In this document: one piece after another, positions 1 through 64,000 of the stretch
How positions within the stretch are numbered: the first letter of the stretch is position 1
Layout of the letters: each line of letters opens with the position of its first letter
NCBI RefSeq assembly: GCF_038871235.1
Contig: NZ_JAVZIN010000008.1
Coordinates: 1 to 64,000, forward strand
From: Candidatus Hadarchaeum sp.
Lineage (GTDB): Archaea > Hadarchaeota > Hadarchaeia > Hadarchaeales > Hadarchaeaceae
DNA length: 64,000 bases
Reading direction: 5' to 3'
The notes under the pieces: model-generated
Told to the model about the DNA's origin: nothing
What the model saw: only the letters and a program-made list of their open reading frames with translations
Databases searched by the model: none
Program-made: the position numbers and the translations under genes

Positions 1-719
1 TGGCCCGGCTTCCCTACCTTCCCTTCGGGATGCCGGTGGGCGCTATATTGGTCGCGCTGGGTCTGATCAGCATGGTCGTCGGGGTCCTCATGGCCCTCAT
101 GCAGCGGGACTTTAAGCGCATGCTCGCCTACCACGTCATCAGCCAGAAGGGCTACATGGTCCTAGGCATCGGCCTTGGCACTCTGGGGGCAACTCTAGGC
201 ACTCAAGGAGGTCTCTTCCACCTTCTAAACCATTCAACTTACAAAGCCCTACTGTTCATGTGCGCCGGAGCCGTCCTTTACCAGACTAAGAGCCAAAAGT
301 TCGATGAGCTGGGTGGGTTGGGCAAAAACATGCCCATTACCGCTCTGACCTTCCTCATCGGCGCCCTTGCCATCTCCGGGATACCTCCTCTGAACGGCTT
401 CGTCAGCAAATATATTATTTATCTAGCCGGCCTCCAAGCGGGTATGCCTTGGGTAACCGCCATCGCTGTGCTGGTCAGCGGTCTGACGCTGGCCAGCTTC
501 ATGAAGGCCTTCAGCTCAGTATTCCTGGGTCAGAGGCCGCGGCATCTGCAGGGTACTATGGAGGCTCCCAAGCCCATGCTCTTCGCCATGATTGCAATGG
601 CTGTGATCTGCGTGGCCATAGGTCTGGTTCCAGACCTAGGATTCAATATCGTGGGTCCGGCGGCGGAAGCGGCTAAAAACGTGGTTAGCTATGTAAGTCA
701 AGTGCTGGGGGGAACCTGA
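1..719 (+). CDS. Mrp/NuoL-M-N-type antiporter subunit of membrane-bound hydrogenase (MbhH-like), 5'-truncated
   Basis: Hydrophobic; DFKRMLAYH..SQ.GY, NH..YKALLF, AISGIPPLNGFVSK motifs; frame is open to the window start. Confidence 0.88.
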   Translation, partial: ARLPYLPFGMPVGAILVALGLISMVVGVLMALMQRDFKRMLAYHVISQKGYMVLGIGLGTLGATLGTQGGLFHLLNHSTYKALLFMCAGAVLYQTKSQKFDELGGLGKNMPITALTFLIGALAISGIPPLNGFVSKYIIYLAGLQAGMPWVTAIAVLVSGLTLASFMKAFSSVFLGQRPRHLQGTMEAPKPMLFAMIAMAVICVAIGLVPDLGFNIVGPAAEAAKNVVSYVSQVLGGT

Positions 720-1048
720 TGTTTGACCTGATCTGGCAACCGATAATCGTCACGGCCGCAATCTTGCTCTGCTCGCTGGCCACCTATGGGTTAATTGCGA
801 TTGGGAGAAAAACCACCAAACCCCAGCCGACCCCGGAGAAGATGAAGAACTATGCCTGCGGAGAGGAACTGGAGCCTGAGGAGATCCACGCTGACAGTGC
901 TCAATTTTTCTCCGCGGTGCGCCGGGTTCTGCGGCCGTTTTATCGCTACGTTCAAGCCGCCCACACGGGTGAAGTCAACACCTATCTTCTCTGGATACTT
1001 GTTGGCTTTGTAGTCATCCTAATAGTAATCCTGCTCACAGTGTGGTGA
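719..1048 (+). CDS. Small membrane subunit of hydrogenase complex (MbhI-like)
   Basis: N- and C-terminal TM segments, YACGE and HTGEVNTYL motifs; position between antiporter and small subunit. Confidence 0.7.
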   Translation: MFDLIWQPIIVTAAILLCSLATYGLIAIGRKTTKPQPTPEKMKNYACGEELEPEEIHADSAQFFSAVRRVLRPFYRYVQAAHTGEVNTYLLWILVGFVVILIVILLTVW

Positions 1049-1052
1049 AATT

Positions 1053-1472
1053 ATGGGACTGACAACCTACTTCAGGAAAAAATCACCCTGGCTGTTACAC
1101 TTCAACTCAGGAGGGTGCAACGGCTGCGACATCGAGCTGCTGGCGGCTCTCACCCCGAGGTATGACGTTGAGCGCTTCGGGGTCAAGCTAAAGGGCTCGC
1201 CAAGGCACGCCGATATCATGGTGGTCACCGGCCCAGTCACCAAACAGACGAGGGAAAGGCTAATCAGAGTCTATGAACAGATGCCTGAGCCTAAAGCAGT
1301 AGTAGCGCTTGGTTCTTGCCCGGCATCAGGATGCGCCTTCCACGATTGCTACAACACCTTAGCTCCGCTAGATAAACACATCCCGGTGGCCGCATATGTG
1401 CCTGGCTGTCCGCCGAGGCCTGAGGCAATCATTTTTGCTCTAGTAAAAGTGCTGGAGGGCATGGGAAAATGA
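1053..1472 (+). CDS. Group 4 [NiFe]-hydrogenase small subunit (MbhJ/NuoB-like)
   Basis: GGCNGCDIE, SPRHAD, GSC and PGCPPRPEAI motifs. Confidence 0.93.
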   Translation: MGLTTYFRKKSPWLLHFNSGGCNGCDIELLAALTPRYDVERFGVKLKGSPRHADIMVVTGPVTKQTRERLIRVYEQMPEPKAVVALGSCPASGCAFHDCYNTLAPLDKHIPVAAYVPGCPPRPEAIIFALVKVLEGMGK

Positions 1473-1900
1473 ACGCGCAAGAAGTGGCTGATCTCATCAA
1501 GCCGGAAGTGGACGAGATTAAGATCATCAGCGAGAGGTGTCTCTTCGCCTCAAGCGACAAGAAAAGGTTCCTGAACATCCTGAAGTCACTGAAGGACAAC
1601 GGCGTCACCCATATCTCCACCATCACCGCCCTTGACAACGGCAAATCAATCGAGCTGATCTACCACTTCGACTGCAAGCCAGCTCTGCTGAACCTCAAGA
1701 TCTTCTTGCCGATGGATGACCTGAAGATACCAACCATAACCGACCTTTTCCCCGGCGCCGTGCTTTACGAGCGCGACATCATGGAGATGATTGGTGTAAT
1801 TGTGGAAGGACATCCTGATCCCAGGAGGCTGTTCCTGCCCGAGGACTGGCCCCAGGGCAAATATCCGCTGAGAAAACAGAAGGAGGAGAAAAAAACATGA
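1469..1900 (+). CDS. Hydrogenase subunit MbhK/NuoC-like
   Basis: YERDIMEMIG..GHPDPRRLFLPEDWP..YPLRK. Confidence 0.9.
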   Translation: MNAQEVADLIKPEVDEIKIISERCLFASSDKKRFLNILKSLKDNGVTHISTITALDNGKSIELIYHFDCKPALLNLKIFLPMDDLKIPTITDLFPGAVLYERDIMEMIGVIVEGHPDPRRLFLPEDWPQGKYPLRKQKEEKKT

Positions 1901-3048
1901 CGATGGTAGTGCCCATAGGACCGCAGCACCCGGCACTAAAGGAACCCGAGTACTTCAGATTTGAGGTCAAGGGCGAGGAGATAGTTGATGTGGACATCTA
2001 CTTCGGCTATGCCCACCGCGGCATCGAGGAGACCTTCGCCCGGCGCAACTATAAGCACAACATCTACCTCTCAGAGAGGATCTGCGGCATCTGTAACATC
2101 TGCCACTCGACCTGTTACTCCATGGCGGTTGAAAGGGTCGCTGGGATTGAACCTCCTGAGCGGGCCAAATACGTCCGCTCGCTGATCCTAGAGCTGGAGA
2201 GAATTCACAGCCACCTGCTCTGGCTTGCTGTGGCGGCACACCAGATCGGCTTTGACACCCTTTTCATGCTGGCCATGAGGGACCGGGAACACGTGATGGA
2301 CATGCGGGAGATAATCTCGGGAGGCAGGGTCCACTCAGCAACCAATGCCATAGGTGGGGTGAGAAGGGACGTGACCCGGGAGCAGATACCCAAGCTGCTG
2401 GAAAAGCTGGATAAGGTGGAGAAGTCAGTAAAATACTACATCAATCTTTTCCAGACCGACCGAACGATAAGGTCCCGCTGTGAAAACGTTGGGGTTCTCA
2501 CGAAGGAGGATGCCATCAAGCTCTGCGCCGTTGGTCCGGTAGCGCGCGCCTCAGGGGTGAAAACCGACATCAGGGTGGAAGACCCCTACGCCGCCTACCC
2601 GAACCTCTCCTTTGAGGTCATCACTGAAACCGACGGGGATGTCATGGCCAAGGGAATGGTCAGGTTAAGAGAGATGGTAGAATCCGTTAAAATGGTGCGG
2701 CAGATCTTGAAGGAGATGCCGAACGGTCCACTCAGGGTGCCTGTGGATCTGAAAATATCGCCCAACGAGGCCGTGCAGAGGGTGGAGGCGCCGCGCGGTG
2801 AACTCCTTTACTACATCAGGTCAAACGGCACTGAAATTCCTGAGCGGGTGCGCGTCAGAACCCCCACCTACGCCTCAGCACCGTCCCTGAAACCGATGTT
2901 CGTGGGGGGAACGGTGGCAGAAATCCCAATCGTTCTCTGGAGCCTCGATGTCTGCTTCGCCTGCAACGATCGGGTGACTCTGGTTGATGTGAACACAGGC
3001 AAGGCCAAGATTGTCACCATGGAGGAACTGAAGAGGTGGCGCAAGTGA
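1897..3048 (+). CDS. Group 4 [NiFe]-hydrogenase large subunit (MbhL-like)
   Basis: GPQHP, ERICGIC (L1), EAPRGEL, DVCFACNDR (L2) followed by a cleavable C-terminal extension. Confidence 0.93.
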   Translation: MTMVVPIGPQHPALKEPEYFRFEVKGEEIVDVDIYFGYAHRGIEETFARRNYKHNIYLSERICGICNICHSTCYSMAVERVAGIEPPERAKYVRSLILELERIHSHLLWLAVAAHQIGFDTLFMLAMRDREHVMDMREIISGGRVHSATNAIGGVRRDVTREQIPKLLEKLDKVEKSVKYYINLFQTDRTIRSRCENVGVLTKEDAIKLCAVGPVARASGVKTDIRVEDPYAAYPNLSFEVITETDGDVMAKGMVRLREMVESVKMVRQILKEMPNGPLRVPVDLKISPNEAVQRVEAPRGELLYYIRSNGTEIPERVRVRTPTYASAPSLKPMFVGGTVAEIPIVLWSLDVCFACNDRVTLVDVNTGKAKIVTMEELKRWRK

Positions 3049-4004
3049 ACTTTATCGATATCCTCCAGTTCATTTACAACTCGCTTGTCTTTCCCGGGCT
3101 ACTCTTCGCTTCCATAATCGGTCTGCTGTACGTTGGGATCGACCGAAAGGTGACTGGACACCTGCAACACCGCATAGGCCCACCGATATGGCAGGAATTC
3201 CTCGACTTTGGAAAGCTGATGACTAAAGAAGACATCACACCTGCTGCTGCGATCAGACCCGTCTTCGCGGCCGCACCTTTGTTCGCCTTGGGCTCGTTGG
3301 CGGCGGTAATGCTACTCTTGCCTGTGGTCTCGGCCCAGCCTGCGCTTTTGCTAACTGCGGATCTCATCGTTATCATTTACCTGCTTAATCTTCCGGCCAT
3401 CTCAATGATACTGGGTGGATATTCCTCCGGAAGCCCGTTCGCCATCGCTGGAGCAGGACGCTACATCGTACAACTCTTGGGCTACGAGTTCGTCTTCATA
3501 CTGTCGATTGCAACCATAGCCGTGAAAGTTGGAACTCTCAATCTGACGGATATCATCAACTATCAAAGGACGAGCGGGTGGCTGTTGCTAGACTGGAAAC
3601 TTCTGCCGGCGATTATAGCCATGCTCATCGCGGCCCAAGGAAAACTGCTCCGCACACCATTCGATATACCGGAGGCCGAGAGCGAGATCGTCGCCGGTCC
3701 ACTCACTGAGTACTCTGGCCCCAAACTGGCCATCTGGAGAACCGCATACAACGTGGAAACCATCGCAGTGGCTGCCCTTTTGGTCTCCCTCTTCTTGGGT
3801 GGTCCAACTCCATATATTTTTGGAAGCATACAGATACCAGCCATCGTGGACTTCCTCATCAAGACATTCTTGATAGTGATGCTGACCACGATAGTGAGAA
3901 ACATCGTGGCTAGAGTGAGGATCGACCAAGCACTGAAGTTCTACTGGACCTTTGGCACACTTCTCGCCGCAATCAGTCTAATACTCGTGATGGTGGTGCC
4001 CTAA
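3036..4004 (+). CDS. Hydrogenase membrane subunit MbhM/NuoH-like
   Basis: DRK...QHRIGPP and PFDIPEAESEIVAGPLTEYSG motifs. Confidence 0.92.
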   Translation: MAQVNFIDILQFIYNSLVFPGLLFASIIGLLYVGIDRKVTGHLQHRIGPPIWQEFLDFGKLMTKEDITPAAAIRPVFAAAPLFALGSLAAVMLLLPVVSAQPALLLTADLIVIIYLLNLPAISMILGGYSSGSPFAIAGAGRYIVQLLGYEFVFILSIATIAVKVGTLNLTDIINYQRTSGWLLLDWKLLPAIIAMLIAAQGKLLRTPFDIPEAESEIVAGPLTEYSGPKLAIWRTAYNVETIAVAALLVSLFLGGPTPYIFGSIQIPAIVDFLIKTFLIVMLTTIVRNIVARVRIDQALKFYWTFGTLLAAISLILVMVVP

Positions 4005-4315
4005 TGGTGAAAATACTGCCCAAGGTTCTGGCCAACCTTTTCCGCAAGCCCTTCACGGTGAAGTACCCGTATGAAAAGGTAGAGCCCGCTGATGGTTACC
4101 GTGGAAAGCCATCAATAACCAGAGAGAAATGCATCCGCTGCTGGCAGTGTATCAGAGCCTGTCCAGATAGGGCAATTAGCATCGACAAGGAAACTAAAAC
4201 CCCAGTCATCTGGCTGGGCAGATGCACCTACTGTGGAGAGTGTGCCGAGGCCTGCCCAACGAAAACGATCGTGATGACAAAGAACTTCGAGTTCTTGGAC
4301 CAGTACGAGAAATAA
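4004..4315 (+). CDS. 2x[4Fe-4S] subunit MbhN/NuoI-like
   Basis: TVKYP; CIRCWQCIRACP and CTYCGECAEACP. Confidence 0.92.
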   Translation: MVKILPKVLANLFRKPFTVKYPYEKVEPADGYRGKPSITREKCIRCWQCIRACPDRAISIDKETKTPVIWLGRCTYCGECAEACPTKTIVMTKNFEFLDQYEK

Positions 4316-4323
4316 GGCGCTAA

Positions 4324-4818
4324 TTAGAACTGTTTAAATAGCTCAGTCAGAATTTTCAGAACCATATTCATAGAGTTTTTCACCGCTTCGCACATTTTTG
4401 AACCTAGACCGACCTGTCCTGGCTGAATCCCCAACAAGACTACCTCCGCCCCCGTCTGCTCCTTAAGGTAGCCCGTCAGCACGGAAAGAGGTATGGTGTG
4501 TGTGGAAACTGGGCGACCGGCGATGGCCTCGGGATCAGCAACAATCATATCTCCAGCCCTAGCGCCGAAATCAGCCGCATCAATAAGTATGATATGGGAT
4601 GGTCTGAAACGCCGGATCTGAGAGGTATAGTTCTCAGGAGCCACACCACCCTCTAAAAGCAAAACTTTTGGTGACTTTATACGGTTACGCAACTTCCTGA
4701 CTATCTCAACGCCGACAGCATCATCTCCCCGCAAATCGCTGCCGACGCCGACGATCGCTACCCGCGTGGCCCGATTTAAAAATGAGGACAAATCCACGAC
4801 CAAAATTTCACCTGACAA
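4324..4818 (-). CDS. hycI: Hydrogenase maturation endopeptidase (HycI-type)
   Basis: GVGSDLRGDDAVG, APEN, IDAADFG, STHTIPL. Confidence 0.9.
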   Translation of the reverse strand: MSGEILVVDLSSFLNRATRVAIVGVGSDLRGDDAVGVEIVRKLRNRIKSPKVLLLEGGVAPENYTSQIRRFRPSHIILIDAADFGARAGDMIVADPEAIAGRPVSTHTIPLSVLTGYLKEQTGAEVVLLGIQPGQVGLGSKMCEAVKNSMNMVLKILTELFKQF

Positions 4819-5500
4819 AATTATCGTAAATTAAATCCTCTCGCTTTGCCCCAACCCGCTTCAGTGCTGAAAGTGCCCAATCAATCTTCCCAACCTCTGA
4901 AATCCGGTGGGCATCTGAACCAATGCTGAGCTTTACCCCCTTTTTAAGACAAAGCCTGATGAAAGCATCGTCAGGCACTTTATATTTCACGTTAACCTCC
5001 ATCGCCACATTTTTCTCCGCCGCTAGGTCGACGAAGCCCTCAATTTCCTCCCACGAGAGGCTCGGCAGCAGATCTACGTTGAAGAAAAACGGGTGACAGA
5101 AGACATCAACCCTTTGTCTTTCTATCGCACGAGTTGCACGGAAGAGGTATTCATGGGCATTATCACTCAAGTGAATCTTCCCAATATCGTGAATCCCTAT
5201 CAAGAGAATGTCGATTTTTTTGACAAAATCATCCTCCACATCTAAACTGCCATACCTGCTGACCACGTTGGCTTCAATCCCGGCCAAAACAGGTGTTTCG
5301 ACATCCTCAGCGACGATTTTTATATCCTCGAGCATCTGCGTCATTTTCTCCCGACCCACACCAACGCTGAGCTCAGGACCATGATCGGTGAAAGCTAAGG
5401 CCTCCAAACCCCTGGTTGTTGCCGCCTCGACCACCTCGGCATGGCTGCAGGTGCCATCCGAATATCGAGTATGTATGTGAAAATCGAACTTTTTTAGCAT
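4808..5500 (-). CDS. PHP-family phosphoesterase
   Basis: DFHIHTRYSDG, FTDH, GIE, CHP, GSDAH. Confidence 0.88.
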   Translation of the reverse strand: MLKKFDFHIHTRYSDGTCSHAEVVEAATTRGLEALAFTDHGPELSVGVGREKMTQMLEDIKIVAEDVETPVLAGIEANVVSRYGSLDVEDDFVKKIDILLIGIHDIGKIHLSDNAHEYLFRATRAIERQRVDVFCHPFFFNVDLLPSLSWEEIEGFVDLAAEKNVAMEVNVKYKVPDDAFIRLCLKKGVKLSIGSDAHRISEVGKIDWALSALKRVGAKREDLIYDNFVR

Positions 5501-5591
5501 ACTAAACCAAAACCGAATTGTACCTAAAAGGCTTAATTATACCTACTGAAAGGATGTTTCAGAAAGAAATTTTAAAAACGGGTGAAGCGGG

Positions 5592-6629
5592 ATGGTGGAA
5601 AATCAAAGCGATAATATGTCGAAGAGAATAACCCTTTCGCACGGCGCTGGCGGAAAAATTATGATGGATTTCATAAAAAACATCATTTTGAAGGAAATTA
5701 ACCTCAAAAGCGCCGGAGAGGTGGGGCTTGACGCTCTTGACGACGGAGCCAGTATTTCCCTAGGTGACAAGACCCTGATATTCACTACCGACTCGCACAC
5801 GGTAAAACCACTATTTTTTCCCGGAGGGGATATCGGAAAGCTGTCTGTATCGGGAACAATAAACGACTTGGCAATGATGGGGGGGAGGCCGCTCGCCATG
5901 GCCTGTGCAATAGTGGTGGAAGAAGGATTTTCCATCGCCGATCTGGAACGAATATTTCGCTCAATGAACATCACTTCCCAAGAAGTTGGTTGTCCCCTAA
6001 TCACAGGTGATTTTAAAGTTATGGAAAAGGGATCGCTAGATGGGATGATTATAACTACCACAGGTGTAGGTCTAGCTGATAAAATCATCACCGATCGGGG
6101 GTTGAAACCGGGAGATAAAATCATTGTTACGGGAACCATCGGTGACCATGGGATGACAATAATTGCTCAGAGAGAAGGGATAAATCTAGCCACGGATTTG
6201 GTCTCCGACGTTGCACCCCTGTGGGAAACTATTGAGGCCGCTCTGAAGGTGGGTGGAGTAACCGCAATGAAAGATCCCACGCGAGGGGGCCTAAACGGAG
6301 CTTTGAATGAGATGGCGGAAAAGGCAAGAGTGGGCATAATCATCAAGGAAAATGAAATCCCAATTTTAGATTCTGTCAGGGCTGCTAGCGAAATGCTGGG
6401 TATTGATCCTCTCCAAATCACCAATGAAGGAAAGGCTGTTATATCTGTGGAACCGGCAAAGTGCGACTTAGTGCTGGAAGCAATTAAAAAAACCAAATAT
6501 GGTAAAAATGCTAAAATAATAGGTGAAGTGATAGCAGATTACCCTGGAGATGTGATTCTTGAAACCAGCGTTGGAGGTAGAAGACTATTAGAAACCCCAA
6601 TCGGGGACCCAGCTCCAAGAATATGTTAA
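5592..6629 (+). CDS. hypE: Hydrogenase maturation carbamoyl dehydratase HypE
   Basis: HGAGG, TTDSHTVKPLFFPGGDIG, DPTRGG, C-terminal PRIC. Confidence 0.96.
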   Translation: MVENQSDNMSKRITLSHGAGGKIMMDFIKNIILKEINLKSAGEVGLDALDDGASISLGDKTLIFTTDSHTVKPLFFPGGDIGKLSVSGTINDLAMMGGRPLAMACAIVVEEGFSIADLERIFRSMNITSQEVGCPLITGDFKVMEKGSLDGMIITTTGVGLADKIITDRGLKPGDKIIVTGTIGDHGMTIIAQREGINLATDLVSDVAPLWETIEAALKVGGVTAMKDPTRGGLNGALNEMAEKARVGIIIKENEIPILDSVRAASEMLGIDPLQITNEGKAVISVEPAKCDLVLEAIKKTKYGKNAKIIGEVIADYPGDVILETSVGGRRLLETPIGDPAPRIC

Positions 6630-6641
6630 TATACATTAATT

Positions 6642-6921
6642 GACAAATAATGACAAAAATAGAAAATTAAATATTCAGAAAAATATGTACATAAGTGGGC
6701 AATAGACAAATATAGACATATAAAAACGTGAGACTTCGGGCAACTGCTCACTGTCATTAAAAAATTATTAATGGGGGCTTTTTGGCCTTTCCAAATGCTT
6801 TTAAATAAATTTATAAAGGATGAACATTGGAATCATGATCCAATAAAAATCTAAAAATAGACAAAACTGGACAGATGTAATTAAATTTATATATTTAGAC
6901 ATAGATTGACAAATGTGGACA
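6642..6921 (+). repeat. AT-rich intergenic region with 10-bp-periodic direct GACA repeats (four clusters)
   Basis: GACA at 6642/6652, 6705/6715, 6860/6870 and 6898/6908/6918; exactly 10 bp apart within each cluster. Confidence 0.8.
6886..6893 (+). promoter_or_regulatory. TATA box of the HTH-ATPase operon
   Basis: TTTATATA about 30 bp upstream of ATG 6923; no SD seen, so probably a leaderless transcript. Confidence 0.6.
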
Positions 6922-6922
6922 T

Positions 6923-7516
6923 ATGGAAAAAATGTATACGCTGAAAGAGGCAAGAGAAATCCTTAGGGTGTGTACTAAAACCATCCAAAGGTGGGATAAA
7001 CAGGGAAAAATAAAGTGTATTCGCACTCCAGGAAATCGTCGACTCATACCAGAAAGCGAGATTTTAAGAATAATTGGAAAAATTACTCCTTTAAGTGAAG
7101 AAAAAGAAGAAATTAAAACTATAAAAGTCAAAATTGGGCCAAAAAAAGAAACATCACCTCTTGAACCTGAAACGCAAGCTGAAAAGGAAAAAATTGAAAA
7201 ACCCGCGAAAACCGAAAAGATCCAGCAGTCGGCACCACCAGAGCCAAAAATACCTGAACAGCCGCCCAAGCCCAAAGAAATGACACGATACGCGATACTC
7301 GACGCTCTTGAACCATCCGGGCTGGCTATCCGCTCTGCATTTGGCGACCTTTTATCCGCAGCCATTCTTCTAAAAAAATTTACTATCAAGGACCTATCTG
7401 CAAAGGCCCGTTGTCCTGAAACCGTAGCAAACATGTTTTGCCAGCGCATGAATTCGCTCGGCTATATAACTGAAAAAGATGGGGTTTTTGAAATGCAGAT
7501 TGAGGTTATTAAATGA
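6923..7516 (+). CDS. MerR-like (Xis/BldC/IS607-type) HTH protein with Pro/Glu/Lys linker and putative C-terminal winged helix
   Basis: N-term [43 protein letters not shown]; low-complexity linker; C-term [30 protein letters not shown] resembles a wHTH. Confidence 0.75.
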
Positions 7517-8382
7517 CAACTTTTGATGAAAAAATCGGGAGAGATCAACGTTTTGAAGCCTTTATTCAGCGCTGGGGGCTAAAAAAAGACCCTTTTAGTT
7601 TTGAAATACCATCAATTGACTCTTTTGCGCCAACACAGCAAGAAGACATCAGAAAAATTAAACAATTACTCTTAGAAGGTAAAGTTGGGGTGCTCACAGG
7701 CGACTTGGGAATGGGTAAAACCACTCTTTGCGAATTCATTGTTTCGGCTTTAAGAGAAGAAAGCCTGTCAATAACGGATCCCTCCAAACAAACCATACCT
7801 GTCCTCGTCCATGGTGCGGCCTACAAATCGTCGGGAGAAATTATCCGGGCGATACTGCTCGCGCTGGAAATGCCTGTGGATAAAGACGACGCTAGTCTTT
7901 TTGACGTTTTAAGAAGATGGCACCACGATCACCAAGAGCGCCTGATCATCATAATTGACGATATCCCGGAAAGCGGCGCAAATGTGCTTGAAATAGGTGA
8001 GTTTCTGCGCGTTCTTTCAGATATCCAAAACATATCCATCTTGATCAACGGAGAAAAAAATCAGATGCAGCGATTTTTGGAGAAGGTTCCATCGCTCAGG
8101 GATAGAGTCCAACTATACGTAGAGCTTAAACCAATGAACAAAGAAACTATAAAAGACCTCCTAAAACTGCGGTTAAGGGCCGCCGGATGCTTGAATTACG
8201 ACGCTTTGATAACTCCTAACGGATTTGACGCGATTTACAAGCTGAGCAATGGCAATCCACGGTTGGCGCTTAAGGTCGCCGACAAAGCGCTACACCTGGC
8301 CGCAGCTTTAGATGTTCCAATAAATGAAAGAGTGGTGAAAAAGGCAAACAAGGTTTCCTTCTGGAGGCGTCTGTTCGGATAG
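7513..8382 (+). CDS. ExeA/GspA-like AAA+ ATPase with C-terminal amphipathic tail
   Basis: WGLKKDPFS, Walker [10 protein letters not shown], Walker B IIIIDD, SLRDRV, GNPR; ends [10 protein letters not shown]; start overlaps the upstream stop. Confidence 0.8.
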
Positions 8383-8415
8383 GGCCGGTAAACTCTCGGC
8401 GGCAACTATTTATTT

Positions 8416-8438
8416 TTGTTTCCTAAAATAGGAAACAA
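8416..8438. promoter_or_regulatory. Perfect palindromic operator TTGTTTCCTA-N3-TAGGAAACAA
   Basis: 10-bp perfect inverted repeat directly after TATTTATT and before ATG 8443. Confidence 0.7.
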
Positions 8439-8442
8439 GGAG

Positions 8443-8853
8443 ATGACATCATTGGAAGCCGAAAAAACGCCAAGGGCAACAGACTGGCTTCGTGATAACC
8501 TCCTAGTAAAAGTTCTATTGGAGCGATCACATTTAGACGAAAAAACCTTGAAAGCAATGCTGCTCTACTATTGGTCTGAGAACCCAACTTTCGAAATTAT
8601 TGCCAAAAAACTCAAAATAAAAAGATCTGGGGCCTGGAAAAGGTGGAAAAAGGGCCAAGAAGCCATAATGCGCTCATTTTACACGATTGAACTGGCGATC
8701 TACTCAGGAATTCTGGAAAGGGAAACCGCAGAAATCCTGATTGATGACCTAATTGACTACAATGAACTGGCCAAAGGAGCCGCAAATGTTGAAGAAATCA
8801 GGGATAGGATTGAACGCCGGATGGTTCAACTGGTTAGGAATCTGCGTAGCTAA
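8443..8853 (+). CDS. Uncharacterised archaeal HTH DNA-binding protein
   Basis: TFEIIAKKLKIKRSGAWKRW HTH-like segment; ATG 8443 with GGAG preferred over TTG 8416. Confidence 0.65.
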   Translation: MTSLEAEKTPRATDWLRDNLLVKVLLERSHLDEKTLKAMLLYYWSENPTFEIIAKKLKIKRSGAWKRWKKGQEAIMRSFYTIELAIYSGILERETAEILIDDLIDYNELAKGAANVEEIRDRIERRMVQLVRNLRS

Positions 8854-8946
8854 AAAAATTATTCAACCAAATTCCTCGGCATCGAAAGGTATTTATTGGT
8901 TCCAAAACGAGGAAAAACTACAAACAGACTAAGGAGGCAAAAGACT

Positions 8947-9234
8947 ATGGCAGAACAAAAGACCGCCGAGAATGTGGTTTTTATTGGAGTGAAACCAGTG
9001 ATGAACTACGTTTTGGCAGTAATCACACAGTTCAACCAGGGCATCAACGAAATTACCCTCAAGGCACGAGGTAAAGCGATTAGCAGAGCTGTCGATGTCG
9101 CAGAGATCGTCAGAAACAGATTTTTGCCGAACATGGTGGTTCGAAACATTTCAATAGGAACCGAATCCATGCAAGCGGAAGGCGGCACCACAAACGTTTC
9201 AACCATAGAGATAGTGCTCGGAAAGGGGCAATAA
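8947..9234 (+). CDS. albA: DNA/RNA-binding chromatin protein Alba
   Basis: [36 protein letters not shown]; SD AAGGAGG at 8931-8937. Confidence 0.96.
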
Positions 9235-9328
9235 ACTCTTTCCGTGCCTTTTTATTTTTTTACCCAAATCTCCACAGCTAAGCGTGTTTTATTTGAATTA
9301 ATTTAAAAGGTAAGGAGACTAATCACTA

Positions 9329-9841
9329 TTGATCAGCTTGCAGACGCCGATTTGCAAAATATGCTTGAAGAGCGGCATCCTCTGCCAAGGCTGTAGCCAG
9401 AAACTTAAAGAGGGAAAGATATCAAAATTAGAACTCAACATCTCGCTGGCTCTTTTCGAACTTTCAAAGAAACATAAAGAACTGGATCAACTGATTTTCA
9501 AACGCGCGGTCGATTCCGATGGATTGATCATTCTGGTGGTTGGGGCCGGACAGATACCACTTCTCATCGGAAGGAGAGGCAGGATAGTTCAAGAACTTGA
9601 AAACATCCTGAAAAGTAAGGTTCGGATAGTTGAAGAAGGATCAACGGAGAAAAAACTTATTCAGGACCTTTTAACGCCCGCCGATGTGCTCGGAATTAAC
9701 ATCCTCTATACCAAATCCGGAGATGAATACAGGGTCAGGGTGCCACGACAACACATGCGGCGTTTGCCAAAAAACAAGGAAAAACTTGAAGCAGCTCTGA
9801 GCAAGCTAACTAATAAAAACTACACTATAATATTCGAGTAG
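9329..9841 (+). CDS. Archaeal NusA-like KH-domain protein with N-terminal Cys cluster
   Basis: PICKICLKSGILCQGC; KH motif LIGRRG. Confidence 0.78.
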   Translation: MISLQTPICKICLKSGILCQGCSQKLKEGKISKLELNISLALFELSKKHKELDQLIFKRAVDSDGLIILVVGAGQIPLLIGRRGRIVQELENILKSKVRIVEEGSTEKKLIQDLLTPADVLGINILYTKSGDEYRVRVPRQHMRRLPKNKEKLEAALSKLTNKNYTIIFE

Positions 9842-9848
9842 TGATTTT

Positions 9849-11162
9849 ATGCAGCTCGATGATCTTGGCAACTGGAGGCGCACTCATAAATCCAACGAGA
9901 TACGCGAGGAACTAGATGGCCAAGAGGTCATCCTAATGGGGAGGGTCGGTGACATCCGTGACCTAGGTGGAATCAAGTTCTTAATCCTGCACGACATCAG
10001 TGGCTCAGTCCAAATTACGGCGACAAGAAAAAAAACTGATCCTAAAATACTTTCAAAGCTGGATGCCCTTACACAGGAGTCCTCGGTTGCCATCAAGGGA
10101 AAAGTCGTTAGAGGTAAACAAGCGCCTCGAGGTGTCGAGGTCGTCCCATCCGAAATCAGAATACTCAACTTGGCCTCCACGCCACTACCTCTAGACCCAA
10201 GCGGCAAAGTTAAGGCCAACCTAGATACTCGGCTCGATGCCAGAGGGCTAGACCTTCGTAGGTCGGAAGCAATTGCGATCTTCAAGATTCGCAACCAGGC
10301 GCTGCAGACGATCAGGGAATATTTGATATCGCAAGAATTCATCGAGGTCCAGACCCCAAAAATCGTGGCCACCGCGACGGAAAGCGGTGCTGCTCTTTTC
10401 CCCATATCTTATTTCGAAAAAGAGGCCTTTCTGAGCCAGAGCCCCCAGCTTTATAAAGAGGTGCTAACTGGAGCATTTGAAAGGGTTTTTGAAGTTGGGC
10501 CAATCTTCCGGGCTGAGGAACATGACACTCCGAGGCACCTTAACGAGGCGACCTCAATAGACATTGAGGCTGCATACATGACCGCCGATGACGTGATGAA
10601 AATACTGGAGGAATTAGTCTGGCGGGCTTTTGACAGCGTGAAGAGGAACTGTGCCGAGGAGCTTAAGGTGCTTAACCATCATTTGGAGACCCCAAAGAAA
10701 CCCTTCCCACGCATTACCTATGATGAAGCACTTGCGAAACTAAGCCAAGAGGGAGTTGTGCTAAACTGGGGCGATGATTTACCCACGCCTGCGGAAAAGA
10801 AGCTGGCTGAAATTGTCGGGGGCGCCTTTTTCATTGTCGACTGGCCGCTCACCGTGAAACCCTTTTACACCATGCCAAAGGGCGACAAACTGAGCGACGC
10901 CTTTGATCTCATGTACGGGGAATTGGAACTGGCCTCCGGAGGCTCGCGCATTCATTCGGAAGAAATGCTAATAAAACAAATGAAGGAAAAAGGGCTGAAC
11001 CCGGAGAATTTTGAATCACATCTTTTAAATTATCGCTACGGGTTGCCACCCCACGCCGGCTTTGGACTCGGACTTGACCGATTGACAATGGTCCTGACCG
11101 GTGCCGAAAACATTCGGGAAGTCGTGCTGTTTCCGCGGGATAGAAAGAGAATAACACCTTAA
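9849..11162 (+). CDS. aspS: Aspartate--tRNA ligase (archaeal type)
   Basis: OB anticodon domain, LSQSPQLYKE, FRAE, PPHAGFGLGLDR, FPRDRKR. Confidence 0.96.
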   Translation: MQLDDLGNWRRTHKSNEIREELDGQEVILMGRVGDIRDLGGIKFLILHDISGSVQITATRKKTDPKILSKLDALTQESSVAIKGKVVRGKQAPRGVEVVPSEIRILNLASTPLPLDPSGKVKANLDTRLDARGLDLRRSEAIAIFKIRNQALQTIREYLISQEFIEVQTPKIVATATESGAALFPISYFEKEAFLSQSPQLYKEVLTGAFERVFEVGPIFRAEEHDTPRHLNEATSIDIEAAYMTADDVMKILEELVWRAFDSVKRNCAEELKVLNHHLETPKKPFPRITYDEALAKLSQEGVVLNWGDDLPTPAEKKLAEIVGGAFFIVDWPLTVKPFYTMPKGDKLSDAFDLMYGELELASGGSRIHSEEMLIKQMKEKGLNPENFESHLLNYRYGLPPHAGFGLGLDRLTMVLTGAENIREVVLFPRDRKRITP

Positions 11163-11163
11163 A

Positions 11164-11244
11164 CAGGGCTATTTCCCCTTGATTTACCTTGACCTGTGGA
11201 AATTGCCCTGATGCCACGGCCTACGAGACCCTGCCGGCCATGGC
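11164..11244. other. Two adjacent GC-rich stem-loops in the aspS-trmI spacer (candidate small RNA)
   Basis: CAGGGCTATTTCC 11164-11176 / GGAAATTGCCCTG 11198-11210; GCCACGGCC 11213-11221 / GGCCATGGC 11236-11244. Confidence 0.45.
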
Positions 11245-11312
11245 CCTAAAACAGAAGTTGGACCATCAGAAAGAATTAACAATTAAAAGAAAACAGTTTC
11301 TTGTGAAAATGT

Positions 11313-12068
11313 ATGATATCCGAAGGCGAGCGAATAATTCTAATCGACGAAGAAGGCAGAAAATACTTGGTCCAGGCCAGCCGACAAAAACATCACACTA
11401 AATTTGGTGTGATTGACTTAGCCGAAACAATCGGGAAAGAACCGGGAACCCGGTTAAAATCCCATCTTGGTAAGGATTTTATAGTGCTCCGACCTTCAAT
11501 TGTGGATTTCCTGCAAAAGCTACGCCGGGTTCCACAGATCATGCTACCCAAAGATGCCGGACAGATAGTCGCCCATACTGGAGTTGGTCCTGGTAGCAGG
11601 GTGGTCGACGCTGGAGCTGGCTCTGGGGCGCTATCCATTTTTTTAGGCAACTTGGTGAAGCCAAACGGATGGGTTATAAGCTACGAGGTGCGGGAAGATT
11701 TCGCCAAAATAGCTGAGGAAAACATCAGAATGGCGGGGCTCAGCGACATCGTGAAGGTAAAAAACAAGGATATTTATCAGGGTATTGATGAAAGCGAGCT
11801 GGATCTGATCACACTGGACCTTCCACAGCCAGAGCTGGTGCTTCCTCACGCCCACCGAGCTCTGAAACCGGGCGGATATCTCGCTGCCTTCACGCCTTGT
11901 GTAGAACATCTGCAAAGACTATACCGGGAATTTGCTAAATTTAGCTTCACCAACATCAGCACGATCGAGTGTCTTGTCAGAGAAATAGAAGTAAAAGCTA
12001 ACTGCACCAGACCAAGCACACGTATGATCGCCCACACGGGTTATCTGACGTTCGCGAGACGCATTTAA
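11313..12068 (+). CDS. trmI: tRNA (adenine-N1)-methyltransferase TrmI
   Basis: PQIMLPKD, DAGAGSG, LDLPQP, TRPSTRMIAHTGYL. Confidence 0.93.
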   Translation: MISEGERIILIDEEGRKYLVQASRQKHHTKFGVIDLAETIGKEPGTRLKSHLGKDFIVLRPSIVDFLQKLRRVPQIMLPKDAGQIVAHTGVGPGSRVVDAGAGSGALSIFLGNLVKPNGWVISYEVREDFAKIAEENIRMAGLSDIVKVKNKDIYQGIDESELDLITLDLPQPELVLPHAHRALKPGGYLAAFTPCVEHLQRLYREFAKFSFTNISTIECLVREIEVKANCTRPSTRMIAHTGYLTFARRI

Positions 12069-12114
12069 TCAAACACAACCTATGGTTTTCGGCAAATCCT
12101 AGGAAAATTTTCCA

Positions 12115-12507
12115 TCAGACTTTCTTGAACTTGAAACCATAGTAAATGACTCCATCTTCATTATCGGAGCCTATGCGCCGAAAAGTCAATTCCACTTCAT
12201 CTCCTATTTTCACATCATTGGGGTCGCAATCCACCACCTGCGTCGTGAGCCTAGGACCATCCTCAAGCTCCACTATGGCTAGAACGTAGGGGACCTGATC
12301 CTCAAAACCCTCCGGGGCCACATGGACCACACCATAAGAGATTATTTTGCCCCGGCGGCTCAGCCTGTAGGGCTCAAGTTTTCCCATCCTGCGGCACTGC
12401 GGGCAGATGTAGCGCGGAGGAAAGAAGACCTTGTTGCAGTTGCCACACCTGGTACCGATGAGATTATACCTATTTGGAATTTCCCTCCAGAATCGCGGCG
12501 CGGCCAC
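12115..12507 (-). CDS. DUF35 Zn-ribbon/OB-fold scaffold of the thiolase-HMGCS complex
   Basis: CGNC..FPPR..CPQC, YGFKF; follows thiolase. Confidence 0.92.
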   Translation of the reverse strand: MAAPRFWREIPNRYNLIGTRCGNCNKVFFPPRYICPQCRRMGKLEPYRLSRRGKIISYGVVHVAPEGFEDQVPYVLAIVELEDGPRLTTQVVDCDPNDVKIGDEVELTFRRIGSDNEDGVIYYGFKFKKV

Positions 12508-13674
12508 TCAATCACCCCTTTTGAAGATATGAACCACCGCGGTGCCACCGGTCCCGCCCACGTTATGCGTCAGACCTATCTCGGCACCTTTAACCTGTCG
12601 CTTTCCCGCCTCCCCGCGCAGCTGGTGAACTATCTCCACAACTTGGGCGATCCCAGTAGCTCCAACTGGATGGCCCTTACCCTTGAGGCCTCCGCTGGTG
12701 TTTATCGGAATCTTCCCACCTATCTCAGTCTGCCCTTCTTCTGTCAGCTTTCCTCCCTCGCCCTTTTTACAAAAACCGAGATCCTCTATCGCCATGATCT
12801 CCGCTATGGTAAAGCAGTCGTGGACTTCTGCCACATCAATATCATCCGGCCCGACCCTAGCCATCCGGTAGGCCATCCTAGCCGCCTCAGTAGTGGCCCT
12901 CAAACCAGTAAGAGACTGCCGACTGTGGAGGGATATTGTATCACTGGCCTGTCCCGTGCCTGCAACAATTACGGGTACCCTATCCATCTTCCGCGCCTTC
13001 TCAGCAGGTGCCACAACTACACAGGCCGCGCCATCGGTGATTGGCGAACAATCCAACAGTTTAAGGGGGAGAACCACAGGAGGGGATCTCAGAACATTCT
13101 CAACTGTGATTCTCATATGATACTGGGCGCAAGGATTCATACAAGCATTGCTGTGGTTCTTGACCGCCACCATTGCCATCTGCTCCTCGGTCGTGCCAAA
13201 TTCATACATGTGGCGGCGGGCCATTAGCGCGTAAAGTCCGGGAAAAGTCCCCCCGGCGTAAACCTCCCATTCTTGGTCGGCCGCCGTTGCTAAGGCACCA
13301 GTGGCCTGCTCGGTCATGACATCAGTCATTTTCTCGATGCCTGCGGCCACGACATAATCATGAACCCCTGAGGCAACTGAAATGACCGCCTGTCGCAGGG
13401 CCAAACCACCAGAAGCACAGGCCGCCTCAACTCTGGTGGCCGGTATTGGCACCAAGCCAGCATGATCGGCGATTAACGAGGCAATGTGCTCCTGACAGAT
13501 GAATTGCCCGGCTGACATGTTTCCGATGTACATGGCGTCTATCTGCTTGCCATCGATATTGGCATCCTCTAAGGCCCGGGCTCCGGCCTCAATAATCATC
13601 TGACGGAAAGAGAGGTCCCAGAGTTCACCGAACTTGGTTATCCCAACGCCAATTATAGCCACATCGCGCATCAT
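12508..13674 (-). CDS. Acetoacetyl-CoA thiolase (archaeal)
   Basis: [21 protein letters not shown]. Confidence 0.95.
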
Positions 13675-14717
13675 CTCACCAAAAGGCCTTTGTACTTGGC
13701 ATATGTTGAGTAATCAATGTAAATCTTATCGTTGAGAAATTGCTCTACCTTAGGTGCCAAGTCACGTTTTTCCTCTATCGCCTCCTTAACCCGAATGCTA
13801 AAGGCATCACTTCCGGCACCTGAACCGTATGAAACGACCAAAATCCTGTCGCCGGGTTTGGCTTTGTCAAGAACTGCCGCCAGACCTATCATCGTGGACC
13901 CTGAATAAGTATTGCCTATTTTAGGGACAACAAGTCCACAGGTTATCTGCGCCTTGGAAAATCCGAGTTCTTCGGCTACCTGATAGGGGAACTTTCCATT
14001 GGGTTGATGAAAAACAGCGTGGGTAAAGTCCTGTGGTGTGAGTTTCAGCTGACGAAGAATGCCGTGAGCGGCTGAAACAACATGCTTGAAATAAGCTGGC
14101 TTTCCTGTGAATCTTCCACCATGCTTAGGATAAGGTCGCATCTCCCGGCGCCAAAAATCCGGTGTGTCTGTGGTGTATGAATAGGTTCCCTCTATCTCCG
14201 CCAACGCTTCACCGTCATTCTTTCCGATGATCACCGCACCGCCTCCGGCAGCGGCCGTATATTCTAAGGCGTCTCCTGGAGCCGCTTGTGCCGTATCGGC
14301 TCCTATAGAAATCCCGTATTTTATCTGCCCCATCTCAACCAAACCGGCGCAGGCTTGGATCCCAGCCGTCCCGGCCTTGCAGGCAAACTCCATATCGGCC
14401 GCGGTGAGGTTCGGAGTGGCCTCAATGGCCTCGGCTACTATGGTCGCGGTGGGCTTTACTGCGTAGGGGTGTGACTCCGACCCGACGTAAACAGCCCCGA
14501 TATCTTGGGGATTTATCCTCGCCCTTCTCACCGCGTTCCGAGCCGACTCGACTGATATAGTCGCAGTATCCTCATCGGGTGCAGGAACAGACTTTTCTTC
14601 CACCATCAAACTCTGCTTAACCCTGAAAGGATCCTCACCCCAAACCTTGGCAATATCGTCCAGCCGGATGCGGTACCTCGGTATGTAAACACCATAGCCC
14701 ACTATGCCAACATTCAC
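13671..14717 (-). CDS. Hydroxymethylglutaryl-CoA synthase
   Basis: [36 protein letters not shown]. Confidence 0.95.
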
Positions 14718-14824
14718 CCTGAATCACCCGATTCCATCCCATTCTTTTTTACCCTGATTTAACCGTTTAAAAAGCTTTTGTTTGTCGTTAAAAACAACGT
14801 CATTTGTCGTAAAAATTTAAAATT

Positions 14825-15550
14825 TCAGGGGGAGCATTTTCTTAGTTCTGAGAGCAGCTCATTAACGGTTGGAACCTTTGCTACAACAAGGGGTAGTTTA
14901 AGTATCTCCGCAATTTTTACGCCGACTTCATCTACTGCCTTTAAATCGCCGTGGAGAACCACCATGCCCGGAGTTATCCCAATAACCTTGACCGCCACCA
15001 AAGGTGACCGCCCTGTGGTCACGCCGGTGAAAACAAGGGCGCGCTCAGTAGTCAGGCCGTAGAGGCGCCTGAAATCGTCGGCCGAAAGGGCCAGTATCGC
15101 CTTATGGCTATCGATAACTGTGTAGCCGAAGATCTTTCTATCCAAGAGGTCCTTGTTTGCCACCACCTCCCCCGCCACGGCCTTGACTATTGCCCTGCCG
15201 TCAACTGGTATGGTATACTCTCTGATTTCAAGGACAACGTCTGGAGGTAACTGGGTGCCAAAAACTTGAGAAAAAACATGAAACATTTTTCCGCCGTGTT
15301 GCTCGTCGACCTCCAGCAGCGCTTCAACGATCCTCTTTATAGTTGCAGCCCCGGGAGATTTTCTTCTACCGGCTTCGTAGTCACTAATGACTGAAGGGGA
15401 AACCCGCATCACCTTGGCTAAAGCGGGCTGGTTGACGCCGAACCTCTCCCGCCACAGTTTAATGGCCAGTCCGGGTGAATCCGACAGAGTGATGTCGCCG
15501 GCTATCCAGCGGGCAATCCTGTCCCTAACTTCTTCGGCCATAAAATTCAA
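14825..15550 (-). CDS. Xre-type HTH regulator typically linked to the archaeal HMGCS operon
   Basis: SPSVISDYEAGRRKSPG; RALVFTGVTTGRSP. Confidence 0.85.
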   Translation of the reverse strand: MNFMAEEVRDRIARWIAGDITLSDSPGLAIKLWRERFGVNQPALAKVMRVSPSVISDYEAGRRKSPGAATIKRIVEALLEVDEQHGGKMFHVFSQVFGTQLPPDVVLEIREYTIPVDGRAIVKAVAGEVVANKDLLDRKIFGYTVIDSHKAILALSADDFRRLYGLTTERALVFTGVTTGRSPLVAVKVIGITPGMVVLHGDLKAVDEVGVKIAEILKLPLVVAKVPTVNELLSELRKCSP

Positions 15551-15580
15551 CTGATTTTAATAGGTGTAAACTTTTAAAGA

Positions 15581-16150
15581 CTAAGGCTTCACAGCCAACT
15601 TGAAAACATCGGCTTTGGTGATTATCCCGGCCGGTTTTCCGTGATCCATGACTAAGATTGCTGGTGCATGCTCAAGAATCGAGTAGACTATACCCACGTC
15701 GGCATCCTTGGGGACTGTGGGAAAAGGTTTATCCATTATCTCACCCACATTGCGGCGCAGAAGTCTGGACATATTCTCCCCTGAAGCGATTCTCTGTACA
15801 ACGCTGGTCTCAGAAATGGAACCAACTTGAACATCCCGATCTAGAACAGGCAACTGGGAGATGTCGTGAGCTTTCATCGTCTTGATGGCCGTTGCCACCT
15901 TGTCGCTGGGTCTGGTGAAAACGATCGGGGTTGACATGATTCGTTCAACCAAAATCTGCTTTGTCGGCGCGCTCGCCTGCTCCAGCACCTTCGATATTCT
16001 CTCCAAGGTTGAAAATCTAGGATCCGCCTTTCCCGACTCTATTTTGGCTATGTAGGCCTGAGTGACGCCCGCCAATTTGGCCAGCTTCGACTGGCTGAAC
16101 CCTAGGCGCATTCTCATGGCTCTGACTTCAGACGGCTTGATGATGCCCAT
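15581..16150 (-). CDS. HTH + CBS-pair transcriptional regulator
   Basis: SQSKLAKLAGVTQAYIAKIESG; ISQLPV; GIITKAD. Confidence 0.9.
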   Translation of the reverse strand: MGIIKPSEVRAMRMRLGFSQSKLAKLAGVTQAYIAKIESGKADPRFSTLERISKVLEQASAPTKQILVERIMSTPIVFTRPSDKVATAIKTMKAHDISQLPVLDRDVQVGSISETSVVQRIASGENMSRLLRRNVGEIMDKPFPTVPKDADVGIVYSILEHAPAILVMDHGKPAGIITKADVFKLAVKP

Positions 16151-16239
16151 ACAAACCCTTCATTCCTATGAGTTATATTATCTGAGAAACCTATAAATAT
16201 AAACGTGACCTGTTAAAATCTAAATTCACGGGGCATGAC

Positions 16240-17451
16240 TTGATGAGAAATATAATTGTTGAGGAAATCAAACAGGTACCGCTCGTGGAGCAAAACTTGG
16301 AAATAGTTGAAAGGAAGGGAATTGGGCATCCGGACTCGATTTGCGACTCTATACTTGACCGTGTTTCGGTTGAACTATGTCAAGAATACCTGAAAAGATT
16401 CGGCGCCATCATGCACCACAACACCGACAAGTCCCTTCTAGTGGCGGGGAAGGTGGAAACGAGGTTTGGCGGGGGCGAGGTTAAGGAGCCCATGCTTTTG
16501 ATCTTCGGCGACCGGGCCACCGATGAGGTTGAAGGCGAAAAAATAGATGTGGCCAAAATAGCGATTGACGCGGCAAAAAAATGGATCAAGAAAAACCTCA
16601 GATACGTTGACCCTGACAAACACATGCGCTATCAGGTGGAATTAAAACCGGGTTCGGCGGCATTAACGGATATCTTCAGGAGGAAGGGAAAAGTCCTCAG
16701 TGCCAATGACACCTCGGCAGCGGTTGGCTATGCTCCCATGACTCCAACCGAGGAGATAGTTCTCAAAACAGAACACTATTTGAACTCAAAAAAATTCAAA
16801 AAAGAATTCCCGGAATCCGGTGAAGACATTAAAGTGATGGGGTTCCGAAAAAACAACGATCTATCACTGATGATCGGAATGGCCTTTGTCGACCGTCACG
16901 TCAAGGACGAGAAAGATTACTTCAGGAAAAAGGAGGAAATCTTAGAGAGGACCCGTCATTTTGTGGAAGAAAACTCAAACTTTGAAAGGGTGGATCTCAA
17001 GCTCAACACACTCGATACTAGAGGAAGAGGAGTAGATGGAGTTTACCTTACCGTTCTAGGTACGAGCGCCGATGGCGCCGACTCAGGCCAAGTCGGCAGG
17101 GGCAACCGGAGCAACGGTGTCATCCCATTAAACAGACACGTTGGATCAGAAGCTGCGGCTGGGAAAAATCCGGTAAGCCACGTCGGTAAAATCTACAACC
17201 TTCTGACGCACAAAATAGCCAGCGAGATTTACCGCGAGGTTAATGGGCTGAAAGAGGTCTACGTTTGGCTCGTAAGCCAGATAGGAAGCCCCATCGACCA
17301 GCCCGCGATAGCTGCGGCAAGGGTTCTCACCGAGCCGGGCGTTAAACTGGACGACGTGAAAAAACAAATCTCTGAAACTATTGAGAGGGAACTGGAAAAA
17401 ATTGACGAGTTCACCAAATGTCTCTCCAGAGGGGAGTTCCCCGTCTGTTAA
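16240..17451 (+). CDS. mat: S-adenosylmethionine synthetase (archaeal)
   Basis: ERKGIGHPDSICD, ANDTS, GEDIKVM, AGKNPVSHVGKIY. Confidence 0.96.
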   Translation: MMRNIIVEEIKQVPLVEQNLEIVERKGIGHPDSICDSILDRVSVELCQEYLKRFGAIMHHNTDKSLLVAGKVETRFGGGEVKEPMLLIFGDRATDEVEGEKIDVAKIAIDAAKKWIKKNLRYVDPDKHMRYQVELKPGSAALTDIFRRKGKVLSANDTSAAVGYAPMTPTEEIVLKTEHYLNSKKFKKEFPESGEDIKVMGFRKNNDLSLMIGMAFVDRHVKDEKDYFRKKEEILERTRHFVEENSNFERVDLKLNTLDTRGRGVDGVYLTVLGTSADGADSGQVGRGNRSNGVIPLNRHVGSEAAAGKNPVSHVGKIYNLLTHKIASEIYREVNGLKEVYVWLVSQIGSPIDQPAIAAARVLTEPGVKLDDVKKQISETIERELEKIDEFTKCLSRGEFPVC

Positions 17452-17502
17452 AAACAGGCAAAAAATTTTTGCCCCGCCGAACTCTTAAGATATGGTGATT
17501 AC

Positions 17503-19017
17503 ATTTTTCAGATACTAAAGCGGGACGGCATGGGTAGGATTGGTAGGGTCTCCACCGTCCACGGAGATTTTACCACACCCACGCTGATGCCAGTCATTGA
17601 TCCCACCGACATTGTCCTGAAACCCAAAGACATGAAGCGAGAGTTCGGCACAGAGCTGATAATAACCAACGCCTACTTAACCATGCTCCATTTCGGAAAA
17701 AATCCCGCATTAAAAATTCATCAGCTCTTGGATTACGACGGTCCGATCATGACTGACAGCGGCGGCTACCAGATCCTTCGCTATGGAAACATTGATGTCC
17801 CGCCGGAGGAGATAGTTGAATACCAAGACTTGATCTCACCCGACATCGCTACCATACTGGATATCCCTACCGGAGTAAATGCCTCACGAGAGTATGCTGC
17901 GGAAACAGTCCGGGTTACGCTTGAAAGGGCAAGACAGGCGGCACAAATTCGATCCAATCCTGAAGTTATGTGGTGTGGTCCCGTTCAAGGCGGCCTCTAT
18001 ACCGACTTGGTGGAGTATTCAGCGAGAGAGATAGGTAAGTTGGATTACCAATTTCACGCAATTGGCAGCCCTGTGGAGTTATTGAACGAGTACAGATACG
18101 CCGAAATCGTGGACCTAGTCATGGCAGCGAAAAGAAATCTTCCGCTCGACCGCCCTGTTCATCTTTTTGGCGCTGGGCACCCGATGATGCTGTCGCTGGC
18201 CGTAGCTATGGGGTGCGATCTCTTCGACTCGGCGGCTTACATCCTCTTCGCGAGGGATGAAAGATACATGACTGCGGAGGGCACGCTACACCTGGATGAG
18301 CTGGTCTTTCTCCCATGCGAGTGCCCGGTGTGCACCAGCACAACCGCTGAGGAGATAAAACGTAAAACTAGGGAGGAAAAAATTAAGTTGCTCGCGCGCC
18401 ATAACCTTCATGTTACCTTCGGCGAGATTCGGAAAATTCGGCAGGCGATAGTTGATGGTAGGTTGTGGGAATATGTCCAGATAAAATGCCGGGCACATCC
18501 TAGTCTCTTGGAAGCGCTCAGGAGATTTATGGACTACAGCGATTTTATAGAGCGGTTTGACCCGGTAACAAAAAAATCAGCTTTTTACTATTCAGGCAAT
18601 GAATCGATCAAACGCCCAGAAGTACTTCGATACAGACAGAAGTTGAAAGACAGATATACGCCACCTCGGCTAGACACCTTGATCATACTCTCGAGGCCAC
18701 GTGAAGACACAAAGGTAGATGTAGAAGGCGCCCACGTTTTGAAGATAGTCCCACCATTTGGAGTCGTCCCTGAGGAACTTGAAGAGATATACCCACTATC
18801 GCAGAATCAAACGCCAAGGAGGCTCGACGCTGAGGCTGCTAGAACCACTGCCGAGTCCTTAGAGAGCTACTTAACAAGCTGGGGAAGCTTTTACCAACAA
18901 GTTATCTTGTTCAATGACAAAAACCTGTGGGGTAATATGTTGATAGAGGCCTGTCATCCTGTGGCTAAAAAGCTGGAAGTAATTCAACTCAACGAAAAAA
19001 ATTTAAATAGATTATGA
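17503..19017 (+). CDS. tgtA: Archaeal tRNA-guanine(15) transglycosylase, no PUA domain; start uncertain (ATT 17503 or ATG 17530)
   Basis: MTDSGGYQ, HLFGAGHP, GCDLFDSA, CECPVC..HN Zn site. Confidence 0.93.
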   Translation: MFQILKRDGMGRIGRVSTVHGDFTTPTLMPVIDPTDIVLKPKDMKREFGTELIITNAYLTMLHFGKNPALKIHQLLDYDGPIMTDSGGYQILRYGNIDVPPEEIVEYQDLISPDIATILDIPTGVNASREYAAETVRVTLERARQAAQIRSNPEVMWCGPVQGGLYTDLVEYSAREIGKLDYQFHAIGSPVELLNEYRYAEIVDLVMAAKRNLPLDRPVHLFGAGHPMMLSLAVAMGCDLFDSAAYILFARDERYMTAEGTLHLDELVFLPCECPVCTSTTAEEIKRKTREEKIKLLARHNLHVTFGEIRKIRQAIVDGRLWEYVQIKCRAHPSLLEALRRFMDYSDFIERFDPVTKKSAFYYSGNESIKRPEVLRYRQKLKDRYTPPRLDTLIILSRPREDTKVDVEGAHVLKIVPPFGVVPEELEEIYPLSQNQTPRRLDAEAARTTAESLESYLTSWGSFYQQVILFNDKNLWGNMLIEACHPVAKKLEVIQLNEKNLNRL

Positions 19018-19052
19018 CAACGAATTTAGCGCGGAGTGGACCGGGATTTTTA

Positions 19053-19493
19053 ATGGACAGCGTGGATCTGAAACTACTGAAGATTCTGGCCGAGGATGCC
19101 CACACACCGCTTCGAAAACTGGGCAGAGAACTAGGTCTTAGTCCCTCTGGCGTGAGGAGAAGAATCAAGCAAATGGAAAAAAATGGTCTGATAATAAAAT
19201 ACTCGGCGGTCATCGATCCGAAAAAATATGGATATGGTGTAACAGCATTCATAAGCGTGGATGCAGACTCACGAGAACTTGGAGAACTGACCAAATCGCT
19301 TTCCCGTCGTCATGAGGTGTGTGAACTTCACAGGACCATAGGAGGTCATGACTTGATGATCAAAGTGAGGGTTAAAGATGTGGACACGCTAAACAAGTTT
19401 GTTGACGATCACATCAGGTGTTTTGATTCGGTGAAGAGCGTGAGAACTACTCTGGCTATGGAAACTATCAAGGAAACTCTTGTCAATCCCTAG
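19053..19493 (+). CDS. Lrp/AsnC family regulator
   Basis: MDSVDLKLLKIL..DA, HTH, C-terminal RAM domain. Confidence 0.92.
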   Translation: MDSVDLKLLKILAEDAHTPLRKLGRELGLSPSGVRRRIKQMEKNGLIIKYSAVIDPKKYGYGVTAFISVDADSRELGELTKSLSRRHEVCELHRTIGGHDLMIKVRVKDVDTLNKFVDDHIRCFDSVKSVRTTLAMETIKETLVNP

Positions 19494-19501
19494 GTGATGG
19501 G

Positions 19502-19741
19502 ATGAAGGAGGAATACAAGAAGATCATGATCGAGTCCCTAACATCGGTACGGCCTTATATCGCATTTCTTGGGGAACTGAGAGATTTCATAGAAAAGGAA
19601 GCAAGCGAATGCGAGAGCATCGAGGCATTTATTGAAAAATTGAAAAAACAAAACGAAAAATCTGACATCATCCGGAGAACCGACGGGCAGATATTTTTGT
19701 CCGAGCTCAGGCGCAACTTGGCCAAGCTCCACTCCGATTGA
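19502..19741 (+). CDS. Small hypothetical protein
   Basis: SD GGTGA upstream; tight operon spacing. Confidence 0.6.
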   Translation: MKEEYKKIMIESLTSVRPYIAFLGELRDFIEKEASECESIEAFIEKLKKQNEKSDIIRRTDGQIFLSELRRNLAKLHSD

Positions 19742-19778
19742 TTTTAATTCTGACGACCCGATTTAATCTCAGATTTAA

Positions 19779-20747
19779 ATGGTAAACGAAAAGATCAAAA
19801 AAATAGCCCAGGACATAAAAACAATGCGTATACGTGGCGCGGGAAGAATTGCCCGTGCGGCCGCTAGAGCTCTGAAGATTGCCGCGATTGAGTCTCAAGT
19901 TAAAACGCCTGCTGAATTCTCCCATGAGATGGAAACGGTATCCAAAATTCTACTCGAAACCAGACCCACAGCAGTTTCTCTGCCCAATGCAATAAGATAC
20001 GTCTTGTTGGGATTAAAACAAGCACACGGCGCTGACCTTTGGACGATGAAGAAAACCATCTGCTCTCGCGCGGACGATTTCATCAAAAATTCGCTGGAGG
20101 CTGTGAAAAAAATCGGTGAAATCGGAGCCAATCGAATTTCAAGCGGTGATGTGCTCCTAACCCACTGCAACAGCGAGTGCGCGCTGTCGATAATAAAAAC
20201 CGCCTTCAAACAGGGAAAGAATATTGAGGTTATCACGACAGAATCGAGACCGGTCTGGCAGGGACGCCTCAGCGCCAAGGAGCTGCTCAAGGAAGGGATC
20301 CCGACGACGATGATAATAGACTCTGCTGTGCGCCATTTCATCCGGGATGTGGACAAGGTGATAGTTGGCGCTGATAGTATAGCGGCAAATGGGGCAGTCG
20401 TTAACAAGATCGGGACGTCAAGCATCGCGCTGGCAGCCCATGAGGCAAGGGTTTTATTCTTCGTTGCCGCCGAAACATACAAGTTTCATCCGGAAACCTT
20501 GGTCGGCCGATTGGTGGAGATAGAGGAGAGAGATCCAAACGAGATAATTAACCTGAAACGTTATCCGGGGCTAAAGGTAAGAAATCCTGCGTTCGACATA
20601 ACTCCTCCGGAATATGTGGACTTAATCGTTACCGAGCGCGGGATAATACCTCCTTATGCCGCCTATGCCATAATTCAGGAGATATTTGAATGGAAACCTG
20701 GTAACGGGCCTCGTCACACCGCAGACAAATTAAAACCGTCAATCTAG
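19779..20747 (+). CDS. Ribose-1,5-bisphosphate isomerase (eIF2B family)
   Basis: IRGAGRIA, TRPTAVSL, THCNS, ESRP, GADS, NKIGT, NPAFD. Confidence 0.9.
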   Translation: MVNEKIKKIAQDIKTMRIRGAGRIARAAARALKIAAIESQVKTPAEFSHEMETVSKILLETRPTAVSLPNAIRYVLLGLKQAHGADLWTMKKTICSRADDFIKNSLEAVKKIGEIGANRISSGDVLLTHCNSECALSIIKTAFKQGKNIEVITTESRPVWQGRLSAKELLKEGIPTTMIIDSAVRHFIRDVDKVIVGADSIAANGAVVNKIGTSSIALAAHEARVLFFVAAETYKFHPETLVGRLVEIEERDPNEIINLKRYPGLKVRNPAFDITPPEYVDLIVTERGIIPPYAAYAIIQEIFEWKPGNGPRHTADKLKPSI

Positions 20748-20817
20748 GGTCCACAAAATCTGATAAAAACTAACTGAAAAGCGCCGCCTGATGGACAACT
20801 CGAGAAATTATGTTCAA

Positions 20818-21078
20818 CTAGCTGATTTTATAGACCAAATCTCCTTCCCTAACCTTCTGCTGAACCTTAAGCCCTATCGATTCACCGGCCTTGGCGCTAC
20901 TCAAATTCTTGTGCTCAATTTGGATTGACTCCACGGTCTGTTGGAAGTTCGTGGTGGTGCCCTCAATAGAAATTTTGTCTCCCACATTCAACTCCCCGGT
21001 CAATTCAACAACAGCTACGCTGATCTTAGAATAATAGTGAACCACTTTCCCAACAAGTTTTTTCTCGCCAGCTTCCAT
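20818..21078 (-). CDS. Small beta-barrel protein (translation-factor domain II / U32 C-terminal-like)
   Basis: VGKVVHYYSKISVA..VGDKI..VESIQIE..KVREGDLVY; ATG 21078 with GGTGA-like SD. Confidence 0.75.
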   Translation of the reverse strand: MEAGEKKLVGKVVHYYSKISVAVVELTGELNVGDKISIEGTTTNFQQTVESIQIEHKNLSSAKAGESIGLKVQQKVREGDLVYKIS

Positions 21079-21210
21079 CACCCTCACCCTATTAAAGTTG
21101 AACCCCTTAATTAAATCCTTTTTCGGTGCCAGAGTGAACAAACTAAATTTGGAACGCTGATCTTTTAACAAAAATTTCGCAGGCAGATAAATGCGTCTAC
21201 TGTGGTTTTG

Positions 21211-21238
21211 ATAATATTTATATAGATAAAAATATTAC
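21211..21238. promoter_or_regulatory. Putative NikR operator overlapping the TATA box
   Basis: ATAATA-N16-TATTAC dyad (8/9 when extended); TTTATATA lies in the spacer; nikR is downstream. Confidence 0.7.
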
Positions 21239-21253
21239 TGCTAATGGATCAAC

Positions 21254-21886
21254 ATGCACATACCGGATGGTTTTCTAAGCTGGGAAGTCTGGGCGCCTCT
21301 GTGGGCATTGGCGGTCTTGATCATTACCTTCGCCGTATGGAAAACCAACAAAAAACTTAGTGACAAACACGTTCCTTTGCTGGGCGTTCTGGCGGCCTTC
21401 ATCTTTGCAGCCCAGATGTTAAACGTCCCGGTGGCCGGAGGTACAAGCGGACATTTGCTTGGAGGAGTTCTCGTCGCGGTCTTCGTCGGACCTCTGGCTG
21501 GTTCTATCGTGATGAGCTCGATTTTTGCTGTGCAAGCAATTTTTTTTCAAGATGGTGGGATAACAGCGTTGGGGGCAAACATCATCAACATGGGATTAAT
21601 CGGGACAATTATTGGATTCTACATCTATCTTGCTTTTACAAAAATATCAAAAACAAAAGGCGTGATTATCGGAGCTGCCGTAGCCTCTTGGATCTCGGTG
21701 GTTCTGGCATCCGCCGCCTGCGCCCTTGAACTGGCAGCTTCCGGGACCTCGCCACTTTGGATAGCCCTTCCTGCCATGGTAGGCATTCATTCCATTATCG
21801 GTGTTATTGAAGCAGCCATGACAGTGACAGTAATCGGATTTGTCATGAAGACAAGGAGCGACTTGCTCAATCTGCCGAAAATATAG
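21254..21886 (+). CDS. cbiM: Ni/Co ECF transporter S component CbiM/NikM
   Basis: MHIPDGFL, GTSGHLLGG, DGGITALGAN. Confidence 0.93.
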   Translation: MHIPDGFLSWEVWAPLWALAVLIITFAVWKTNKKLSDKHVPLLGVLAAFIFAAQMLNVPVAGGTSGHLLGGVLVAVFVGPLAGSIVMSSIFAVQAIFFQDGGITALGANIINMGLIGTIIGFYIYLAFTKISKTKGVIIGAAVASWISVVLASAACALELAASGTSPLWIALPAMVGIHSIIGVIEAAMTVTVIGFVMKTRSDLLNLPKI

Positions 21887-21894
21887 GTGAAAGA

Positions 21895-22179
21895 ATGAAG
21901 GGAAAAAATTGGTGGGTAGCTGGCGTGATAATCGCCTTGTTTATGGCTTCGGTGCTATCACTCTTTGCCTCCACGGAACCCGATGGTCTTGAGAGAGTAG
22001 CTGAAGATCACGGCTTTGCTGAAAAGGCTGAAGGACAAGAAGTTATCCGAGCCCCGATACCGGACTACGTCATCCCAGGAATTGGGGACGAAAAAGTCGC
22101 CGCATCACTTGCGGGCTTAATCGGAGTCCTAATTATTCTTGGTATTACTTTCAGCTGGGCAAAGTTACTAAAAAGATAA
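21895..22179 (+). CDS. PDGLE-domain ECF accessory protein (NikN-like)
   Basis: ASTEPDGLERVA, PIPDY. Confidence 0.9.
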   Translation: MKGKNWWVAGVIIALFMASVLSLFASTEPDGLERVAEDHGFAEKAEGQEVIRAPIPDYVIPGIGDEKVAASLAGLIGVLIILGITFSWAKLLKR

Positions 22180-22190
22180 AAAGGATAAAA

Positions 22191-22946
22191 ATGAAACACA
22201 GCTTTCTTGACCAATACAGCAACCTGAAAAGCCCGATTCACAAACTCGACCCGCGGGTAAAGATAATCGCATTTTTTTCTCTTCTCTTAGTTGTGGTTTT
22301 TACCCCAATAACACTGGGGCAAAAATTCGTCCTTTACGGGGCGGTTTTGTTATCGCTCATCCTGATCTCTAAAGTACCTATCAAATTCGTGTTAAAGAGA
22401 TCTTCAATAATAATTCCGTTCGTCAGCTTAGTCGTGATTGGACTGCCCTTTCTGGGAAACGGCGGCGGTTCGCTGAGTCTTGGTGTCTTAACTTTAACCC
22501 GATCGGCGGCCTTGATTTTTTTAAACGTGTTGGTGAAATCCTGGCTCTGCGTGCTGGCCATGATAGCGCTTACCTCCACAACACCATTTTCAAAGCTTCT
22601 AAACGGTTTTCAGAAGTTAAAAATTCCGGCTGTTTTTGTGATGATTCTTTCTTTCATGTATCGATTTGTCTTTATCATGGAAGATGAACTTGATAGGATG
22701 ATCAGAGCGCGAGACGCCAGAACCTTCAGTCCGTCTTGGCTCCAATCAGTAAAAACTGCTGGAAATATGATTGGAACTCTTTTCTTGAGGAGCTATGAAA
22801 GGGGAGAGCGTGTCTATGCGGCTATGTGTTCGCGGGGCTATGACGGGAAAATAAAACTAACTAAAGAACTCAAGCTGAGCGGTTACGACATTTCTTTTAT
22901 TTGCGTCTTTTTATCGCTGACGATTTTCATAGCGGTGGTCTTATGA
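22191..22946 (+). CDS. cbiQ: ECF T component CbiQ
   Basis: LDPRVK, RARDAR, RSYERGERVYAAMCSRG. Confidence 0.92.
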   Translation: MKHSFLDQYSNLKSPIHKLDPRVKIIAFFSLLLVVVFTPITLGQKFVLYGAVLLSLILISKVPIKFVLKRSSIIIPFVSLVVIGLPFLGNGGGSLSLGVLTLTRSAALIFLNVLVKSWLCVLAMIALTSTTPFSKLLNGFQKLKIPAVFVMILSFMYRFVFIMEDELDRMIRARDARTFSPSWLQSVKTAGNMIGTLFLRSYERGERVYAAMCSRGYDGKIKLTKELKLSGYDISFICVFLSLTIFIAVVL

Positions 22947-23662
22947 TGGCGGTGGAAGTAAAGAACCTGCAATACAAATATCCTGACGGTACCGTTGCCC
23001 TCCGCGGTGTTAACTTCTGGGTAAAAAAAGGTGAGAAGGTCTATCTACTCGGCCCAAATGGTTCGGGAAAGTCCACGTTGCTCTTACACTTCAATGGAAT
23101 TCTAAAGCCTCAGAGAGGAAAGGTGATGATCCTCGGCAAGGAAATCAGCAAATGGGGTGAAGAGGTAAAGAGGATAGTTGGGTTAGTGTTTCAGAACCCT
23201 GATGATCAGCTCTTTATGCCGACGGTTTATGAAGACGTGGCTTTCGGTCCGGTTAACTTGAAGCTTGATGAGTCTGAAGTCAAAAAAAGGGTGGAAAATG
23301 CGCTGAAAACGGTGGGGATGAAAGGATGTGAGGAAAGAAGTCCCCACCACCTCAGCTATGGTGAGAAGAAGAGAATCGCAATAGCCACCGTGCTGGCCAT
23401 GGATCCCGAAATATTGGTGCTTGACGAACCGACTCTTTCCTTCGACCCTTGGATAAAAATGAGCTTCATCAAGTTGTTGAAGGAGTTGGGGAAGAACAGG
23501 ACAATTATAATTTCCGGTCATGACTTCGAGGTAATGGAGCTCTGCAACCGTGTTTACCTTATGAAAAACGGCAGAATAGCTGGTGAGGTTAAAAACAAAA
23601 GAAATCTTCAAGTGTTATTAAATCCAAGAAGAACGGCAAAAATCCTTGAAAAGGGACGATAA
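22943..23662 (+). CDS. cbiO: ECF ATPase CbiO
   Basis: GPNGSGKST, FQNPDDQ, LSYGEKKR, LDEPT. Confidence 0.92.
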   Translation: MMAVEVKNLQYKYPDGTVALRGVNFWVKKGEKVYLLGPNGSGKSTLLLHFNGILKPQRGKVMILGKEISKWGEEVKRIVGLVFQNPDDQLFMPTVYEDVAFGPVNLKLDESEVKKRVENALKTVGMKGCEERSPHHLSYGEKKRIAIATVLAMDPEILVLDEPTLSFDPWIKMSFIKLLKELGKNRTIIISGHDFEVMELCNRVYLMKNGRIAGEVKNKRNLQVLLNPRRTAKILEKGR

Positions 23663-23822
23663 TTTTAATGGTGATCTTTTTGCCAAAGCTATCGATTTCA
23701 AACGGGAAGCTCTGTTATAAATATACGGGGCCAAAAACTGCTTTGCGCCTCGGAATGGCAACTATTTCTGCTAAAATCAGTTAACGTTAATTCGTCAATG
23801 GATAAAAATTAAGTGGGATTAA

Positions 23823-24233
23823 ATGTCAGAAAAGATAACTCGCGTAAGCCTAACCTTGCCGGAGAAGTTGCTCGATGAACTTGATGAATCCCTTAAAGCC
23901 CGCGGCTACGCGAGCCGATCCGAAGCCGTCAGGGATTCGCTTCGGGATTTCCTTTCTGAATATAAATATCGAAAGAATCTGAAGGGCTACATTACTGGCG
24001 TCTTAGTTTTGGTCTACGAGCATGATGTCAGGGGGTTGACCGATGCCATAATTGACATCCAGCACTCCGCTGGTGAAATAATAACTACCGTTCAGCACAT
24101 TCACCTAGATCATAAGAACTGCTTGGAAACTTCTGTCGTCAGGGGGCCTGCTAAAAAAATTGAAAAACTCGTGGAGCGCTTGGAGGGACTAAGGGGTGTC
24201 AAACAAGCAAAATTGATGATAGTAAAAAAATAA
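23823..24233 (+). CDS. nikR: Nickel-responsive regulator NikR
   Basis: RHH RVSLTLP..GYASRSEAVRD; QH..HIHLDHKNCLE. Confidence 0.95.
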   Translation: MSEKITRVSLTLPEKLLDELDESLKARGYASRSEAVRDSLRDFLSEYKYRKNLKGYITGVLVLVYEHDVRGLTDAIIDIQHSAGEIITTVQHIHLDHKNCLETSVVRGPAKKIEKLVERLEGLRGVKQAKLMIVKK

Positions 24234-24235
24234 AG

Positions 24236-24838
24236 ATGAACACTATGAAACTCACCGAACTATTGCTGAGGCTGAACCGACTAAAAAACATCCCACGCAC
24301 AGGTTGGCTCTTCTGCGACATTTCCACCATGGATGTCGAGGATGTGGCTCAACACTCATTTGAGGTGGTCAGCATCACTATGTTCCTTGCCGACGAACTG
24401 ATGAAGGAAGGTAAAAAAGTTAACCGCGAAAGAGCTATCAGCATGGCTATACTGCACGATTGGGCTGAATCCGAGGTGGCCGATTTTCCTTATACGGCAA
24501 AGAAATACCTGAAACCAGCTAGGGCTAAAGAGCGAATGGAACACGACGCCTTAGTGGATTTGTTAAAGGATTTGCCGGAAAAGGAAGGGTACTTGAAACT
24601 ATGGGAGGAGTATAGGGAAGAAAAAACTGCAGAATCGAAGTTAGTTCACGCGGCCGATCTTCTCTCCATCATGGTGCAGGGAATCAAGTATCGAGAAAGA
24701 GGTATAAAATCAAGGGGACTGAACGAACTCTGGCGGGCTGTGAAGGAGGATCTGAAACCCTATGCTGAAGAGTTCAAAATCGTTGGTGAACTAATCAAAG
24801 AACTGAACTCGTCTTTTACTTCACCGTCAAGTTTTTAA
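24236..24838 (+). CDS. HD-domain 5'-deoxynucleotidase-like hydrolase
   Basis: LKNIPRTGW, EDVAQHS, LHDWAE. Confidence 0.88.
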   Translation: MNTMKLTELLLRLNRLKNIPRTGWLFCDISTMDVEDVAQHSFEVVSITMFLADELMKEGKKVNRERAISMAILHDWAESEVADFPYTAKKYLKPARAKERMEHDALVDLLKDLPEKEGYLKLWEEYREEKTAESKLVHAADLLSIMVQGIKYRERGIKSRGLNELWRAVKEDLKPYAEEFKIVGELIKELNSSFTSPSSF

Positions 24839-24867
24839 AAGACCAATGGTATATAATTGAAGATACT

Positions 24868-26859
24868 ATGAAAGGCATCAAATGGGTAGTCGAGGATCCT
24901 GTAGAAAAAGAAGTTTGGTGGCCATCGGAGGAACTCAAGCGAAGGGCTTGGGTTAGCGATCCGTCAATATACGAAGAAGCTGATAAGGACCCGGTTGCTT
25001 TTTGGGAAGCCAGAGCGCGGGAGGGTCTGGAGTGGTTCAAGCTGTGGGACAAAGCTTACGAGGAAGACTTGCCTTACTACAAGTGGTTCATCGGCGGCAA
25101 AATTAACGCCTCCTATAATGCCGTTGACCGGCACGTAAAGGCGGGCAAGGGCAACAAACCCGCGATAATCTGGGTCCCTGAACCTCCTGAGGAGCCAGAT
25201 AGAATAATCACCTATCAACAGCTAAAAGATGCGGTCTGCCGCTTTGCCAATGTGCTGAAAAAGCTCGGTGTTAAGAAAGGTGACCGAGTAGGGATATATC
25301 TTCCTCTAATTCCTGAGGTCCATATCGCCATTTTGGCCTGTACCAGAATCGGCGCTGTTCACAGCGTCGTCTTCTCTGCCTTCAGTGGTGATGCATTAAG
25401 AGTCAGGCTCGAAGACGCTGAGGCCAAGGTATTGATAACGGCAGACGGTTACTACCGCAGGGGAAAAATTGTCAACTTGAAAGCTAATGCAGATGAAGGA
25501 ATCCAAGGCACCAAAGTTGAAAAAGTCGTTGTGGTCAAAAGAGCGGGAAATGAAGTAAACATGGTAAAGGGGAGGGACTTTTGGTGGCATGAGCTGGTGA
25601 AGGAAGCTGATACCCACTGTGATCCAGAACCCATGGACAGCGAAAGCATGATGTTCCTGCTCTATACCTCCGGCACCACGGGAAGACCAAAAGGTGTAAT
25701 TCACACGACTGGAGGATACCTGACCCAAGCCTACTGGACCACGCGCTGGGTATTTGACATCCATGATGACGACATATACTGGTGTACCTCAGACATAGGC
25801 TGGATAACGGGACACACCTATCTGTGCTATGGACCGCTGCTCAACTGTGCCACACTCATATTGTATGAAGGGTCACCCGACTACCCGGCAATAGATCGCT
25901 GGTGGCAGATTATAGAAAAATATAAAGTAACGATATTTTATACCGCCCCCACCGCCATCCGCATGTTTGTGAGGGCCGGTGATGAATGGCCCAAAAAACA
26001 CGATCTCAGCAGCCTTCGCCTTTTGGGGACGGTGGGTGAACCGATTGACCGCGAGGCTTGGCTGTGGTACTTTAACAACATTGGCGGCGGGCGTTGTCCA
26101 ATTACTGACACGTGGTGGCAGACTGAGACTGGAGGAACATTGATGATGAGTCTGCCAGGGATCGGGCCGTTCATCCCAACTGTTTCTGGAAGACCATTCC
26201 CGGGAACTAGGAACGCAATTGTCGACGAAGAGGGCAACCCATCACCGCAAGGTGGTTACTTGGTGCTGGTTCCACCGATGCCACCGGGAATGCTGCGGGG
26301 CCTTTACAAGGCCGACGACAAATACCGCGAAACCTACTGGAGCCGATATCCAAAGAGGTACTACTTTACTGGAGACGGCGCAAGGGATGTGATCAACGAA
26401 CATGCCCCCCACATTAAGGAAAAGGGAAAAATTAAACACTTCATCCGCGTCACTGGCAGAGTCGACGATGTCATGAAAGTGGCCGGGCACAGACTATCCA
26501 CGGCTGAGCTAGAGGATGCGTTTAACCGACACCCGGCTGTGACCGAAACCGCAGTTGTTCCACAACCCGACCCCATGAAAGGAGAAGTTCCTGTCGCCTA
26601 CGTGGTATTGAAAAGCGGGTACCGGGGTTCGGAAGAGTTGAGCAAAGAGCTAGTGGAACACATAAGCAAGACGGTGGGACCAATAGCCAAGCCCAAGCAA
26701 ATATTCTTCGTTGACGAGCTGCCCAAGACCAGAAGTGGAAAGATAATGCGTCGCATCCTTAAAGCCCTGATCACTAGGGATAAAATAGGAGATACCTCCA
26801 CATTGGTTAACCCTGATGTCGTTGAAAACCTGAAAAGAATAGTCGGTTACTCGGCTTAA
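24868..26859 (+). CDS. acs: Acetyl-CoA synthetase (AMP-forming)
   Basis: YTSGTTGRPKG, DTWWQTETG, GRVDD, LPKTRSGKIMRR. Confidence 0.95.
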   Translation: MKGIKWVVEDPVEKEVWWPSEELKRRAWVSDPSIYEEADKDPVAFWEARAREGLEWFKLWDKAYEEDLPYYKWFIGGKINASYNAVDRHVKAGKGNKPAIIWVPEPPEEPDRIITYQQLKDAVCRFANVLKKLGVKKGDRVGIYLPLIPEVHIAILACTRIGAVHSVVFSAFSGDALRVRLEDAEAKVLITADGYYRRGKIVNLKANADEGIQGTKVEKVVVVKRAGNEVNMVKGRDFWWHELVKEADTHCDPEPMDSESMMFLLYTSGTTGRPKGVIHTTGGYLTQAYWTTRWVFDIHDDDIYWCTSDIGWITGHTYLCYGPLLNCATLILYEGSPDYPAIDRWWQIIEKYKVTIFYTAPTAIRMFVRAGDEWPKKHDLSSLRLLGTVGEPIDREAWLWYFNNIGGGRCPITDTWWQTETGGTLMMSLPGIGPFIPTVSGRPFPGTRNAIVDEEGNPSPQGGYLVLVPPMPPGMLRGLYKADDKYRETYWSRYPKRYYFTGDGARDVINEHAPHIKEKGKIKHFIRVTGRVDDVMKVAGHRLSTAELEDAFNRHPAVTETAVVPQPDPMKGEVPVAYVVLKSGYRGSEELSKELVEHISKTVGPIAKPKQIFFVDELPKTRSGKIMRRILKALITRDKIGDTSTLVNPDVVENLKRIVGYSA

Positions 26860-26903
26860 ACTAAAAATTGAGCTGCTATTGATGCCTTTTCAGTCTTTGA
26901 AAA

Positions 26904-27581
26904 TCAAGAGTAACTGATAGCAATAGATCTGATGATATCACTAACATCCTCACAAAGATCAGCGATACTTTCCATATTTTCTGTAATTTCTTTCATAAGC
27001 AGCGACTGGCCTATATCCTTTACCTTCTTGTACCATTTCAAAAGACTCGGAGTCAGCTCTTCGGCGCGTAGATCGTCTATCTTCTCCTCCAATTTTTCAA
27101 CTTCATGTGAAAGGGCCACGGCTGCCTTTGGGTCTCTCTCCAGAGAAATAAAGGTTTCATGAGTTCTGATAGCTGTCTCCAAAACTGCCGTGGAATAAGT
27201 CTTCATCGTTTTTTTAAGATCGCTGGGGAGTCTCTTAGCGTCGACGTATTTCAGCTTTCTGGCGGCCGCCTTGGCATTGGCAGCGACCTCGTCTGCCGTC
27301 ATCGTCAATCTGATTATCTCGTCCCTGTTTATCGGATGAAAGATGCCCTTCGAGAGCTCCTCCAAGATATTTCTCTTGATAACATCAGCGTCTCGCTCGC
27401 TCTTAAAAGCCTCTTGAAAACCCTCTTCCATTTTTTTGGCGTCCAGATCGCAAAAAGCTTGAACCGCTTTGTTCATGCCGGCAACTGTCTTGACGATCCT
27501 TTTTATGTGTTCGTCGCAGATATCAAGGATTTTTCTTTCCCTTGATTCTCCCATCCATGTTAGCGGTCCTTTGGCCATCAT
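26904..27581 (-). CDS. DUF47/PhoU-like phosphate transport regulator
   Basis: ERDAD and EEKID repeats; ADLCED; coupled to PiT. Confidence 0.88.
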   Translation of the reverse strand: MMAKGPLTWMGESRERKILDICDEHIKRIVKTVAGMNKAVQAFCDLDAKKMEEGFQEAFKSERDADVIKRNILEELSKGIFHPINRDEIIRLTMTADEVAANAKAAARKLKYVDAKRLPSDLKKTMKTYSTAVLETAIRTHETFISLERDPKAAVALSHEVEKLEEKIDDLRAEELTPSLLKWYKKVKDIGQSLLMKEITENMESIADLCEDVSDIIRSIAISYS

Positions 27582-28786
27582 ATCCCTGCCATTTTACTAA
27601 TTAACCAAAACAAAGACATACTAATTAAGATTACCGCAGGTATGGTCAAAATCCAAAAGGCTATGATTTTGCCGGTGACGCCTTTGCTCACCCCCATCAA
27701 TCCCTTCGTGGCCAGACCAACGCCAATCAGAGAACCAACCGAGGCATGGGTGGTGGATATCGGTAGGCCGAAACCGATAAGCAGTGAAGGTAACACCGTG
27801 AAGAGAAAAACCACGATTGCGTTTGCGTACTCCGCGGCGGCACCGCTCAGTATGTCCAATCTGGTTACTTTGTAGGCAGTGACCTCCAGAACCTTGTATC
27901 CCCACGTAAAGGCTCCGAGCGCTATTCCCGCCGAGCCCAGAAGCGAAAGCAAAAACATCGTGGTGAAAGTCGGATTGCCGGTTATCTTCTGTGTTGGCGT
28001 CACAAAAACACCGGTGGCGTTTGCCATGTCGTTGGCACCGAAGGAAAAAGCGGAAAAACAAAGGCCGATTATCAAAAGGGCATAAAGGAAATTGGATGCC
28101 CCAAACCCGCCGCATTTGGCCCTGAGAACGTAAACCAAAACAGGGGATAAAACGGCCGCGACGGGAAACGTCATTAAAATAACATCAAACGACCTCAGCC
28201 CGAGTGTCTGGTAAAAAATCATTAGCAACGCAGAAAAAGAGAGAATAAATACCAAAATTGAAATCGTAACTAGATTTGTCTTTTCCGTCCTCTCCTGTTG
28301 GAAATACCTTTTCAGAAAGAAATACAACCCGGCCGCAAAGAGTATCGCCAAAATTGGTGAGGCGATTAAACTTGCGATGACTACATAGAGGTTCCCCAAC
28401 CTCAGCGGGGTTGAGGTCGCTAGGCCAAAACCGATTACGCCGCCGATTATCGAATGGGTCGTCGAAACCGGCATGCCTTTGTAGGTGCAGAAGGTTATCC
28501 ACAACCCGGCTGAAAGGCAGGCTGAAAAGCTCCCCAGCGCCAAAACCTCGACACTCAGACTTTCTCTGTCGACTAAACCTCGGTCGACGGTCTTCATCAC
28601 CATCGGCCCCAACAGAATACCGCCCAAAGCCGCAAAAATAGCGAATAAGATTATGGCTTTTCTCATGCTTAGGGCTCCGGCACCTACCGCACAATCGGTG
28701 GGGTTAGCGGCGTCGTTGGCTCCCAAACACCAAGCAATGTAGAAAGACAAAGCCAGCCCAACACCGTAAACCACCAGCTCTATCAT
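27578..28786 (-). CDS. Inorganic phosphate transporter, PiT family
   Basis: GANDAAN / GANDMAN and PVSTTH / PISTTH. Confidence 0.93.
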   Translation of the reverse strand: MIELVVYGVGLALSFYIAWCLGANDAANPTDCAVGAGALSMRKAIILFAIFAALGGILLGPMVMKTVDRGLVDRESLSVEVLALGSFSACLSAGLWITFCTYKGMPVSTTHSIIGGVIGFGLATSTPLRLGNLYVVIASLIASPILAILFAAGLYFFLKRYFQQERTEKTNLVTISILVFILSFSALLMIFYQTLGLRSFDVILMTFPVAAVLSPVLVYVLRAKCGGFGASNFLYALLIIGLCFSAFSFGANDMANATGVFVTPTQKITGNPTFTTMFLLSLLGSAGIALGAFTWGYKVLEVTAYKVTRLDILSGAAAEYANAIVVFLFTVLPSLLIGFGLPISTTHASVGSLIGVGLATKGLMGVSKGVTGKIIAFWILTIPAVILISMSLFWLISKMAGI

Positions 28787-28848
28787 CTGAACACCTTCAG
28801 CCCAAAGGTTTTTTAGAATCTAATATAAAAAACACCAGCCACAACACC

Positions 28849-29274
28849 TCAACTTTTCTCCACAGTGGGCTTTTTTCGTCTCTGCCCAGACCTTTCCAGA
28901 AGGTGGCCATACCCGCGAGCAGAGACGATTTTCCTTATTTCCTCGTCAGCGGACTCTGGTAAAGGTGGCGGCGTGGTTCTTCCAGCCAACCTGTTGCCCA
29001 AAGCCCCAATAATTCTACCTGCGACCAGAGAAAATAACATGACCAAAATTGCGAAGTAAATAGGTTCCAGATTGAAAAACATGGAAGCTCCGATGCCCAA
29101 ACTAACTATAACAAGACCGAGCCCGTAAGCGAGCAAAAAAATCGTTCCTCTCCGACGACGCAGGAAGAGTAAAATTTTGCCTCCAAAACCGAAACACATG
29201 GCCTCCAAACCAAAAGCCAAAGAACCAATCAAGAAGATGAGGTAAATGGTTTCAATGACGCTCAAGCTATCCAC
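28849..29274 (-). CDS. Hypothetical membrane protein
   Basis: About 3 TM segments and a basic tail. Confidence 0.6.
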   Translation of the reverse strand: MDSLSVIETIYLIFLIGSLAFGLEAMCFGFGGKILLFLRRRRGTIFLLAYGLGLVIVSLGIGASMFFNLEPIYFAILVMLFSLVAGRIIGALGNRLAGRTTPPPLPESADEEIRKIVSARGYGHLLERSGQRRKKPTVEKS

Positions 29275-29320
29275 AGTCCGATTTAATCATGCTGAGAATT
29301 TAAAGACTAAGCGGCGGCGC

Positions 29321-29998
29321 ATGACTGCAATCCTGAACAAATTAGGCGAGGTATTCAATCATTGGCGCATCTCTAGAGAAGATCCCTTTCTGTTGCTCGT
29401 CAGAACGGTGCTATCCCAGAACACAAACGATCGCAACAGCTTCGCCGCCTTCAGCAACCTAACCTCGAGATTTAAAACCCCGGAACAGCTGGCAAACGCT
29501 ACGGTTAATGAAATCAAGGAGCTGATAAAAGTCGGTGGGCTTTATCAAGAGAAAGCTAAAAGGTTGAAAGAAATTTCAAGACTGGTGCTGGAGAAATACC
29601 GAGGTAACCTAAAACCAGTTCTCGAAAAACCTATCCAAGAAGCTAGGGAGGAGCTACTCTCAATGCCAGGCGTGGGGCGCAAAACTGCTGACATCATGCT
29701 GGCTTTTTGGTCAGGACACGATATCATCCCAGTCGACACCCATGTCTTCAGAGTTTCAAAAAGATTGGGCTTTGCTAAAAACAAAGACAATTACGATGAA
29801 GTGAAAGCTAAACTTGAGCTGGCAACTCCGCCGGGTAGAAGAATCGAGGCCCATATACTACTGATTCAGCTGGGGAGAAATTACTGCCGCTCGAGAAACC
29901 CGTTGCATAACCAGTGCCCCATCAACCGGCTCTGTCCAGTTGGAACTCGCTATGTAGAGCCCTCACGGCCTTCACGGCGTCGCGCTCATCCACAGTGA
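29321..29998 (+). CDS. nth: Endonuclease III (HhH-GPD glycosylase)
   Basis: LSQNT, MPGVGRKTA, PVDTHVFRV; Fe-S motif C-x6-H-x2-C-x5-C; start uncertain. Confidence 0.9.
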   Translation: MTAILNKLGEVFNHWRISREDPFLLLVRTVLSQNTNDRNSFAAFSNLTSRFKTPEQLANATVNEIKELIKVGGLYQEKAKRLKEISRLVLEKYRGNLKPVLEKPIQEAREELLSMPGVGRKTADIMLAFWSGHDIIPVDTHVFRVSKRLGFAKNKDNYDEVKAKLELATPPGRRIEAHILLIQLGRNYCRSRNPLHNQCPINRLCPVGTRYVEPSRPSRRRAHPQ

Positions 29999-31337
29999 AG
30001 GAAATATTGAGCTCGGAGGAACCTTGGGCGATTGTCAATATGTTAATTCCGCTCCGGCCGATGGTTCCAAAAACTCTGGCCGCCACCCCGGGTGTACCTT
30101 TCATACCAGCACCAATGGCCGCAATGACGCTCACGTTCCTTTCACAGCTAATATCCCAGCTAATCTTGCGCCTTTCGAACTCTGAACGGAGGGCGCGGAG
30201 AACTAAGTCCACTTCCTTGCGATCAACTACGAAGCTTATGTCGGCTTGTGATGAACTCTGTGAGATCATCAGGACCTTTACCCCGGCTCGGCCAATGATG
30301 TCAAAAACCGTCGCGGCAACTCCTGGAACACCGATCATCTCCGCCCCGCCCACCGTTATCAGGGAGACATTTTTACTCATAGTAATTGACTTGACGATGT
30401 CCTTAACCTGATTCGGTTTCTTGATGATCAAAGTGCCACCTTGGTTAGGCTTGAAGGCATTCAAAACCCTGACCGGTATGTTTGAATCCATGGCCGGTCT
30501 GATCATCTTGGGGTGCAATACCTTGGCCCCGAAGTAGGCGAGCTCTGTGGCCTCAATATAGGAGATGGTCTTGATAACGCGGGCATTTGGTTCAACCTTG
30601 GGGTCGGCGGTCATTATGCCATCGACATCAGTCATTATCCAAATTTCATCAACACCCAATGCGGCACCAAGTATTGAGGCGGTGTAATCGGATCCACCTC
30701 GCCCCAAGGTAGTTATGACTCCATCCTCAGTGCCGCCGATAAAACCGGTTATGACCGGAACCTCATTCGCGGCCCACATTTTATTAATACGCTGTTTTGC
30801 AATTCTGCGGACTTTTTCCATCAGGGGGCGCGCTTCGGTGAAGTGGTCATCGGTGATCAACCCTGCCTCGAAACCTGTCAGCGCTCTTGATTTTACACCC
30901 AACGACTCTATGGAACCGGACAAGATGGGGGCAGAAAGCCTCTCTCCAAATGATAAGATAAGGTCCTGAGAGCGCGGAGACAGCTCACCTAAATAAGAGA
31001 TTCCTGTGAGGGCTCGCTCCAAAAGGTCGATGGTCTCCCGGACAGTACGAGTAGTTCGGCCCAAAACTTCTTTATTTTTTATCGCGTCCTGGCAAGCCTG
31101 ATAATGTCTGATTGAAATTTGCCGCAGGAACTCTGGGATCTGTTCTCTAGGATTGGATCGAGGTTCTACCAGCTTACGTGCTATCTCGAGAAGTTGATCA
31201 GTCACTCCCGCCATGGCTGAAGTCACAACCGCGATCTGGTCTCCCTTCTTATGCCTAGAGACGACCAGCTCGGCATCCTTCTTAATACTCTCGCCATCCT
31301 TGACCGGAACGCCGCCAAACTTGATAACCAGCTTCAA
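29922..31337 (-). CDS. lysC: Aspartate kinase
   Basis: KFGG, SFGERLS, TLGRGGSD, TDVDG, GAKVLHP, two ACT domains. Confidence 0.95.
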   Translation of the reverse strand: MKLVIKFGGVPVKDGESIKKDAELVVSRHKKGDQIAVVTSAMAGVTDQLLEIARKLVEPRSNPREQIPEFLRQISIRHYQACQDAIKNKEVLGRTTRTVRETIDLLERALTGISYLGELSPRSQDLILSFGERLSAPILSGSIESLGVKSRALTGFEAGLITDDHFTEARPLMEKVRRIAKQRINKMWAANEVPVITGFIGGTEDGVITTLGRGGSDYTASILGAALGVDEIWIMTDVDGIMTADPKVEPNARVIKTISYIEATELAYFGAKVLHPKMIRPAMDSNIPVRVLNAFKPNQGGTLIIKKPNQVKDIVKSITMSKNVSLITVGGAEMIGVPGVAATVFDIIGRAGVKVLMISQSSSQADISFVVDRKEVDLVLRALRSEFERRKISWDISCERNVSVIAAIGAGMKGTPGVAARVFGTIGRSGINILTIAQGSSELNISFTVDERDAVKAVRALHSEFQLDRAG

Positions 31338-31355
31338 ACTACCGCCTCTTCAAAA

Positions 31356-31703
31356 CTAATGTTCTGGCTCAACGACATAATAAGAGTTGAGCACTTGGCA
31401 GATGTTCTTAGCCAAGGCATGATAACACATATCCACGCCCGCTTTCCCAGTTGATATGTTCATCACGTAGTCGCTGCAGGTACAAAAATTCTTCACAACT
31501 TCGTATTCATCGTTCTTTCCTCTGACAAACCAGCGCTGCCCCCGCTTGATCACGCGCCTACCCTTTACCGCCTCGATAGCACGCTTGCCCCTTTTCCGGT
31601 ACACCTCAATTATCTCATTTTCCAACTCTGGGGACAGTGACGCAGCGGTTTGTAGTTTTTTGAAAAGATTCTCCTTGCTCTCCCTGAATGATTCGGAAAT
31701 CAT
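31356..31703 (-). CDS. SWIM zinc-finger protein
   Basis: FCTCSD...MCYHALA. Confidence 0.8.
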   Translation of the reverse strand: MISESFRESKENLFKKLQTAASLSPELENEIIEVYRKRGKRAIEAVKGRRVIKRGQRWFVRGKNDEYEVVKNFCTCSDYVMNISTGKAGVDMCYHALAKNICQVLNSYYVVEPEH

Positions 31704-31743
31704 TTCTCTCCAAATGTCAAAATACCTGCTGAGGAGTATATAA

Positions 31744-32580
31744 TTGATGCTAACCGAAACCAAGCGACTCCTGTGTAGGGATGGAATATGGCTGGACAGA
31801 CGGCTGGGGCAAAATCAAGTCATCGACGCCTCCATTCTGAAAAAAATGATTGATTACGCTGAAGTGACAAAAAATGACAAGGTCTTGGAAATCGGAGCCG
31901 GAGTTGGCAATCTAACGGTTATGCTCGCCGAGGCGGCTGGAACCGTAACTGCCATTGAAAGAGATAAAAAATTAATTCGAATACTGAAAGAACGCCTGAA
32001 AGGCCGAACCAACGTCAAAGTTCTTCAAGGAGATGCTCTGGAGATGGAACTGCCCGAATTTAACAAAATAGTTTCGAATCTGCCCTTTTCAATATCCTCA
32101 AGAATAACATTCAAGCTCTTGGGGCTAAAGTTTGATATAGCGGTGTTAATGTTTCAAAAGGAATTTGCCGAGAGACTAGTTGCGTCGCCTGGATCTAAGA
32201 ATTACGGACGTCTGACAGTCAACGTTTACTACCGAGCCAAAGCGGAATTGTTGGATGAAGTTCCACCCTCGGCATTTTTCCCCCAGCCCAAAGTTAGCTC
32301 GGCAATCGTCCGCCTGAAACCCCGTCAGCCCCCGTTTGAGATCAAAGATGAACAACTCTTCTCGAGGGTTGTCCGGGCCTTATTTCAGCACCGGAATCAA
32401 CGGGTCAGAAACGCGCTCCTGCATTCTTTTTCGGAAATTTTTCCAAAAACGAAAATGACTAAAAACGAAATAAAATCGTTCATTGGTAGTACTCTACCTG
32501 GCAAATTTCTGGAAGCCAGAGTTCCAGAACTGACTCCTGAGGACTTGGGTGAGATTACCAACCTACTTACTTCTCCATGA
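31744..32580 (+). CDS. rsmA: 16S rRNA dimethyladenosine transferase
   Basis: LGQN, EIGAGVG, SNLPF, MFQKE, FFPQPKV. Confidence 0.94.
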   Translation: MMLTETKRLLCRDGIWLDRRLGQNQVIDASILKKMIDYAEVTKNDKVLEIGAGVGNLTVMLAEAAGTVTAIERDKKLIRILKERLKGRTNVKVLQGDALEMELPEFNKIVSNLPFSISSRITFKLLGLKFDIAVLMFQKEFAERLVASPGSKNYGRLTVNVYYRAKAELLDEVPPSAFFPQPKVSSAIVRLKPRQPPFEIKDEQLFSRVVRALFQHRNQRVRNALLHSFSEIFPKTKMTKNEIKSFIGSTLPGKFLEARVPELTPEDLGEITNLLTSP

Positions 32581-34756
32581 ATTCCTCGGGCTTTGGTGGC
32601 TCCGGCTTCAGACCTTTGCGCTTGCGTGTGTCTCGGATAATTTGCTCTTGAAGTTCCTTTGGTGTGACATCGAACTTCTCGAACTCGGTTGCCCAAATGG
32701 CCCGGCCCTCGGTCTCCGAACGAAGATCGGCGGCCAAACCAAACGAGTTGGCCACAGGCAGTAATGCCTTTATTATCGTGATGTCCTCCTCAGCCTCCAT
32801 GCTCAAGATCCTTCCCCGGCGGCCCTGAATCACTTTGGTAGCCCCACCCATGAACTCCTGAGGAACGCGCACCTCCAGCCTGAGCAAGGGCTCAAGCAAG
32901 GTCGGTTCTGCCAGAAGAATGGCGGCTTGTATCGGTCGCCTCACAGCTGGAATTATCTGTGCTGGGCCCCTATGCACTGAATCCTCATGTAAAGAAGCAT
33001 CGACTATCATGGCCTTCAAGCCACGCATTGGTTCCCGCATGATGGGGCCCTCCTCAACCACTTCCTTAAAGGCCTCAATGATATAGTCCTCAACTTCATT
33101 CATATACTGGACCCCTTTTGTCGCGTCCACCAGAACGTTGGGGCCTATTATAGTAACGATATTGCGAGCCTCATGCGTCTCCCAACCCAACTCCCTCAGC
33201 AGGTTGGCACGTTCTTTCCTTTCCTGTTTGTCGTTGATCTTTCCCTCCTCAATGGCCTTGATGACCTGCGGCTCCAGCGGCTCAACGACAATCATAAAGC
33301 GGTTATGTTTGTTCGGAGATTTACCCTCAACGGGGCCTGCCCTTTTGGTCGGGGTTTCACGATAAACTACGATAGGCTCTGACGTCTTAACCTCCAGACC
33401 AGCCTGCTTCAGCTTGTACTCAACTATCTCGAGGTGTACCTCACCCATCCCGGAAACGAGGTATTCCCCCGTCTCCTCATTTATCTTCACCTTGACGTTA
33501 GGGTCCTCACGGGATATCCTCTTCAGCTCGTTAACAAGTTTAGGTAGATCTTGGAAATTCTTAGGCTCGACCGCCACCGTTACTACCGGCTCGCTTATGT
33601 ATCTGAGCTCCTCAAATCCTTTACCCTCGACGCCGACCTCAATTAAAGTCTCACCAACAAAGGCGTCCTTCATCCCAATTATCGCACCGATGTTGCCGGC
33701 CGGAACCTTATCAACCATCACCCGGTCTGGCCCCATGTAAACGTTAACCTGCTGGATGCGGGCTTCCTGCCCCGAACTCACCAGTTTAACGGTCTTACCT
33801 TTTTCCAAGGTGCCTGAGAAAACTCTGCCGGTCGATATCACCCCAGCCTGCTCGTCAACGATAATGTCAGTAATGACCATGCAAATCTTTCCATGGGGGT
33901 TTGCGGTCAGCATGTCACGTCCAAGTTCGCTGTTGAGATCCCCTTTCCAGATGACCGGAATCCGGCTGGCTTGGGCCTCCTTAGGGTTGGGAAGGTGCCT
34001 GATGACCATATCCAAGATAACCTCATAGACTGGGCTCTTCTTCGCTAGTTCAGCTTGGTTTCCCGATTGATAAGCGCTGATGATGTCCTTGAAGCTAATG
34101 TTCTTCTTTCTCATCTGGGGGATAGACAAGGCCCATTTCTCCTTGGCTGAACCAAAGGCAACCGACCCTGCCTCAACGTTCACCAACCACTTATCGGCGA
34201 CGCTTGAATGGGCGTATCGCTTTATTAGCTCGTTAAATTTAGTTATCAGCTTGACAAAGCGGGCTTGCATCGCCTCTGGAGTCAGCTTGAGTTCATCGAT
34301 GAGGCGATCGACTTTGTTGATATAAAGGACTGGGCGCACCCGCTCGCTCAGCGCCTGCCTTAACACCGTCTCCGTCTGCGGCATGACGCCTTCAACGGCA
34401 TCCATCACCACGATGACACCATCGATCGCGCGGAGGGCCCGGGTTACGTCGCCACTGAAGTCCACGTGTCCTGGGGTGTCAAGAAGGTTGATCAGATACT
34501 CTTGGCCATCAAGGGTGTGGGAGAGGCTAACGGCGGAAGTCTGAACGGTTATACCCCGCTGCTGCTCGATGTCCAAAAAATCCGTGAAAAGTTGTTCACC
34601 AGCAAGTTCGAAGCTTATTATCCCTGAAGCGGCGACTAGGGAGTCCGTTAACGTTGTCTTGCCGTGATCGACATGGGCGACTATGCCGATATTCCTGATG
34701 TGCTCTGGTTCCCACATCAGCTTTTGGACTTCCGCCAGGTGCTTGTAACGCCTCAT
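32567..34756 (-). CDS. fusA: Elongation factor 2
   Basis: AHVDHGKTT, RGIT, DTPGH, NKVD; diphthamide loop HEDSVHRGPAQ. Confidence 0.97.
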   Translation of the reverse strand: MRRYKHLAEVQKLMWEPEHIRNIGIVAHVDHGKTTLTDSLVAASGIISFELAGEQLFTDFLDIEQQRGITVQTSAVSLSHTLDGQEYLINLLDTPGHVDFSGDVTRALRAIDGVIVVMDAVEGVMPQTETVLRQALSERVRPVLYINKVDRLIDELKLTPEAMQARFVKLITKFNELIKRYAHSSVADKWLVNVEAGSVAFGSAKEKWALSIPQMRKKNISFKDIISAYQSGNQAELAKKSPVYEVILDMVIRHLPNPKEAQASRIPVIWKGDLNSELGRDMLTANPHGKICMVITDIIVDEQAGVISTGRVFSGTLEKGKTVKLVSSGQEARIQQVNVYMGPDRVMVDKVPAGNIGAIIGMKDAFVGETLIEVGVEGKGFEELRYISEPVVTVAVEPKNFQDLPKLVNELKRISREDPNVKVKINEETGEYLVSGMGEVHLEIVEYKLKQAGLEVKTSEPIVVYRETPTKRAGPVEGKSPNKHNRFMIVVEPLEPQVIKAIEEGKINDKQERKERANLLRELGWETHEARNIVTIIGPNVLVDATKGVQYMNEVEDYIIEAFKEVVEEGPIMREPMRGLKAMIVDASLHEDSVHRGPAQIIPAVRRPIQAAILLAEPTLLEPLLRLEVRVPQEFMGGATKVIQGRRGRILSMEAEEDITIIKALLPVANSFGLAADLRSETEGRAIWATEFEKFDVTPKELQEQIIRDTRKRKGLKPEPPKPEEFMEK

Positions 34757-34799
34757 CTAAACCACTCCACGACATATGAACTCCATTATTTAAATAACA

Positions 34800-35975
34800 T
34801 CATCGTACCGGAAGATAAGTTGACTCGATCTCATCCTTTTTCTCCTCTGGAGGGGTGGGGAACTCTGTGGGTAAATCTTTGACACTCTGCCCAATACCAA
34901 TGGTGTTGCCAATTCCGGCCACGATTACTGTGTCTCCCGGCTTGGTGCGCAACCTGATGGCATTTTTGACCCGCTCCACGGCCTCGTCGACTCCGCGTAC
35001 CAGCCTCTTATTGAGCGGCTTTAACGACTCAGTGTAGGACTCTTTGATCACGATGGCGTCGATGGGTATCTTTCGTTTTACTGCGATTTCCTCTATCTTG
35101 TATTTTTCAACTGGAGGGCCGCCGATAGCAGCACCAACTCCTTCAACGACATCGCCGCTGGCCTCGCCCTCTAGCTTTCCAGCCGCGTCGATCATGATTA
35201 TTCGCGCCACCTTTCGCTTTTTCGCCAATCTGGCTATCAGCTCGCCTGGCTTGCCAACTCTGCCCCCTGGACCCTTGGCCTTTACGATGAGAAGTTTCCG
35301 CCCTTCGAACTCAGTCTCGGAATAGACGGTGTCCTCCACCGGCTCGTAAAATTTAGCTTCTTTAACCAGTTTTACCACAGTTAGTGGCCCGACACCATCA
35401 CCTATCGGCTTGCCTTCAACGAACGCCTTAGTGGCATCGACAAAGGCCTTGGCAAATGTCTTCAGGAAGGGAATATTCATCTGAACCAACATGACGATCT
35501 GGATGTTTTTCGTCTTCTCGGCTAAAACCAAGAAGTGACGGACCAACCGATAAAGGGTGTAGTTAGCCATCGCGCCCTCCATCGCCATCTCCAAGTTGGC
35601 GGCGGTTTCAGGGTCGGCGTTTGGCGCCAGCCTAGCGATCGCATCTTTGAAACGCTTGTTTCTTACATCGAGGATGTGCTCCAGCCTTTTTAAGACTCCA
35701 ACTGGATCCTCGCTGACCGGCTCGATGGCGAAGAAGTCCAAAAAGTCGTTGAACTCCTTTTCCACATCTTGCTTTGGCTTACCGTGTTTTATTATCGCCT
35801 TCAACGCTGTTTTCTTGCTCTCCTTGGCCATTTTATCTAGTTCAACAACTGCTTTCTTCATCTGGGTAAGACCAGCACGCGCCTGAAGCCACATCATCTG
35901 CGGGCTGAGGAGAGTTACCACTGCAAAGAAGATGATGCTCGCCACTATCCACCAGACTATGTCAATCTCTGGCAT
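34800..35975 (-). CDS. DUF1512 family protein
   Basis: N-terminal TM, PIGDGVGP, IDAAGKLEGE, GIGNTIGIGQ. Confidence 0.85.
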   Translation of the reverse strand: MPEIDIVWWIVASIIFFAVVTLLSPQMMWLQARAGLTQMKKAVVELDKMAKESKKTALKAIIKHGKPKQDVEKEFNDFLDFFAIEPVSEDPVGVLKRLEHILDVRNKRFKDAIARLAPNADPETAANLEMAMEGAMANYTLYRLVRHFLVLAEKTKNIQIVMLVQMNIPFLKTFAKAFVDATKAFVEGKPIGDGVGPLTVVKLVKEAKFYEPVEDTVYSETEFEGRKLLIVKAKGPGGRVGKPGELIARLAKKRKVARIIMIDAAGKLEGEASGDVVEGVGAAIGGPPVEKYKIEEIAVKRKIPIDAIVIKESYTESLKPLNKRLVRGVDEAVERVKNAIRLRTKPGDTVIVAGIGNTIGIGQSVKDLPTEFPTPPEEKKDEIESTYLPVR

Positions 35976-36057
35976 AATACCACTAAATTAATCTACTCGT
36001 TTTTTGATAAAGGTTGCTGCTAACCTTTAAAGCTTTGCTGTGAAAGGATTTTCACGA

Positions 36058-36142
36058 GCGGGGGTAGCCAAGCCAGGTTGAAGGCGCTGGCTTCAGGAGC
36101 CAGTCCCGTAGGGGTTCGGGGGTTCAAATCCCCTCCCCCGCA
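36058..36142 (+). tRNA. tRNA-Leu(CAG)
   Basis: Acceptor GCGGGGG/CCCCCGC+A; anticodon arm CTGGC-TTCAGGA-GCCAG; long variable arm; GGTTCAAATCC T-loop. Confidence 0.96.
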
Positions 36143-36241
36143 CCTATGTGAGATCTAAGCGGTCCAAAACAAATGATGAAATTATTGTTGGTTTCCGCGG
36201 TAAATCTCCGCAAAATTGCTGCGGGACTATAAATTTAAAAA

Positions 36242-36448
36242 TTACAATTTTTCGTTTTCATTTGGAACAAAGATATCTTCAATCTTAACTTTAAAAAATC
36301 GGGCTATCTTAAATGCCAGAAGCAACGAAGGGTCATACTTCCCTTTTTCAATGGCGATAATGGTTTGCCTCGTCACGCCCAACTTTTCCGCAAGATCTTC
36401 TTGGGTTAAATCGTGCATTGCCCGATAAACCTTGAGTTTATTTTTCAT
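36242..36448 (-). CDS. Xre/HTH_3 transcriptional regulator
   Basis: LTQEDLAEKLGVTRQTIIAIEKGKYDPSL. Confidence 0.93.
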   Translation of the reverse strand: MKNKLKVYRAMHDLTQEDLAEKLGVTRQTIIAIEKGKYDPSLLLAFKIARFFKVKIEDIFVPNENEKL

Positions 36449-36453
36449 GACTG

Positions 36454-36837
36454 CTAATCCCCAAATTTTTTGGAATAGTATCGGTAGAGCATGACATACA
36501 CCAACATCAAGATCGCCGAAAAAAAGGTAAGCGAGAGGCCGGCCTCTAAAAGCTCTGGATATCCGATCCTGCTCAAACTAACCAAGCAAAGACCAACCAC
36601 TGCAGAGGCTATGCTAACAATCTGAACCGTCCTTCTGGATGCCTTCTCACTTATTTTATAAGCTCTTTCATCAACCAGCACCGGCTCAGCTTTACTTCGG
36701 ATTAAAAACAAAAACAGCAGGCCTGCCACTACTGAAAACAGAGCTATTAAAAATTCGCCTGAGAGTGCAGATAAAGCAACGAAAATTCCAACAACCCCCA
36801 TTACTGCCAAACGATATGATTTGTAACCGTTTTTCAT
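36454..36837 (-). CDS. DUF2178-like membrane protein
   Basis: 4 TM segments, VDER...EKASR motif; paired with Xre gene. Confidence 0.8.
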   Translation of the reverse strand: MKNGYKSYRLAVMGVVGIFVALSALSGEFLIALFSVVAGLLFLFLIRSKAEPVLVDERAYKISEKASRRTVQIVSIASAVVGLCLVSLSRIGYPELLEAGLSLTFFSAILMLVYVMLYRYYSKKFGD

Positions 36838-36850
36838 TCCCCTCCCTTAA

Positions 36851-36887
36851 GTAAAACATTAATTACATTATGTTATTTAAACTTTAC
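36851..36887. promoter_or_regulatory. Tandem GT(A/T)A-N8-TTAC operators upstream of the DUF2178-Xre operon
   Basis: GTAAAACATTAATTAC 36851-36866 and GTTATTTAAACTTTAC 36872-36887. Confidence 0.5.
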
Positions 36888-36966
36888 TATTTATTAAATT
36901 TACAAAACAAGACTCAAGATTGGCAATTTCTTTTTATCCTGACGTTGAAGCAAAATTGGTGGTAAT

Positions 36967-37116
36967 GTGAAAGTTAAGCTCTCCGTTGATGGTGAGGAGA
37001 TCGATCTGAACGAGTTCGTCGTGAAAATATTAAGCGGTGCTATAATCGGTGCGGTGACCTCACTTCGCGGGATAAAAAAGGACTGGAAGAAAATAGAAAT
37101 CGAGGTTGAGAAGTAA
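36967..37116 (+). CDS. 49-aa small protein, not in the ORF track; resembles the C-terminal domain of archaeal MobB
   Basis: GTG start after GGTGGT; MKVKLSVDGEEIDLNEFVVKILSGAIIGAVTSLRGIKKDWKKIEIEVEK. Confidence 0.75.
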   Translation: MKVKLSVDGEEIDLNEFVVKILSGAIIGAVTSLRGIKKDWKKIEIEVEK

Positions 37117-37118
37117 CC

Positions 37119-39797
37119 TCAGATGAGATCCAAGGTGGCTACGTATCCCTCCTCAGACGGTCTGATAGTGAAGCCCATCTTCTGCGCCAACCGGATCATC
37201 TTCTTATTCTCTCGCATGATAATGCCATAGATACTCTCCAATCTCTTCTCCTGCGCGATTTCAATAAGCATGTCCATCAGTTTCGTGCCCAAGCCCTTCC
37301 CCTGATACTTATCTGCTAAAACAATAGCAAACTCGCCGCGCTTTTTGCCCGGCTCGGTGATCAACCTAGCCACCCCAATCTCCTTTTTCACGCCTGCCTC
37401 TGTGATCTCCGCGATTATCGCCATCTCCCGGTCATAGTCTATATTGCAGAAGCGCACCAGATCCTCATGAGACAGCTCCTTTATTATTCTAAAAAACCTG
37501 AACCGGCTCGTCTCCTCAGAAAGCCCTTTGATGAACTCATATTCGATCTTTTCATCCTCTGGTCTTATCGGTCTGAGAAGAACTTCGGTGCCATCCTTCA
37601 ACCTCCAAGGAACAACATACTTCGTGGGGTAAGGTAATATGGAAAGGTGCGCGTGGGGGTCGGTCTGTTTTAACGCCTCGACATCGATGGTGGCCCGAGC
37701 ATCAAGAGCGGTAATGTCATCCCTTGAAGCTGCAAGAGGGTTTATATCGATCTCAGCGAACTCGGGGAAGTCCACTATCAAGTTGGAAAACCGGACGACG
37801 ATTTCTTCGAGTGCCTTCATATCCACAGGGGGCTTGTTTCTTATACCGTGGGATAGAGCGCGGTAAATTTTGGTCTCCTCCATCAGCCTTCGAGCCAACG
37901 TCTGGTTCAGCGGGGGCAGAGCTATCGAGAAGTCCCGGTAAAACTCAACACCTATTCCCCCTTGCCCGAACAGAATCACTGAGCCAAAGTCCTTGTCCTT
38001 TTTAGCACCGAGGATCAGCTCATAATCAAACTTCTTCATTTTTTGAACGTAGACGCCATCAATCCTAGCCTTCGGCGCAGCGTTCTTAACCGATTCCAGC
38101 AAATTCCGGTAACACTTCCTCAAATTTTCCTCGGAGCTTATTCCGACGACCACCCCGCCAATGTCGGTCTTGTGAATTATCTCCGGGGAAGCGATCTTTA
38201 AGACCACTGGGTAACCCAAGCGAGAAGCGGCGGCAGCGGCTTCATCCTCATTCTTTGCCAGATGGGCCTCAGGCCTCGGGATCCGATAAGCATCGAAAAA
38301 CTTGTCGATTTCTGCCTGAGTCAGATTGGTTCTTCCCTCAGCAACGGCTCTTCTGATGATAAGCTTTAGGTGACTCTTCGGCGGGGAGAGGTCAACAGAA
38401 AGCTCTTCAGGTGTCTCATAAAGGAGTTCCAAATTACGCTTGTATTTGTACATATACATGTAGGTCTTAATCGCCTTTTCCGGGGTGGGGTAAGTGGGCA
38501 CATCGTTTTCATAAAATATCCTTCTTGCCTCCTCAACTTCATTTTCACCCATCCAAACCGTCAAAATGGGCTTAAGCTTTTTTTTGGCGATCTCGACGAT
38601 CCTCTTGGCCAAGTCAGTGGACTTAGCAGCACCCTGGGGGGTGTAAAGGACCACTATGCCATCTATTTTGGGATCGTTAAGGCAGGCTTCCACCGCCTTG
38701 CTATATCTTTCAACGTCGGCGTCTCCAAGGATATCAACAGGATTGCCCCGACTCCATTGCGGCGGTAAAACTTTGCTCAGGGCGGCTATGGTCTCGTCGG
38801 AAAGGTCGGCTATTTCTCCAAAATTATCCATGATAGCATCGGCGGCGATCACCCCTGGGCCACCGGCGTTGGTTATCACAGCGATGTTCGGCCCTGCCGG
38901 CAGATATCTTGAATCAAGCACGCTGGCGCAGTTGAAAAGGTCCTCGATCTCATCAACCCTTAACACGCCAGCTCTTCTGAATGCGGCTCTGTAGACCTCG
39001 AAATTACCGGCAAGCGCCCCAGTGTGTGATTTTACCGCCTTAGCACTCTCGGCATACTTTCCGGGCTTGAGAATGATGATCGGCTTGTTTCTGGCAAACC
39101 CTCTGGCGGCGCTCATAAACTTCCTAGCCGAACCAACCCCTTCCATGTAGATGATTATGCTCCGCGTGCGTGGATCTTCCCCTAGATAATCTATCAAGTC
39201 ACCAAAATCCACATCGAGCATCGAGCCCAACGAGGCGAACATGCTGAAGCCGATGTGGGTGCTGACCGCCCAATCCAAGATCGCGGAACCAAGAGCCCCG
39301 CTCTGTGAAATGAAAGCTATCTCTCCAGGCTCAGGCTGGCTTCTCAGAAAAGTAGCATTAATCGAATCATGAGGCCGAATAAACCCGAGGCAGTTGGGAC
39401 CTAGAACCCTGAACCCATATCTTTCCTGTAATTTCTTTATTTCCTGCTCCAGCTTTGCTCCCTCTTCCCCGGCCTCCCGGAATCCTGAGGAGATGATGAC
39501 GATGCCATCAACGCCGCACTTTCCACATTCCTCAACAACGGCTGGAACGCTTTTGGCCGGTATCGCAATCACGGCCAAATCTACATGCTCCGGAACCTGG
39601 GTTATGCTCGCAAAGCACTTTAAACCCAATACTGTTTGATAATTGGGATTTATGGGGTAAATTTTCCTTTTCTCTTTTCCAGCCAGAAGATTTTTCATGA
39701 TTTGGTTACCGATCGTCCCCTCTTTTTCACTAGCACCAATCAAAGCCACGACCCTGGGGCTCAACATGCTCTCTAGTTTACCCATTAGCATCACCAT
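37119..39797 (-). CDS. NDP-forming acyl-CoA synthetase alpha/beta + GNAT fusion (Pat-like lysine acetyltransferase)
   Basis: GPNCLG, SQSG, SHTGALAG, NPVD, HKTDIGGV, DINPL; C-terminal GNAT with QGKGLG. Confidence 0.9.
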   Translation of the reverse strand: MVMLMGKLESMLSPRVVALIGASEKEGTIGNQIMKNLLAGKEKRKIYPINPNYQTVLGLKCFASITQVPEHVDLAVIAIPAKSVPAVVEECGKCGVDGIVIISSGFREAGEEGAKLEQEIKKLQERYGFRVLGPNCLGFIRPHDSINATFLRSQPEPGEIAFISQSGALGSAILDWAVSTHIGFSMFASLGSMLDVDFGDLIDYLGEDPRTRSIIIYMEGVGSARKFMSAARGFARNKPIIILKPGKYAESAKAVKSHTGALAGNFEVYRAAFRRAGVLRVDEIEDLFNCASVLDSRYLPAGPNIAVITNAGGPGVIAADAIMDNFGEIADLSDETIAALSKVLPPQWSRGNPVDILGDADVERYSKAVEACLNDPKIDGIVVLYTPQGAAKSTDLAKRIVEIAKKKLKPILTVWMGENEVEEARRIFYENDVPTYPTPEKAIKTYMYMYKYKRNLELLYETPEELSVDLSPPKSHLKLIIRRAVAEGRTNLTQAEIDKFFDAYRIPRPEAHLAKNEDEAAAAASRLGYPVVLKIASPEIIHKTDIGGVVVGISSEENLRKCYRNLLESVKNAAPKARIDGVYVQKMKKFDYELILGAKKDKDFGSVILFGQGGIGVEFYRDFSIALPPLNQTLARRLMEETKIYRALSHGIRNKPPVDMKALEEIVVRFSNLIVDFPEFAEIDINPLAASRDDITALDARATIDVEALKQTDPHAHLSILPYPTKYVVPWRLKDGTEVLLRPIRPEDEKIEYEFIKGLSEETSRFRFFRIIKELSHEDLVRFCNIDYDREMAIIAEITEAGVKKEIGVARLITEPGKKRGEFAIVLADKYQGKGLGTKLMDMLIEIAQEKRLESIYGIIMRENKKMIRLAQKMGFTIRPSEEGYVATLDLI

Positions 39798-39890
39798 CTA
39801 TCCCAATGGCTGGGATTGCATTTATACCATCAACGTAATTAAGAATTGCCAAGTCGAACAACCAATTACAGAATAATATTTTATTTCAGC

Positions 39891-42560
39891 CTAGGCCATG
39901 CTATATGCTTGTTTCTCAGGCTCCTTTGACTTCAGCGCGGCGTGGGCAGCTGCCAGCCTAGCCACTGGTATTCTAAAGGGAGAACAGGAGACATAGTTCA
40001 ACCCCAGCTCGTGACAGAATTCTATCGATTGGGGGTCACCGCCATGCTCTCCGCAGATTCCTATTTCAAGGTCAGGTCTCTTGCTTCTGCCCAAATCCAC
40101 CGCTATCTTCATGAGCTTCCCCACGCCTTTTTGATCCAGCTTCTGGAAGGGATCAGCTTCCAAAATCCCCCGCTCGATATACTGGAAAAGGAACCGACCT
40201 TCAGCATCATCCCTAGAATAAGCAAAAACCATCTGGGTCAAATCGTTTGTTCCGAAGGAGAAGAATTCAGCGTACTCTGCGATCTCGTCAGCAGTAAGTG
40301 CCGCACGAGGAACTTCTATCATAGTACCAAACTTGTATTTCAGATCCACTCCGTGCTTTTGCATCACTTCATGCGCAACTTTCTCCAGCTGCTCCCTAAC
40401 GACTTTCAGCTCGTTAACATGACCAACCAGCGGAATCATTATCTCTGGCCTTGGATCCTTACCCTCCCGCTTCAGTTCACAGGCCGCCTCAAAAATTGCC
40501 CTGACCTGCATCTCATTGATATCAGGATAGGTTATGCCAAGCCTGCAGCCGCGAAGGCCCATCATAGGATTGGCCTCGCGCATGTTTTCGACCCTCTTCA
40601 ACATTTCTTCTTTTTTCTTGAGTCCATCGGGATCGGTGCCTTTAAGCCTGAGCTCGATAACCTCCTCCAGCAATTTTTCATACTTAGGTAAAAACTCGTG
40701 AAGCGGTGGGTCCAGCAATCTTATTATCACGGGAAGACCGTCCATGACCTCAAGTATTTCCTTAAAGTCATTCTTCTGAATCTGGAGAAGTTTTTCGAGT
40801 GGCTTCTTCCTTTCCTCAACAGTTTTTCCCAAGATCATTTCATGCACGAGGGGCAGCCTGTCCTCTTCAAAAAACATGTGTTCGGTGCGGCAGAGACCTA
40901 TTCCTTGAGCTCCAAGTTCTCTGGCCTTTTTAGCGTCCCTCGGGTAGTCCGCATTGGCCCAGTTCTGAAGCTTTTTCACCTCATCGGCAAAGGAGAGAAT
41001 AGTCAAAAGCTCGGGTGACATCCTCGGCTCAATCAGGGGGGCCTCACCGAGGATAACCTCCCCAGTGGTCCCGTTTATCGTTATCAGATCTCCTTCTTTA
41101 ACAGCGATCCCATCTACCTCAAAACGGCGGGCCTCAGCATCTATTTTTATGGCCTCACAGCCCACGACCGCCGGCTTCCCCAGTCCTCTTGTCACAACGG
41201 CCGCATGGCTAGTGACCCCACCTCTGGATGTCAAAACACCCTGTGAAGCAATTATGCCGCCAACATCATCGGGGCTTGTTTCCGGGCGCACCAAAATAAC
41301 CTTTTCACCAGCTTTGCCCATTTCCTTGGCCCGCTCAGAATCGAACACCACCTTACCCACCGCTGCCCCTGGGCTGGCATTTAAACCCTTCGCTATAACC
41401 GTAACTTTGGCCTTGGGATCAACCTGCTTGTGGAGAAGCTGTTCAACGTGGGCGGGTTCGATACGCAACAGTGCCTCCTCTTTTCTAATCAGACCCTCGA
41501 CCACCATGTCAACCGCTATCTTGACCGCAGCCTGAGCGGTTCTTTTGCCGGCTCTCGTCTGGAGCATGTAAAGCTTGCCCCGCTCCACGGTGAACTCAAT
41601 GTCCTGCATATCCCGGTAGTGGCGCTCCAGTTTCTCCGCTATCTCCACCAGCCTGTTGTAAATCCAAGGATATCTCCGGTTCAAATCCTCTATCTTGAGC
41701 GGAGTTCTGATGCCGGCGACCACGTCTTCGCCCTGCGCGTTGAAGAGGAACTCGCCAAAAAGCTTGTGCTCACCGGTTGATGGATCACGCGTGAAGGCCA
41801 CACCAGTTCCTGAGTCCTCCCCGATGTTACCAAAGACCATCGTTACAACATTAACCGCGGTTCCGAGATAATCTGGAATCTTGTAAAATCTCCGATACTC
41901 AACGGCGCGCTTGTTTTGCCATGAAGCAAAAACCGCCCCGATGGCCAGCTCAAGCTGTGTGTAAGGATCAACTGGAAAATCTCGATGTGTTTCCTTTCTT
42001 ACTAACTCTTTAAACTTGCTAACAATTTCTTTGAGGTCGCTGGCTTTTAAATCAGTATCAAACTTAGCCCCTACCCTTTCCTTCTGCCTCTCAAAAATTT
42101 CCTCAAATTTCTTACCATCAACACCCAAGACTATCTTTCCAAACATCTGGATGAAACGACGATAAGCATCATAGGCAAATCTCTCATTGTTCGTAAGCCT
42201 GGCCAAGCCCTCAACGGTTTCATCATTCAAACCGAGATTAAGTATTGTATCCATCATGCCTGGCATTGAATACATGGATCCAGACCGCACGGAAACCAGC
42301 AATGGATTCTTGGGGTCACCAAAACCCTTGCCAGTTATCTTTTCAAGCTTTTTCATTGCCTGCACGACTTCTTCCATTAGACCGTTCGGAAGCCTTCCTC
42401 CGGCTTCATAGTACTCCCGGCAAACTTCGGTGGTAATCACAAAACCCGGAGGAACCGGCAATCCCAGCTGGGCCATCGTGCACAGCCCTGCTCCTTTGCC
42501 CCCCAACAGCCTCTTGTTGTTGCCGTCGCCCTCATCAAAGAAATAAAGTCTTTTTGGCAT
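39891..42560 (-). CDS. ppdK: Pyruvate, phosphate dikinase
   Basis: LLGGKGA, SVRSG, QGEDVVAG, GGVTSHAAVV, GTNDL, CGEHGG; ATG 42560. Confidence 0.96.
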   Translation of the reverse strand: MPKRLYFFDEGDGNNKRLLGGKGAGLCTMAQLGLPVPPGFVITTEVCREYYEAGGRLPNGLMEEVVQAMKKLEKITGKGFGDPKNPLLVSVRSGSMYSMPGMMDTILNLGLNDETVEGLARLTNNERFAYDAYRRFIQMFGKIVLGVDGKKFEEIFERQKERVGAKFDTDLKASDLKEIVSKFKELVRKETHRDFPVDPYTQLELAIGAVFASWQNKRAVEYRRFYKIPDYLGTAVNVVTMVFGNIGEDSGTGVAFTRDPSTGEHKLFGEFLFNAQGEDVVAGIRTPLKIEDLNRRYPWIYNRLVEIAEKLERHYRDMQDIEFTVERGKLYMLQTRAGKRTAQAAVKIAVDMVVEGLIRKEEALLRIEPAHVEQLLHKQVDPKAKVTVIAKGLNASPGAAVGKVVFDSERAKEMGKAGEKVILVRPETSPDDVGGIIASQGVLTSRGGVTSHAAVVTRGLGKPAVVGCEAIKIDAEARRFEVDGIAVKEGDLITINGTTGEVILGEAPLIEPRMSPELLTILSFADEVKKLQNWANADYPRDAKKARELGAQGIGLCRTEHMFFEEDRLPLVHEMILGKTVEERKKPLEKLLQIQKNDFKEILEVMDGLPVIIRLLDPPLHEFLPKYEKLLEEVIELRLKGTDPDGLKKKEEMLKRVENMREANPMMGLRGCRLGITYPDINEMQVRAIFEAACELKREGKDPRPEIMIPLVGHVNELKVVREQLEKVAHEVMQKHGVDLKYKFGTMIEVPRAALTADEIAEYAEFFSFGTNDLTQMVFAYSRDDAEGRFLFQYIERGILEADPFQKLDQKGVGKLMKIAVDLGRSKRPDLEIGICGEHGGDPQSIEFCHELGLNYVSCSPFRIPVARLAAAHAALKSKEPEKQAYSMA

Positions 42561-42640
42561 GCCATCCCTCAAGAGGTTTACCGTGGTATCAGACTTAAAA
42601 ATCTTTGCCCCTATAAGGTTAAACGCAGTCGGGAGGATTC

Positions 42641-43528
42641 GTGAGCAAGATGTCATTCGAAGATTTAATCCCAGTGAAACCTGGCTTTGGTGGTTTCGAT
42701 TTCCCCTATGAAAAATCCCAAATCGTTTTCTTGGGCGCACCTGTAGATGTCACCTCCAGCTACCGTCCCGGCTACAAATTCGCCCCTGCAAAAATAAGGG
42801 AAGCCTCAGCGAACCTTGAAACCTATATAATGTCAGCTGGCGTTGACGTTTTCGAAAAGATCAACATCACCGATATTGGAGATATAATAGTCACGCCTGC
42901 GGACCTTGAACTAACCGGGCGTAGAATTACCAACGTCGTTGAGAAAATTCTGACGGATGGCAAGATTCCGGCGATTATGGGTGGGGAACACACAATTTCC
43001 TACTTCACCTTAAAAGCTTTTGAGGATGTATTCGTGATCCAGCTTGACGCTCACCGAGACCTCCGTGACAATTACTTAGGTGACAGGCTCTGCCACGCCA
43101 CAGTTATGCGCCGAGTTCTTGACTTACTACCCGCTGACCGGTTGATACAACTTGGGATAAGATCCTGCTCGAAGGATGAAGCTGAATTTGCTAGAGAAGC
43201 CGGAATATTGGCCTATTCGACGGAGCAAATAAACAAGGGGCTTGTAAAAATTACTTCTCAAGTAAAAGAAATCGTGGGGAGCTCAAAGGTTTATCTTTCA
43301 ATCGACCTCGATGTTCTGGATCCCGCTTTTGCCCCGGGAGTTTCAACCCCTGAACCTGGTGGCCTGTCCACGATCGAGCTCCTCCGGATTCTACGGGAAA
43401 TTGGTAAGTTAAACTTATCAGGATTTGATGTTGTCGAGCTGGTCCCGCCTCACGATGACGGAACCACTTCGTTCGTGGCGGCGAGAATAATCTACGAGTT
43501 GCTGGCTACACTAGGATCTCAAAGATGA
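42641..43528 (+). CDS. speB: Agmatinase
   Basis: GGEHT, DAHRD, SIDLDVLDP, TPEPGG. Confidence 0.92.
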   Translation: MSKMSFEDLIPVKPGFGGFDFPYEKSQIVFLGAPVDVTSSYRPGYKFAPAKIREASANLETYIMSAGVDVFEKINITDIGDIIVTPADLELTGRRITNVVEKILTDGKIPAIMGGEHTISYFTLKAFEDVFVIQLDAHRDLRDNYLGDRLCHATVMRRVLDLLPADRLIQLGIRSCSKDEAEFAREAGILAYSTEQINKGLVKITSQVKEIVGSSKVYLSIDLDVLDPAFAPGVSTPEPGGLSTIELLRILREIGKLNLSGFDVVELVPPHDDGTTSFVAARIIYELLATLGSQR

Positions 43529-43532
43529 GAGC

Positions 43533-44051
43533 TCACTGCAGATATTCCTGGCCCTTTTCAACAATTATCTTTGTCTTAAAAGGAATTTTCAAGTTAGCCC
43601 TGTGTAGAGCCTCCTTAGCTACCCTAGCGAACTCCCTCTTGCAGCTCACCGTCATCAATTTCTGCCCCACGCTGACTCGAGCGGCGGCCCCTATCGGCTT
43701 TCCGAAGGCCCGTCTCATCCCGTCTGAAACCCGGTCCGCACCAGCACCCATGACGATCGGATTCTCACGAAGAACTTGATGAGGGTAAACTCTGAGCTTC
43801 AGATGATAATTTTCTTTACCGGCCTTTTGCTCCAGCAAACGGTTGGCCGCAACCCTTGCCGCCTCAAGGCTATTATGCCTTATTTGGCCGGCTTCGGCTA
43901 AAACCATCGACATCACCACATCAAATTCTCCTTTTGGGTTGCCCATGTCAAAGAAAGTCACCCGTACCGGAGGGACGCCCTTAACGAACTCGCGTCTAGT
44001 GTAGGCTGGACCGCTGAATTTTCTGTAGCTCCTACCCGGTCTCAATGGCAT
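43533..44051 (-). CDS. rpl10e: 50S ribosomal protein L10e (uL16)
   Basis: [29 protein letters not shown]; ATG 44051. Confidence 0.95.
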
Positions 44052-44156
44052 TTTTACCCCTCCCCAAACCAATAATTTTCTCGTACTTAATAGAGTTGCC
44101 GCTTTCAAAAGTTGTCTTACTGTATATATAATCCTTTACGAAAACGAACAAGACAA

Positions 44157-45317
44157 TTAGATATGTAACTCGACGACGTCCCTGTCTTCCAGCACGTAGT
44201 CCCGCGTGACCTGTTGACCTGGGAATCTGGTCGAACCCCAAACCCGCGCGAACTTCAGCTCCTTGGCAAAATCCTTATGGACTGAGCGGGCCACGTCCAT
44301 GACTGTGGAGCCCCGAGGCAAAACTAAAGGGCGTCCCGCTGGCTTCTCGTCTGGTTTCTTGGTGTAGACGCGAATCAAGTCGAGCTGCTGGTAAATCCTT
44401 CTCTTCAGGTCATCTGGTTTTTCGCCCGTATGCAGCACTTCAAGCAGCCCCCCGAACTCCCGCCTAATCACTTCCAACTTTTCGGCGGCGTTAGGTGTGT
44501 CAAATTTAGTCAACAAAATAAAGCCTCTAGGGTAAACATTCGACTCGGAAAGGGCTTCCTCAAAGTCCTCAGGGGTGATGGGTTCTTCAATCACAACGAA
44601 AGCATTGTGGATGCGGTGCTCCTGTAGAATTCGCTTTATTTCTACCTCCCCGCCCTCAACCAGTTTCGCCCCTTTTATTTCGATGCCACCACTGGAGCGT
44701 TTTTCGATGCTGACCTTTGGTGGCCTGCAATTCAGCTTGACGCCTACGGCCTCCAGCTCGTTAAGCAAAATTCTGATTTGGTTGACTGGTTCATCGGAAG
44801 CATCGACGACAAGCGCGATGGCGTCGGCGTTACGAGCCACGCTCAGTGGGCGAGCGCCGAGACCTCGACCATAGCTTGAACCCTCAACTATGGCGGGCAC
44901 CTCGACTAACTGTACTTGCACGTCCTCAAACTGCATCATGCCTGGAACAGGACATCTAGTCGTGAACGGATAATCGGCAACCTCGACGCGAGCGCTGGTA
45001 AGGTCCCGCAGAATTTTTGACTTGCCTGAGTTTGGTAGGCCCACTAGAGCCACCTGCGCTGCTCCCTCCTTCTTAACTGAAAAGCTGGGCCCACCACCTC
45101 GACCAATTTTTTTCTCGCGCTTCTCTTCCAATTCCAACCGCAATTTTGCCAGACGGTGCTTAAGCGTCTTTAACAGCTTCTCCGAACCCTTATGCTTCGG
45201 CGCTACTCGGATCATTTCCTCTGTGGCTTTGATCTTTTCCTCCAGCGTTCTGGCCTGAAGATAGCGCTCCTCCGCTTTTTTATATTCGGGAGTAACATTG
45301 GCCGGCAAGATGATCAA
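44157..45317 (-). CDS. DRG/OBG family GTPase with TGS domain
   Basis: PKHKGSE, GLPNSGKS, YPFTT, RVYTK, FARVWG. Confidence 0.9.
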   Translation of the reverse strand: MIILPANVTPEYKKAEERYLQARTLEEKIKATEEMIRVAPKHKGSEKLLKTLKHRLAKLRLELEEKREKKIGRGGGPSFSVKKEGAAQVALVGLPNSGKSKILRDLTSARVEVADYPFTTRCPVPGMMQFEDVQVQLVEVPAIVEGSSYGRGLGARPLSVARNADAIALVVDASDEPVNQIRILLNELEAVGVKLNCRPPKVSIEKRSSGGIEIKGAKLVEGGEVEIKRILQEHRIHNAFVVIEEPITPEDFEEALSESNVYPRGFILLTKFDTPNAAEKLEVIRREFGGLLEVLHTGEKPDDLKRRIYQQLDLIRVYTKKPDEKPAGRPLVLPRGSTVMDVARSVHKDFAKELKFARVWGSTRFPGQQVTRDYVLEDRDVVELHI

Positions 45318-45462
45318 TGAAAATTTAATCTTTCATAGACAAAAATTTGCCGAAACGGTTTAAGCTAACTTTTACCTAAATATTGGAAGTCTAATTCCTA
45401 AACTGGAAATATCTCCATTTTGCAAAAAATCCTTAAATAAAAACAAACTCTAATCTTAACTT

Positions 45463-45693
45463 GGCGGGGATGGTAGCCCGCAGAAGAGGTCGAACCGGAG
45501 CCTACGGGCAACGGGGATCCGTGCAAAAACCCGGGCTAAAAACCGGGGAAGGGCGCGGATAATTCCTGTGGAAGAACAGGATGGGACAAACGCTGCGGGA
45601 AGAAGACCCTGACGAGAAAAAATGGCGAGCAAGCGAGGTGGTCGAGGTTCGCGAGCTCGTTAGGAGAGTATTGGAGGGGTCGAAATCCCCGCC
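45463..45693 (+). ncRNA. Unassigned structured RNA (~231 nt)
   Basis: Terminal stem GGCGGGGAT/ATCCCCGCC, several internal helices, cUACGg tetraloop, upstream TTAAATAA box and downstream T-run. Confidence 0.75.
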
Positions 45694-45705
45694 GCTTTTT
45701 TTAGG

Positions 45706-46881
45706 TTAAGTGAGAAACTTGAAATATTTCAATGCTCTTCTAATCCCGATGGATTTCAAGAGTTCTGGCGCCTTTGCAACCAGCGCAATGATTAACTTTT
45801 CGTGATGGTCAAAATCAAAATTTTTCAACACCGTCTCTCTGACTTCCTCATCCATCAAAAAGGTGGATAAAAAATTAAGATCCTCATTTGACATCTGATC
45901 AAACAATTTCTTGATCTGGATGCCAACGCTGAACTCCGTGCCGAACTTTTTCATGACCGCTTCCTGGTAACACTCAAGTTCTTCCATTCTGCCGCTTTCG
46001 AGAGCGTTTATCACGGCCTCGGCCGCAAGTTTGGCACAGGACAAACCGATGTAAATGCCTCCGCCAGTGAGCGGCTTAACCTGCCCGGCGGCATCCCCAA
46101 CTAGAAGCACCGCTCCCTTTTGAATCTTACGGGACATACATTTCGGGATCACACCCGTGCATCGGCTGAAGATAGTTTTACCAACCTTTTTGGAAGCTAC
46201 TGGGTGCTCGGAAAGAAATTTTTTAAACAATCGAGTTGGATTGCCACTCTTAGCGCCTAGGCCCACTCTGGCAACCCTGCCGGCTTTAACCATCCAACTA
46301 AAGAATCCTGGTGAAAAATTGTTATCTAGATAAATTTCAGCGACGCCGTTATCTAGGTCCGCCTCCGCCTCTACCTGTGCACATTTGATGTACTCATTGC
46401 TGACCAAAAGACCTGACTTGCGAGCAACAACGGAAAGTGGACCATCAGCTCCAATCACAACCCGAGCTTTTAACTTATCCACATCTTGGGTTTTTACCAT
46501 TGGCCCATCATTGAACGCAATATCAACACACCTTTTGTTCAAAACTAGGTCCGCGCCGGCCTTGACCGCGGCATCGGCTAGCGAACGGTCAAATTTCACC
46601 CGGTCTATCACCAACGCCTCAACTTTCCCTCTTGTCAATTCAATGGGGACATTAGAAGGGGGATAAATCTTGGCTCTTCTTAACTTGCCCAACACCCATT
46701 TTCCGGGTTTGATACCGAGCTCTCCAAGGCCACTCGCGCCCACTATGCCAGTACAGCAAGCGGGTTTGCCCACCTCGGAGTGCTCCTCGACTATCGCCAC
46801 CCTGAGCCCGCGCGCTGCCAAGATTTTCCCGGCAAAACACCCCGCCGGCCCTGCGCCAACAATTAGGACGTCAGTTTCCAT
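45706..46881 (-). CDS. Geranylgeranyl reductase family (archaeal lipid saturation)
   Basis: GAGPAG, GADG, PGFFSW, GDAAGQVKPLTGGGI. Confidence 0.88.
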   Translation of the reverse strand: METDVLIVGAGPAGCFAGKILAARGLRVAIVEEHSEVGKPACCTGIVGASGLGELGIKPGKWVLGKLRRAKIYPPSNVPIELTRGKVEALVIDRVKFDRSLADAAVKAGADLVLNKRCVDIAFNDGPMVKTQDVDKLKARVVIGADGPLSVVARKSGLLVSNEYIKCAQVEAEADLDNGVAEIYLDNNFSPGFFSWMVKAGRVARVGLGAKSGNPTRLFKKFLSEHPVASKKVGKTIFSRCTGVIPKCMSRKIQKGAVLLVGDAAGQVKPLTGGGIYIGLSCAKLAAEAVINALESGRMEELECYQEAVMKKFGTEFSVGIQIKKLFDQMSNEDLNFLSTFLMDEEVRETVLKNFDFDHHEKLIIALVAKAPELLKSIGIRRALKYFKFLT

Positions 46882-46936
46882 TTGGTTACCTCATCATTTT
46901 TTAGGTTACAATTAGATAACGCTAACGAGTGGTGCC

Positions 46937-47314
46937 ATGCTGGAAGCGGTTGGTTATGTCATTCTTGGTGTTTTCTTGGTGCTGTTGCCCGGTTTCCTGT
47001 TTTCAATAGTGCTTTACCCAAAAAGGGAACACCTCGATTTCTGGTCCCGAGTGGGCACTAGCTTGGGTTTAGGCGCCATGATGGGGGCTTTATTGGGTTA
47101 TGTAATCTCAATACCCGGTCTAAGCACCCTTTCACTCGAGTCTTTCACGCTGGCGACCTTGATAGTCTCCATCATCTTAGCAATTGCGGCCTTTCTGCGC
47201 GGAGGTTTTGACGTCCTCTCTTGGTATAAAAATCAAATTCTCTGCAGATTCCGTAAACCGAAAAAAGAAACAGACTTACAAAGCAGCATCCGTGGAGAGT
47301 CGACCACTGGTTGA
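46937..47314 (+). CDS. Membrane protein (DUF1616 N-terminus-like)
   Basis: LLPGF..LYP...DFWSR..SLGL; 3 TM segments. Confidence 0.65.
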   Translation: MLEAVGYVILGVFLVLLPGFLFSIVLYPKREHLDFWSRVGTSLGLGAMMGALLGYVISIPGLSTLSLESFTLATLIVSIILAIAAFLRGGFDVLSWYKNQILCRFRKPKKETDLQSSIRGESTTG

Positions 47315-47325
47315 AGGTGGCTTGG

Positions 47326-47682
47326 ATGTTTAAGTATAAACAGGTGATCGTGGTGAGGATCGACATAGAAATGAGTCCTGGAAAGCTAGCCGCCCAAGTT
47401 GCCCACGGTTCGGTCGGGGCTGCCGAAGAAACCAGAAAAAAACACAGGGGATGGTTCCATAACTGGTTCTCTGAGGGGCAAAAGAAAGTTGTTGTGAAGG
47501 TGGGGGGTGAAAGTGAACTTCGAGAGCTAAAGAAAAAAGCCGACAAACTTGGCCTACCAAACATGCTTGTCGTGGACGCTGGACTGACGGAGCTTGCTCC
47601 TGGAACTGTCACCGCTCTAGGAATTGGACCAGCACCCAATGAAATTTTGGATCAGATCACAGGAAATCTTCCACTGCTTTAG
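47326..47682 (+). CDS. pth2: Peptidyl-tRNA hydrolase Pth2
   Basis: KQVIVVR, GKLAAQVAH, DAGLTE, GIGP. Confidence 0.95.
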   Translation: MFKYKQVIVVRIDIEMSPGKLAAQVAHGSVGAAEETRKKHRGWFHNWFSEGQKKVVVKVGGESELRELKKKADKLGLPNMLVVDAGLTELAPGTVTALGIGPAPNEILDQITGNLPLL

Positions 47683-48675
47683 GTGATTGGGGTGAAGCTC
47701 AAAGAAGTTGGCGAAAAGGTCCTCGTCGAAACCGCGAGGAAGACGTTCAGAAAGGGAAAATCAATCAGAATCGGCATAGGTGACGACGCGGCAGCCGTAG
47801 ATTTGCCCGGTAAAAAATGCTTAGTGGTTACGACTGATATGCTGGTGGCTAGCACTCATTTTCCTGCGGGGATGAAACCTGAACAAATAGGGATAAAGTC
47901 CGTTGTGGTTAACCTCAGTGACTTGGCCTCAATGGGTGCCGAGCCGCTAGGCCTCGCTTTCTCCGTGGCTTTGCCCAGAGAACTCGAATTTGGATATGTT
48001 AAGAGAATTATGCGAGGAATGGAATCTGCGGCGAAAGAATATGGGACATACGTTGTGGGGGGTGATCTCGATGAAGCCGAAGAAATCACTATCGCCGGTT
48101 CGGCCTTTGGTCTTGCCGACAAAAACAAACTCCTCAGAAGATCGGGGGTAAGAAAAGGAGATATTTTGGCAGTTACGGGGGAGCTTGGTGCTGCCTCTGC
48201 CGGGCTAAAAATAATCATGGAAAAAATTCCTGCTAAGGGTTATGGGGAACTTGTAAAAGCACAGCTAGAGCCGAAGGCTCGGGTGATGGAAGGGATGGCG
48301 CTGGCCAGAAGTGGTCACGTCAAAGCAGCTATAGATGTGTCTGATGGTCTTGCCGCCAACCTCTGGCACTTGTCTAGGGAAAGTGGTGTCAAAATTATTA
48401 TAGACAGAGAAAAAATACCAGTTCATCGTTTGGTCAAAAAATTCTCCGCACAATATGGTTATGATATCGACGAGTTCGCGCTTTATAGTGGTGAGGACTT
48501 TGAGTTGATCTTTGCAACCCAACCGAGATTCTGGGAAAGTGTTAAGTCCGCCCTCAAACGTACTGGAACAAAAGCCACACCAATTGGCATGGCGGTCGAA
48601 GGAAGCGGAGTGTTCATCAAAATTGGAGAAAAAATAGATGAACTGGAAGACAGGGGCTACGAACACTTTAAATAG
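47683..48675 (+). CDS. thiL: Thiamine-monophosphate kinase
   Basis: GIGDDAA, NLSDLASMG, DVSDGL, GEDFEL, GYEHF. Confidence 0.94.
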   Translation: MIGVKLKEVGEKVLVETARKTFRKGKSIRIGIGDDAAAVDLPGKKCLVVTTDMLVASTHFPAGMKPEQIGIKSVVVNLSDLASMGAEPLGLAFSVALPRELEFGYVKRIMRGMESAAKEYGTYVVGGDLDEAEEITIAGSAFGLADKNKLLRRSGVRKGDILAVTGELGAASAGLKIIMEKIPAKGYGELVKAQLEPKARVMEGMALARSGHVKAAIDVSDGLAANLWHLSRESGVKIIIDREKIPVHRLVKKFSAQYGYDIDEFALYSGEDFELIFATQPRFWESVKSALKRTGTKATPIGMAVEGSGVFIKIGEKIDELEDRGYEHFK

Positions 48676-48678
48676 GCA

Positions 48679-50181
48679 TTACTCTTTCTTCAACTTTTGG
48701 TACATTTTCCAAGTCAAAATTGGCTCACGCGACGCCCTCGCCTCATCAAGCCTGCCAACCGCGGTTGCCACTGGTGCAGATTTAACCTTCTCAGGGTCTT
48801 CTCTCGACTCCCGAGCTATAATCCTCATCGCTTCTATGAACCTATCCAGCTCCTCTTTCGACTCAGTTTCGGTGGGCTCGACCATGAGGGCCTCTGGAAC
48901 TATTGGGGGAAAATAGTATGTCGGGGGATGAACCCCAAAGTCGAGCAGCCGCTTGGCGACATCCTTGGCCGTTATCCCAGTCTCCTTCTTAAGCGGCTCG
49001 GCGCTGAGGACCACTTCGTGCTTGCAGGGGCCATCGTAATTAACTTTGAAACTTTTCCCGTCGTTGAGCTTCTTCATCAGATAATTGGCGTTCAGAACGG
49101 CTGTCTCGGCTGCTTCCTCCAAACCATCAGCACCCATGGAGAGTATATAGGCATAAGCTTTCACTAGCACCCCGAAATTACCGAAGAATGACTTTATTTT
49201 ACCTATCGAGTGGGGGCGGTCATAGTTGAGCCAAAAACGTTCACGTTTCTCATCGTATTCAATCACTGGCACTGGCAGGAACCTCTCAAGCTTTTCGACA
49301 ACACCTACAGGTCCAGCGCCCGGTCCGCCGCCGCCGTGGGGTGTAGAAAAAGTTTTGTGAAGATTTAAGTGGACTATGTCAAAACCCATGTCGCCGGGAC
49401 GCGCCTTTCCGATGATTCCATTCAGGTTGGCGCCGTCATAGTATAGAAGGCCGCCGACATCGTGAACAACTTGGGCTATTTTTAGAATTTCGTCCTCAAA
49501 GAGGCCCAGGGTGTTCGGGTTTGTCATCATCAGTGCTGCAGTGTTTTCTGAGACCGCCGCTCGGAGCGCCTCTAGGTCAACCCTCCCGCGGCTGTTCGAG
49601 GGAACTACAATAACATTGAATCCTGCCATACCAGCGCTAGCAAAGTTGGTTCCGTGAGCAGAATCGGGCACGATGACTTCCTTCCTTTTTTCCCCCTTTG
49701 ACTTAAAGTAGGCGCGAACAAGCAACAACCCCAAAAACTCACCATGTGCGCCTGCCGACGGCTGCAAACACATTCGAGACATGCCAGTTATCTCGCACAA
49801 AAAGTTCTCAAGACGATACATGATCTCCAAAGCCCCCTGGACCGTTTCCACATCCTGATCTGGATGAATGTTCGCCACCTCATCCAAGTCAGCCAGTTCT
49901 TCGTTTATCTTGGGGTTGTACTTCATCGTGCACGAGCCAAGCGGATAGAATCCCGTATCAACGCAGAAGTTCATTTGCGATAGCCTAGTGTAGTGCCTCA
50001 CGATCTCGGGCTCAGATAGTTCCGGGATATCGATCGACTTTCGCAACAGTTTTTCCGGAATATTAAAATCGGGCGTGACCACATTCGGCAACAGGCTACC
50101 TTTGGCACTTTTTCTCCCCATCTCAAAAATCAACGGCTCTAAACCAGATTCACAGACCCAGCGAGCTTGGTGATAATTCAT
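48679..50181 (-). CDS. gcvPB: Glycine decarboxylase subunit 2
   Basis: [37 protein letters not shown]. Confidence 0.95.
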
Positions 50182-51565
50182 TTTTCTCCCCCATAATTTC
50201 TCGCACGGCTTCAGCAAAATCATCCAAATTCTTCTTGGAATGAAGTTCTGTAGTACAGATCAGAGCTGACTCACCCAGCTCCGGAAACTCTCTGGAGAGC
50301 GGTTTTCCACCTTGGATACCTCGTTTAAGCAACTCAACATTAAGCTGAACCACACTACCAACCGCACACTGAATGGTAAACTCATTAAAATGCGGCGATT
50401 TAAAAATCGGAACTTTTAATCCATCAATACCGCCCAAGCGCTTCATCAAATAGCTCGCATTGGACGCGCAGACTTCCGCGAGCTGACGCAGGCCCTTTGG
50501 CCCTAGCGTGGCCAAGTATACCGCCGCCGCCACCGCGCAGAGCGCCTCATTAGAACATATATTGGATGTGGCCTTCTCCCGTCTGATGTGCTGCTCACGT
50601 GTTTGAAGAACCATCGTGAATCCGCGGGCGCCACCTTCAACGGTCTTAGTCATGCCGATGAGGCGGCCAGGGAGCTGTCTCAACAACCTTTGTTCACCAC
50701 GGCAGGCAAATATCCCAAGAGTAGGGCCGCCAAAAGAGACCGGATTCCCTAGAGGCTGTCCTTCCCCTATAACGATATCGGCCCCATAATCTCCGGGTGC
50801 TTTCAGCAGACCTAAAGAAATTGGATTAACACCGACCACAAATAGAGCGCCATTTTTGTGGGCTACTTCGGCAATCTCTTCCACCTGCGTCTCGATAAAG
50901 CCTAAATAACTTGGATTCTCCACATAAACTCCGGCCGTATTTTTGTCCACCATTTGATCAAGCTGATTCAAATCCACTTGGCCGCTTTCCGTGTTGTAGC
51001 CAACTTCCATTATTTCAAGGGACGGGCCCGCGGTATAGTTCGTAAGAACTGAAAGGCGATCTTTGGCGATAATCTTCGGAACAATGAACCTGCTCCTTCC
51101 TGTCACTCTGGCGCACATCAGAGCCGCCTCACCGAGTGAAGTTGCCCAGTCATACATCGAAGCATTAGCAACATCAAGCCCGACTAGCTCGGCAATTAAG
51201 CTCTGATACTCAAAAAGGGCTTGCAACATCCCTTGACTGGTCTCTGGTTGATAGGGCGTGTAAGAAGTTAAAAACTCAGAGCGCTTCACAATCTGACGAA
51301 CATGAGCTGGAACATAATGGGGCCAGACCCCACCACCCAAGAAGGAAGGCATCTTGGTGAAAGGCTTATTTTTGGAAAGAAGTATCCTAACGTGATTTGC
51401 GACCTCCAGTTCTGACATCGCCAGAGGTAAGTTTAACTTTTTTTTCAACCTTACCTCCTGCGGAATATCTTTAAAAAGCTCACCAACATCTGACAGCCCA
51501 ATCTCGCGAAGCATCTGTTCGCGAGTTTCCTTCGTATTTGGTATGAAAGGATGAACCATTTTCAC
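50150..51565 (-). CDS. gcvPA: Glycine decarboxylase subunit 1
   Basis: [36 protein letters not shown]. Confidence 0.95.
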
Positions 51566-51568
51566 CAG

Positions 51569-51988
51569 TTACTCGAGTTTTTTCAGATATTCGGAATAAG
51601 CTTTGGCATCCATGAGCAACTTAAGCTCCTCATTAAGCGCGCTAGGAACGATGGTGCAAATCCAACCCTCATCATAAGGGCTGGTGTTAATCAATTCAGG
51701 GCGTTCTTGAAGGACTGTGTTCACCTCTTTGACTTTGCCGCTAATGGGGGCGTAGACCGTTGAGACGGCCTTTACTGACTCAACCGCGCCCAGTTCCATG
51801 TCGCGGCTCTTCGGTTCTCCAATTTGCTTGACCTGTCTACCAACCACGGGTAGCTCAACATAAACCACATCCCCGAGTTTGTCCTGAGCGTAATCGGAGA
51901 CGCCAACCCGAACCTGTCCATTTTCCACTTTTAACCATTCATGCTCTTTGCTGTAGTAAAGTCCTTCACGAACCTCATGTTCTGACAT
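51569..51988 (-). CDS. gcvH: Glycine cleavage H protein
   Basis: YSKEHEW, lipoyl-Lys VESVKA, PYDEGW. Confidence 0.95.
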   Translation of the reverse strand: MSEHEVREGLYYSKEHEWLKVENGQVRVGVSDYAQDKLGDVVYVELPVVGRQVKQIGEPKSRDMELGAVESVKAVSTVYAPISGKVKEVNTVLQERPELINTSPYDEGWICTIVPSALNEELKLLMDAKAYSEYLKKLE

Positions 51989-52050
51989 TCAAACATCACC
52001 TCAACTGCTAAATTTTGCGCGCTTTACTTAAATGTTTGGGGTCGACAGAA

Positions 52051-53040
52051 TTACAGCGGCTCAGATTTTAACAATTTTTTAATTTCCTCGATATCTCTTC
52101 GGCTTGGTTTTCGAGGATAGTTGTAAATTGGGCCGCGAGGGGACTCGTTATAAAAAGGGCGATTGCATCCGGCGCAGCCTGAAGTAACAAAAGGATCACC
52201 GGACTCTATAATTTTTCCAAGCAATTCGTTATCCACGCCAAAATTTGAGATGCGGCCTTCTTCAAAATTCATGTTCTCCACCCTGCTAAGGTCATTAGCT
52301 ATCAGAAACCTGGCCAGCTGAAGCCTGCGATAACTAGCGACATCAGGCCGGGGGCGCTTGGAGAAAGGAGTTCCCGGAATGGGGGTAAAGGCAAAAAGAG
52401 CCACCGTGATACCGTTATCATGGAAAAATTGGAAAGCCTGGGCCATTTCCTCCTCCGTCTCCCCCAAACCAGCGATCAAATGGGTTGAAACTCTGTCACC
52501 AAAGACCGCCTTGGCGTTTCTCAGTGCTTCCATATGACCCTTCCAAGAATATTCAGAACCCTTGACATTTCTGAAGATCTCTTCAGTTGCGGCATCAAAA
52601 GCCAAGCCAACCCTCTCCACTCCAACGCTGGCCAATTTTTTCAAGTCTTCAAGCATAAGTGGCTGACAAGAGACTGACACTGGCAGGTCACAGACCTCCC
52701 TTAGGCGTGCAACCAGTTCACAGATTACCTCAACCACGCCGGAAAAATTGACCGCCTGAATACAAACCCTTTTGAATTTTTCTGAATTTTTTTTCAACGC
52801 GGCTAAAACCGATTCTAGGTCAAACTTAGGCCAGAGGACACGCGACAACATCTCCAAGTCTGCCGTACTCTCGCGTGCTTGCGGGCAGAACCTACAATTA
52901 CCACGGCACCTGCCCTCAAAATAAGTGAGAAAGTGTGCTGTTGTTGGGGCCTCCACCAATCTACCTCGCCATAGCTCAAGTAACACCCCGGTGCCAAAAG
53001 CCACCCTCACCTTGGTCAAGCCTTGCTGACGTTCATGCAT
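52051..53040 (-). CDS. Radical SAM protein, LipS2-like archaeal lipoate synthase subunit
   Basis: CRGNCRFC; TSGCAGCNRP matches the TxGCPxCNRP motif of TK2248. Confidence 0.8.
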   Translation of the reverse strand: MHERQQGLTKVRVAFGTGVLLELWRGRLVEAPTTAHFLTYFEGRCRGNCRFCPQARESTADLEMLSRVLWPKFDLESVLAALKKNSEKFKRVCIQAVNFSGVVEVICELVARLREVCDLPVSVSCQPLMLEDLKKLASVGVERVGLAFDAATEEIFRNVKGSEYSWKGHMEALRNAKAVFGDRVSTHLIAGLGETEEEMAQAFQFFHDNGITVALFAFTPIPGTPFSKRPRPDVASYRRLQLARFLIANDLSRVENMNFEEGRISNFGVDNELLGKIIESGDPFVTSGCAGCNRPFYNESPRGPIYNYPRKPSRRDIEEIKKLLKSEPL

Positions 53041-53092
53041 GGAGTCGCGCCACCTTCAACTAATTCAATCTGTAAAATATTAACAGTTAGGA

Positions 53093-54019
53093 TCATGATT
53101 GAACCACGTCATCCGGAACTGAACAGCAGGCGTGTAGTCTTTTAACTACCATTCCCATTTTCCGAGCCGCTTCAAGAGTTCGTTCGTCGGGTAGCTCGAT
53201 CCTGTCCACGCCCGATTGAAGTGCGGCGAGTTCCAGCTCATGACGGTTGTGAAAACGAGGTCGCACGCAGCCCAGCGCGATATCAATTCCTGGGAACATC
53301 AACCTCGCTTCAATAGCCACTTTTTTGAAAACTTCTACCGAGGGTGGAGCCAGCTTTTCGAAGACAGTTCCAGATGTCGGCGACAGGACGAGTAAAACTA
53401 GTAGAGATGGTTTCGCCTCTGAAGCCAACTCCAGAGCTCTGAACTCACCTAACAATTTGCCGAAATGCAACCCGACGCAGATGTGCGGTACCACATAAGA
53501 TATATGCTTAGTCAGGGAACTCAACGAGCTCCGATAATCCTTAACTGTTTTTTGAAGACCAAGAACCGACTTAATTGTGCTGTCATCACCGACTAAATCA
53601 AAATCAGCCAAGTCGACGCCCGCACGACCCATTTCCTTGGCAAGCCACTCTGGAACTAATCCTGTGTGAGCGCTGATGAAGAGAGTGGTTTGCTCCTTTA
53701 TCTTTTCTATAGTGTCTAAAAAAGGCTCAAACGGAACATAACCCTCGACATTAAAACCACCACTGAGAAGAACCCCCACCGCGCCCTTCGAAGAGAGTTC
53801 AAGACATTTTTCATACAGAGTGGCCGGTGTGGTGCACGAAATCATGCTTTTCAGATAATGGCGGCCGCAGTGTTTACAGCTTAACGCGCAATCTCCACCA
53901 GTGATGGATATGGTGGTAAACGCTGGATGGGGATAACAGGCTAGAAGTTCACGGCGATGCTTCAGTTTTACGGATAAAGCTTTTCCATTTTTGAACGACA
54001 TTAACGTTTCCTCAGCCAT
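53093..54019 (-). CDS. Radical SAM protein, LipS1-like archaeal lipoate synthase subunit
   Basis: CALSCKHC; LGCVRP and terminal CC motif as in TK2109. Confidence 0.8.
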   Translation of the reverse strand: MAEETLMSFKNGKALSVKLKHRRELLACYPHPAFTTISITGGDCALSCKHCGRHYLKSMISCTTPATLYEKCLELSSKGAVGVLLSGGFNVEGYVPFEPFLDTIEKIKEQTTLFISAHTGLVPEWLAKEMGRAGVDLADFDLVGDDSTIKSVLGLQKTVKDYRSSLSSLTKHISYVVPHICVGLHFGKLLGEFRALELASEAKPSLLVLLVLSPTSGTVFEKLAPPSVEVFKKVAIEARLMFPGIDIALGCVRPRFHNRHELELAALQSGVDRIELPDERTLEAARKMGMVVKRLHACCSVPDDVVQS

Positions 54020-54759
54020 TCTTGTGAAGCATATTTGGGTCGAAGTTCAGCGGCGAGATCCAACTCGGCTTTTTCCATTTCTTCCTCCGACAGCTCAACA
54101 TTCAGGGCAGTTTCAAAACCCTCTGTCATCACTTTCCTAACCTGCTCAAAACTTGGTCTCTTACCCAACTCGCGTTCCACTGTGGTCACTCTCTCAAAAA
54201 CGGAGGAAATGAACTTATCCGATATCTTCTCCGGACTTACCTTGAGGAGCTCAAACATTAACCTGATATCTGGGGAGATCAAAATTGTTCCATGCTGGAG
54301 AACCGACCCCCATCGCCTCGTCTGGGCACTTCCAGAGATCTTTCTACCGTTCACTTGGACATCATTAATGGGCCTGAATTCGGCTCTAAGCCCCAAATTT
54401 TCCAAACCTCGGACAATCCCGCCACAAATTACCTTGTAAGATTCAATAATGTCGCGAGGCAAATCATCCCCCCTGCAGACCACGCTATAAGTCAGCTCCC
54501 CGTGATAATCATGAAAAACTGCACCGCCCCCAGTAATTCTTCTGACCACATCAACCCCATGTCGCCTAGCCGCTTCCAAGTCGACCTCACGTTCCAAGCT
54601 CTGAAAACAGCCCAGAGAAACTGCGGATGGATACCAGCGCCAAAATCGAACCGTATTGGGTGCTTTTCCCTCCGAGTTGAGCCGCAGTAGGGCCTCGTCA
54701 ATTGCCATGCTCGTGAAAGCATCATCCACCCGTAAAGGCAGTAATCTCCATCTCATCAA
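54001..54759 (-). CDS. lplA: Lipoate-protein ligase catalytic subunit
   Basis: RRITGGGAVFHD, NDV..NGRKISGSAQ, QHGT. Confidence 0.92.
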   Translation of the reverse strand: MMRWRLLPLRVDDAFTSMAIDEALLRLNSEGKAPNTVRFWRWYPSAVSLGCFQSLEREVDLEAARRHGVDVVRRITGGGAVFHDYHGELTYSVVCRGDDLPRDIIESYKVICGGIVRGLENLGLRAEFRPINDVQVNGRKISGSAQTRRWGSVLQHGTILISPDIRLMFELLKVSPEKISDKFISSVFERVTTVERELGKRPSFEQVRKVMTEGFETALNVELSEEEMEKAELDLAAELRPKYASQEWLRKR

Positions 54760-54760
54760 A

Positions 54761-55039
54761 TCAACTCCTCACAGCTCTCAAAATTGCTTCCACCCAGTGC
54801 TCAGGACCAATCAACGGAGTCGATACCCCGGTTTTTTGATAAAAATTTTTAATTACCGACATCAAACTGCTAAATTCTGCTTTGATTCCTAAAAGACTTT
54901 TTTCAAGATGCTCCAGTGCCTCTTCAGGATAAATGAAAAAATCGCCGCTTAACGAGATCTTGGAGATGGTATTATCATCTGAAAGCGAGAGTTCGACCTT
55001 TATGACGCCCTTGGGTGCTTTGAACTCGGAGTACTTCAA
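54761..55039 (-). CDS. Lipoate-protein ligase accessory subunit (LplB)
   Basis: SGDFFIYPE..LE..L.G. Confidence 0.88.
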   Translation of the reverse strand: MKYSEFKAPKGVIKVELSLSDDNTISKISLSGDFFIYPEEALEHLEKSLLGIKAEFSSLMSVIKNFYQKTGVSTPLIGPEHWVEAILRAVRS

Positions 55040-55051
55040 CCAATCACCTTT

Positions 55052-55831
55052 CTATTTCCATTTAGTTAGAATTTCCTCTCTACGGAATGTCATCTTGCTC
55101 AGATAATAGAGACCCAAATCGGCAAAAATCAAAAGCGCCGCGAATATAGCCAGCTCAACCCAGTTTAGTCTCAGAAATCCACCCAAAAACAGGAAGTAAA
55201 ATCCTAATACAGGTATCGTGGTAACTCCACTGAGCTGCGTCGCGGCACGGACATCATTCACTTTGGAGGAAATAAACACAGAAACCGAAACTGAAAGAAC
55301 CGCTATCAGAGGGCAGTAGATGAAAAGAACAACCAATGAAAGTAGATTTGGCAACAGCGGATATCCAAAGAGCGGAAAGGTTAGAAGGTCAACCAAAACA
55401 ACCATACCGGCAAAAGAGGCGAAGGTGACCCCTACTGCTGGAAGAAAAGCCCCAAGCGCCTTGCCCAGCAAGAGCTCAGAATCTGTCGTCGGTGTTGCTA
55501 GGAGTGGTTCGAGCTGCCGGTTAATTTTTTCACCGACAAAAGTATAGGAGGCTATCACTGAAGGTACAAACGCGGGAATGAACATAAAAAATAAGCTCAA
55601 CATTGAAACTAAACCCATTATCGTCGCTTGTTTCAGATCATATCCTGGCGTGGCAAACGGCGGCAGCTCTCCGGATAAATCCGCCGAGCTTAAAATTGGT
55701 AAAATAGACGCGATAGGTACTACGACTGCAAAGATAAGAGGCATGACCACCAAACCGTATAGAACATACTTGTATCTTCTCACGCTGGCCATGTCCTTCT
55801 TGGCGATCTCCCAAACCCGGTCAAACCTCAT
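55052..55831 (-). CDS. ABC-2 type permease
   Basis: GEK..RQLEPLLATP...LLGK; 6 TM segments. Confidence 0.88.
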   Translation of the reverse strand: MRFDRVWEIAKKDMASVRRYKYVLYGLVVMPLIFAVVVPIASILPILSSADLSGELPPFATPGYDLKQATIMGLVSMLSLFFMFIPAFVPSVIASYTFVGEKINRQLEPLLATPTTDSELLLGKALGAFLPAVGVTFASFAGMVVLVDLLTFPLFGYPLLPNLLSLVVLFIYCPLIAVLSVSVSVFISSKVNDVRAATQLSGVTTIPVLGFYFLFLGGFLRLNWVELAIFAALLIFADLGLYYLSKMTFRREEILTKWK

Positions 55832-56741
55832 CTTTGCCCACCATCTTCAGATAGACCTCTTCCAGACCAGGCACACCTCGAGTTACGTAAATGACTTTTC
55901 CGCCATTTTTCACTATCGCTTCCACCACCTTTGGGTTAACTGTTTCGGGATCTCTTGACTGGACGAACAGTTTGTCGCCGGAGACGTCGACTTTTAGCAC
56001 CCCTTTAACTCTTTTTACTGCATTCACTACCTTTGCTCCTAAATTTTTAAGCTGGATTTCAGTTTTGCCGGAGCCAAATTCTCTCTGAAGCTGGGCTGGT
56101 GAACCCAAGGTTATCAACTTGGTATTGATTATCGCCACCCGGTCGCAGATTCTCTCTGCCTCATAGAGATTATGCGTGCAGATGAATATGGTTCTCTTCT
56201 CGTGTTTCAGCTCCAAGATGAAATCCCTGACTATTTTGGCAGAATCCGGTGCCAGTGCTGCTGTTGGCTCATCCAAAAAGAGCACCTTTGGCTCATGAAC
56301 CATCGATCTGGCTATGGCAATCTTCTGTTGCATACCCTTAGAAAAGGTGCCGACGGGATCATTCTTGCGTTCCCAAAGGCCCATCATCTTCAGAAAACGT
56401 TCAATATTTTCCTCACGCTTCTTCTTCGGAACACCGTAAAGTTTAGCATAAAAATCGAGGTTGCGATACGCGCTGAGTTCCCCATAAAGTCCAGGTGATT
56501 CGGGGAGGAGGCCAACCATCTCTCTGATTTTCATGGCATCTCGGCCAACCTCATAATCACCGATAAAGGCCCGGCCGCTGGTTGGCCTAATTAAACAACA
56601 CAACATCCGAACAGTCGTGGTCTTGCCCGCACCATTGGGGCCCAAAAGTCCAAATATCTCGCCCTCCTTGACCTCAAAAGTGAGGTTATCCACTGCCGTC
56701 AGTCCATTGAACTTTCTAGTAAGTCCCTCCAGCCGAATCAT
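55821..56741 (-). CDS. ABC transporter ATPase
   Basis: GPNGAGKTT, FSKGMQQK, LDEPT. Confidence 0.93.
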   Translation of the reverse strand: MIRLEGLTRKFNGLTAVDNLTFEVKEGEIFGLLGPNGAGKTTTVRMLCCLIRPTSGRAFIGDYEVGRDAMKIREMVGLLPESPGLYGELSAYRNLDFYAKLYGVPKKKREENIERFLKMMGLWERKNDPVGTFSKGMQQKIAIARSMVHEPKVLFLDEPTAALAPDSAKIVRDFILELKHEKRTIFICTHNLYEAERICDRVAIINTKLITLGSPAQLQREFGSGKTEIQLKNLGAKVVNAVKRVKGVLKVDVSGDKLFVQSRDPETVNPKVVEAIVKNGGKVIYVTRGVPGLEEVYLKMVGKDEV

Positions 56742-56787
56742 AACTAAACCGTAACATCGTCTACCTGTGTTAGTAATAAAACATTAC

Positions 56788-57564
56788 TCAGAACTTCAGA
56801 ATTTTTTTGGCATTAAAGTAGGTGACCTTTTCCACATCTGCTTTACTTGTACCTGCCTCGCTCAGAGCCCGGGCAACTTTCGGTAGCGTTAGCGGATCCG
56901 ATGGTTGATTGCTTAGATCGCTGTTTATCAAGACGCCCTCCACGCCAGCTGAAGCGACAATTGAAACCACATCTTTTTCGGTCATCTTTCCCGGCTGAAC
57001 GGTTATCCCTGCGTTGGCGTTAAGCTCTCTTACACGGGCAACCAAGTCTGCCGTCAGATGATCGATGATAACTTTTGTCATGTCCACTTTTTGCCCCTTG
57101 ATCAATTTCAGTAATCTATCAAATATCTGGGCCTTATTTTGTCTGGGTGTGTGGAATATCATTGGCAAATCATAAGTTTTTGCTAGACTAATTTGCCTTA
57201 ACAGGACCTTTTCTTCTTCATTGCTGGCTGTTTCCAATCCAACTTCCCCCAAAGCCAAAGCTTTTCCGGAATCAAAAAGCGAGGAGATGTGGTCCAACAC
57301 CTCACGAACACCAGTTGATGGTATGGATCTCGGATGGATACCCACAGCCACCAACGCTGAAATCCCACATTTCTTCAAGCGCTCTGGCTCTAATTCAGTC
57401 AGCCATCGATGCAAGTCAACCAGCGTGCTTGGCCCGATAGGTTTTACTGGAAAATATGAACAAACGACCACGCCCTCAATGCCTGCTGCTGACATGGTCT
57501 CGATATCTTGGAAGCTTCTTAGATAAATGTGGGTGTGGGAATCGACGAAACGCATAGAATCCAC
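56788..57564 (-). CDS. TatD-related metallohydrolase
   Basis: DSHTH, GIHP, GEVGL, HTP, DH, NSD. Confidence 0.88.
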   Translation of the reverse strand: MDSMRFVDSHTHIYLRSFQDIETMSAAGIEGVVVCSYFPVKPIGPSTLVDLHRWLTELEPERLKKCGISALVAVGIHPRSIPSTGVREVLDHISSLFDSGKALALGEVGLETASNEEEKVLLRQISLAKTYDLPMIFHTPRQNKAQIFDRLLKLIKGQKVDMTKVIIDHLTADLVARVRELNANAGITVQPGKMTEKDVVSIVASAGVEGVLINSDLSNQPSDPLTLPKVARALSEAGTSKADVEKVTYFNAKKILKF

Positions 57565-57587
57565 TCAATTAGGTTCTTAGACCTTTA

Positions 57588-58109
57588 TCAAACCTTCCCA
57601 AGTTTAGATCTTTTCCAAGCCTCAACCATTTCTTTGTCAATGTCACAGAGGATGATTCTTTTTAAGGATTTAGCCTTGGACTTGAACTCAGCTATCGCCC
57701 GCATCATGGCTTCCGCAGCATCTTTAGTGGAAACACCTCCAACACCGGTGCCCATTCCAGGAATAACCAGATCTCTAGCACCAACTTCATCGGCACAAAG
57801 CAGGGCCGCCTTTGTTGCCCGATAAACTTTTTCTGCTGTGGTTGGCATCGCCGGACGCTCCATGGTCGGCGCATGAATCACCCATTTGGAATTAAGCTTA
57901 CCAGCGCCAGTAGCTACGGCCTTGCCAACGGGGACTGGAGCATATTTCATCGCTTCCATTTCGATCTCAGCGCCACCGGCCCTTTTAATCGCCCCAGCGG
58001 CTCCACCTCCCATCAAAAGCAAGCTGTTCGCGGGATTGCATATGGCATCCACTTTCTGTTTGGTAATGTCCCCTTCCAAAATCTCAATTAGTAGGTTGTT
58101 CAACATCAC
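57588..58109 (-). CDS. Macrodomain (ADP-ribose-binding/hydrolase) protein
   Basis: GDIT, NPANS..MGGG, VIHA, PGMGTGVG. Confidence 0.92.
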   Translation of the reverse strand: MMLNNLLIEILEGDITKQKVDAICNPANSLLLMGGGAAGAIKRAGGAEIEMEAMKYAPVPVGKAVATGAGKLNSKWVIHAPTMERPAMPTTAEKVYRATKAALLCADEVGARDLVIPGMGTGVGGVSTKDAAEAMMRAIAEFKSKAKSLKRIILCDIDKEMVEAWKRSKLGKV

Positions 58110-58278
58110 TACTTGTGTAGAATTTCTTTCTAATTAAAATCATTTTGAAAAAAATGAAAAAACCTGCGGAGTGCGTCGATTTAATTTTTCACGAATAAAT
58201 TGTGGTGCTCTTTTGGGAAATAATTGATTGATTTCTTGACTGAGGGTTCGGGTTTTCGAAAAGCATTGTTAAAAAAAA

Positions 58279-59319
58279 TCAGTAATGGTTGCTGAAAGAA
58301 ATTGGTATTCGCTGGCACTCTCTGAAGAAAGCCAGCGCCTCCTCTTTGGTGAAGCCAGCTCTACACTTTATCTTGCCAAAATGCAAATGAACCAAATAAG
58401 TTTTTTCCAGAGCTTTACGGGTAGAAATGAAATAACTTGAAACTGTGGATTTTAATTTTAAGATTTGAAGCATGTATTTCTGCTGAATCTTGGCGTGAGC
58501 CAAGCTAACAACCAAAAATGTACCCAGCCCCAAGCCTAGAACAGACAACTCTTCTGAAAACCAAATTTTGAAACCAACCGTTCCTGTCTGCGGAGCAGTT
58601 TCCAAAACTGCTTGCTGTTGCTGAGAAATCTCTGCATCTTCATGGGTGGACAAATCGTTTGTTTGCTCAGCTTGGTCGCTATCCGTCCCCTGAACTAGAG
58701 CATCGGCCGTGTCTGGGGAACTCTCGAAATCAACTTGATTTTCTGATGGTTGTTCATAGATATCCGTTTTCGATTCCAGCTCTAAAACATTTTGTGAGTC
58801 TTGAGTTTGGTAATCTGTGCTGCCAACTGGCTGTTCCTCTTCCGGCTGGCTGAGTGGCTGTTCCTCTTCCGAATAATCACCGTTACTGTCATTTAACTGG
58901 TCCAGCCCATCATCAGTTTGCGGCTGATCCTGAACATTGTCCTCTTGAGAAACAGGGTCTGAAAGAAAAACATTTTCTAACTGTTCAGAACCATTGTCCG
59001 GTTGATTAGCGTTATCAAACAAATCCCCAATATCGTTGTCAGATTCATCTGGAAAATCCTGCTCCAAATTGTTATCGATTATATTATCAATAGGTGTAAC
59101 ATTCTCTACACCGTTATTATCCCCATCATTTTTCTTGTCCTTCTTTTCCTTGGCCAAATTGTCGTCTTTTTTATCGTTGCCGTGATCTCTCTTCGAACTA
59201 TCTGAATCTTTGGCGGCGGAAGCCATTGGAGCGAAAACTAAGGCAATGACCAAAATTAACGCTATCGCTAAGAAGAGTGGCTTTTTCCAATTTGAACATC
59301 CGCTCCGCATCATCCGCAT
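58279..59319 (-). CDS. Secreted, membrane-anchored acidic low-complexity protein
   Basis: Signal peptide KKPLFLAIALILVIALVFAPMASA; D/E/N/Q/S-rich body; C-terminal TM LSVLGLGLGTFLVVSLA; start uncertain. Confidence 0.65.
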   Translation of the reverse strand: MRMMRSGCSNWKKPLFLAIALILVIALVFAPMASAAKDSDSSKRDHGNDKKDDNLAKEKKDKKNDGDNNGVENVTPIDNIIDNNLEQDFPDESDNDIGDLFDNANQPDNGSEQLENVFLSDPVSQEDNVQDQPQTDDGLDQLNDSNGDYSEEEQPLSQPEEEQPVGSTDYQTQDSQNVLELESKTDIYEQPSENQVDFESSPDTADALVQGTDSDQAEQTNDLSTHEDAEISQQQQAVLETAPQTGTVGFKIWFSEELSVLGLGLGTFLVVSLAHAKIQQKYMLQILKLKSTVSSYFISTRKALEKTYLVHLHFGKIKCRAGFTKEEALAFFRECQRIPISFSNHY

Positions 59320-59404
59320 TACCTCAACCAAAACAAACACTTGCGCCCTTTTTAAGGGAAAAAACAAAGGCTTAACTTTCGCATAAAGTCGAAAACAATA
59401 AAAA

Positions 59405-60751
59405 CTATTTGGAGCAGCTCTCTAGGAAGGTCAAAAGATAAAACAAGAAAACGGTCGCTAACGCATAAGCCATCACGGAAAGAGTCACAACGTAAAAGCT
59501 GTACATAGTTCTGTTTCCAAGCAGATAAACTGCAACATAACCAAGAAAAGTGAGTAGGAACCACAAGGCGGGAATTATGGAATCGCGGTTCAACTTGTAA
59601 GCAATATACGGTGTGAGGAATAATGAAACTATGGCTAAAAGGTAAACCGCTGGGTTGACGGAAGCGGCTACATCTGGGTTAAGATTTAATGTAAACGGAC
59701 TTTGGTTTACAAACCAACCCCAAGGATCAGAAACTGCCGGTCCGGGTGGTCTTGACGTCAAAAACCAGTGCAGTCCGATCTGTATTTCTCGAATCCATCC
59801 CTGAACGCCCCATTTGATTACTAAGGGTATGTTGAAACCAAACCAAATTAAAAGGGGCACTACGAAAGGATATAAGATCGTTTTTTTAACGCTGGATTTC
59901 CGGAGAACCATTAACAAAAAAAGTGCTGCAACTGAAAATAATCCGGTGAACTTTGAAGTTGAAGCTAGCCCGATGAAAACCGCAGATAAAAGGTAACCTC
60001 TTCGCAACGCAAACCACAGCGAAAGGGAGAGGAAAAATGCCACGTAGATGTCAAGCATAGCCACAGAGGACATTGCCCTCAAAATGGGATCGGTTAGGGC
60101 CAGCGGAAAAACTAGCAGCGCGGCTACTCCATTGCCCAACAATCTGGCGGTGAAAAAATAAGTCACGAGAAGTGCCAGCGCTCCGGCAACTATCCCTGGA
60201 ATTCTCCACGCCATTGGTTGGTCACCTAGCAAAAGCATTGAAATTCCGATTAAGTATTTCACCAGCGGCGGGTGCTCGGCATTCATATAAGTGTCGGCAC
60301 CAGAAACATCTGGATACCAATATCCGCTTTGAATTAATTTGACTTGTGGAAAAGCTTCAAAAATTATGTTACGATCAAGTTCCTCGGCAGTAGCTACTGA
60401 AATCGCAGGTACCTTTTCATAATCTTTAGTCACGACACCGTTGAACCTAGTCCTGATAAAATCTCTGAACCTTTCATTGTCCTCCTTCAAGGCTGAAAAC
60501 GACTTAAAAAAAACCGTGTAATTATATCTACCCATGGGATCAACATAACCTGGCTGAACACCGAAAATTTCTCTTAAGATGTTTCTGGAAGAGATGACAT
60601 ACCAAGTCTCATCTGCAACATACCCGGAAGTGCCCTCCATCCTTGCAGCTAGATCAAAGCTAAAACAGGCAAAAACTACGACTAAAAAAATGGCAACTAT
60701 CACGCAGATAGCGTGTCTTTCATCCACTTGGTCTATTTTTACCAACCGCAC
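59405..60751 (-). CDS. GT-C (GT39/PMT-like) lipid-phosphate-sugar-dependent glycosyltransferase
   Basis: DETWY, EHPPLVK, WRIP, MLD, K.TG; multiple TM segments. Confidence 0.85.
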   Translation of the reverse strand: MRLVKIDQVDERHAICVIVAIFLVVVFACFSFDLAARMEGTSGYVADETWYVISSRNILREIFGVQPGYVDPMGRYNYTVFFKSFSALKEDNERFRDFIRTRFNGVVTKDYEKVPAISVATAEELDRNIIFEAFPQVKLIQSGYWYPDVSGADTYMNAEHPPLVKYLIGISMLLLGDQPMAWRIPGIVAGALALLVTYFFTARLLGNGVAALLVFPLALTDPILRAMSSVAMLDIYVAFFLSLSLWFALRRGYLLSAVFIGLASTSKFTGLFSVAALFLLMVLRKSSVKKTILYPFVVPLLIWFGFNIPLVIKWGVQGWIREIQIGLHWFLTSRPPGPAVSDPWGWFVNQSPFTLNLNPDVAASVNPAVYLLAIVSLFLTPYIAYKLNRDSIIPALWFLLTFLGYVAVYLLGNRTMYSFYVVTLSVMAYALATVFLFYLLTFLESCSK

Positions 60752-60760
60752 CGTTTCACC

Positions 60761-61816
60761 TCAAACCCATCTCCAAACAAAAGTTTCACTCAAGAGGTAG
60801 TTGAAAATGAAACCGAGCAGGATGCCGATGGTGTTCGCCACCAAAATATGCAGACCGGCGGCTAACAATAATAGAAAAACCACATAATTGACAACTGCGC
60901 CCACCAACACGGACCCATGATATTTCAACAGCCGATAAATAATCCCTCCCGATTTTCTGCCCCTAAATGTCCAGAAGTTATTCAAGGTAAAGTTGCTGAG
61001 GATAGATGACTCAATCGAAAATATTTCGGCGAAAAACGGCGACATGAACGCCGAAGTGACCAGCAACCAGAGTATTCCGTTATTAACAACTATTCCTGAA
61101 ACACCAACGGCCATGAATTTTAATATCCTATAATCCGACAGCCGGAGCAACTGTCTCACATAGCTAAATATTTGCTTTGTACCCAATTTGCTCTTACCCG
61201 CTGCCCGAGTCCGAAAGGTGTACGGAACTTCGACAACCTTACAATACTTCCCCTTCACTAGAATTTCAATGAGCATCTTGAACTCCTTAACATCAATCAC
61301 GGCCCCTTCAATAACGTTCTTTTTGAAGAGAAAATAGCCGGAAAGGGTGTCCTTAACATTTTTTGTTTGAGGCAGAAAAAGATGAGACAACCAAAGCGCC
61401 CCCCTTGAAATTATTTTTCTTAACAGCGGCCAACCTTCAATGTTACCGCCACTAACGTATCGAGAGGCCACAACTATATCGGCACCCTCTTCGGCTCGCT
61501 TCAACATTGTTTTCAAAACCTCCGGAGGATGCTGCAAATCCGCGTCAATGACACCGATAATTTCCCCGTGTGAGACGGCCACCCCATCGAGTATGGCTGT
61601 CCCAAGTCCCAGCTTCCCCGGTCTATGAACCACTGCCACATTTTTGTTCTTTGAAGCTAACTCGTCCGCAAGTTTCCCCGTGCCATCTGGGCTGTTATCA
61701 TCAACAATGATTAACTCAAAATCAACGCCTTTGAGGGTGTTAAAAATACCATCGACCAGTCTTTCTAAATTTTCTGCCTCGTTATAAGTTGGAACTATAA
61801 TGGAAAGTTTGACCAC
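60761..61816 (-). CDS. Dolichol-phosphate mannose synthase-like GT2 + GtrA domain
   Basis: PTYNE, DDNSPDGT, DADLQHPPE, ASRY, C-terminal 4-TM GtrA domain. Confidence 0.9.
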   Translation of the reverse strand: MVKLSIIVPTYNEAENLERLVDGIFNTLKGVDFELIIVDDNSPDGTGKLADELASKNKNVAVVHRPGKLGLGTAILDGVAVSHGEIIGVIDADLQHPPEVLKTMLKRAEEGADIVVASRYVSGGNIEGWPLLRKIISRGALWLSHLFLPQTKNVKDTLSGYFLFKKNVIEGAVIDVKEFKMLIEILVKGKYCKVVEVPYTFRTRAAGKSKLGTKQIFSYVRQLLRLSDYRILKFMAVGVSGIVVNNGILWLLVTSAFMSPFFAEIFSIESSILSNFTLNNFWTFRGRKSGGIIYRLLKYHGSVLVGAVVNYVVFLLLLAAGLHILVANTIGILLGFIFNYLLSETFVWRWV

Positions 61817-61914
61817 AATACTGATGGCGCCGGATGAAGATAAAAAAGCTGGTCAAGGTATCATCAAGAAGAAGCTTAAAATTAAACATCGAAAATTATT
61901 GGGAGGTTTTGAAA

Positions 61915-62256
61915 ATGAAGCTCAACATGAGGTACGTGCTGTTTGACTTCGTAGTCGGTGGGATCTTGGTAGCTGGTGCCTTGCTTGTAGCTTCTATCTT
62001 GGGGCCAACGGCTGGTGGTATCCTCGCAGGAGCCCCCATCCGGACGGCTGCGGTAATCTTCTTAGAGTATTTGCATCGGGGGCTTGATTCTGCTGCCGAG
62101 TTGACGCGGGGTGTGGTTCTGGCTATGATATCGAACGTTTTCTTTGCCATTTCGCTTTACCTCACCCTACCGCGGTTTGGTATCGCCGTCGGGTTCCTCG
62201 CCGCTACAATGGTCTTTGTTACAGCCGTGCTTCTTCTCACAAGCCTAGCACCTTAA
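61915..62256 (+). CDS. Small 4-TM membrane protein
   Basis: SD GGAGG before ATG 61915; GGILAGAP motif. Confidence 0.65.
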   Translation: MKLNMRYVLFDFVVGGILVAGALLVASILGPTAGGILAGAPIRTAAVIFLEYLHRGLDSAAELTRGVVLAMISNVFFAISLYLTLPRFGIAVGFLAATMVFVTAVLLLTSLAP

Positions 62257-62262
62257 AACTCG

Positions 62263-63087
62263 TCAGATATTGCGACCAGTTAACGCCCGGACCAACCTAG
62301 CGGTGGTCTCGGCAACCGCGCGTTCCTCATATGGGACGTATGGTAGGTTGGCTTCCCCCGCCACCAGCTTGGCCAAATTTCCTATTGCCACCGAAGCTTC
62401 ACAATCGGGCTCGTAAACCACGACAGGTACTCCCGCAAGCTCTGCCTCCTGAACCTTAGGATCTTCAGGTATCTCAGATAAAATGGGCAAAGCACCAAGT
62501 GCGCGGCACAAGAAACTTTCCACCTCATCTGGAGTAAGGTCGGCGGCCTTCCCCGTCCGATTAACCACTATACCGCGAGTCCAAGATCCTAAAATGTTGG
62601 CAAGCCTAACTATCTTGTAAGCATCGACCAAACTGGTGTAGGTGGGATTACAGACGGGTATCATCTCCCTTGCGGCCGCGATTGAAATAATCGTGGCGTC
62701 CTGAATTCCTGCCGCTCCGTCAATGAGGAGAAACTCGGTCTGTTTTAACAGCTCTCTTATGACTTCCTCCACCCGCTCACGCTTAACCTTAGTGAGAACC
62801 TCATGGGCATCCTCGAAACGGAAACCCATCGGCACTACTTTTATCCCATAATTTCTGTAAATCACATCCTTAACCTCAGCTTCACCCGTTAAGGCGTCCA
62901 AAAACGAAAGCTCGCATTTGTGCATACCCAACACTATCGCTAAATTGGCCATGCCGAGATCTCCGTCCAAAATGGTCGTGTCCTTGCCAAGAGCTCCCAG
63001 CGCAATTCCGAGGTTGGCTGTCAGCGTCGTCTTTCCGGTCCCTCCCTTACCAGAAGTGATTGATATCGACCGCGGCCTAAACCGCAA
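62263..63087 (-). CDS. minD: MinD/ParA family ATPase
   Basis: Deviant Walker A SGKGGTGKTT, DGDLGMANL, IPEDPKV. Confidence 0.88.
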   Translation of the reverse strand: MRFRPRSISITSGKGGTGKTTLTANLGIALGALGKDTTILDGDLGMANLAIVLGMHKCELSFLDALTGEAEVKDVIYRNYGIKVVPMGFRFEDAHEVLTKVKRERVEEVIRELLKQTEFLLIDGAAGIQDATIISIAAAREMIPVCNPTYTSLVDAYKIVRLANILGSWTRGIVVNRTGKAADLTPDEVESFLCRALGALPILSEIPEDPKVQEAELAGVPVVVYEPDCEASVAIGNLAKLVAGEANLPYVPYEERAVAETTARLVRALTGRNI

Positions 63088-63165
63088 ACTCCTGCCCCCG
63101 GCATTTAATTATGGGTTCTTTACTTAAAAAGAGAAATTTTTGCCGTTGGAGGCTATATGGTGGGA

Positions 63166-64000
63166 TCAATCGGGCAATTCAAGTTTTGCCCCCGGGTTCT
63201 TTGCAAAGTAATCCCTGACCGGAGCCAAAATTTTCACGATGGCCTCAGCCAAAGCTGTTTTAAGGTCCGCCGGATGGAGCTTGCCAGAGGCATAGATCTT
63301 CCGAAGCTCGGTTGCATTTTCTATCTCAATTGGACCACCATACTTCTCCGGCCTGTCGATGCTGAGTTTTCCCAAAGCCGGCAGAACAAAATACTCGGCG
63401 TACTCAATTACTGGATTGTCCTTCACCGTCTTCGGCGGGCAGAAAGCCTTCGCCACCTTCTGTTTTATGACGGCGGGATCGTCATCGACCGCGATAAAAT
63501 TACCCCTGCTCGACGACATTTTTACCTCCCCGTCCAGACCGTGAAGTAGCGGGAGATGAAGGCATACTGGTTTTTTATAACCTAGTTCAGGGAGTCTTTC
63601 TCGGGCTACCATGTGTACCTTGCGCTGATCTATTCCTCCAACCGCTATGTCAGCGTCTAAATGGGCTATGTCTACTGACTGCATAAGGGGGTAGATTGTC
63701 TGTGCAACGTCGGGGGCTTTGGTCTGCCGGGCTATTTCCGCCATGGCTCGGCGCGCTCTAAGAATGGTCGTGTTGGTGGCCATCCTGAGCACATCCAATA
63801 CATATTCTGGTTTTAGTTGAAAGCTTGAGCCAAAAACGAATTTTGTTTGCTTCGGATCCAGACCAAGTGCAATAAAACAGTGCTTGTTATATTCGGCCAC
63901 CCTTTGGATCTCCTCTAAAGTGCCCTTGTGGTTCAAAAACGCGTGTAAATCGGCTAATAGCACCGTGACTTGGCCTCCAGCTCTTTGGATATCAATGAGC
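63166..64000 (-). CDS. tyrS: Tyrosine--tRNA ligase (archaeal), 5' end outside the window
   Basis: LADLHA, YPLMQ, GGIDQRK, KMSSS, LHPADLK; frame is open to the window end. Confidence 0.95.
   Translation of the reverse strand, partial: LIDIQRAGGQVTVLLADLHAFLNHKGTLEEIQRVAEYNKHCFIALGLDPKQTKFVFGSSFQLKPEYVLDVLRMATNTTILRARRAMAEIARQTKAPDVAQTIYPLMQSVDIAHLDADIAVGGIDQRKVHMVARERLPELGYKKPVCLHLPLLHGLDGEVKMSSSRGNFIAVDDDPAVIKQKVAKAFCPPKTVKDNPVIEYAEYFVLPALGKLSIDRPEKYGGPIEIENATELRKIYASGKLHPADLKTALAEAIVKILAPVRDYFAKNPGAKLELPD

Follow-up and report, generated by a model that had tools for sequence, protein, structure and literature searches.

Phased GACA repeats, a BldC-type adaptor and an ExeA-like AAA+ ATPase as a candidate DNA-anchoring module in Hadarchaeota

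To our knowledge, the organisation and positioning of chromosomes in archaea are largely unknown outside a few model groups. Partition loci, i.e. parC-ParR-ParM, tubC-TubR-TubZ and ParABS, combine a repeat centromere, an adaptor and an NTPase, and their repeats overlap the promoter of the locus itself. DNA can also be tethered, as by Bacillus RacA and Noc, which are DNA-to-pole and DNA-to-membrane tethers, respectively, and DnaA associates with membrane lipids by way of an amphipathic helix; we know of no AAA+ partner in either the RacA or the Noc tether. With respect to DNA recognition, BldC subunits occupy 9-bp sites, binding head-to-tail to direct repeats that follow each other at one-turn intervals and vary in number between arrays, and RacA binds as a symmetric dimer (both according to parts of PMC5859096). 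Moreover, type II secretion in Aeromonas has an assembly ATPase, ExeA/GspA (PMC4098917, in part).

We report on a locus in a 64,000-nucleotide stretch of DNA (the window) from Candidatus Hadarchaeum sp., contig NZ_JAVZIN010000008.1, where an intergenic spacer with same-strand repeats is followed by a gene for a small DNA-binding protein, the adaptor, and a gene for an AAA+ ATPase. An earlier note had read these as a three-part site/adaptor/NTPase unit. Comparative data from the phylum, namely the constant adjacency of the two genes, repeat arrays in the relatives, a split shared by the two protein trees and a modelled contact between the proteins, support such a module well, and a role in membrane tethering or segregation is plausible. 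Our literature search found nothing on the adaptor-ATPase pair. Below, G000 denotes the genome of the window and G014, G025, G028, G040 and G041 denote relative genomes; apart from the spacer, to which no strand is assigned, all features are on the plus strand.

The AT-rich spacer, which was described before as ~290 bp long with phased GACA repeats, runs from the hypE stop to the ATG of gene 1 (6630..6922), measures 293 bp and contains the whole array and the promoter; its GC content is 0.266 vs 0.482 for the window. Nine GACA boxes start on the plus strand and five pairs of these are spaced by exactly 10 bp, while the opposite strand carries a single box in the spacer (TGTC, 6752). First-order Markov simulations of the 303-nt upstream stretch gave nine boxes in 0 of 2000 cases and five phased pairs likewise in 0 of 2000, and the phasing reported earlier is thereby borne out. 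The composite site [AT]GACA[AT][AT]-N3-4-[AGT]GACA occurs six times in the genome (1,205,095 bp, both strands) and five of the six are in the spacer, the sixth (31865) being located inside an ORF; for the looser GACA-N6-GACA the corresponding numbers are 17 genome-wide and five in the spacer. Across the window WGACAWA is only mildly raised (42 vs 32 expected, a count reached in 3 of 100 shuffles), and the box signal is thus local to the spacer.

Specifically, the distal boxes form two pairs, 6641..6657 (GACA at 6642 and 6652) and 6704..6720 (6705 and 6715), the second of which is a triplet in relatives and there resembles the proximal triplet. The proximal boxes comprise a pair (6859..6875; GACA at 6860 and 6870) situated 5' of the TATA-like element TTTATATAT (6886..6894), and a triplet (6897..6922; 6898, 6908 and 6918) between this element and the start codon, with the last box abutting the ATG. 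The TATA-like element is positioned ~30 nt 5' of the ATG, which implies a leaderless or near-leaderless mRNA if the element is used, and TTA[TA]ATA is kept in five genomes (a bacterial sigma-70 promoter scan was set aside because the host is an archaeon). Among five same-genus genomes the boxes are invariant, and the inter-cluster stretch differs in both sequence and length. The conserved stretch 3' of the distal cluster folds no better than its shuffles (z -0.94), and an Rfam scan of 6500-9400 gave two chance-level matches only (E 0.7).

A repeat array was present 5' of the adaptor gene in the lineages read, and the simulation test was passed in only 15 of 25 scored loci. A GACA-specific test took the place of an exact 6-mer repeat test, which is too crude for 4-nt cores and in which ≤5 of 500 simulations reached the locus on either measure in only 6 of 25 loci. 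Among loci sharing the recognition-helix type of G000, nine of 11 have phased GACA pairs, each reached in ≤1 of 2000 simulations. Adaptors with the recognition helix HPNTIR are instead preceded by GTTAA(C) repeats: in G014 (1.03-Mb contig) TGTTAA/TTGTTA is most densely clustered directly 5' of the adaptor gene, and a second cluster, ~1.1 kb upstream, adjoins the hypE end (Rfam gave nothing at E≤0.01 on the 1.2-kb spacer). For the f5 adaptor, roughly nine 9-bp GATAAAA repeats run up to the ATG (reached in 0 of 500 simulations), and where the N-terminal HTH of the adaptor is of a different, non-MerR kind, the units are palindromic. The long AT-rich spacer and the distal cluster are not universal, since G040 and G028 have boxes near the start codon only, and the AT-rich stretch between clusters is not conserved between lineages. 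That the sequence and symmetry of the repeats co-vary with the N-terminal DNA-binding domain of the adaptor is consistent with the repeats being its binding sites, as we predict.

Gene 1 (6923..7516) encodes the adaptor of 197 residues; one database record uses the ATG at 6932, and the conserved N-terminus (MEK) speaks for 6923. Residues 4-51 (6932..7075) correspond to a BldC/MerR-type HTH, with scores above the Pfam cut-offs for HTH_17 (E 1.8e-11, 44.5 bits, cut-off 27), MerR (29.3 bits, cut-off 28.2) and MerR_1 (28.7 bits, cut-off 21.6). Its best solved relative is BldC (6ama, E 8.4e-9; 6amk, E 1.9e-8), and of the earlier assignment to an Xis/BldC/IS607 type the BldC part can be retained. 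The other two names do not hold at the level of families, as excisionase TIGR01764 (26.7 bits, cut-off 28.8) and IS607 transposase NF033518 (30 bits, cut-off 110) stay below their cut-offs, and the same applies to RacA NF009647 and NF009648 (18.6 and 14.2 bits, cut-offs 165 and 170); the score for NCBIfam BldC NF033787 (36.5 bits, E 3.1e-9) is also under the cut-off of 77. The same-strand boxes phased at 9-10 bp match the direct-repeat units of BldC. However, BldC is a stand-alone protein of 68 residues with a regulon, whereas the 197-residue adaptor has in addition a linker and a winged helix, is coupled to an ATPase, and has a composite site confined to its own locus but for the one inside an ORF.

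The remainder of the adaptor agrees with what was read from it before. A P/E/K-rich low-complexity linker (approximately residues 55-118, 7085..7276), which varies in length and composition among the orthologues, leads to a C-terminal winged-helix domain (approximately residues 119-197, 7277..7513) that is conserved in all adaptors aligned, has Atlas structure matches to IclR/MarR wHTH proteins (TM 0.59-0.72) and is predicted to provide the surface on which the ATPase docks. In other genera the linker is the insertion site of an HNH domain, present in 17 of 50 different adaptors (alignments A5 and A6). Thirteen of these 17 inserts retain the HH pair, the second CxxC and the distal His; many orthologous adaptors thus apparently carry an intact HNH nuclease, which is absent from the adaptor of the window.

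Gene 2 (7513..8382), for a protein of 289 residues, was taken earlier to encode an ExeA-like ATPase, and the family comparisons agree: the protein exceeds the cut-off for Pfam AAA_22 (E 5.8e-11, 43.3 bits, cut-off 27) and close relatives are named 'ExeA family protein' or 'type II secretory pathway predicted ATPase ExeA' in the databases. With ExeA/GspA it shares the AAA_22 core and an N-terminal W-G-L-x-x-D-P-F, a stretch which we take to be typical of ExeA-like proteins. In contrast to ExeA/GspA, the Hadarchaeota ATPase has no TM segment or peptidoglycan-binding domain, its 289 residues comprising only the ATPase core and a ten-residue tail, and no ExeB or secretin is encoded nearby; its host is an archaeon and its partner a DNA-binding protein. 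The gene setting is also different, for in G000, as in the relatives read, the pair is flanked by hydrogenase, hyp, alba, KH and aspS genes.

The AAA+ elements, whose roles we assign by alignment position, are all conserved. These are Walker A (G63-T71, GDLGMGKTT, 7699..7725), with G66, G68, K69 and T70 invariant in alignments A1 and A4 (34 and 22 sequences), Walker B (IIIDDI, 7945..7962), with D149 invariant and D or E at position 150, a candidate sensor 1 (N179, nearly invariant in A1 and A4), a candidate arginine finger (R198, 8104..8106, invariant) and a candidate sensor 2 (R250, 8260..8262, invariant). With these elements kept, the ATPase should hydrolyse ATP as an oligomer. The best solved match of the ATPase profile is Cdc6 (7jgr_G, E 5.3e-4), and TnsC is also matched (7rzy, E 3.6e-3). 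Scores under the family cut-offs were obtained for Orc1/Cdc6 TIGR02928 (17.4 bits on scanning the protein and 16.1 on scanning the genome, cut-off 181.3), TniB PF05621 (20.4 bits, cut-off 22.4) and the XrtA/PEP-CTERM system ATPase TIGR03015 (47.4 bits, cut-off 324.5).

The broad ATPase superfamily includes 11,658 library proteins at E≤1e-10. In a word-indexed search the scores drop from 288 to 57 bits at the edge of the Hadarchaeota clade; an exhaustive profile search shows a gradual fall, 38 proteins lying at E≤1e-30. Outside the phylum the closest relatives are membrane proteins anchored by TM helices. The ATPase is fused to a winged helix in one sister-order genome and in one MAG protein; comparing profiles of this winged helix (G041/P0126) and of the adaptor C-domain, both being winged helices, gave E 0.055 and a probability of ~1%. 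No adaptor-ATPase fusion was present among close relatives of 158-506 aa, and a search for longer, fused forms of the ATPase yielded only distant ExeA-like proteins.

That the two genes are coupled, as had been suggested, is evident from their ATGA overlap and from the gene-neighbourhood survey that the earlier note had called for. The adaptor gene is directly upstream of the ATPase gene in 53 of 53 Hadarchaeales genomes with the flank read (26 read as ORFs, five from match coordinates and 22 from further flank reading), and in 18 of the 22 genomes of the last set the overlap is 4 nt. Trees based on the ATPase and on the winged-helix domain of the adaptor have an identical 8/17 split (support 100/100 and 100/99), which crosses taxonomic families as well as N-domain types.

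Modelling of the adaptor-ATPase complex, also proposed at the outset, gave a complex score of 0.61 (0.62, 0.61 and 0.61 in three runs) vs 0.00 for the best of three controls, a score that expresses model confidence and could reflect likeness to solved AAA+/winged-helix assemblies. Of 80 solved complexes 58 attained this mark, as did two of 110 mismatched pairs; the calibration is only rough, as custom alignments were used. Between runs at least 87% of the contacts agree and the partner pLDDT is at least 86. The modelled interface comprises adaptor residues 123, 126, 132-142 and 159-168; it would use the invariant R137, F140, G141, D142, C164 and P165 of the adaptor together with the invariant H140 and E142 and the nearly invariant L80, E82 and P96 of the ATPase.

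The ATPase ends in an aromatic-basic tail of ten residues (8350..8379). Its pattern, S-hydrophobic-hydrophobic-x-x-hydrophobic-(F)-P/G-F, is conserved in the orthologues behind a variable linker, and in one of them (P0039) the tail contains a TM-like hydrophobic segment of 18 residues. The tail resembles the membrane-targeting sequence of E. coli MinD, KGFLKRLFGG (PMC5471200, in part), with a hydrophobic moment of 0.41 vs 0.45, a value that is not outstanding within the ATPase; the tail ranks first within its own protein in three of 46 orthologues and among the top three in eight of 46. The net charge of the last 20 residues is +12 or +13 in family f2, and -2, -6 and -9 in three of the four proteins of genus g15 (+3 in the fourth). 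A spread from +13 to -9 fits poorly with a simple cationic membrane anchor, and would suit a protein-docking peptide equally well.

The ATPase is present in 59 of 66 Hadarchaeota genomes, including 24 of 26 high-quality ones, mostly as a single copy; no match was obtained for two high-quality genomes of genus g16. The order hypE-pair-G3-alba-KH-aspS is conserved, and within ~5 kb of the pair there are genes for hydrogenase subunits, HycI, a PHP protein, HypE, a small HTH protein, Alba, a KH protein, AspRS and a GCD14 methyltransferase. No secretion, transposase or recombinase genes occur within this distance, as stated in the earlier note, and we found no transposon ends; nor was any of the orthologues examined in a secretion, pilus or transposon locus, a setting that would have spoken against the proposed unit. 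Searches for relatives gave none in the phage collection, none among viral contigs (62 pattern matches to alignment A1) and only seven plasmid records of 23-31% identity. Judged from these comparisons the pair is inherited vertically, and the module was found here only in Hadarchaeota. TnsC, TniB and MuB, AAA+ ATPases of a neighbouring clade, form assemblies on DNA after recruitment by a partner that binds DNA, but our pair comes without transposase or transposon ends and keeps the same place in the chromosome throughout the phylum.

Two canonical orc1/cdc6 genes are present on contig C4 (TIGR02928, 462 and 306 bits), and ParA/MinD-like genes also exist in the genome of the window. We therefore rejected two candidate roles, a replication initiator replacing a missing Orc and a sole segregation system for want of ParA. 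The earlier reading of the ATPase as a non-ParA motor agrees with its AAA_22 assignment. In two related genomes, where one contig holds both loci, 29-51 kb separate the pair from the main orc1/cdc6 gene. For G014, cumulative GC skew reaches its minimum at ~790 kb, with orc1/cdc6 following at 803 kb and the pair occupying 832-834 kb, and the distance between the pair and orc1 is 51 kb in G025; for G000 we infer a distance of ~85 kb.

The explanation that we favour, with a rough probability of 0.4 for the whole chain, is a nucleoprotein module that anchors or positions its own chromosomal locus. At the site, several adaptors would bind head-to-tail through the BldC-type HTH to the nine GACA boxes one helical turn apart, a step suggested by the co-variation of repeats and HTH and by the BldC precedent. 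Since the five proximal boxes lie on both sides of the TATA-like element and extend to the start codon, binding would also autoregulate the operon. The flexible linker would connect the HTH to the winged helix, which would dock on the ATPase and not on DNA, as indicated by the complex model that exceeds its controls, the shared tree splits and the conserved interface residues. The ATPase, hydrolysing ATP as an oligomer, would in this manner be concentrated by the adaptor at the only such site in the genome, and its conserved aromatic-basic peptide, on a flexible tether, may fasten the complex to the membrane or to some other hub of the cell. As the output of the module we consider ATP-controlled anchoring or positioning of the locus most likely. 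Comparative evidence supports the site, link and motor steps; the tail step and the output we infer.

With partition loci such a module would share clustered direct repeats over the promoter, a small adaptor that binds DNA and, encoded next to it, a partner driven by nucleotides; the differences are that the motor is an AAA+ protein and not actin-like, tubulin-like or a ParA Walker ATPase, and that the locus is chromosomal and belongs to one phylum. The likeness to RacA and Noc lies in the proposed function, where a site-specific DNA binder is joined to a membrane or polar anchor. The HNH inserts count against a tether, as this needs no nuclease. Also weighing against the favoured reading are the ParA/MinD-like genes of the genome, the promoter overlap of the proximal boxes, the charge spread of the tail, the lack of a distal cluster in G040 and G028 and the two g16 genomes without a match.

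Among the alternatives we give most weight to an autoregulated transcription switch without any positioning, unlikely as we consider it. Here the adaptor would be a repressor or activator of its own operon, perhaps with weaker, undetected sites in addition, and the ATPase a sensor or remodeller that sets adaptor activity, e.g. by sequestering it or stripping it from DNA. Autoregulation alone would explain the proximal boxes, since they overlap the promoter, flank the TATA-like element and abut the ATG, and in some lineages boxes occur only near the promoter. BldC itself is a transcription factor (PMC5859096, in part), and the modelled adaptor-ATPase contact fits a switch just as well. However, with five of six composite sites at its own promoter a self-only regulator would leave a conserved ATPase without output, arrays of 4-9 boxes and a second cluster 200 bp (G000) or ~1.1 kb (G014) upstream exceed what simple autoregulation needs, and the conserved tail peptide would be unexplained.

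Somewhat less probable in our view is a machine for a DNA transaction at one site, either a secondary origin with a non-Orc initiator or site-specific nicking or recombination, where the adaptor would mark the site, the ATPase would open or load on the DNA and the HNH domain would cut in many lineages. The closest solved sequences of the ATPase profile, Cdc6 and TnsC, point in this direction, as do the repeat-bearing AT-rich spacer next to the gene of its probable binder, the Orc1/Cdc6 domain order of the sister-order ATPase-winged-helix fusion and the key HNH residues kept in 13 of 17 inserts. Orc1/Cdc6 and DnaA are AAA+ proteins that act, together with a winged helix or HTH, on repeats adjacent to the genes encoding them. 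But the ATPase is far under the TIGR02928 cut-off, two true orc1/cdc6 genes are present, and the skew minimum of G014 is beside orc1 rather than at the pair. Between lineages the AT-rich inter-cluster stretch is not kept, no recombinase or transposase is nearby, and the adaptor of the window has no HNH domain. We hold it similarly doubtful that the locus is an origin-proximal centromere-like system, in which the array would be coated by the BldC-type adaptor, the winged helix would recruit the ExeA-like ATPase, this would bind the membrane by its MinD-like tail, and the HNH nuclease would work in some lineages.

Finally, it is very improbable that the pair serves envelope or secretion assembly in the manner of ExeA/GspA, or that it was domesticated from a defence system or mobile element: the database name, the membrane proteins among the nearest outside relatives and the match of the adaptor HTH to the generic small mad1 HTH of PADLOC (E 6.1e-10) favour such readings, but the TM segment, peptidoglycan-binding domain, ExeB and nearby secretion genes are missing, the partner binds DNA, PADLOC gave otherwise only P-loop matches of E 2e-4 or weaker and no further system component, phage and viral contig searches returned no relative, and the pair is, unlike defence islands, near-universal, mostly single-copy and syntenic across the phylum. 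A present-day defence system was rejected on the same PADLOC result and on the mostly single-copy presence of the ATPase in 59 of 66 genomes.

Taken together, a whole uncultured phylum has a compact, near-universal and single-copy three-part unit. Its readable cis site, the specificity domain swapped between lineages and the predicted interface make the proposed steps accessible with purified proteins. Should it be a regulatory switch only, it would still represent a clean archaeal BldC-type reader of direct repeats with a recognition helix that co-evolves with its site. If the ATPase tethers or moves DNA, the ExeA-like AAA+ proteins would join the chromosome-handling machines, and a true centromere-like system would bring a motor class not known from DNA segregation. 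Tethering or movement of DNA, if true, would provide a first functional handle on a very large and poorly understood ATPase superfamily.

The two genes of the pair, an adaptor gene (gene 1, 6923-7516, 197 aa) and an ATPase gene (gene 2, 7513-8382, 289 aa), overlap by ATGA. The adaptor carries an N-terminal HTH_17/MerR-type HTH (residues 4-51, Pfam E 1.8e-11), for which the closest solved relatives are the pair of BldC-DNA structures (at E 8.4e-9 and E 1.9e-8), followed by a P/E/K-rich linker and a conserved C-terminal domain (C-domain) of ~80 residues. The latter has no Pfam match of its own but a helix-helix-helix-wing pattern that is alignable in all orthologues; its Atlas model resembles IclR/MarR winged helices (TM 0.59-0.72, a lead and not an alignment), and in second-type orthologues it matches HTH_24 (32.6 bits, Pfam cut-off 21.9). 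The MerR/BldC-type N-domain is present in 16 of the 25 tree genomes and 18 of 22 further genomes, and the remaining adaptors have a different N-terminal HTH with only weak HTH_3/HTH_19 similarity. The linker is free to vary and the C-domain is never absent; the alignments depict the adaptor as a modular protein.

Gene 2 encodes a member of the AAA_22 family (43.3 bits, cut-off 27) that falls within the ExeA-like superfamily at E<=1e-10. Walker A, D149 (Walker B), R198 and R250 are invariant in the alignments and N179 nearly so, which gives it the full residue set of an oligomer-dependent AAA+ ATPase, with roles assigned by position only. The only relevant matches of its profile to solved proteins were Cdc6 (E 5.3e-4) and TnsC (E 3.6e-3). 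Scores for membership of the BldC, RacA, excisionase, IS607, Orc1/Cdc6, TniB and PEP-CTERM ATPase families were below the family cut-offs. The module differs from secretion ExeA in that it lacks ExeA's defining domains and partners, and secretion, transposase or recombinase genes were not found near the pair in the window.

A single-protein query identified the ATPase in 36 of 41 relatives, and a profile (E<=1e-10) in 59 of 66 Hadarchaeota genomes (24 of the 26 high-quality ones), mostly as a single copy. The seven genomes with no match have a completeness of 75-92%; two of these are high-quality genomes of genus g16, and loss in this genus is therefore possible. When 1.84 billion representatives were searched exhaustively with the profile, 38 proteins scored at E<=1e-30; at weaker scores the family merges into the ExeA-like superfamily (11,658 proteins at E<=1e-10). 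In the nearest relatives outside the phylum, of which one cluster carries a Margulisbacteria name, the ATPase is preceded by a TPR region, a transmembrane helix and a zinc ribbon. Some orthologous ATPases have one or two N-terminal zinc ribbons (L037 3186-4229; P0112, P0120), which recur in these outside relatives.

In all 53 Hadarchaeales genomes with the 5' flank read (26 as ORFs, 5 by abutting match coordinates and 22 more, of which 18 have a 4-nt overlap), the gene directly upstream of the ATPase gene, on the same strand, encodes an adaptor that has the conserved C-domain, and the co-conservation of the pair expected from the earlier note is thus borne out. Genomes G004, G009, G035, G048 and G065 fall outside this set (contig ends or fragments). 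In G009 (locus L046, C18 ~14,150-14,495) all that is seen of the ATPase is a pair of C-terminal fragments, in different frames and at a contig end, inverted relative to hypE; the copy may be frameshifted or in decay. The sole genome of another order, G041, is without the adaptor; here, and in the MAG protein P0126, a C-terminal winged helix is fused to the ATPase, and its profile comparison with the adaptor C-domain gave E 0.055, which does not establish common descent. The ATPase and C-domain trees have an identical split of 8 vs 17 genomes (support 100/100 and 100/99) that crosses families f1 and f4 as well as N-domain type. Specifically, in G012 the second N-domain is found with a C-domain and an ATPase that are both of type A, and both trees assign G020 (family f1) to type B. 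Together the trees indicate that the C-domain is co-inherited with the ATPase, which is not proof of contact because adjacent genes share history regardless.

Modelling of the adaptor-ATPase complex gave a score of 0.61 (runs 0.62, 0.61 and 0.61; best of three controls 0.00). Of 80 solved complexes 58 reached this mark, as did 2 of 110 mismatched pairs; this calibration applies only roughly, as the model was made from own alignments. The runs share at least 87% of contacts, with a partner pLDDT of at least 86. The modelled interface involves adaptor residues 132-142 and 159-168, including the invariant R137, F140, G141, D142, C164 and P165, and ATPase residues 74-98, 117-119, 140 and 142. Since the interface falls on the best-conserved residues of the two proteins, the winged helix looks like a docking module rather than another reader of DNA. 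The model lends support to, rather than proof of, adaptor-ATPase binding, and may borrow from solved AAA+/winged-helix assemblies.

The spacer between the hypE stop and gene 1 (6630-6922, 293 bp) has a GC content of 0.266 vs 0.482 for the window. Nine GACA boxes are present on the + strand (6642, 6652, 6705, 6715, 6860, 6870, 6898, 6908 and 6918), forming five pairs with exact 10-bp spacing, and the opposite strand has a single TGTC; neither nine boxes nor five such pairs arose in any of 2000 first-order Markov simulations. The window belongs to a Candidatus Hadarchaeum genome, a name that near-identical proteins carry in their source records. In the whole assembly (1.205 Mb, 16 contigs, completeness 94.75%; both strands) the composite [AT]GACA[AT][AT]-N3-4-[AGT]GACA occurs six times, five inside the spacer and the sixth within an ORF, and five of the 17 looser GACA-N6-GACA matches are in the spacer. 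The earlier note's AT-rich spacer with phased repeats, its two coupled genes with their domain order, its ExeA-like ATPase and the neighbourhood free of secretion, transposase and recombinase genes are all confirmed.

The boxes form a distal group directly past hypE and a proximal group near gene 1. A TATA-like element, TTTATATAT (6886-6894), has two proximal boxes upstream and three between it and the ATG, the last of which abuts the start codon, and we infer from its spacing to the ATG that the mRNA is leaderless or near-leaderless. Among five same-genus genomes the boxes are invariant and the inter-cluster stretch differs in length and sequence. The distal cluster itself resembles a copy of the proximal operator, and is followed by a conserved AAAACGTGAGAGTTCG (6722-6740), found at the same place in four same-genus genomes, which may mark another promoter or start site; the stretch shows no folding beyond that of shuffles and gave no match in Rfam.

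Phased GACA pairs are present in 9 of 11 loci with a ..KTIQ recognition helix (<=1 of 2000 simulations each) and wanting in G013 and G018, so the expected upstream phased repeats hold for most loci of this type, and other types have other repeats. HPNTIR-type adaptors have GTTAA(C) repeats instead, and on G014's 1.03-Mb contig the TGTTAA/TTGTTA cluster of highest density is immediately upstream of the adaptor gene and a second is by the hypE end, ~1.1 kb off, so that the proximal/distal layout recurs with another repeat word. The G014 spacer is ~1.2 kb (L042 5772-6966; C1 833,771-834,965); the ~0.8 kb between its clusters has ordinary GC, no ORF >99 aa and no Rfam match, and may be a decayed gene or unknown RNA. 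The f5 adaptor has approximately nine 9-bp GATAAAA units up to its ATG. Loci with non-MerR N-domains have palindromic units, e.g. GTAGGC..GCCTAC, significant in three loci, nearly so in a fourth and not in five others by a crude test. BldC-type readers thus pair with direct repeats and the other HTH with palindromes. BldC itself reads one 9-bp unit per subunit, head-to-tail and one turn apart, in arrays of variable number (PMC5859096). We regard the co-variation as good evidence for adaptor binding to the array upstream of its own gene.

What is the module for? Anchoring or positioning of the locus ranks first, with a probability of roughly 0.4. The membrane tethering proposed in the earlier note has in its favour a MinD-like tail, one TM-like orthologue tail (an 18-residue hydrophobic segment) and the membrane-anchored outside relatives. 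The ATPase C-terminus is similar to the E. coli MinD targeting sequence, KGFLKRLFGG (PMC5471200). The hydrophobic moment of the tail is unremarkable (the highest of the protein for 3 of 46 orthologues) and the segment ahead of the motif ranges from strongly basic in family f2 to acidic in three of four genus-g15 proteins, which count against a simple membrane anchor. The conserved core, S-hydrophobic-hydrophobic-x-x-hydrophobic-(F)-P/G-F, a short peptide on a flexible tether, could equally be a protein-docking element. The pair is loosely origin-proximal in related genomes, which is weak evidence: in G014 it lies at 832-834 kb, compared with ~790 kb for the cumulative GC-skew minimum and 803 kb for the main orc1/cdc6, the pair-orc1 distance is 51 kb in G025, and a synteny map suggests ~85 kb in the window's genome if two contigs join as in G014. 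A MinD/ParA-like ATPase gene is also present in the window (62263-63087, - strand), and its G014 orthologue (789-790 kb) is at the GC-skew minimum, ~13 kb from orc1/cdc6.

An autoregulatory switch, which we consider a less probable second, would account entirely for the box/promoter overlap. A regulator with itself as sole target would have no output, and a site found once in the genome speaks for action of the ATPase there. A DNA transaction at a specific site, origin-like or nicking, is slightly less probable still. An HNH endonuclease insert is present in the linker of 17 of 50 different adaptors (alignments A5 and A6), e.g. at loci L009, L010, L011 and L042, with a Pfam HNH match in 12 of 22 A6 members; the HH pair, second CxxC and distal His are retained in 13 of the 17, and the HH pair is lost in four (three from genera g10/g17, plus L103 of genus g9). 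This insert is the biggest fact that the readings leave unaccounted for, and the window's own adaptor is without it. Such a nuclease would point to a DNA transaction over tethering.

Envelope, defence or mobile-element readings are improbable, given core chromosomal inheritance and kept synteny: the order hypE-pair-G3-alba-KH-aspS is maintained across families, no relatives were found in the phage collection and viral contigs, plasmids gave matches of 23-31% identity only, and the pair is a core chromosomal module rather than a mobile or defence island. The remaining probability is reserved for readings outside these four. Upstream (1-6629) are a membrane-bound hydrogenase module (Complex1_49kDa/NiFeSe, NADHdh, 4Fe-4S) and genes for HycI protease, PHP phosphoesterase and HypE, an adjacency kept in families f1 and f4. 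G3 (8416-8853, probable ATG 8443), a small conserved HTH gene adjoining the pair and divergent from it in families f2 and f4, is immediately preceded by a perfect palindrome, GTTTCC-N7-GGAAAC (8421-8441), present in 9 of 9 loci examined from three families. Its Atlas cluster has Sigma70_r4 in 14% of members and TFX/LuxR-like leads, and G3 probably encodes an autoregulated transcription factor distinct from the pair.

Literature searches gave no publication on this site/adaptor/ATPase module. The module is real and conserved, and its organization suggests a logic like that of partition or initiator systems, with an ExeA-like AAA+ protein as its basis.

Follow-up and report, generated by a model that had tools for sequence, protein, structure and literature searches.

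The stretch of DNA analysed here (the window, 64 kb) belongs to a 1.2-Mb assembly of a Candidatus Hadarchaeum archaeon and contains a three-gene operon encoding a 197-aa HTH protein, an AAA_22 P-loop ATPase, and a third protein, p145, preceded by an intergenic region (6630–6922, 293 bp, 27% G+C) with repeated copies of the motif GACA (Table 1). The start codon of the HTH gene at 6923 is backed by a conserved MEK(L/M)YTL sequence, and its stop codon overlaps the start of the AAA_22 gene (ATGA). An AAA_22 gene follows the HTH gene in 20/20 loci and is found in 56/66 genomes of the phylum, and the sole locus without p145 (L003) has a flank that ends before the p145 position. Pfam matches of the AAA_22 protein are confined to AAA_22, KAP, TniB, and similar families, with none of the ParA, ParM, or TubZ type. 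No match to p145 was found in Pfam or NCBIfam, and the protein is possibly a sigma-70 region-4-like HTH, with Sigma70_r4 present on 14% of the members of its atlas cluster. A defence system was also considered on the basis of PADLOC matches to mad1 (E 6e-10, HTH only) and weak P-loop matches to mad8, Avs2, and LmuB, which were regarded as generic domain matches.

Table 1. Features of the GACA locus and the operon downstream of it (window coordinates).
Feature	Positions	Strand	Contents	Basis or remark
Distal array A	6632..6665	+	TACA 6632, GACA 6642, GACA 6652, GAAA 6662	All 10 bp apart
Distal array B	6688..6718	+	TACA 6688, GGCA 6698, GACA 6705, GACA 6715	Sequence, alignment
Block AAACGTGAGACTTCGG	6724..6739	+		Adjoins array B; conserved for the most part in 5/7 aligned genomes
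Proximal upstream pair	6860..6873	+	GACA 6860 and 6870	-63/-53 from ATG; ends 12 bp before TATA box
TATA box (archaeal promoter)	6886..6893	+	TTTATATA	Sequence and conservation in 7 genomes
Proximal triple	6898..6921	+	GACA 6898, 6908, 6918	-25/-15/-5 from ATG
N-terminal BldC/IS607-TnpA-type winged helix	6923..7078	+	Residues 1–52	Pfam, PDB, Foldseek
K/E/P-rich disordered linker	7079..7273	+		pLDDT <50, residues 57–103
C-terminal winged helix	7274..7516	+	Residues 118–197 and stop codon	pLDDT ~93
AAA_22 P-loop ATPase	7513..8382	+	289 aa	PF13401, 43.3 bits
p145, third operon gene	8416..8853	+	145 aa	Present in 19/20 loci

Nine GACA tetranucleotides start on the forward strand at 6642, 6652, 6705, 6715, 6860, 6870, 6898, 6908, and 6918 and form five exact 10-bp pairs on the same strand within 293 bp, and the only opposite-strand copy within 6600–6960 is a TGTC at 6752. 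A preliminary description of the sequence had placed these sites, the TATA at 6886, the ATG at 6923, and the in-phase TACA (6632) and GAAA (6662) correctly throughout. A further TACA at 6688 and GGCA at 6698, which are in phase with each other and precede the 6705/6715 pair, are absent from that description. Dinucleotide-preserving shuffles of 6630–6922 (20,000) contained a mean of 1.48 GACA, with none reaching nine, and the most 10-bp GACA pairs in any shuffle was two compared with the five observed; similarly, random placement of nine sites gave five or more 10-bp pairs in 0/200,000 trials. Among the 4-mers of the region, GACA alone occurs in more than one 10-bp pair. The forward strand of the window holds six 10-bp GACA pairs, five of them at this locus, and both strands of the 1.2-Mb assembly hold 17, of which the same five are at this locus. 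Genome-wide, phased triples with at most one mismatch number four, and three of these are at this locus. Against a shuffled A/T-rich background, the phasing that had been described is far beyond chance (0/20,000 shuffles), and a scan of both strands of the 1.2 Mb for exact pairs found no phased cluster besides this one. A wider regulon was likewise not found in this genome by exact pairs or near-exact triples. The one phased triple outside the locus (C6:98370) lies in G+C-rich sequence and is regarded as a chance occurrence. Simple tandem duplication was rejected as the origin of the phasing, since Tandem Repeats Finder (TRF) detects just ATAGACAAAT in 2.1 copies at 6702–6722 and the part shared elsewhere is the 4-bp cores. 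A bacterial-type promoter was also rejected, as the TTGACA-like matches are the GACA units themselves and the host is archaeal.

The proximal sites are arranged closely around the promoter, where the triple spans from 4 bp past the TATA box to 1 bp short of the ATG. At the position of the TATA box, the seven same-genus genomes read TTATATA, TTAAATA, or TTATAAG, and transcription presumably starts ~25 nt downstream of it, at roughly 6914–6917. In the alignment of these seven genomes, 18/20 proximal core positions are invariant (8/8 in the upstream pair and 10/12 in the triple) compared with 36/303 of the other aligned positions, and the sites lie at exactly -63/-53/-25/-15/-5 in 5/7 genomes. 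The GACA cores are thus invariant while the spacers diverge, which indicates selection on the cores. Folding of 6850–6925 as single-stranded DNA gave a z of +0.39.

The two distal clusters are also conserved in part. Array A begins 3 bp past the stop of the upstream HypE-like gene, its pair is kept in same-genus genomes, and it aligns with a "pair + AGAAAA" element that lies ahead of the TATA box in other genera. Array B has two 10-bp registers offset by 7 bp, its GGCA at 6698 reads GACA in relatives, and it aligns with the proximal triple. Arrays A and B jointly mirror the proximal pair-TATA-triple module, an arrangement that the preliminary description did not include, and the distal clusters seem to be a decayed copy that arose by tandem duplication of the complete operator-promoter module. 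Their cores are conserved in five same-genus genomes and are present but shifted in two more, and they probably act as auxiliary sites. Looping or a centromere-like function of these clusters, as suggested in the preliminary description, is conceivable. The block AAACGTGAGACTTCGG that follows array B is unique in the genome with up to three mismatches allowed. An RNA fold of 6722–6792 was not significant (z -1.63), and no conserved small ORF was found in the intergenic region by ORF check and alignment. A structured RNA in this region was rejected, as the Rfam scan of 6000–7600 returned a C/D-box at chance level (17.2 bits vs 90, E 0.39). At the gathering threshold, the Rfam scan of the whole window gave one tRNA, far from the locus.

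The HTH protein has two predicted winged helices joined by the disordered linker. The N-terminal domain passed the Pfam thresholds for HTH_17 (PF12728, 44.5 bits vs 27, residues 4–51), MerR (PF00376, 29.3 vs 28.2 bits), and MerR_1 (28.7 vs 21.6), and its predicted structure (pLDDT ~90) is a MerR-type winged helix with no coiled coil or effector domain (VIA Z 7.7, residues 2–53), with the disordered linker coming next. Its recognition helix reads C-T-K-T-I-Q-R-W. The C-terminal domain is predicted to be a generic winged helix (TFE-alpha Z 10.1, Fur Z 9.7). In one class of orthologues, which have the repeat word GTTA, an HNH nuclease domain occupies part of the linker, giving a long form of the protein, and PF01844 is matched in two of them (L013 and L011).

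In sequence as well as in fold, the closest relatives of the N-terminal domain are the BldC proteins of Streptomyces. The best PDB sequence matches of the domain are 6AMA and 6AMK (E 8e-5), which are BldC-DNA complexes (PMC5859096, excerpts), and the top seven Foldseek hits are all BldC (TM 0.83–0.89, rmsd 1.0–1.6 Å, 36–38% identity). The best NCBIfam family is HTH_BldC (NF033787), with 36.5 bits (E 3.1e-9) and below the NCBI cut-off of 77. BldC binds phased direct repeats as filaments, with Lys26 and Arg30 contacting bases and E16, R22, and G44 serving as interface residues (PMC5859096, excerpts). The residues E16, R22, K26, R30, and G44 of BldC align with E9, R15, K19, R23, and G37 of the protein studied here, and in the GTTA-class orthologues the Lys26 position is Asn and the Arg30 position is R, L, or K. 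The optimised BldC site CAATTCGGACAATTCGGACA contains GGACAATT (PMC5859096, excerpts), and in our own mapping, Arg30 would read the C:G pair of this GACA. The two systems therefore share the same fold, with detectable homology of the DNA-binding domains, and same-strand direct repeats of variable number about one turn apart in which a G/C core is followed by an A/T-rich stretch. However, BldC is described there as a bacterial, single-domain protein of 68 residues with 9-bp units and a large regulon, whereas the protein here is archaeal, has 197 aa and two domains, the second of them a winged helix (plus HNH in the long form), and is associated with 10-bp units, a TATA-box promoter, an AAA_22 partner, and apparently one target locus per genome. 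The difference in unit length was counted against the autoregulatory reading given below.

A second group of relatives is found among IS607-family transposases. Twenty-four IS607-family serine transposases bearing PF00239 match the N-terminal domain only, with 45–75% identity over 25–49% of the query, and NF033518 was matched at 30 bits (cut-off 110). One IS607 transposase (P0041) has the same recognition helix as the window protein, and in an IS607-like element that shares this helix, a 10-bp GACA pair (GTGGACATAAGCGGACATA) immediately precedes the ATG. In addition, the pair at IS607 locus L060 and the upstream pair of L014/L040 match at 89% over 19 bp, and an exact GAC[AT] pair is present in just 4/13 IS607 loci. 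The TnpA of IS1535 binds four helically phased direct repeats, with its wing over the A/T minor groove, and in IS1535 and ISC1926 the TnpA sites adjoin its own gene and a cooperative nucleoprotein filament is formed (PMC6188088, excerpts). IS607 TnpA is thus alike in its winged helix and in its helically phased direct repeats. Unlike IS607, the window protein gave no Resolvase match at E <=0.01 for a serine-recombinase domain (PF00239) and has a winged helix as its C-terminal domain, and its locus is fixed and vertically inherited, with repeats around a promoter rather than at a transposon end. A word-based search for an IS607 relative of the GTTA-class domain found none, as all 20 matches were HTH-HNH orthologues.

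The repeat word and the recognition helix vary together across the orthologues. All 12 loci with a K-T-[IL]-Q-R-W helix have 2–5 GACA and no 10-bp GTTA pair, and all 21 loci with an H-[PQ]-N-T-[IL]-R helix have 2–9 GTTA and 0–1 GACA, with the exact 10-bp pair absent (150 bp) in 2/12 and 8/21 of these loci, respectively, and with a site count in 9/33 loci that is reached by more than 1% of shuffles and is individually not unusual. In both classes, 10 bp is the most frequent spacing, and long arrays can occur, for example, eight phased units in L055 and 5+2 in L018. In five GTTA-class genomes, all eight exact phased GTTA triples lie at this promoter, and the reversed-pattern control gave none. 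The phased architecture described for the window is therefore kept upstream of orthologues, as either GACA or GTTA at 10 bp. Five changes of class label are required on the AAA_22 tree, at least three of them forced by well-supported branches, and 3/3 independent contrasts agree in direction, although such contrasts number just 3–5 and the sign test gives p = 0.25.

Comparison within a genus shows which part of the protein changes with the repeat word. The C-terminal domain of L046 is 83% identical to that of L038 and 59% identical to that of L001, whereas its N-terminal domain is 57% identical to that of L038 and 74% identical to that of L001. Similarly, p145 is 87–90% identical within the genus across repeat classes. 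DNA homology between the classes ends at -73/-133 and returns at +279/+546. These patterns indicate that the operator and the DNA-binding domain are swapped as one cassette, with the C-terminal domain, AAA_22, and the third gene following the lineage, and that the repeat word tracks the N-terminal domain only and not the C-terminal domain. The association of operator and N-terminal domain may be partly hitch-hiking because the two are adjacent and move as one cassette.

Taken on these sequence comparisons and on the BldC analogy, the GACA array is quite likely an autoregulatory operator that would be bound head to tail by the BldC/IS607-type N-terminal domain of the operon's own HTH protein, probably with a repressive effect. 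GACA would form the core of a 10-bp operator unit, roughly (T/A)(A/G)GACA(A/T)A(T/A), and the N-terminal domain would bind such units with one protomer per helical turn. The preliminary description had proposed sites one per turn and head-to-tail binding by the downstream HTH protein, a proposal that gains strong though indirect support from the identity of the N-terminal domain, the invariant cores, and the switch of word and helix. By analogy with BldC, the recognition helix would lie in the major groove over GACA, with K19 corresponding to Lys26 and R23 corresponding to Arg30, by which BldC reads the C:G pair in a CA/TG step (PMC5859096, excerpts). Of the proximal units, two stop 12 bp short of the TATA box and three take up the 29 bp that separate it from the ATG, so that an occupied array would compete with TBP/TFB and RNA polymerase and would shut off the HTH-AAA_22-p145 operon, which amounts to negative autoregulation. 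Autorepression is a reasonable inference from the way the sites cover both sides of the TATA box, the expected start of the transcript, and the ATG, and the binding itself, the contacts, the sign of regulation, and the transcription start are all predicted features of this model. Sites upstream of BRE/TATA are more typical of archaeal activators, and for this reason the array may also act in activation or have a dual role.

A more far-reaching proposal, which we consider unlikely, is that IS607 repeats and their winged helix have been domesticated in Hadarchaeota as the address tag of a three-gene machine. The filament would then tether AAA_22 (and HNH in the long form) through the C-terminal domain to one site per chromosome, in a loader- or centromere-like role, and the tag would have been exchanged several times as a cassette, re-addressing the machine from GTTA to GACA.

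A quite unlikely alternative is that the array is primarily a loading or centromere-like platform, where the filament would recruit AAA_22 (and p145) through the C-terminal domain for segregation, DNA processing, or remodelling, with autoregulation as a by-product as in ParR/parC. In ParR/parC, phased direct repeats lie on both sides of the promoter of the operon for the binder and an NTPase, and they act at once as operator and as centromere. There the binder, ParR, is of the ribbon-helix-helix type and works with an actin-like NTPase, whereas the locus here has a MerR-like winged helix as candidate binder and an AAA_22 NTPase. The single array locus per genome, the long arrays of variable length, the HNH nuclease domain of the long form, and the strict conservation of the translationally coupled three-gene unit (HTH and AAA_22 in 20/20 loci, p145 in 19/20) are consistent with a platform. 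The prediction of a complex between the C-terminal domain (residues 112–197) and AAA_22 lends it weak support, with a score of 0.58 (runs of 0.58, 0.53, and 0.60) against 0.01 for the best control, at least 71% of contacts shared by the runs, and a partner pLDDT of at least 86. The mark for this score is reached by 116/157 solved complexes and 2/215 mismatched pairs, but scores up to 0.60 come from just 18 of those 157 complexes and from both mismatches that passed. The method itself rates scores within this band as more likely wrong than right, except where the pairing was probable in advance. To our knowledge, AAA_22 is not among the segregation NTPase classes (ParA, ParM, and TubZ), and the best family matches of the ATPase are generic and below cut-off. 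The sites also lie close against the TATA box and the ATG, for which regulation alone suffices. A platform of this kind would be in keeping with the DNA binding proposed for the autoregulatory operator.

It is very unlikely that another factor binds the array, whether the C-terminal winged helix, p145, or an unlinked protein, with the N-terminal domain having its targets elsewhere. The C-terminal domain, as a generic winged helix, and p145, with its sigma-r4-like lead, are both plausible DNA binders, but members of a single genus differ in having GACA or GTTA, whereas the C-terminal domain (83%), p145 (87–90%), and AAA_22 stay lineage-typical and the word follows the N-terminal domain only, and repeats of this kind are bound by the equivalent domain of both BldC and IS607 TnpA (PMC5859096 and PMC6188088, excerpts). 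We give equally little weight to the repeats being the inert relic of an IS607-family transposon, or an end that is still active, and serving no host function. Phased motifs of this kind occur at IS607 left ends (PMC6188088, excerpts), and the 45–75% identity to TnpA domains and the 19-bp match of the L060 pair point the same way, but the window protein is without a serine-recombinase domain, the cores are invariant while the spacers diverge, and the place of the array is constant phylum-wide, downstream of the HypE-like gene in 12/20 loci and before AAA_22 in 20/20. An extremely improbable reading as replication-origin iterons on which the downstream AAA+ protein would act, to which the A/T-rich region (27% G+C) and a faint orc1/cdc6 match in the adjoining gene (TIGR02928, 17.4 bits, E 0.0015) might point, was rejected, as this match is far under the 181-bit cut-off, both canonical orc1/cdc6 genes (Cdc6_C, 116.9 and 72 bits) are on contig C4 with none on C8, the skew profile of the window has no clear turn at 6.6–6.9 kb, and archaeal ORB elements are unlike helically phased 4-bp cores or sites over a TATA box and ATG.

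The binding mode proposed for the autoregulatory operator also has a counterpart in the excisionases. Lambda Xis on X1-X1.5-X2 is an excisionase-type winged helix that forms a head-to-tail micro-filament on direct repeats, and its role is that of an architectural recombination directionality factor rather than of a protein acting at a promoter operator. The likeness to Xis here consists of the Pfam HTH_17 match and a TIGR01764 match below cut-off. BldC structurally resembles Xis (PMC5859096, excerpts). Head-to-tail filaments of MerR-like winged helices have been described for bacterial BldC-like proteins and IS607 transposases (PMC5859096 and PMC6188088, excerpts), and the same mode appears to operate here at a TATA-box promoter, in a phylum of uncultured archaea. 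In the literature available in part on BldC in archaea, domesticated IS607 DNA-binding domains, and Hadarchaeota transcription factors, no such system was found, and the locus would represent an archaeal version of a binding mode known from these proteins. The tie to IS607 transposase domains suggests a route by which transposon ends seed host regulatory circuits. The conserved Hadarchaeota operon with its winged helix, AAA_22 ATPase, and sigma-r4-like protein, with or without HNH, is worth biochemical study. The operator and its reader domain travel together as a cassette that is exchanged without the remainder of the protein or the operon, and the resulting natural specificity swap, GACA with a K..QR helix against GTTA with an N..R(R/L/K) helix, offers a testable recognition code for this fold.

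The intergenic region ahead of the HTH gene (6630-6922; 293 bp, G+C 27%) contains nine GACA words on the forward strand, five pairs of which lie exactly 10 bp apart, and re-reading of the sequence found the GACA coordinates, the in-phase TACA and GAAA, the TATA box and the ATG of the preliminary description all correct; on the opposite strand, a single GACA occurs within 6600-6960 (TGTC, 6752). In dinucleotide-preserving shuffles of the region (n = 20,000), GACA had a mean count of 1.48 and never reached nine, and at most two 10-bp pairs arose, so that the phasing noted earlier holds against the shuffled background that had been proposed as a check. None of 200,000 random placements of nine sites gave five or more pairs, and GACA alone among the 4-mers of 6630-6922 forms more than one 10-bp pair. 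The forward strand of the 64-kb window has six such pairs, five of them in this region. A genome scan for further phased GACA, as had been proposed, found 17 exact pairs on both strands of the 1.2-Mb, 16-contig assembly, five of them at the window promoter, and four phased triples when up to one mismatch was allowed, three of them there; 10-bp GACA spacing was not enriched in the remainder of the assembly. The array, whose units have the consensus ~(T/A)(A/G)GACA(A/T)A(T/A), departs from chance, has no counterpart elsewhere in the genome, is conserved, and is well supported as a cis element.

Features of the GACA array and the adjoining operon
Feature	Position	Strand	Remark
AIR-synthase-family (HypE-like) gene	5592-6629		upstream of array; family match; protein ends in PRIC
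TACA and GAAA	6632 and 6662	+	in phase with GACA pair 6642/6652
GACA repeats	6642/6652, 6705/6715, 6860/6870, 6898/6908/6918	+	sequence
Block AAACGTGAGACTTCGG	6724-6739		directly 3' of distal array B; largely conserved in 5/7 aligned genomes
T-run (T5)	6779-6783		between distal and proximal modules, ~45 bp beyond block 6724-6739
TATA box TTTATATA	6886-6893	+	sequence
HTH gene ATG	6923	+	sequence
197-aa HTH_17/MerR protein gene	6923-7516	+	first of tight three-gene unit
AAA_22 ATPase gene	7513-8382	+	start overlaps stop of HTH gene
145-aa protein gene (p145)	8416-8853	+	third of operon

The array co-varies with the BldC/IS607-type domain encoded next to it across 34 distinct loci (12 GACA class, 21 GTTA class and one other, L016; sites counted 150 bp upstream). 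All 12 loci with the recognition helix K-T-[IL]-Q-R-W have two to five GACA, at most two GTTA and zero 10-bp GTTA pairs, and all 21 with H-[PQ]-N-T-[IL]-R have two to nine GTTA and none or one GACA. The modal repeat spacing is 10 bp in both classes, with 23 spacings at 10 bp, seven at 20 bp and none other up to 27 bp in the GACA class, and 34 at 10 bp, 27 at 20 bp and 11 at 30 bp in the GTTA class; at least one exact 10-bp pair is present in 10 of 12 and 13 of 21 loci, respectively. In 24 of 33 loci, no more than 1% of shuffles attain the observed number of sites, and in 18 no more than 1% attain the observed number of pairs. Across five GTTA-class genomes, two of which have none, all eight exact phased GTTA triples lie at the HTH promoter (reversed-pattern control, 0). 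The GTTA-class locus L055 (1-82) has eight GTTA in unbroken 10-bp register, made up of four copies of a 20-bp unit, and may be longer because the array reaches the contig start. L018 (G017:C8:11167-11250) carries five phased GTTA in gene orientation 5' of its TATA box and two 3' of it, with three or four more on the opposite strand further upstream, adjoining the HypE-like gene stop and forming a divergent array. L016 (1345-1500, genome G018), with the helix C-S-V-R-T-L-Q-R-R and two GGACA 9 bp apart just 3' of a TATA-like box, may represent a third specificity class.

An AlphaFold model of the window HTH protein (alignment of 26 orthologues) contains a confident N-terminal winged helix (residues 1-52, pLDDT ~90), a K/E/P-rich disordered linker (57-103, pLDDT <50) and a confident C-terminal winged helix (118-197, pLDDT ~93). 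The best PDB sequence matches of the N-domain are 6AMA and 6AMK (E 8e-5), both BldC-DNA complexes (PMC5859096), and its top seven Foldseek hits are all BldC chains (TM 0.83-0.89, rmsd 1.0-1.6 Å, identity 36-38%); BldC E16, R22, K26, R30 and G44 align with window E9, R15, K19, R23 and G37. The C-domain has a winged-helix fold of a generic kind (Z 10.1 to TFE-alpha, 9.7 to Fur and ~8 to MarR and IclR). A search of 5.8 billion proteins returned 33 full-length homologues, the named ones from Hadarchaeaceae, and 24 IS607-family serine transposases matching the N-domain only (45-75% identity), which are closer to it in sequence than BldC is; the window helix C-T-K-T-I-Q-R-W is identical in one of them, P0041. 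In long-form HTH proteins of the GTTA class (234-264 aa), the BldC-like domain and the C-terminal winged helix are separated by an HNH endonuclease domain, where the short-form window protein has the disordered linker alone; PF01844 scores above threshold in L013 (1027-1815) and L011 (150-920) and has no match in L018, the shortest long-form orthologue.

In 20 of 20 related loci the AAA_22 gene comes next after the HTH gene, and in 19 the p145 gene comes third, the flank of L003 stopping short of its position; the HypE-like gene, whose terminal PRIC we take to be the HypE signature, lies upstream in 12 of 20. Of 66 genomes of the phylum, 56 have the AAA_22 ATPase. The p145 protein has no Pfam or NCBIfam match and forms its own Atlas cluster with Sigma70_r4 on 14% of members, TFX/LuxR-like clusters being weaker leads; an Alba gene comes after it. 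The database copy of the HTH protein has 194 aa and is therefore called from the second ATG (6932), and the first ATG is supported as the start because MEK(L/M)YTL is conserved, with Leu at position 4 in relatives. At L013:1815-2683 (G022), the AAA_22 gene falls into two matching pieces in different frames that overlap at residues 132-136, through a frameshift or an assembly error.

BldC forms head-to-tail multimers on variable numbers of 9-bp direct repeats, with its recognition helix in the major groove, Lys26 and Arg30 contacting bases, Arg30 reading the G of a TG step, and the wing in a minor groove rich in A/T (PMC5859096). IS1535 TnpA binds four 9-bp direct, helically phased motifs near the left end, a model places its wing over the A/T minor groove, and the protein spreads as a nucleoprotein filament (PMC6188088). 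The archaeal GACA units resemble a BldC unit lengthened from 9 to 10 bp, because the optimised BldC site CAATTCGGACAATTCGGACA (quoted in PMC5859096) contains GGACAATT, in which, by our own mapping, the C of GACA would be the C:G pair read by Arg30. The Hadarchaeum protein and array can be likened, by analogy, to BldC and to the IS607 TnpA-end complex; the protein is not a strict member of either family, because its HTH_BldC score, although ranked first in NCBIfam, lies below the cut-off (36.5 against 77 bits), it has two domains and, unlike IS607 TnpA, it lacks a recombinase domain.

Winged-helix domains of the BldC and IS607 type bind phased direct repeats head-to-tail (PMC5859096, PMC6188088), and the window protein would bind the GACA units with a protomer on each turn. 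Two of the units stop 12 bp 5' of the TATA box and three occupy the 29 bp between TATA and ATG. In archaea the start of transcription is expected ~25 nt 3' of the TATA box, a place that the triple would cover; archaeal repressors usually occupy the TATA box or sequence 3' of it, and activators usually bind 5' of the BRE. Repression of the operon is predicted because the units flank TATA and fill the TATA-ATG gap, so that an occupied array would keep out TBP/TFB or RNA polymerase; given the usual position of activators, the upstream pair might activate transcription or act in both ways. A TATA-like word (TTTATAAA, 6810-6817), ~75 bp 5' of the main box and kept in some but not all same-genus genomes, could be an alternative promoter.

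Compatible with this operator function, the array might also serve as a loader or centromere-like platform involving the AAA_22 ATPase, to which a predicted complex of the C-domain with the ATPase lends weak support (0.58; runs 0.58, 0.53 and 0.60; best control 0.01). At least 71% of contacts are common to the runs, and partner pLDDT is at least 86. Of 157 solved complexes 116 attain the mark, as do 2 of 215 mismatched pairs; passing scores of 0.60 or less came from only 18 of the 157 and from both of these mismatches. A replication origin is unlikely, as both orc1/cdc6 genes lie on another contig and the orc1/cdc6 match of the ATPase scores 17 bits where the cut-off is 181.

Aligning the upstream regions from seven same-genus genomes shows no variation at 18 of the 20 proximal core positions, compared with 36 of the 303 other positions of the reference; GACA stands at exactly -63, -53, -25, -15 and -5 from the ATG in five genomes, and the TATA box between pair and triple is likewise conserved. 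An inert transposon relic is contradicted by these invariant cores and by a chromosomal position fixed across the phylum.

On the AAA_22 ATPase tree, the class label needs five changes, at least three of them forced by well-supported branches, and a single genus contains two GACA-class and 11 GTTA-class genomes. Independent contrasts agree in direction in 3 of 3 cases (five if unsupported branches count), too few for a sign test (p = 0.25). The C-domain of L046 (GACA class) is 83% identical to that of its GTTA-class genus-mate L038 and 59% to the window protein, its N-domain 57% and 74%, respectively; p145 tracks genus (87-90% across classes, 62% to the window). DNA homology between L046 and L038 (82-84%) ends at -73/-133 and restarts at +279/+546, and that among GACA-class loci of different families starts at -73/-70; the exchanged cassette therefore comprises operator, TATA box, DNA-binding domain and linker, with the HNH nuclease domain added in the GTTA form. 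Of four candidate readers (N-domain, C-domain, ATPase and p145), the repeat word is tracked by the N-domain only, and this domain-wise co-variation in C-domain identities, p145 identities and DNA breakpoints contradicts any other reader. As operator and N-domain are adjacent, linkage alone would hold them together; selection is shown independently of linkage because the cores are invariant within class.

Among 13 metagenome loci encoding P0041-like transposases, the element with the identical helix (L060, equal to L061 in sequence) has GTGGACATAAGCGGACATA ending 6 bp 5' of the ATG, and elements with the helix T-T-[KR]-T-I-Q-R-W have ATAGACTTAA twice. An exact GAC[AT] pair occurs within 80 bp upstream in 4 of the 13, that is four pairs in 1,040 bp against five in 88,514 bp of other sequence, both strands counted; several loci lacking one have frameshifted genes and a single copy. 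Hadarchaeal GACA-class genes share 66-79% identity with these tnpA 5' ends over the DNA that encodes the domain, and 19 bp match at 89% between the IS607 pair and the upstream pair of L014 and L040, which suggests that the GACA cassette derived from an IS607 left end plus transposase N-terminus. One search found no IS607 relative of the GTTA-class domain. A full-text literature search found no description of an archaeal BldC-like operator, a Hadarchaeota HTH-AAA_22-p145 operon or a domesticated IS607 DNA-binding module; the interest of the locus lies in the natural GACA/GTTA specificity swap, the exchange of operator and DNA-binding domain as a cassette, and the link to IS607 transposons.

The distal GACA pairs are also found in the aligned same-genus genomes, and window 6636-6735 is colinear with the proximal modules (operator plus promoter) in the window and in four other genomes, sharing the order pair, (AAGT)AGAAAA, TATA-like stretch and GACAAAT(A/G)T(A/G)GACATAT; in the distal module the TATA-like stretch has decayed to TTAAATATTCAG and the end is ATAA where the proximal one is ATGG. 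We infer that the distal half is a tandem copy of the entire module that has degenerated, with the reserve that short A/T-rich alignments can be forced, and it is probably still bound because its GACA cores persist across the genus. The block at 6724-6739 is unique in the genome. Between the distal and proximal modules, no conserved ORF was found, the RNA fold was not significant and an Rfam scan gave no family; at gathering score, the only Rfam match in the whole window is a tRNA at 36058-36142 (85-nt span against a 71-position model).

Follow-up and report, generated by a model that had tools for sequence, protein, structure and literature searches.

A multi-copy family of structured RNAs restricted to the Hadarchaeota

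OLE, GOLLD, ROOL, raiA and HEARO are large orphan noncoding RNAs of bacteria, without known function. To our knowledge, few large RNAs combine a complex fold and strong covariation with the lack of an assigned function, and hardly any of these come from archaea. The RNA described here belongs to the Hadarchaeota, an uncultured phylum that lives in hot springs and the deep subsurface. It shares with the bacterial orphans a complex fold of more than 200 nt, strong covariation, invariant unpaired nucleotides and a narrow range. Unlike them, it is archaeal and smaller, and it has several paralogue types per genome; no similarity to any of the five was found by sequence or by model. With RNase P RNA and SRP RNA it has in common that it is GC-rich, multi-helix, separately transcribed, stable, 200-300 nt long and set in AT-richer intergenic DNA, but it matches neither model, and its family is multi-copy and confined to one phylum. 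As in Y RNA and YrlA, both ends pair into a stem, the RNA seems abundant and paralogous copies exist; unlike those RNAs, it is much larger and differently folded, and the TROVE domain (PF05731) of Ro60 was not found in the host genome, which is 94.75% complete. The family is previously undescribed in the sources searched: no published description was found in the main text of open-access papers and bioRxiv preprints.

The window, that is, the whole stretch of 64,000 nt that was analysed, is part of a 1.2 Mb genome in 16 contigs (G000). The RNA gene occupies positions 45463-45693 on the + strand (231 nt, type 1, covariance model score 248.2 bits) and consists of a closing helix, P1, and two domains at a three-way junction. 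Its GC content is 55-60%, against 29-40% in the surrounding intergenic stretch, which bears out the GC-rich island described in the initial annotation. Divergent from it is a gene for a DRG-type GTPase with MMR_HSR1 and TGS domains (44157-45317, - strand), whose synteny is conserved. Convergent on it is a gene for a geranylgeranyl-reductase-like (GGR) FAD protein (45706-46881, - strand), with a stop codon only a few bases past the T-run of the RNA. Both flanking genes being on the minus strand, no sense-strand gene follows the RNA in the window, as had been claimed, and the same-strand downstream gene expected for a riboswitch or 5' leader is absent. A 42-aa open reading frame overlaps the RNA (45581-45709); its ATG is kept in just 5 of 29 copies.

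A predicted archaeal promoter lies at 45424-45440 (+ strand). It comprises a BRE-like A-run (45424-45429) and the TATA box TTAAATAA (45433-45440), placed at -30 to -23 relative to G 45463. A run of seven T (45696-45702, + strand), starting 2 nt after P1, is the putative terminator signal. The TATA box and the T-run had been pointed out before, and both recur in homologues. When 111 distinct copies were lined up at their 5' ends, A was found at -38 to -34 in 64-78% and A or T at -29 to -25 in 96-99%, followed by an A-rich stretch at about -12 to -5. Position -1 was a pyrimidine in 96% and never a G, and the next purine was the first base of P1. Within 12 nt downstream of P1, a run of at least four T was present in 95 of the 111 copies; type-3 copies are without a downstream T-run. 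We take this layout to be that of an archaeal BRE, TATA box and initiator, following established work on archaeal promoters. Judged by these signals, the RNA gene forms a transcription unit of its own, with an archaeal BRE/TATA promoter placed for a predicted start at about G 45463.

The minimum free energy (MFE) of the 231-nt RNA was -114.5 kcal/mol, compared with -74.6 ± 4.2 kcal/mol for dinucleotide shuffles (n = 200, z = -9.53), none of which folded as well. The MFE structure made up 40% of the ensemble. The reverse complement folded worse (-82.8 kcal/mol, z = -5.5). The RNAalifold consensus, calculated from a structure-blind MAFFT alignment of 29 full-length copies, has 61 pairs in 10 helices, all given here on the + strand. 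P1 (45463-45469/45687-45693) has a conserved core of 7 bp, with three of the seven pairs compensatory, and it is extended to 9 bp in the window copy (45463-71/45685-93). Domain I (45477-45599) forms a four-way junction and comprises P2 to P6, each with at least one compensatory pair. These are P2 (45477-83/45593-99), P3 (45489-91/45585-87), the hairpin P4 with a 2x2 purine loop (45495-514, CCG-GA-GCC(UACG)GGC-AA-CGG), P5 (45519-24/45553-58 and 45530-34/45543-47), in which the internal loop AAAAA/GAAGG is conserved, and P6 (45563-68/45577-82), a variable hairpin. Domain II (45605-45681) comprises P7 (45605-09/45677-81), P8 (45613-15/45671-73), and the covariation-supported P9 (45623-29/45656-62) and P10 (45633-37/45648-52).

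Seven helices had been proposed in the initial annotation, and five of them were right. These were the 9-bp form of P1, P2, the P4 hairpin, and, with slightly different borders, P5 (as 45518-24/45553-59 enclosing the inner 45530-34/45543-47) and P6 (as 45564-69/45576-81). In the last two, the 3' strands were right and the 5' partners wrong: 45608-16/45656-64 and 45625-30/45647-52 are replaced by P9 and P10. Three helices, P3, P7 and P8, had been missed. An alternative hairpin in front of the T-run, GGGG-UCGAAAU-CCCC, was rejected after inspection by eye, being inconsistently kept and showing A-C in 3 of the 29 copies.

Standard pairs filled 97.8% of the 1764 cells of the consensus, and this value fell to 35-45% when the 3' partners were slid by 1-3 columns, a control that is free of the effect of sequence relatedness. 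Changes on both sides were found in 36 of the 61 pairs (172 cells), with at least one compensatory pair in each of the 10 helices. Shuffled controls, a test that relatedness inflates, gave on average 19.7 two-sided pairs and 42.7 cells, and the observed values were reached by 0 of 500. When 69 sequences were aligned, the 21 column pairs with the highest mutual information all fell within the predicted structure. G-U pairs outnumbered A-C by 141 to 13 among the 1764 cells, and the RNA is therefore read from the + strand, in agreement with the asymmetry that the initial annotation had seen in the window copy. The secondary structure of the family is exceptionally well supported, and compensatory evolution shows that the fold is under selection.

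Much of the conservation lies in unpaired segments. In domain II, the 5' strand of a conserved internal loop (GAAAAAA.., 45616-45622) faces AGUA on the 3' strand (45667-45670). GAAA and AGUA are invariant or nearly so across all three paralogue types. This GAA/AGUA loop resembles the consensus of the loop E or bulged-G module. In domain I, the GAAC before P4 and the purine loop inside P4 are the same in all types. The same is true of AAAAAC and GGRAGG in P5, of UAA after P5, and of GRAA-AAG between the two domains. The apical loop of P10 (45638-45647, + strand), which carries GUGGUCGAG, is the hallmark of type 1. It is absent from types 2 and 3, where short apical loops take its place. Within it, UGGUCGAG is invariant in 29 of 29 type-1 copies, and the preceding G is kept in 28.

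Three paralogous copies were found in the host genome: the window copy, a second at C5:3908-4137 with 80% identity to it over the full length, and a third, shorter one at C5:21009-21210 (covariance model, 105.8 bits). Relatives were detected by blastn in 39 of 61 genomes. A covariance model built from the 29 full-length copies was positive in 51 genomes out of the 66 analysed for the phylum. The number of matches in a positive genome ranges from 1 to 6 and includes some fragments located at the ends of contigs. Homologues are thus plentiful, and the term orphan used in the initial annotation does not hold in the sense of a single gene. By family, the RNA was present in 39 of 45 genomes of f1, 6 of 6 of f2, the single f3 genome, 3 of 3 of f5 and 1 of 9 of f4, and it was missing from the single f6 genome. 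The copies fall into three types that differ mainly at the tip of domain II. Type 1 (~231 nt) has an extended tip, with the loop described above. Type 2 (~203 nt) is located, in genus g8, ~90-105 nt upstream of the type-1 gene, and type 3 (~202 nt) adjoins glnA.

A strict IUPAC pattern was scanned over 185,579 species, with one genome each. It matched 80 stretches, all of them in Hadarchaeota-type MAG records; 72 of the record titles read Hadesarchaea or Hadarchae-, five 'Candidatus Hodarchaeaceae', two 'uncultured archaeon' and one 'Methanobacteriota archaeon'. The same pattern gave at least 120 matches in metagenome contigs. All 100 pattern loci tested with the covariance model, namely the 80 from genomes and the first 20 listed from metagenomes, were matched by it. 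Two other archaeal phyla had no model match, in 0 of 38 and 0 of 121 genomes. The family is restricted to the Hadarchaeota, and it is not found throughout them. Nothing was detected under lax filters in genome G016 or in four other relatives, from which we conclude that the RNA is truly missing from some lineages. In G016 (9 contigs, 95% complete), the gap between the GGR and DRG genes is ~56 nt, with no RNA gene between them, and the RNA was also missing from 7 of 7 genomes of genus g15. Because it is absent from these well-assembled genomes, it is not essential to the phylum. Complete genomes without the RNA also form a natural knock-out set that could reveal its role. The RNA is tractable, since it is small enough for structure determination and hundreds of natural variants are available for covariation.

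Searches for known RNA classes were negative. At the gathering score, Rfam 15 had no match in the whole window except a tRNA-Leu (36058-36142), and ARAGORN found no tmRNA there, its sole result being the tRNA-Leu (36058-36144). At E ≤ 10, the region 45380-45760 gave nothing but one meaningless lncRNA match, and eight loci with divergent relatives gave no match. The family was also compared with the C/D and H/ACA box consensus sequences of guide RNAs. In the inspected alignments, UGA-containing stretches were not conserved, as they would be in a C/D box guide, and the segment behind domain II reads GAAAU, GAAGU or GAGAU instead of ACA. Paralogues do not vary in the large internal loop, as they would in a guide pocket. 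A genome-wide search found 31 complements of GUGGUCGAG, most of them within coding sequence, and revealed no target in rRNA or tRNA. The 11-13-mers of the type-1 loop match the RNA genes themselves only. We are highly confident that these RNA genes form a real family, so far absent from databases. The stand-alone multi-junction RNA of unlisted class proposed by the initial annotation came through all of the refutation tests named there, each of which favoured it.

Transcription was followed in four RNA-seq runs from four studies, in the form of Logan contigs. Contigs covered parts of the RNA in all four runs, so that the metatranscriptome check suggested in the initial annotation had a positive outcome. 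Such contigs show neither ends, strand nor level, and no conclusion is therefore drawn from depth or from uncovered flanks; the flank at 45200-45459, which had no contig cover in the four runs, carries no evidential weight. Word depth, which cannot rank genes, reaches thousands for contigs on the RNA and 41 for the contig that is identical to the window. In one run, X8, a contig identical to the window covers 45615-45931 and so includes the 3' half of the RNA together with the end of the GGR gene.

Three further contigs of run X8 join 3' to 5' ends. One passes from ...GUUCCCGCC, the 3' end of a family member, through AU into GCGGGG.... Another passes from ...CCCCGCC through AC to the 5' start of an f2-like member. 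The third, with a word depth of 1462, goes back 210 nt and, compared with copy L011, is without exactly the outer 6 bp of P1. The two extra bases at the junctions match the first two genomic bases behind P1 in the closest relatives, AT... in L018 and AC... in L030 and L031. The joined 5' end is without the first G, yet promoter phasing predicts that G as the start. On these three contigs of one run, we see an even chance that some of the RNA molecules are ligated 3' to 5' into a circle. The junctions would fit a ligated circle on which reverse transcriptase skipped the sealed P1 hairpin; they could also be an artefact, produced when reverse transcriptase switches templates on an RNA that is abundant.

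The host genome has a gene for RtcB (C2:119502-120809), a ligase that can seal RNA ends. Members of the Rnl-type ATP-dependent RNA ligase family circularise archaeal small RNAs, namely C/D sRNAs; the search for this family gave weak matches only (~30 bits, ORFs of ~540-820 aa), and none in the host genome. Circularised noncoding RNAs of archaea include C/D box sRNAs, rRNA intermediates and isoforms of IS200/IS605 omega-RNA (PMC3326292, PMC9014305, PMC12558985). As in these RNAs, a terminal helix juxtaposes the ends, and RNA-seq contigs join the 3' to the 5' end. The RNA differs from them in lacking both C/D and H/ACA boxes and in having no tnpB next to it. It differs further from the C/D sRNAs in that the Rnl-type ligase is not clearly present. 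A circular form, if true, would be a new kind of substrate for archaeal RNA circularisation.

What the family does was approached by elimination. The core segments are constant between paralogues, which makes a guide function unlikely. The unrelated genomic contexts, together with the promoter and terminator of its own, make a role in cis unlikely. With both set aside, a trans-acting scaffold or architectural RNA is favoured, and a gene family of the Hadarchaeota encoding such a discrete, stable RNA is the best overall explanation, which we consider rather probable. The mechanism itself, scaffolding or architecture, is held more tentatively, at somewhat less than even confidence. In this mechanism, the nearly invariant purine-rich core, made up of the junctions, the AAAAA/GAAGG loop and the GAA/AGUA module, would be the working part, and it may offer a platform on which a protein or a second RNA binds. 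The RNA would then act as scaffold in an RNA-protein particle, or would have an architectural role, and would be neither a guide nor a cis-regulator. The paralogues may be specialised at the tip of domain II; that they differ mainly there suggests divided roles. P1 would juxtapose the ends. Some of the molecules may be ligated into a circle, and the circle would shield the RNA from exonucleases in a hot-spring organism. A bolder version is doubtful: that the Hadarchaeota make a new class of abundant, largely circular structural RNA, protein-free or protein-bound, whose three types assemble into a particle, possibly ribosome-associated or homo- or hetero-oligomeric, with no counterpart in other archaea.

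For a scaffold, a partner protein was sought by presence/absence profiling of the host genome against G037, a distant genome with the RNA, and G016, which is without it; none was found. The host shares 94 proteins with G037 that are absent or weak in G016. Of these, 59 are annotated, mostly in tungsten/molybdenum cofactor (molybdopterin) synthesis, or as AOR, DnaK/DnaJ/GrpE and transporters, including those for cobalt. Four candidates were traced across 66 genomes of the phylum. A TIGR00375-family protein and a KH-domain ATPase do not track the RNA, and neither does AOR, which is seen beside some copies and is present in 62 of the 66 genomes. P0001, a family of 153-aa proteins without a Pfam or NCBIfam match, has homologues in 47 clusters, apparently from Hadarchaeota-type sources only; the few named ones are Hadarchaeum or Methanobacteriota archaeon. 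Its presence agrees with that of the RNA in 52 of the 66 genomes, 41 having both and 11 neither; 10 have just the RNA and 4 just the protein. The figure is to be read in the light of P0001 having been selected in a way that favours such agreement. Genus g2 has three genomes with the RNA, and P0001 was missing from each of them, profile search included. The P0001 model (pLDDT 82.9) had no clear fold match, the best Foldseek E being 0.03 and the best VIA Z 5.2. We regard the family as a lead, not a finding.

The least unlikely alternative is that the RNA is a regulatory decoy. Acting like 6S or CsrB-type RNA, it would sequester a protein, for example RNA polymerase, a repressor of translation or an RNA chaperone, and the paralogues would provide control of dosage or response to conditions. 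Several paralogues per genome, each with a strong promoter of its own, would suit a decoy, as would the invariant and repeated single-stranded purine motifs and the dispensability of the RNA in some lineages. The compact two-domain fold fits poorly, having neither the repeated short binding motif of CsrB nor the long bubble-containing hairpin of 6S, and no candidate target protein co-varies with the RNA.

Distinctly unlikely, in our estimate, is a function in catalysis, as a ribozyme for instance, or in ligand binding, in which case the purine junctions would be the active site or pocket. Large ribozymes and aptamers typically share its size and multi-junction layout and, like it, have unpaired nucleotides that hardly vary, set within covarying helices. 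The joined 3'-5' ends and the presence of RtcB would also fit a self-cleavage product with a 5'-OH and a cyclic phosphate. Against this, the 5' end lies at a canonical initiator, so that a flanking self-cleaving unit is not needed. No ribozyme or riboswitch of Rfam 15 matched, and among the top mutual-information pairs of the 69 sequences there was neither a pseudoknot nor any covariation at long range outside the nested helices.

A cis element was weighed in two forms, a processed 5' leader of PolB as the ancestral state, or an antisense or convergent regulator of the GGR gene in the window; we judge it very unlikely. PolB lies less than 100 nt downstream on the same strand at six loci, L030, L031 and L065 in f2, L063 and L064 in f5 and L021 in f1. 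These loci were also counted under f2, f5 and g5. The position directly upstream of PolB in f2 and f5 makes an ancestral cis role possible. For the GGR gene, the argument is the T-run a few bases from the convergent stop at 45706, along with the X8 contig that bridges the two genes. At the PolB loci, however, a T-run separates the RNA from PolB, and no RNA is found near PolB in the host genome (C5:79116-80645). In a survey of 69 copies, the RNA adjoins at least six unrelated gene pairs in both relative orientations, with the same core kept in all contexts. The neighbours are unrelated housekeeping genes: DRG/GGR, IscS/IscU, GDH/GlnA, PolB, TrkA and AOR.

That the RNA is a far-diverged paralogue of some universal RNA, 5S-like or RNase P/MRP-like and possibly ribosome-associated, is highly improbable. 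The 5S rRNA of Halococcus carries a large insertion, and an expanded 5S rRNA was considered here in view of the RNA's terminal helix, three-way junction and GAA/AGUA loop. As in 5S rRNA, the paired ends close a three-way junction and a loop-E-like module is located in the 3' domain. The RNA also has its own transcription, with a T-run and the same kind of promoter as the 5S gene of the genome, and it seems abundant, with high word depths in one metatranscriptome, though depth cannot rank genes. Unlike 5S rRNA, it has a four-way junction in domain I and is absent from some complete relatives. No match was found at E ≤ 10 to the models of 5S (RF00001), RNase P (RF00373), SRP (RF01857), LSU or SSU RNA. 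The same genome has a canonical 5S rRNA of 121 nt (C1:83538-83658, 93.6 bits), which, compared by eye, has no evident similarity to the RNA. The expanded-5S reading was rejected because this canonical gene is present and the model does not match. Canonical RNase P RNA (C7:68657-68944, 198 bits) and SRP RNA (C14:14838-15145, 154.7 bits) were likewise located elsewhere in the genome, where the initial annotation had proposed to look for them. Its statement that the RNA lacks RNase P and SRP signatures agrees with these results, and its alternative of a very divergent known RNA is left unsupported.

A mobile or selfish element, be it a MITE, a retroelement RNA or a virus-derived RNA, is scarcely credible: copies are indeed several per genome, and a syntenic site is filled in the window and empty in G016 (the two too diverged for judging target-site duplications), but the paralogues are only ~80% identical, with their own promoters and conserved syntenic positions, no transposase, integrase or reverse transcriptase occurs among their annotated neighbours, the IUPAC pattern has 0 matches in 2.9 million viral contigs, and the fold shows compensatory evolution. 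The DRG-RNA-GGR order, which also argues against mobility, recurs in most type-1 loci of family f1. In 31 of the 69 surveyed copies, the first ORF downstream encodes a GGR-like protein, and most of these 31 have a DRG-like gene upstream; the recurring arrangement is ordinary conserved gene order. The sequencing runs that contain the RNA stretch are mostly hot-spring metagenomes.

The source genome (G000) carries two more copies of the RNA family besides the window copy (type 1, ~231 nt), both on contig C5. One is a type-1 paralogue, 80% identical, at C5:3908-4137 (L002:1501-1730), and it adjoins IscU/IscS. The other is a 202-nt type-3 paralogue at C5:21009-21210 (L046:1501-1702), located between the glutamate dehydrogenase and glutamine synthetase genes, and no T-run is present 3' of it.

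In genus g8, a 203-nt type-2 RNA gene forms a tandem pair with a 231-nt type-1 gene. A gap of about 90-105 nt separates the two, and both have a TATA box and a T-run of their own. Such pairs are at L016 (type 2 at 1211-1413, type 1 at 1501-1731), L019, L022, L035, L037, L038 and L041.

At six loci, a family-B DNA polymerase gene lies directly downstream of an RNA copy, on the same strand and less than 100 nt away: L030, L031 and L065 in family f2, L063 and L064 in family f5, and L021 in genus g5. The lineages with this arrangement had just one or two matches to the covariance model per genome. The site upstream of the polymerase gene may be the ancestral position of the RNA, and the RNA's T-run may also serve as the promoter region of the polymerase gene.

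The 3' half of the window RNA is joined to the 3' end of the convergent geranylgeranyl-reductase-like gene by a single metatranscriptome contig, identical to the window over 45615-45931. Unless this contig stems from DNA in the library, it requires either transcription through the T-run or an antisense 3' UTR. Within window 45677-45702, just ahead of the T-run, the 3' strand of the domain II helix P7 has an alternative partner in the 3' strand of the closing helix P1 (GGGG-UCGAAAU-CCCC). This pairing would form a terminator-like hairpin competing with the native fold; its conservation is not strict.

A 153-aa protein family matches the RNA in presence or absence in 52 of the 66 genomes of the phylum. 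It is absent from genus g2. Its G000 member is encoded at C11:34626-35093 (L296); the neighbouring genes, read by eye from their sequences, are acylphosphatase-like on one side and large and helicase-like on the other. Homologues, few of which bear a name, are apparently limited to Hadarchaeota-type sources, and no known domain or fold was found.

G000 and the distant, RNA-bearing G037 have in common the AOR enzymes, the pathway for the molybdopterin/tungsten cofactor, DnaK/DnaJ/GrpE and the CbiMNQ transporter; G016, a relative without the RNA, has none of these. These differences are a sizeable metabolic reduction inside one family.

The sole Rfam or ARAGORN match within the window was tRNA-Leu (CAG) at 36058-36144, whose variable arm is long.
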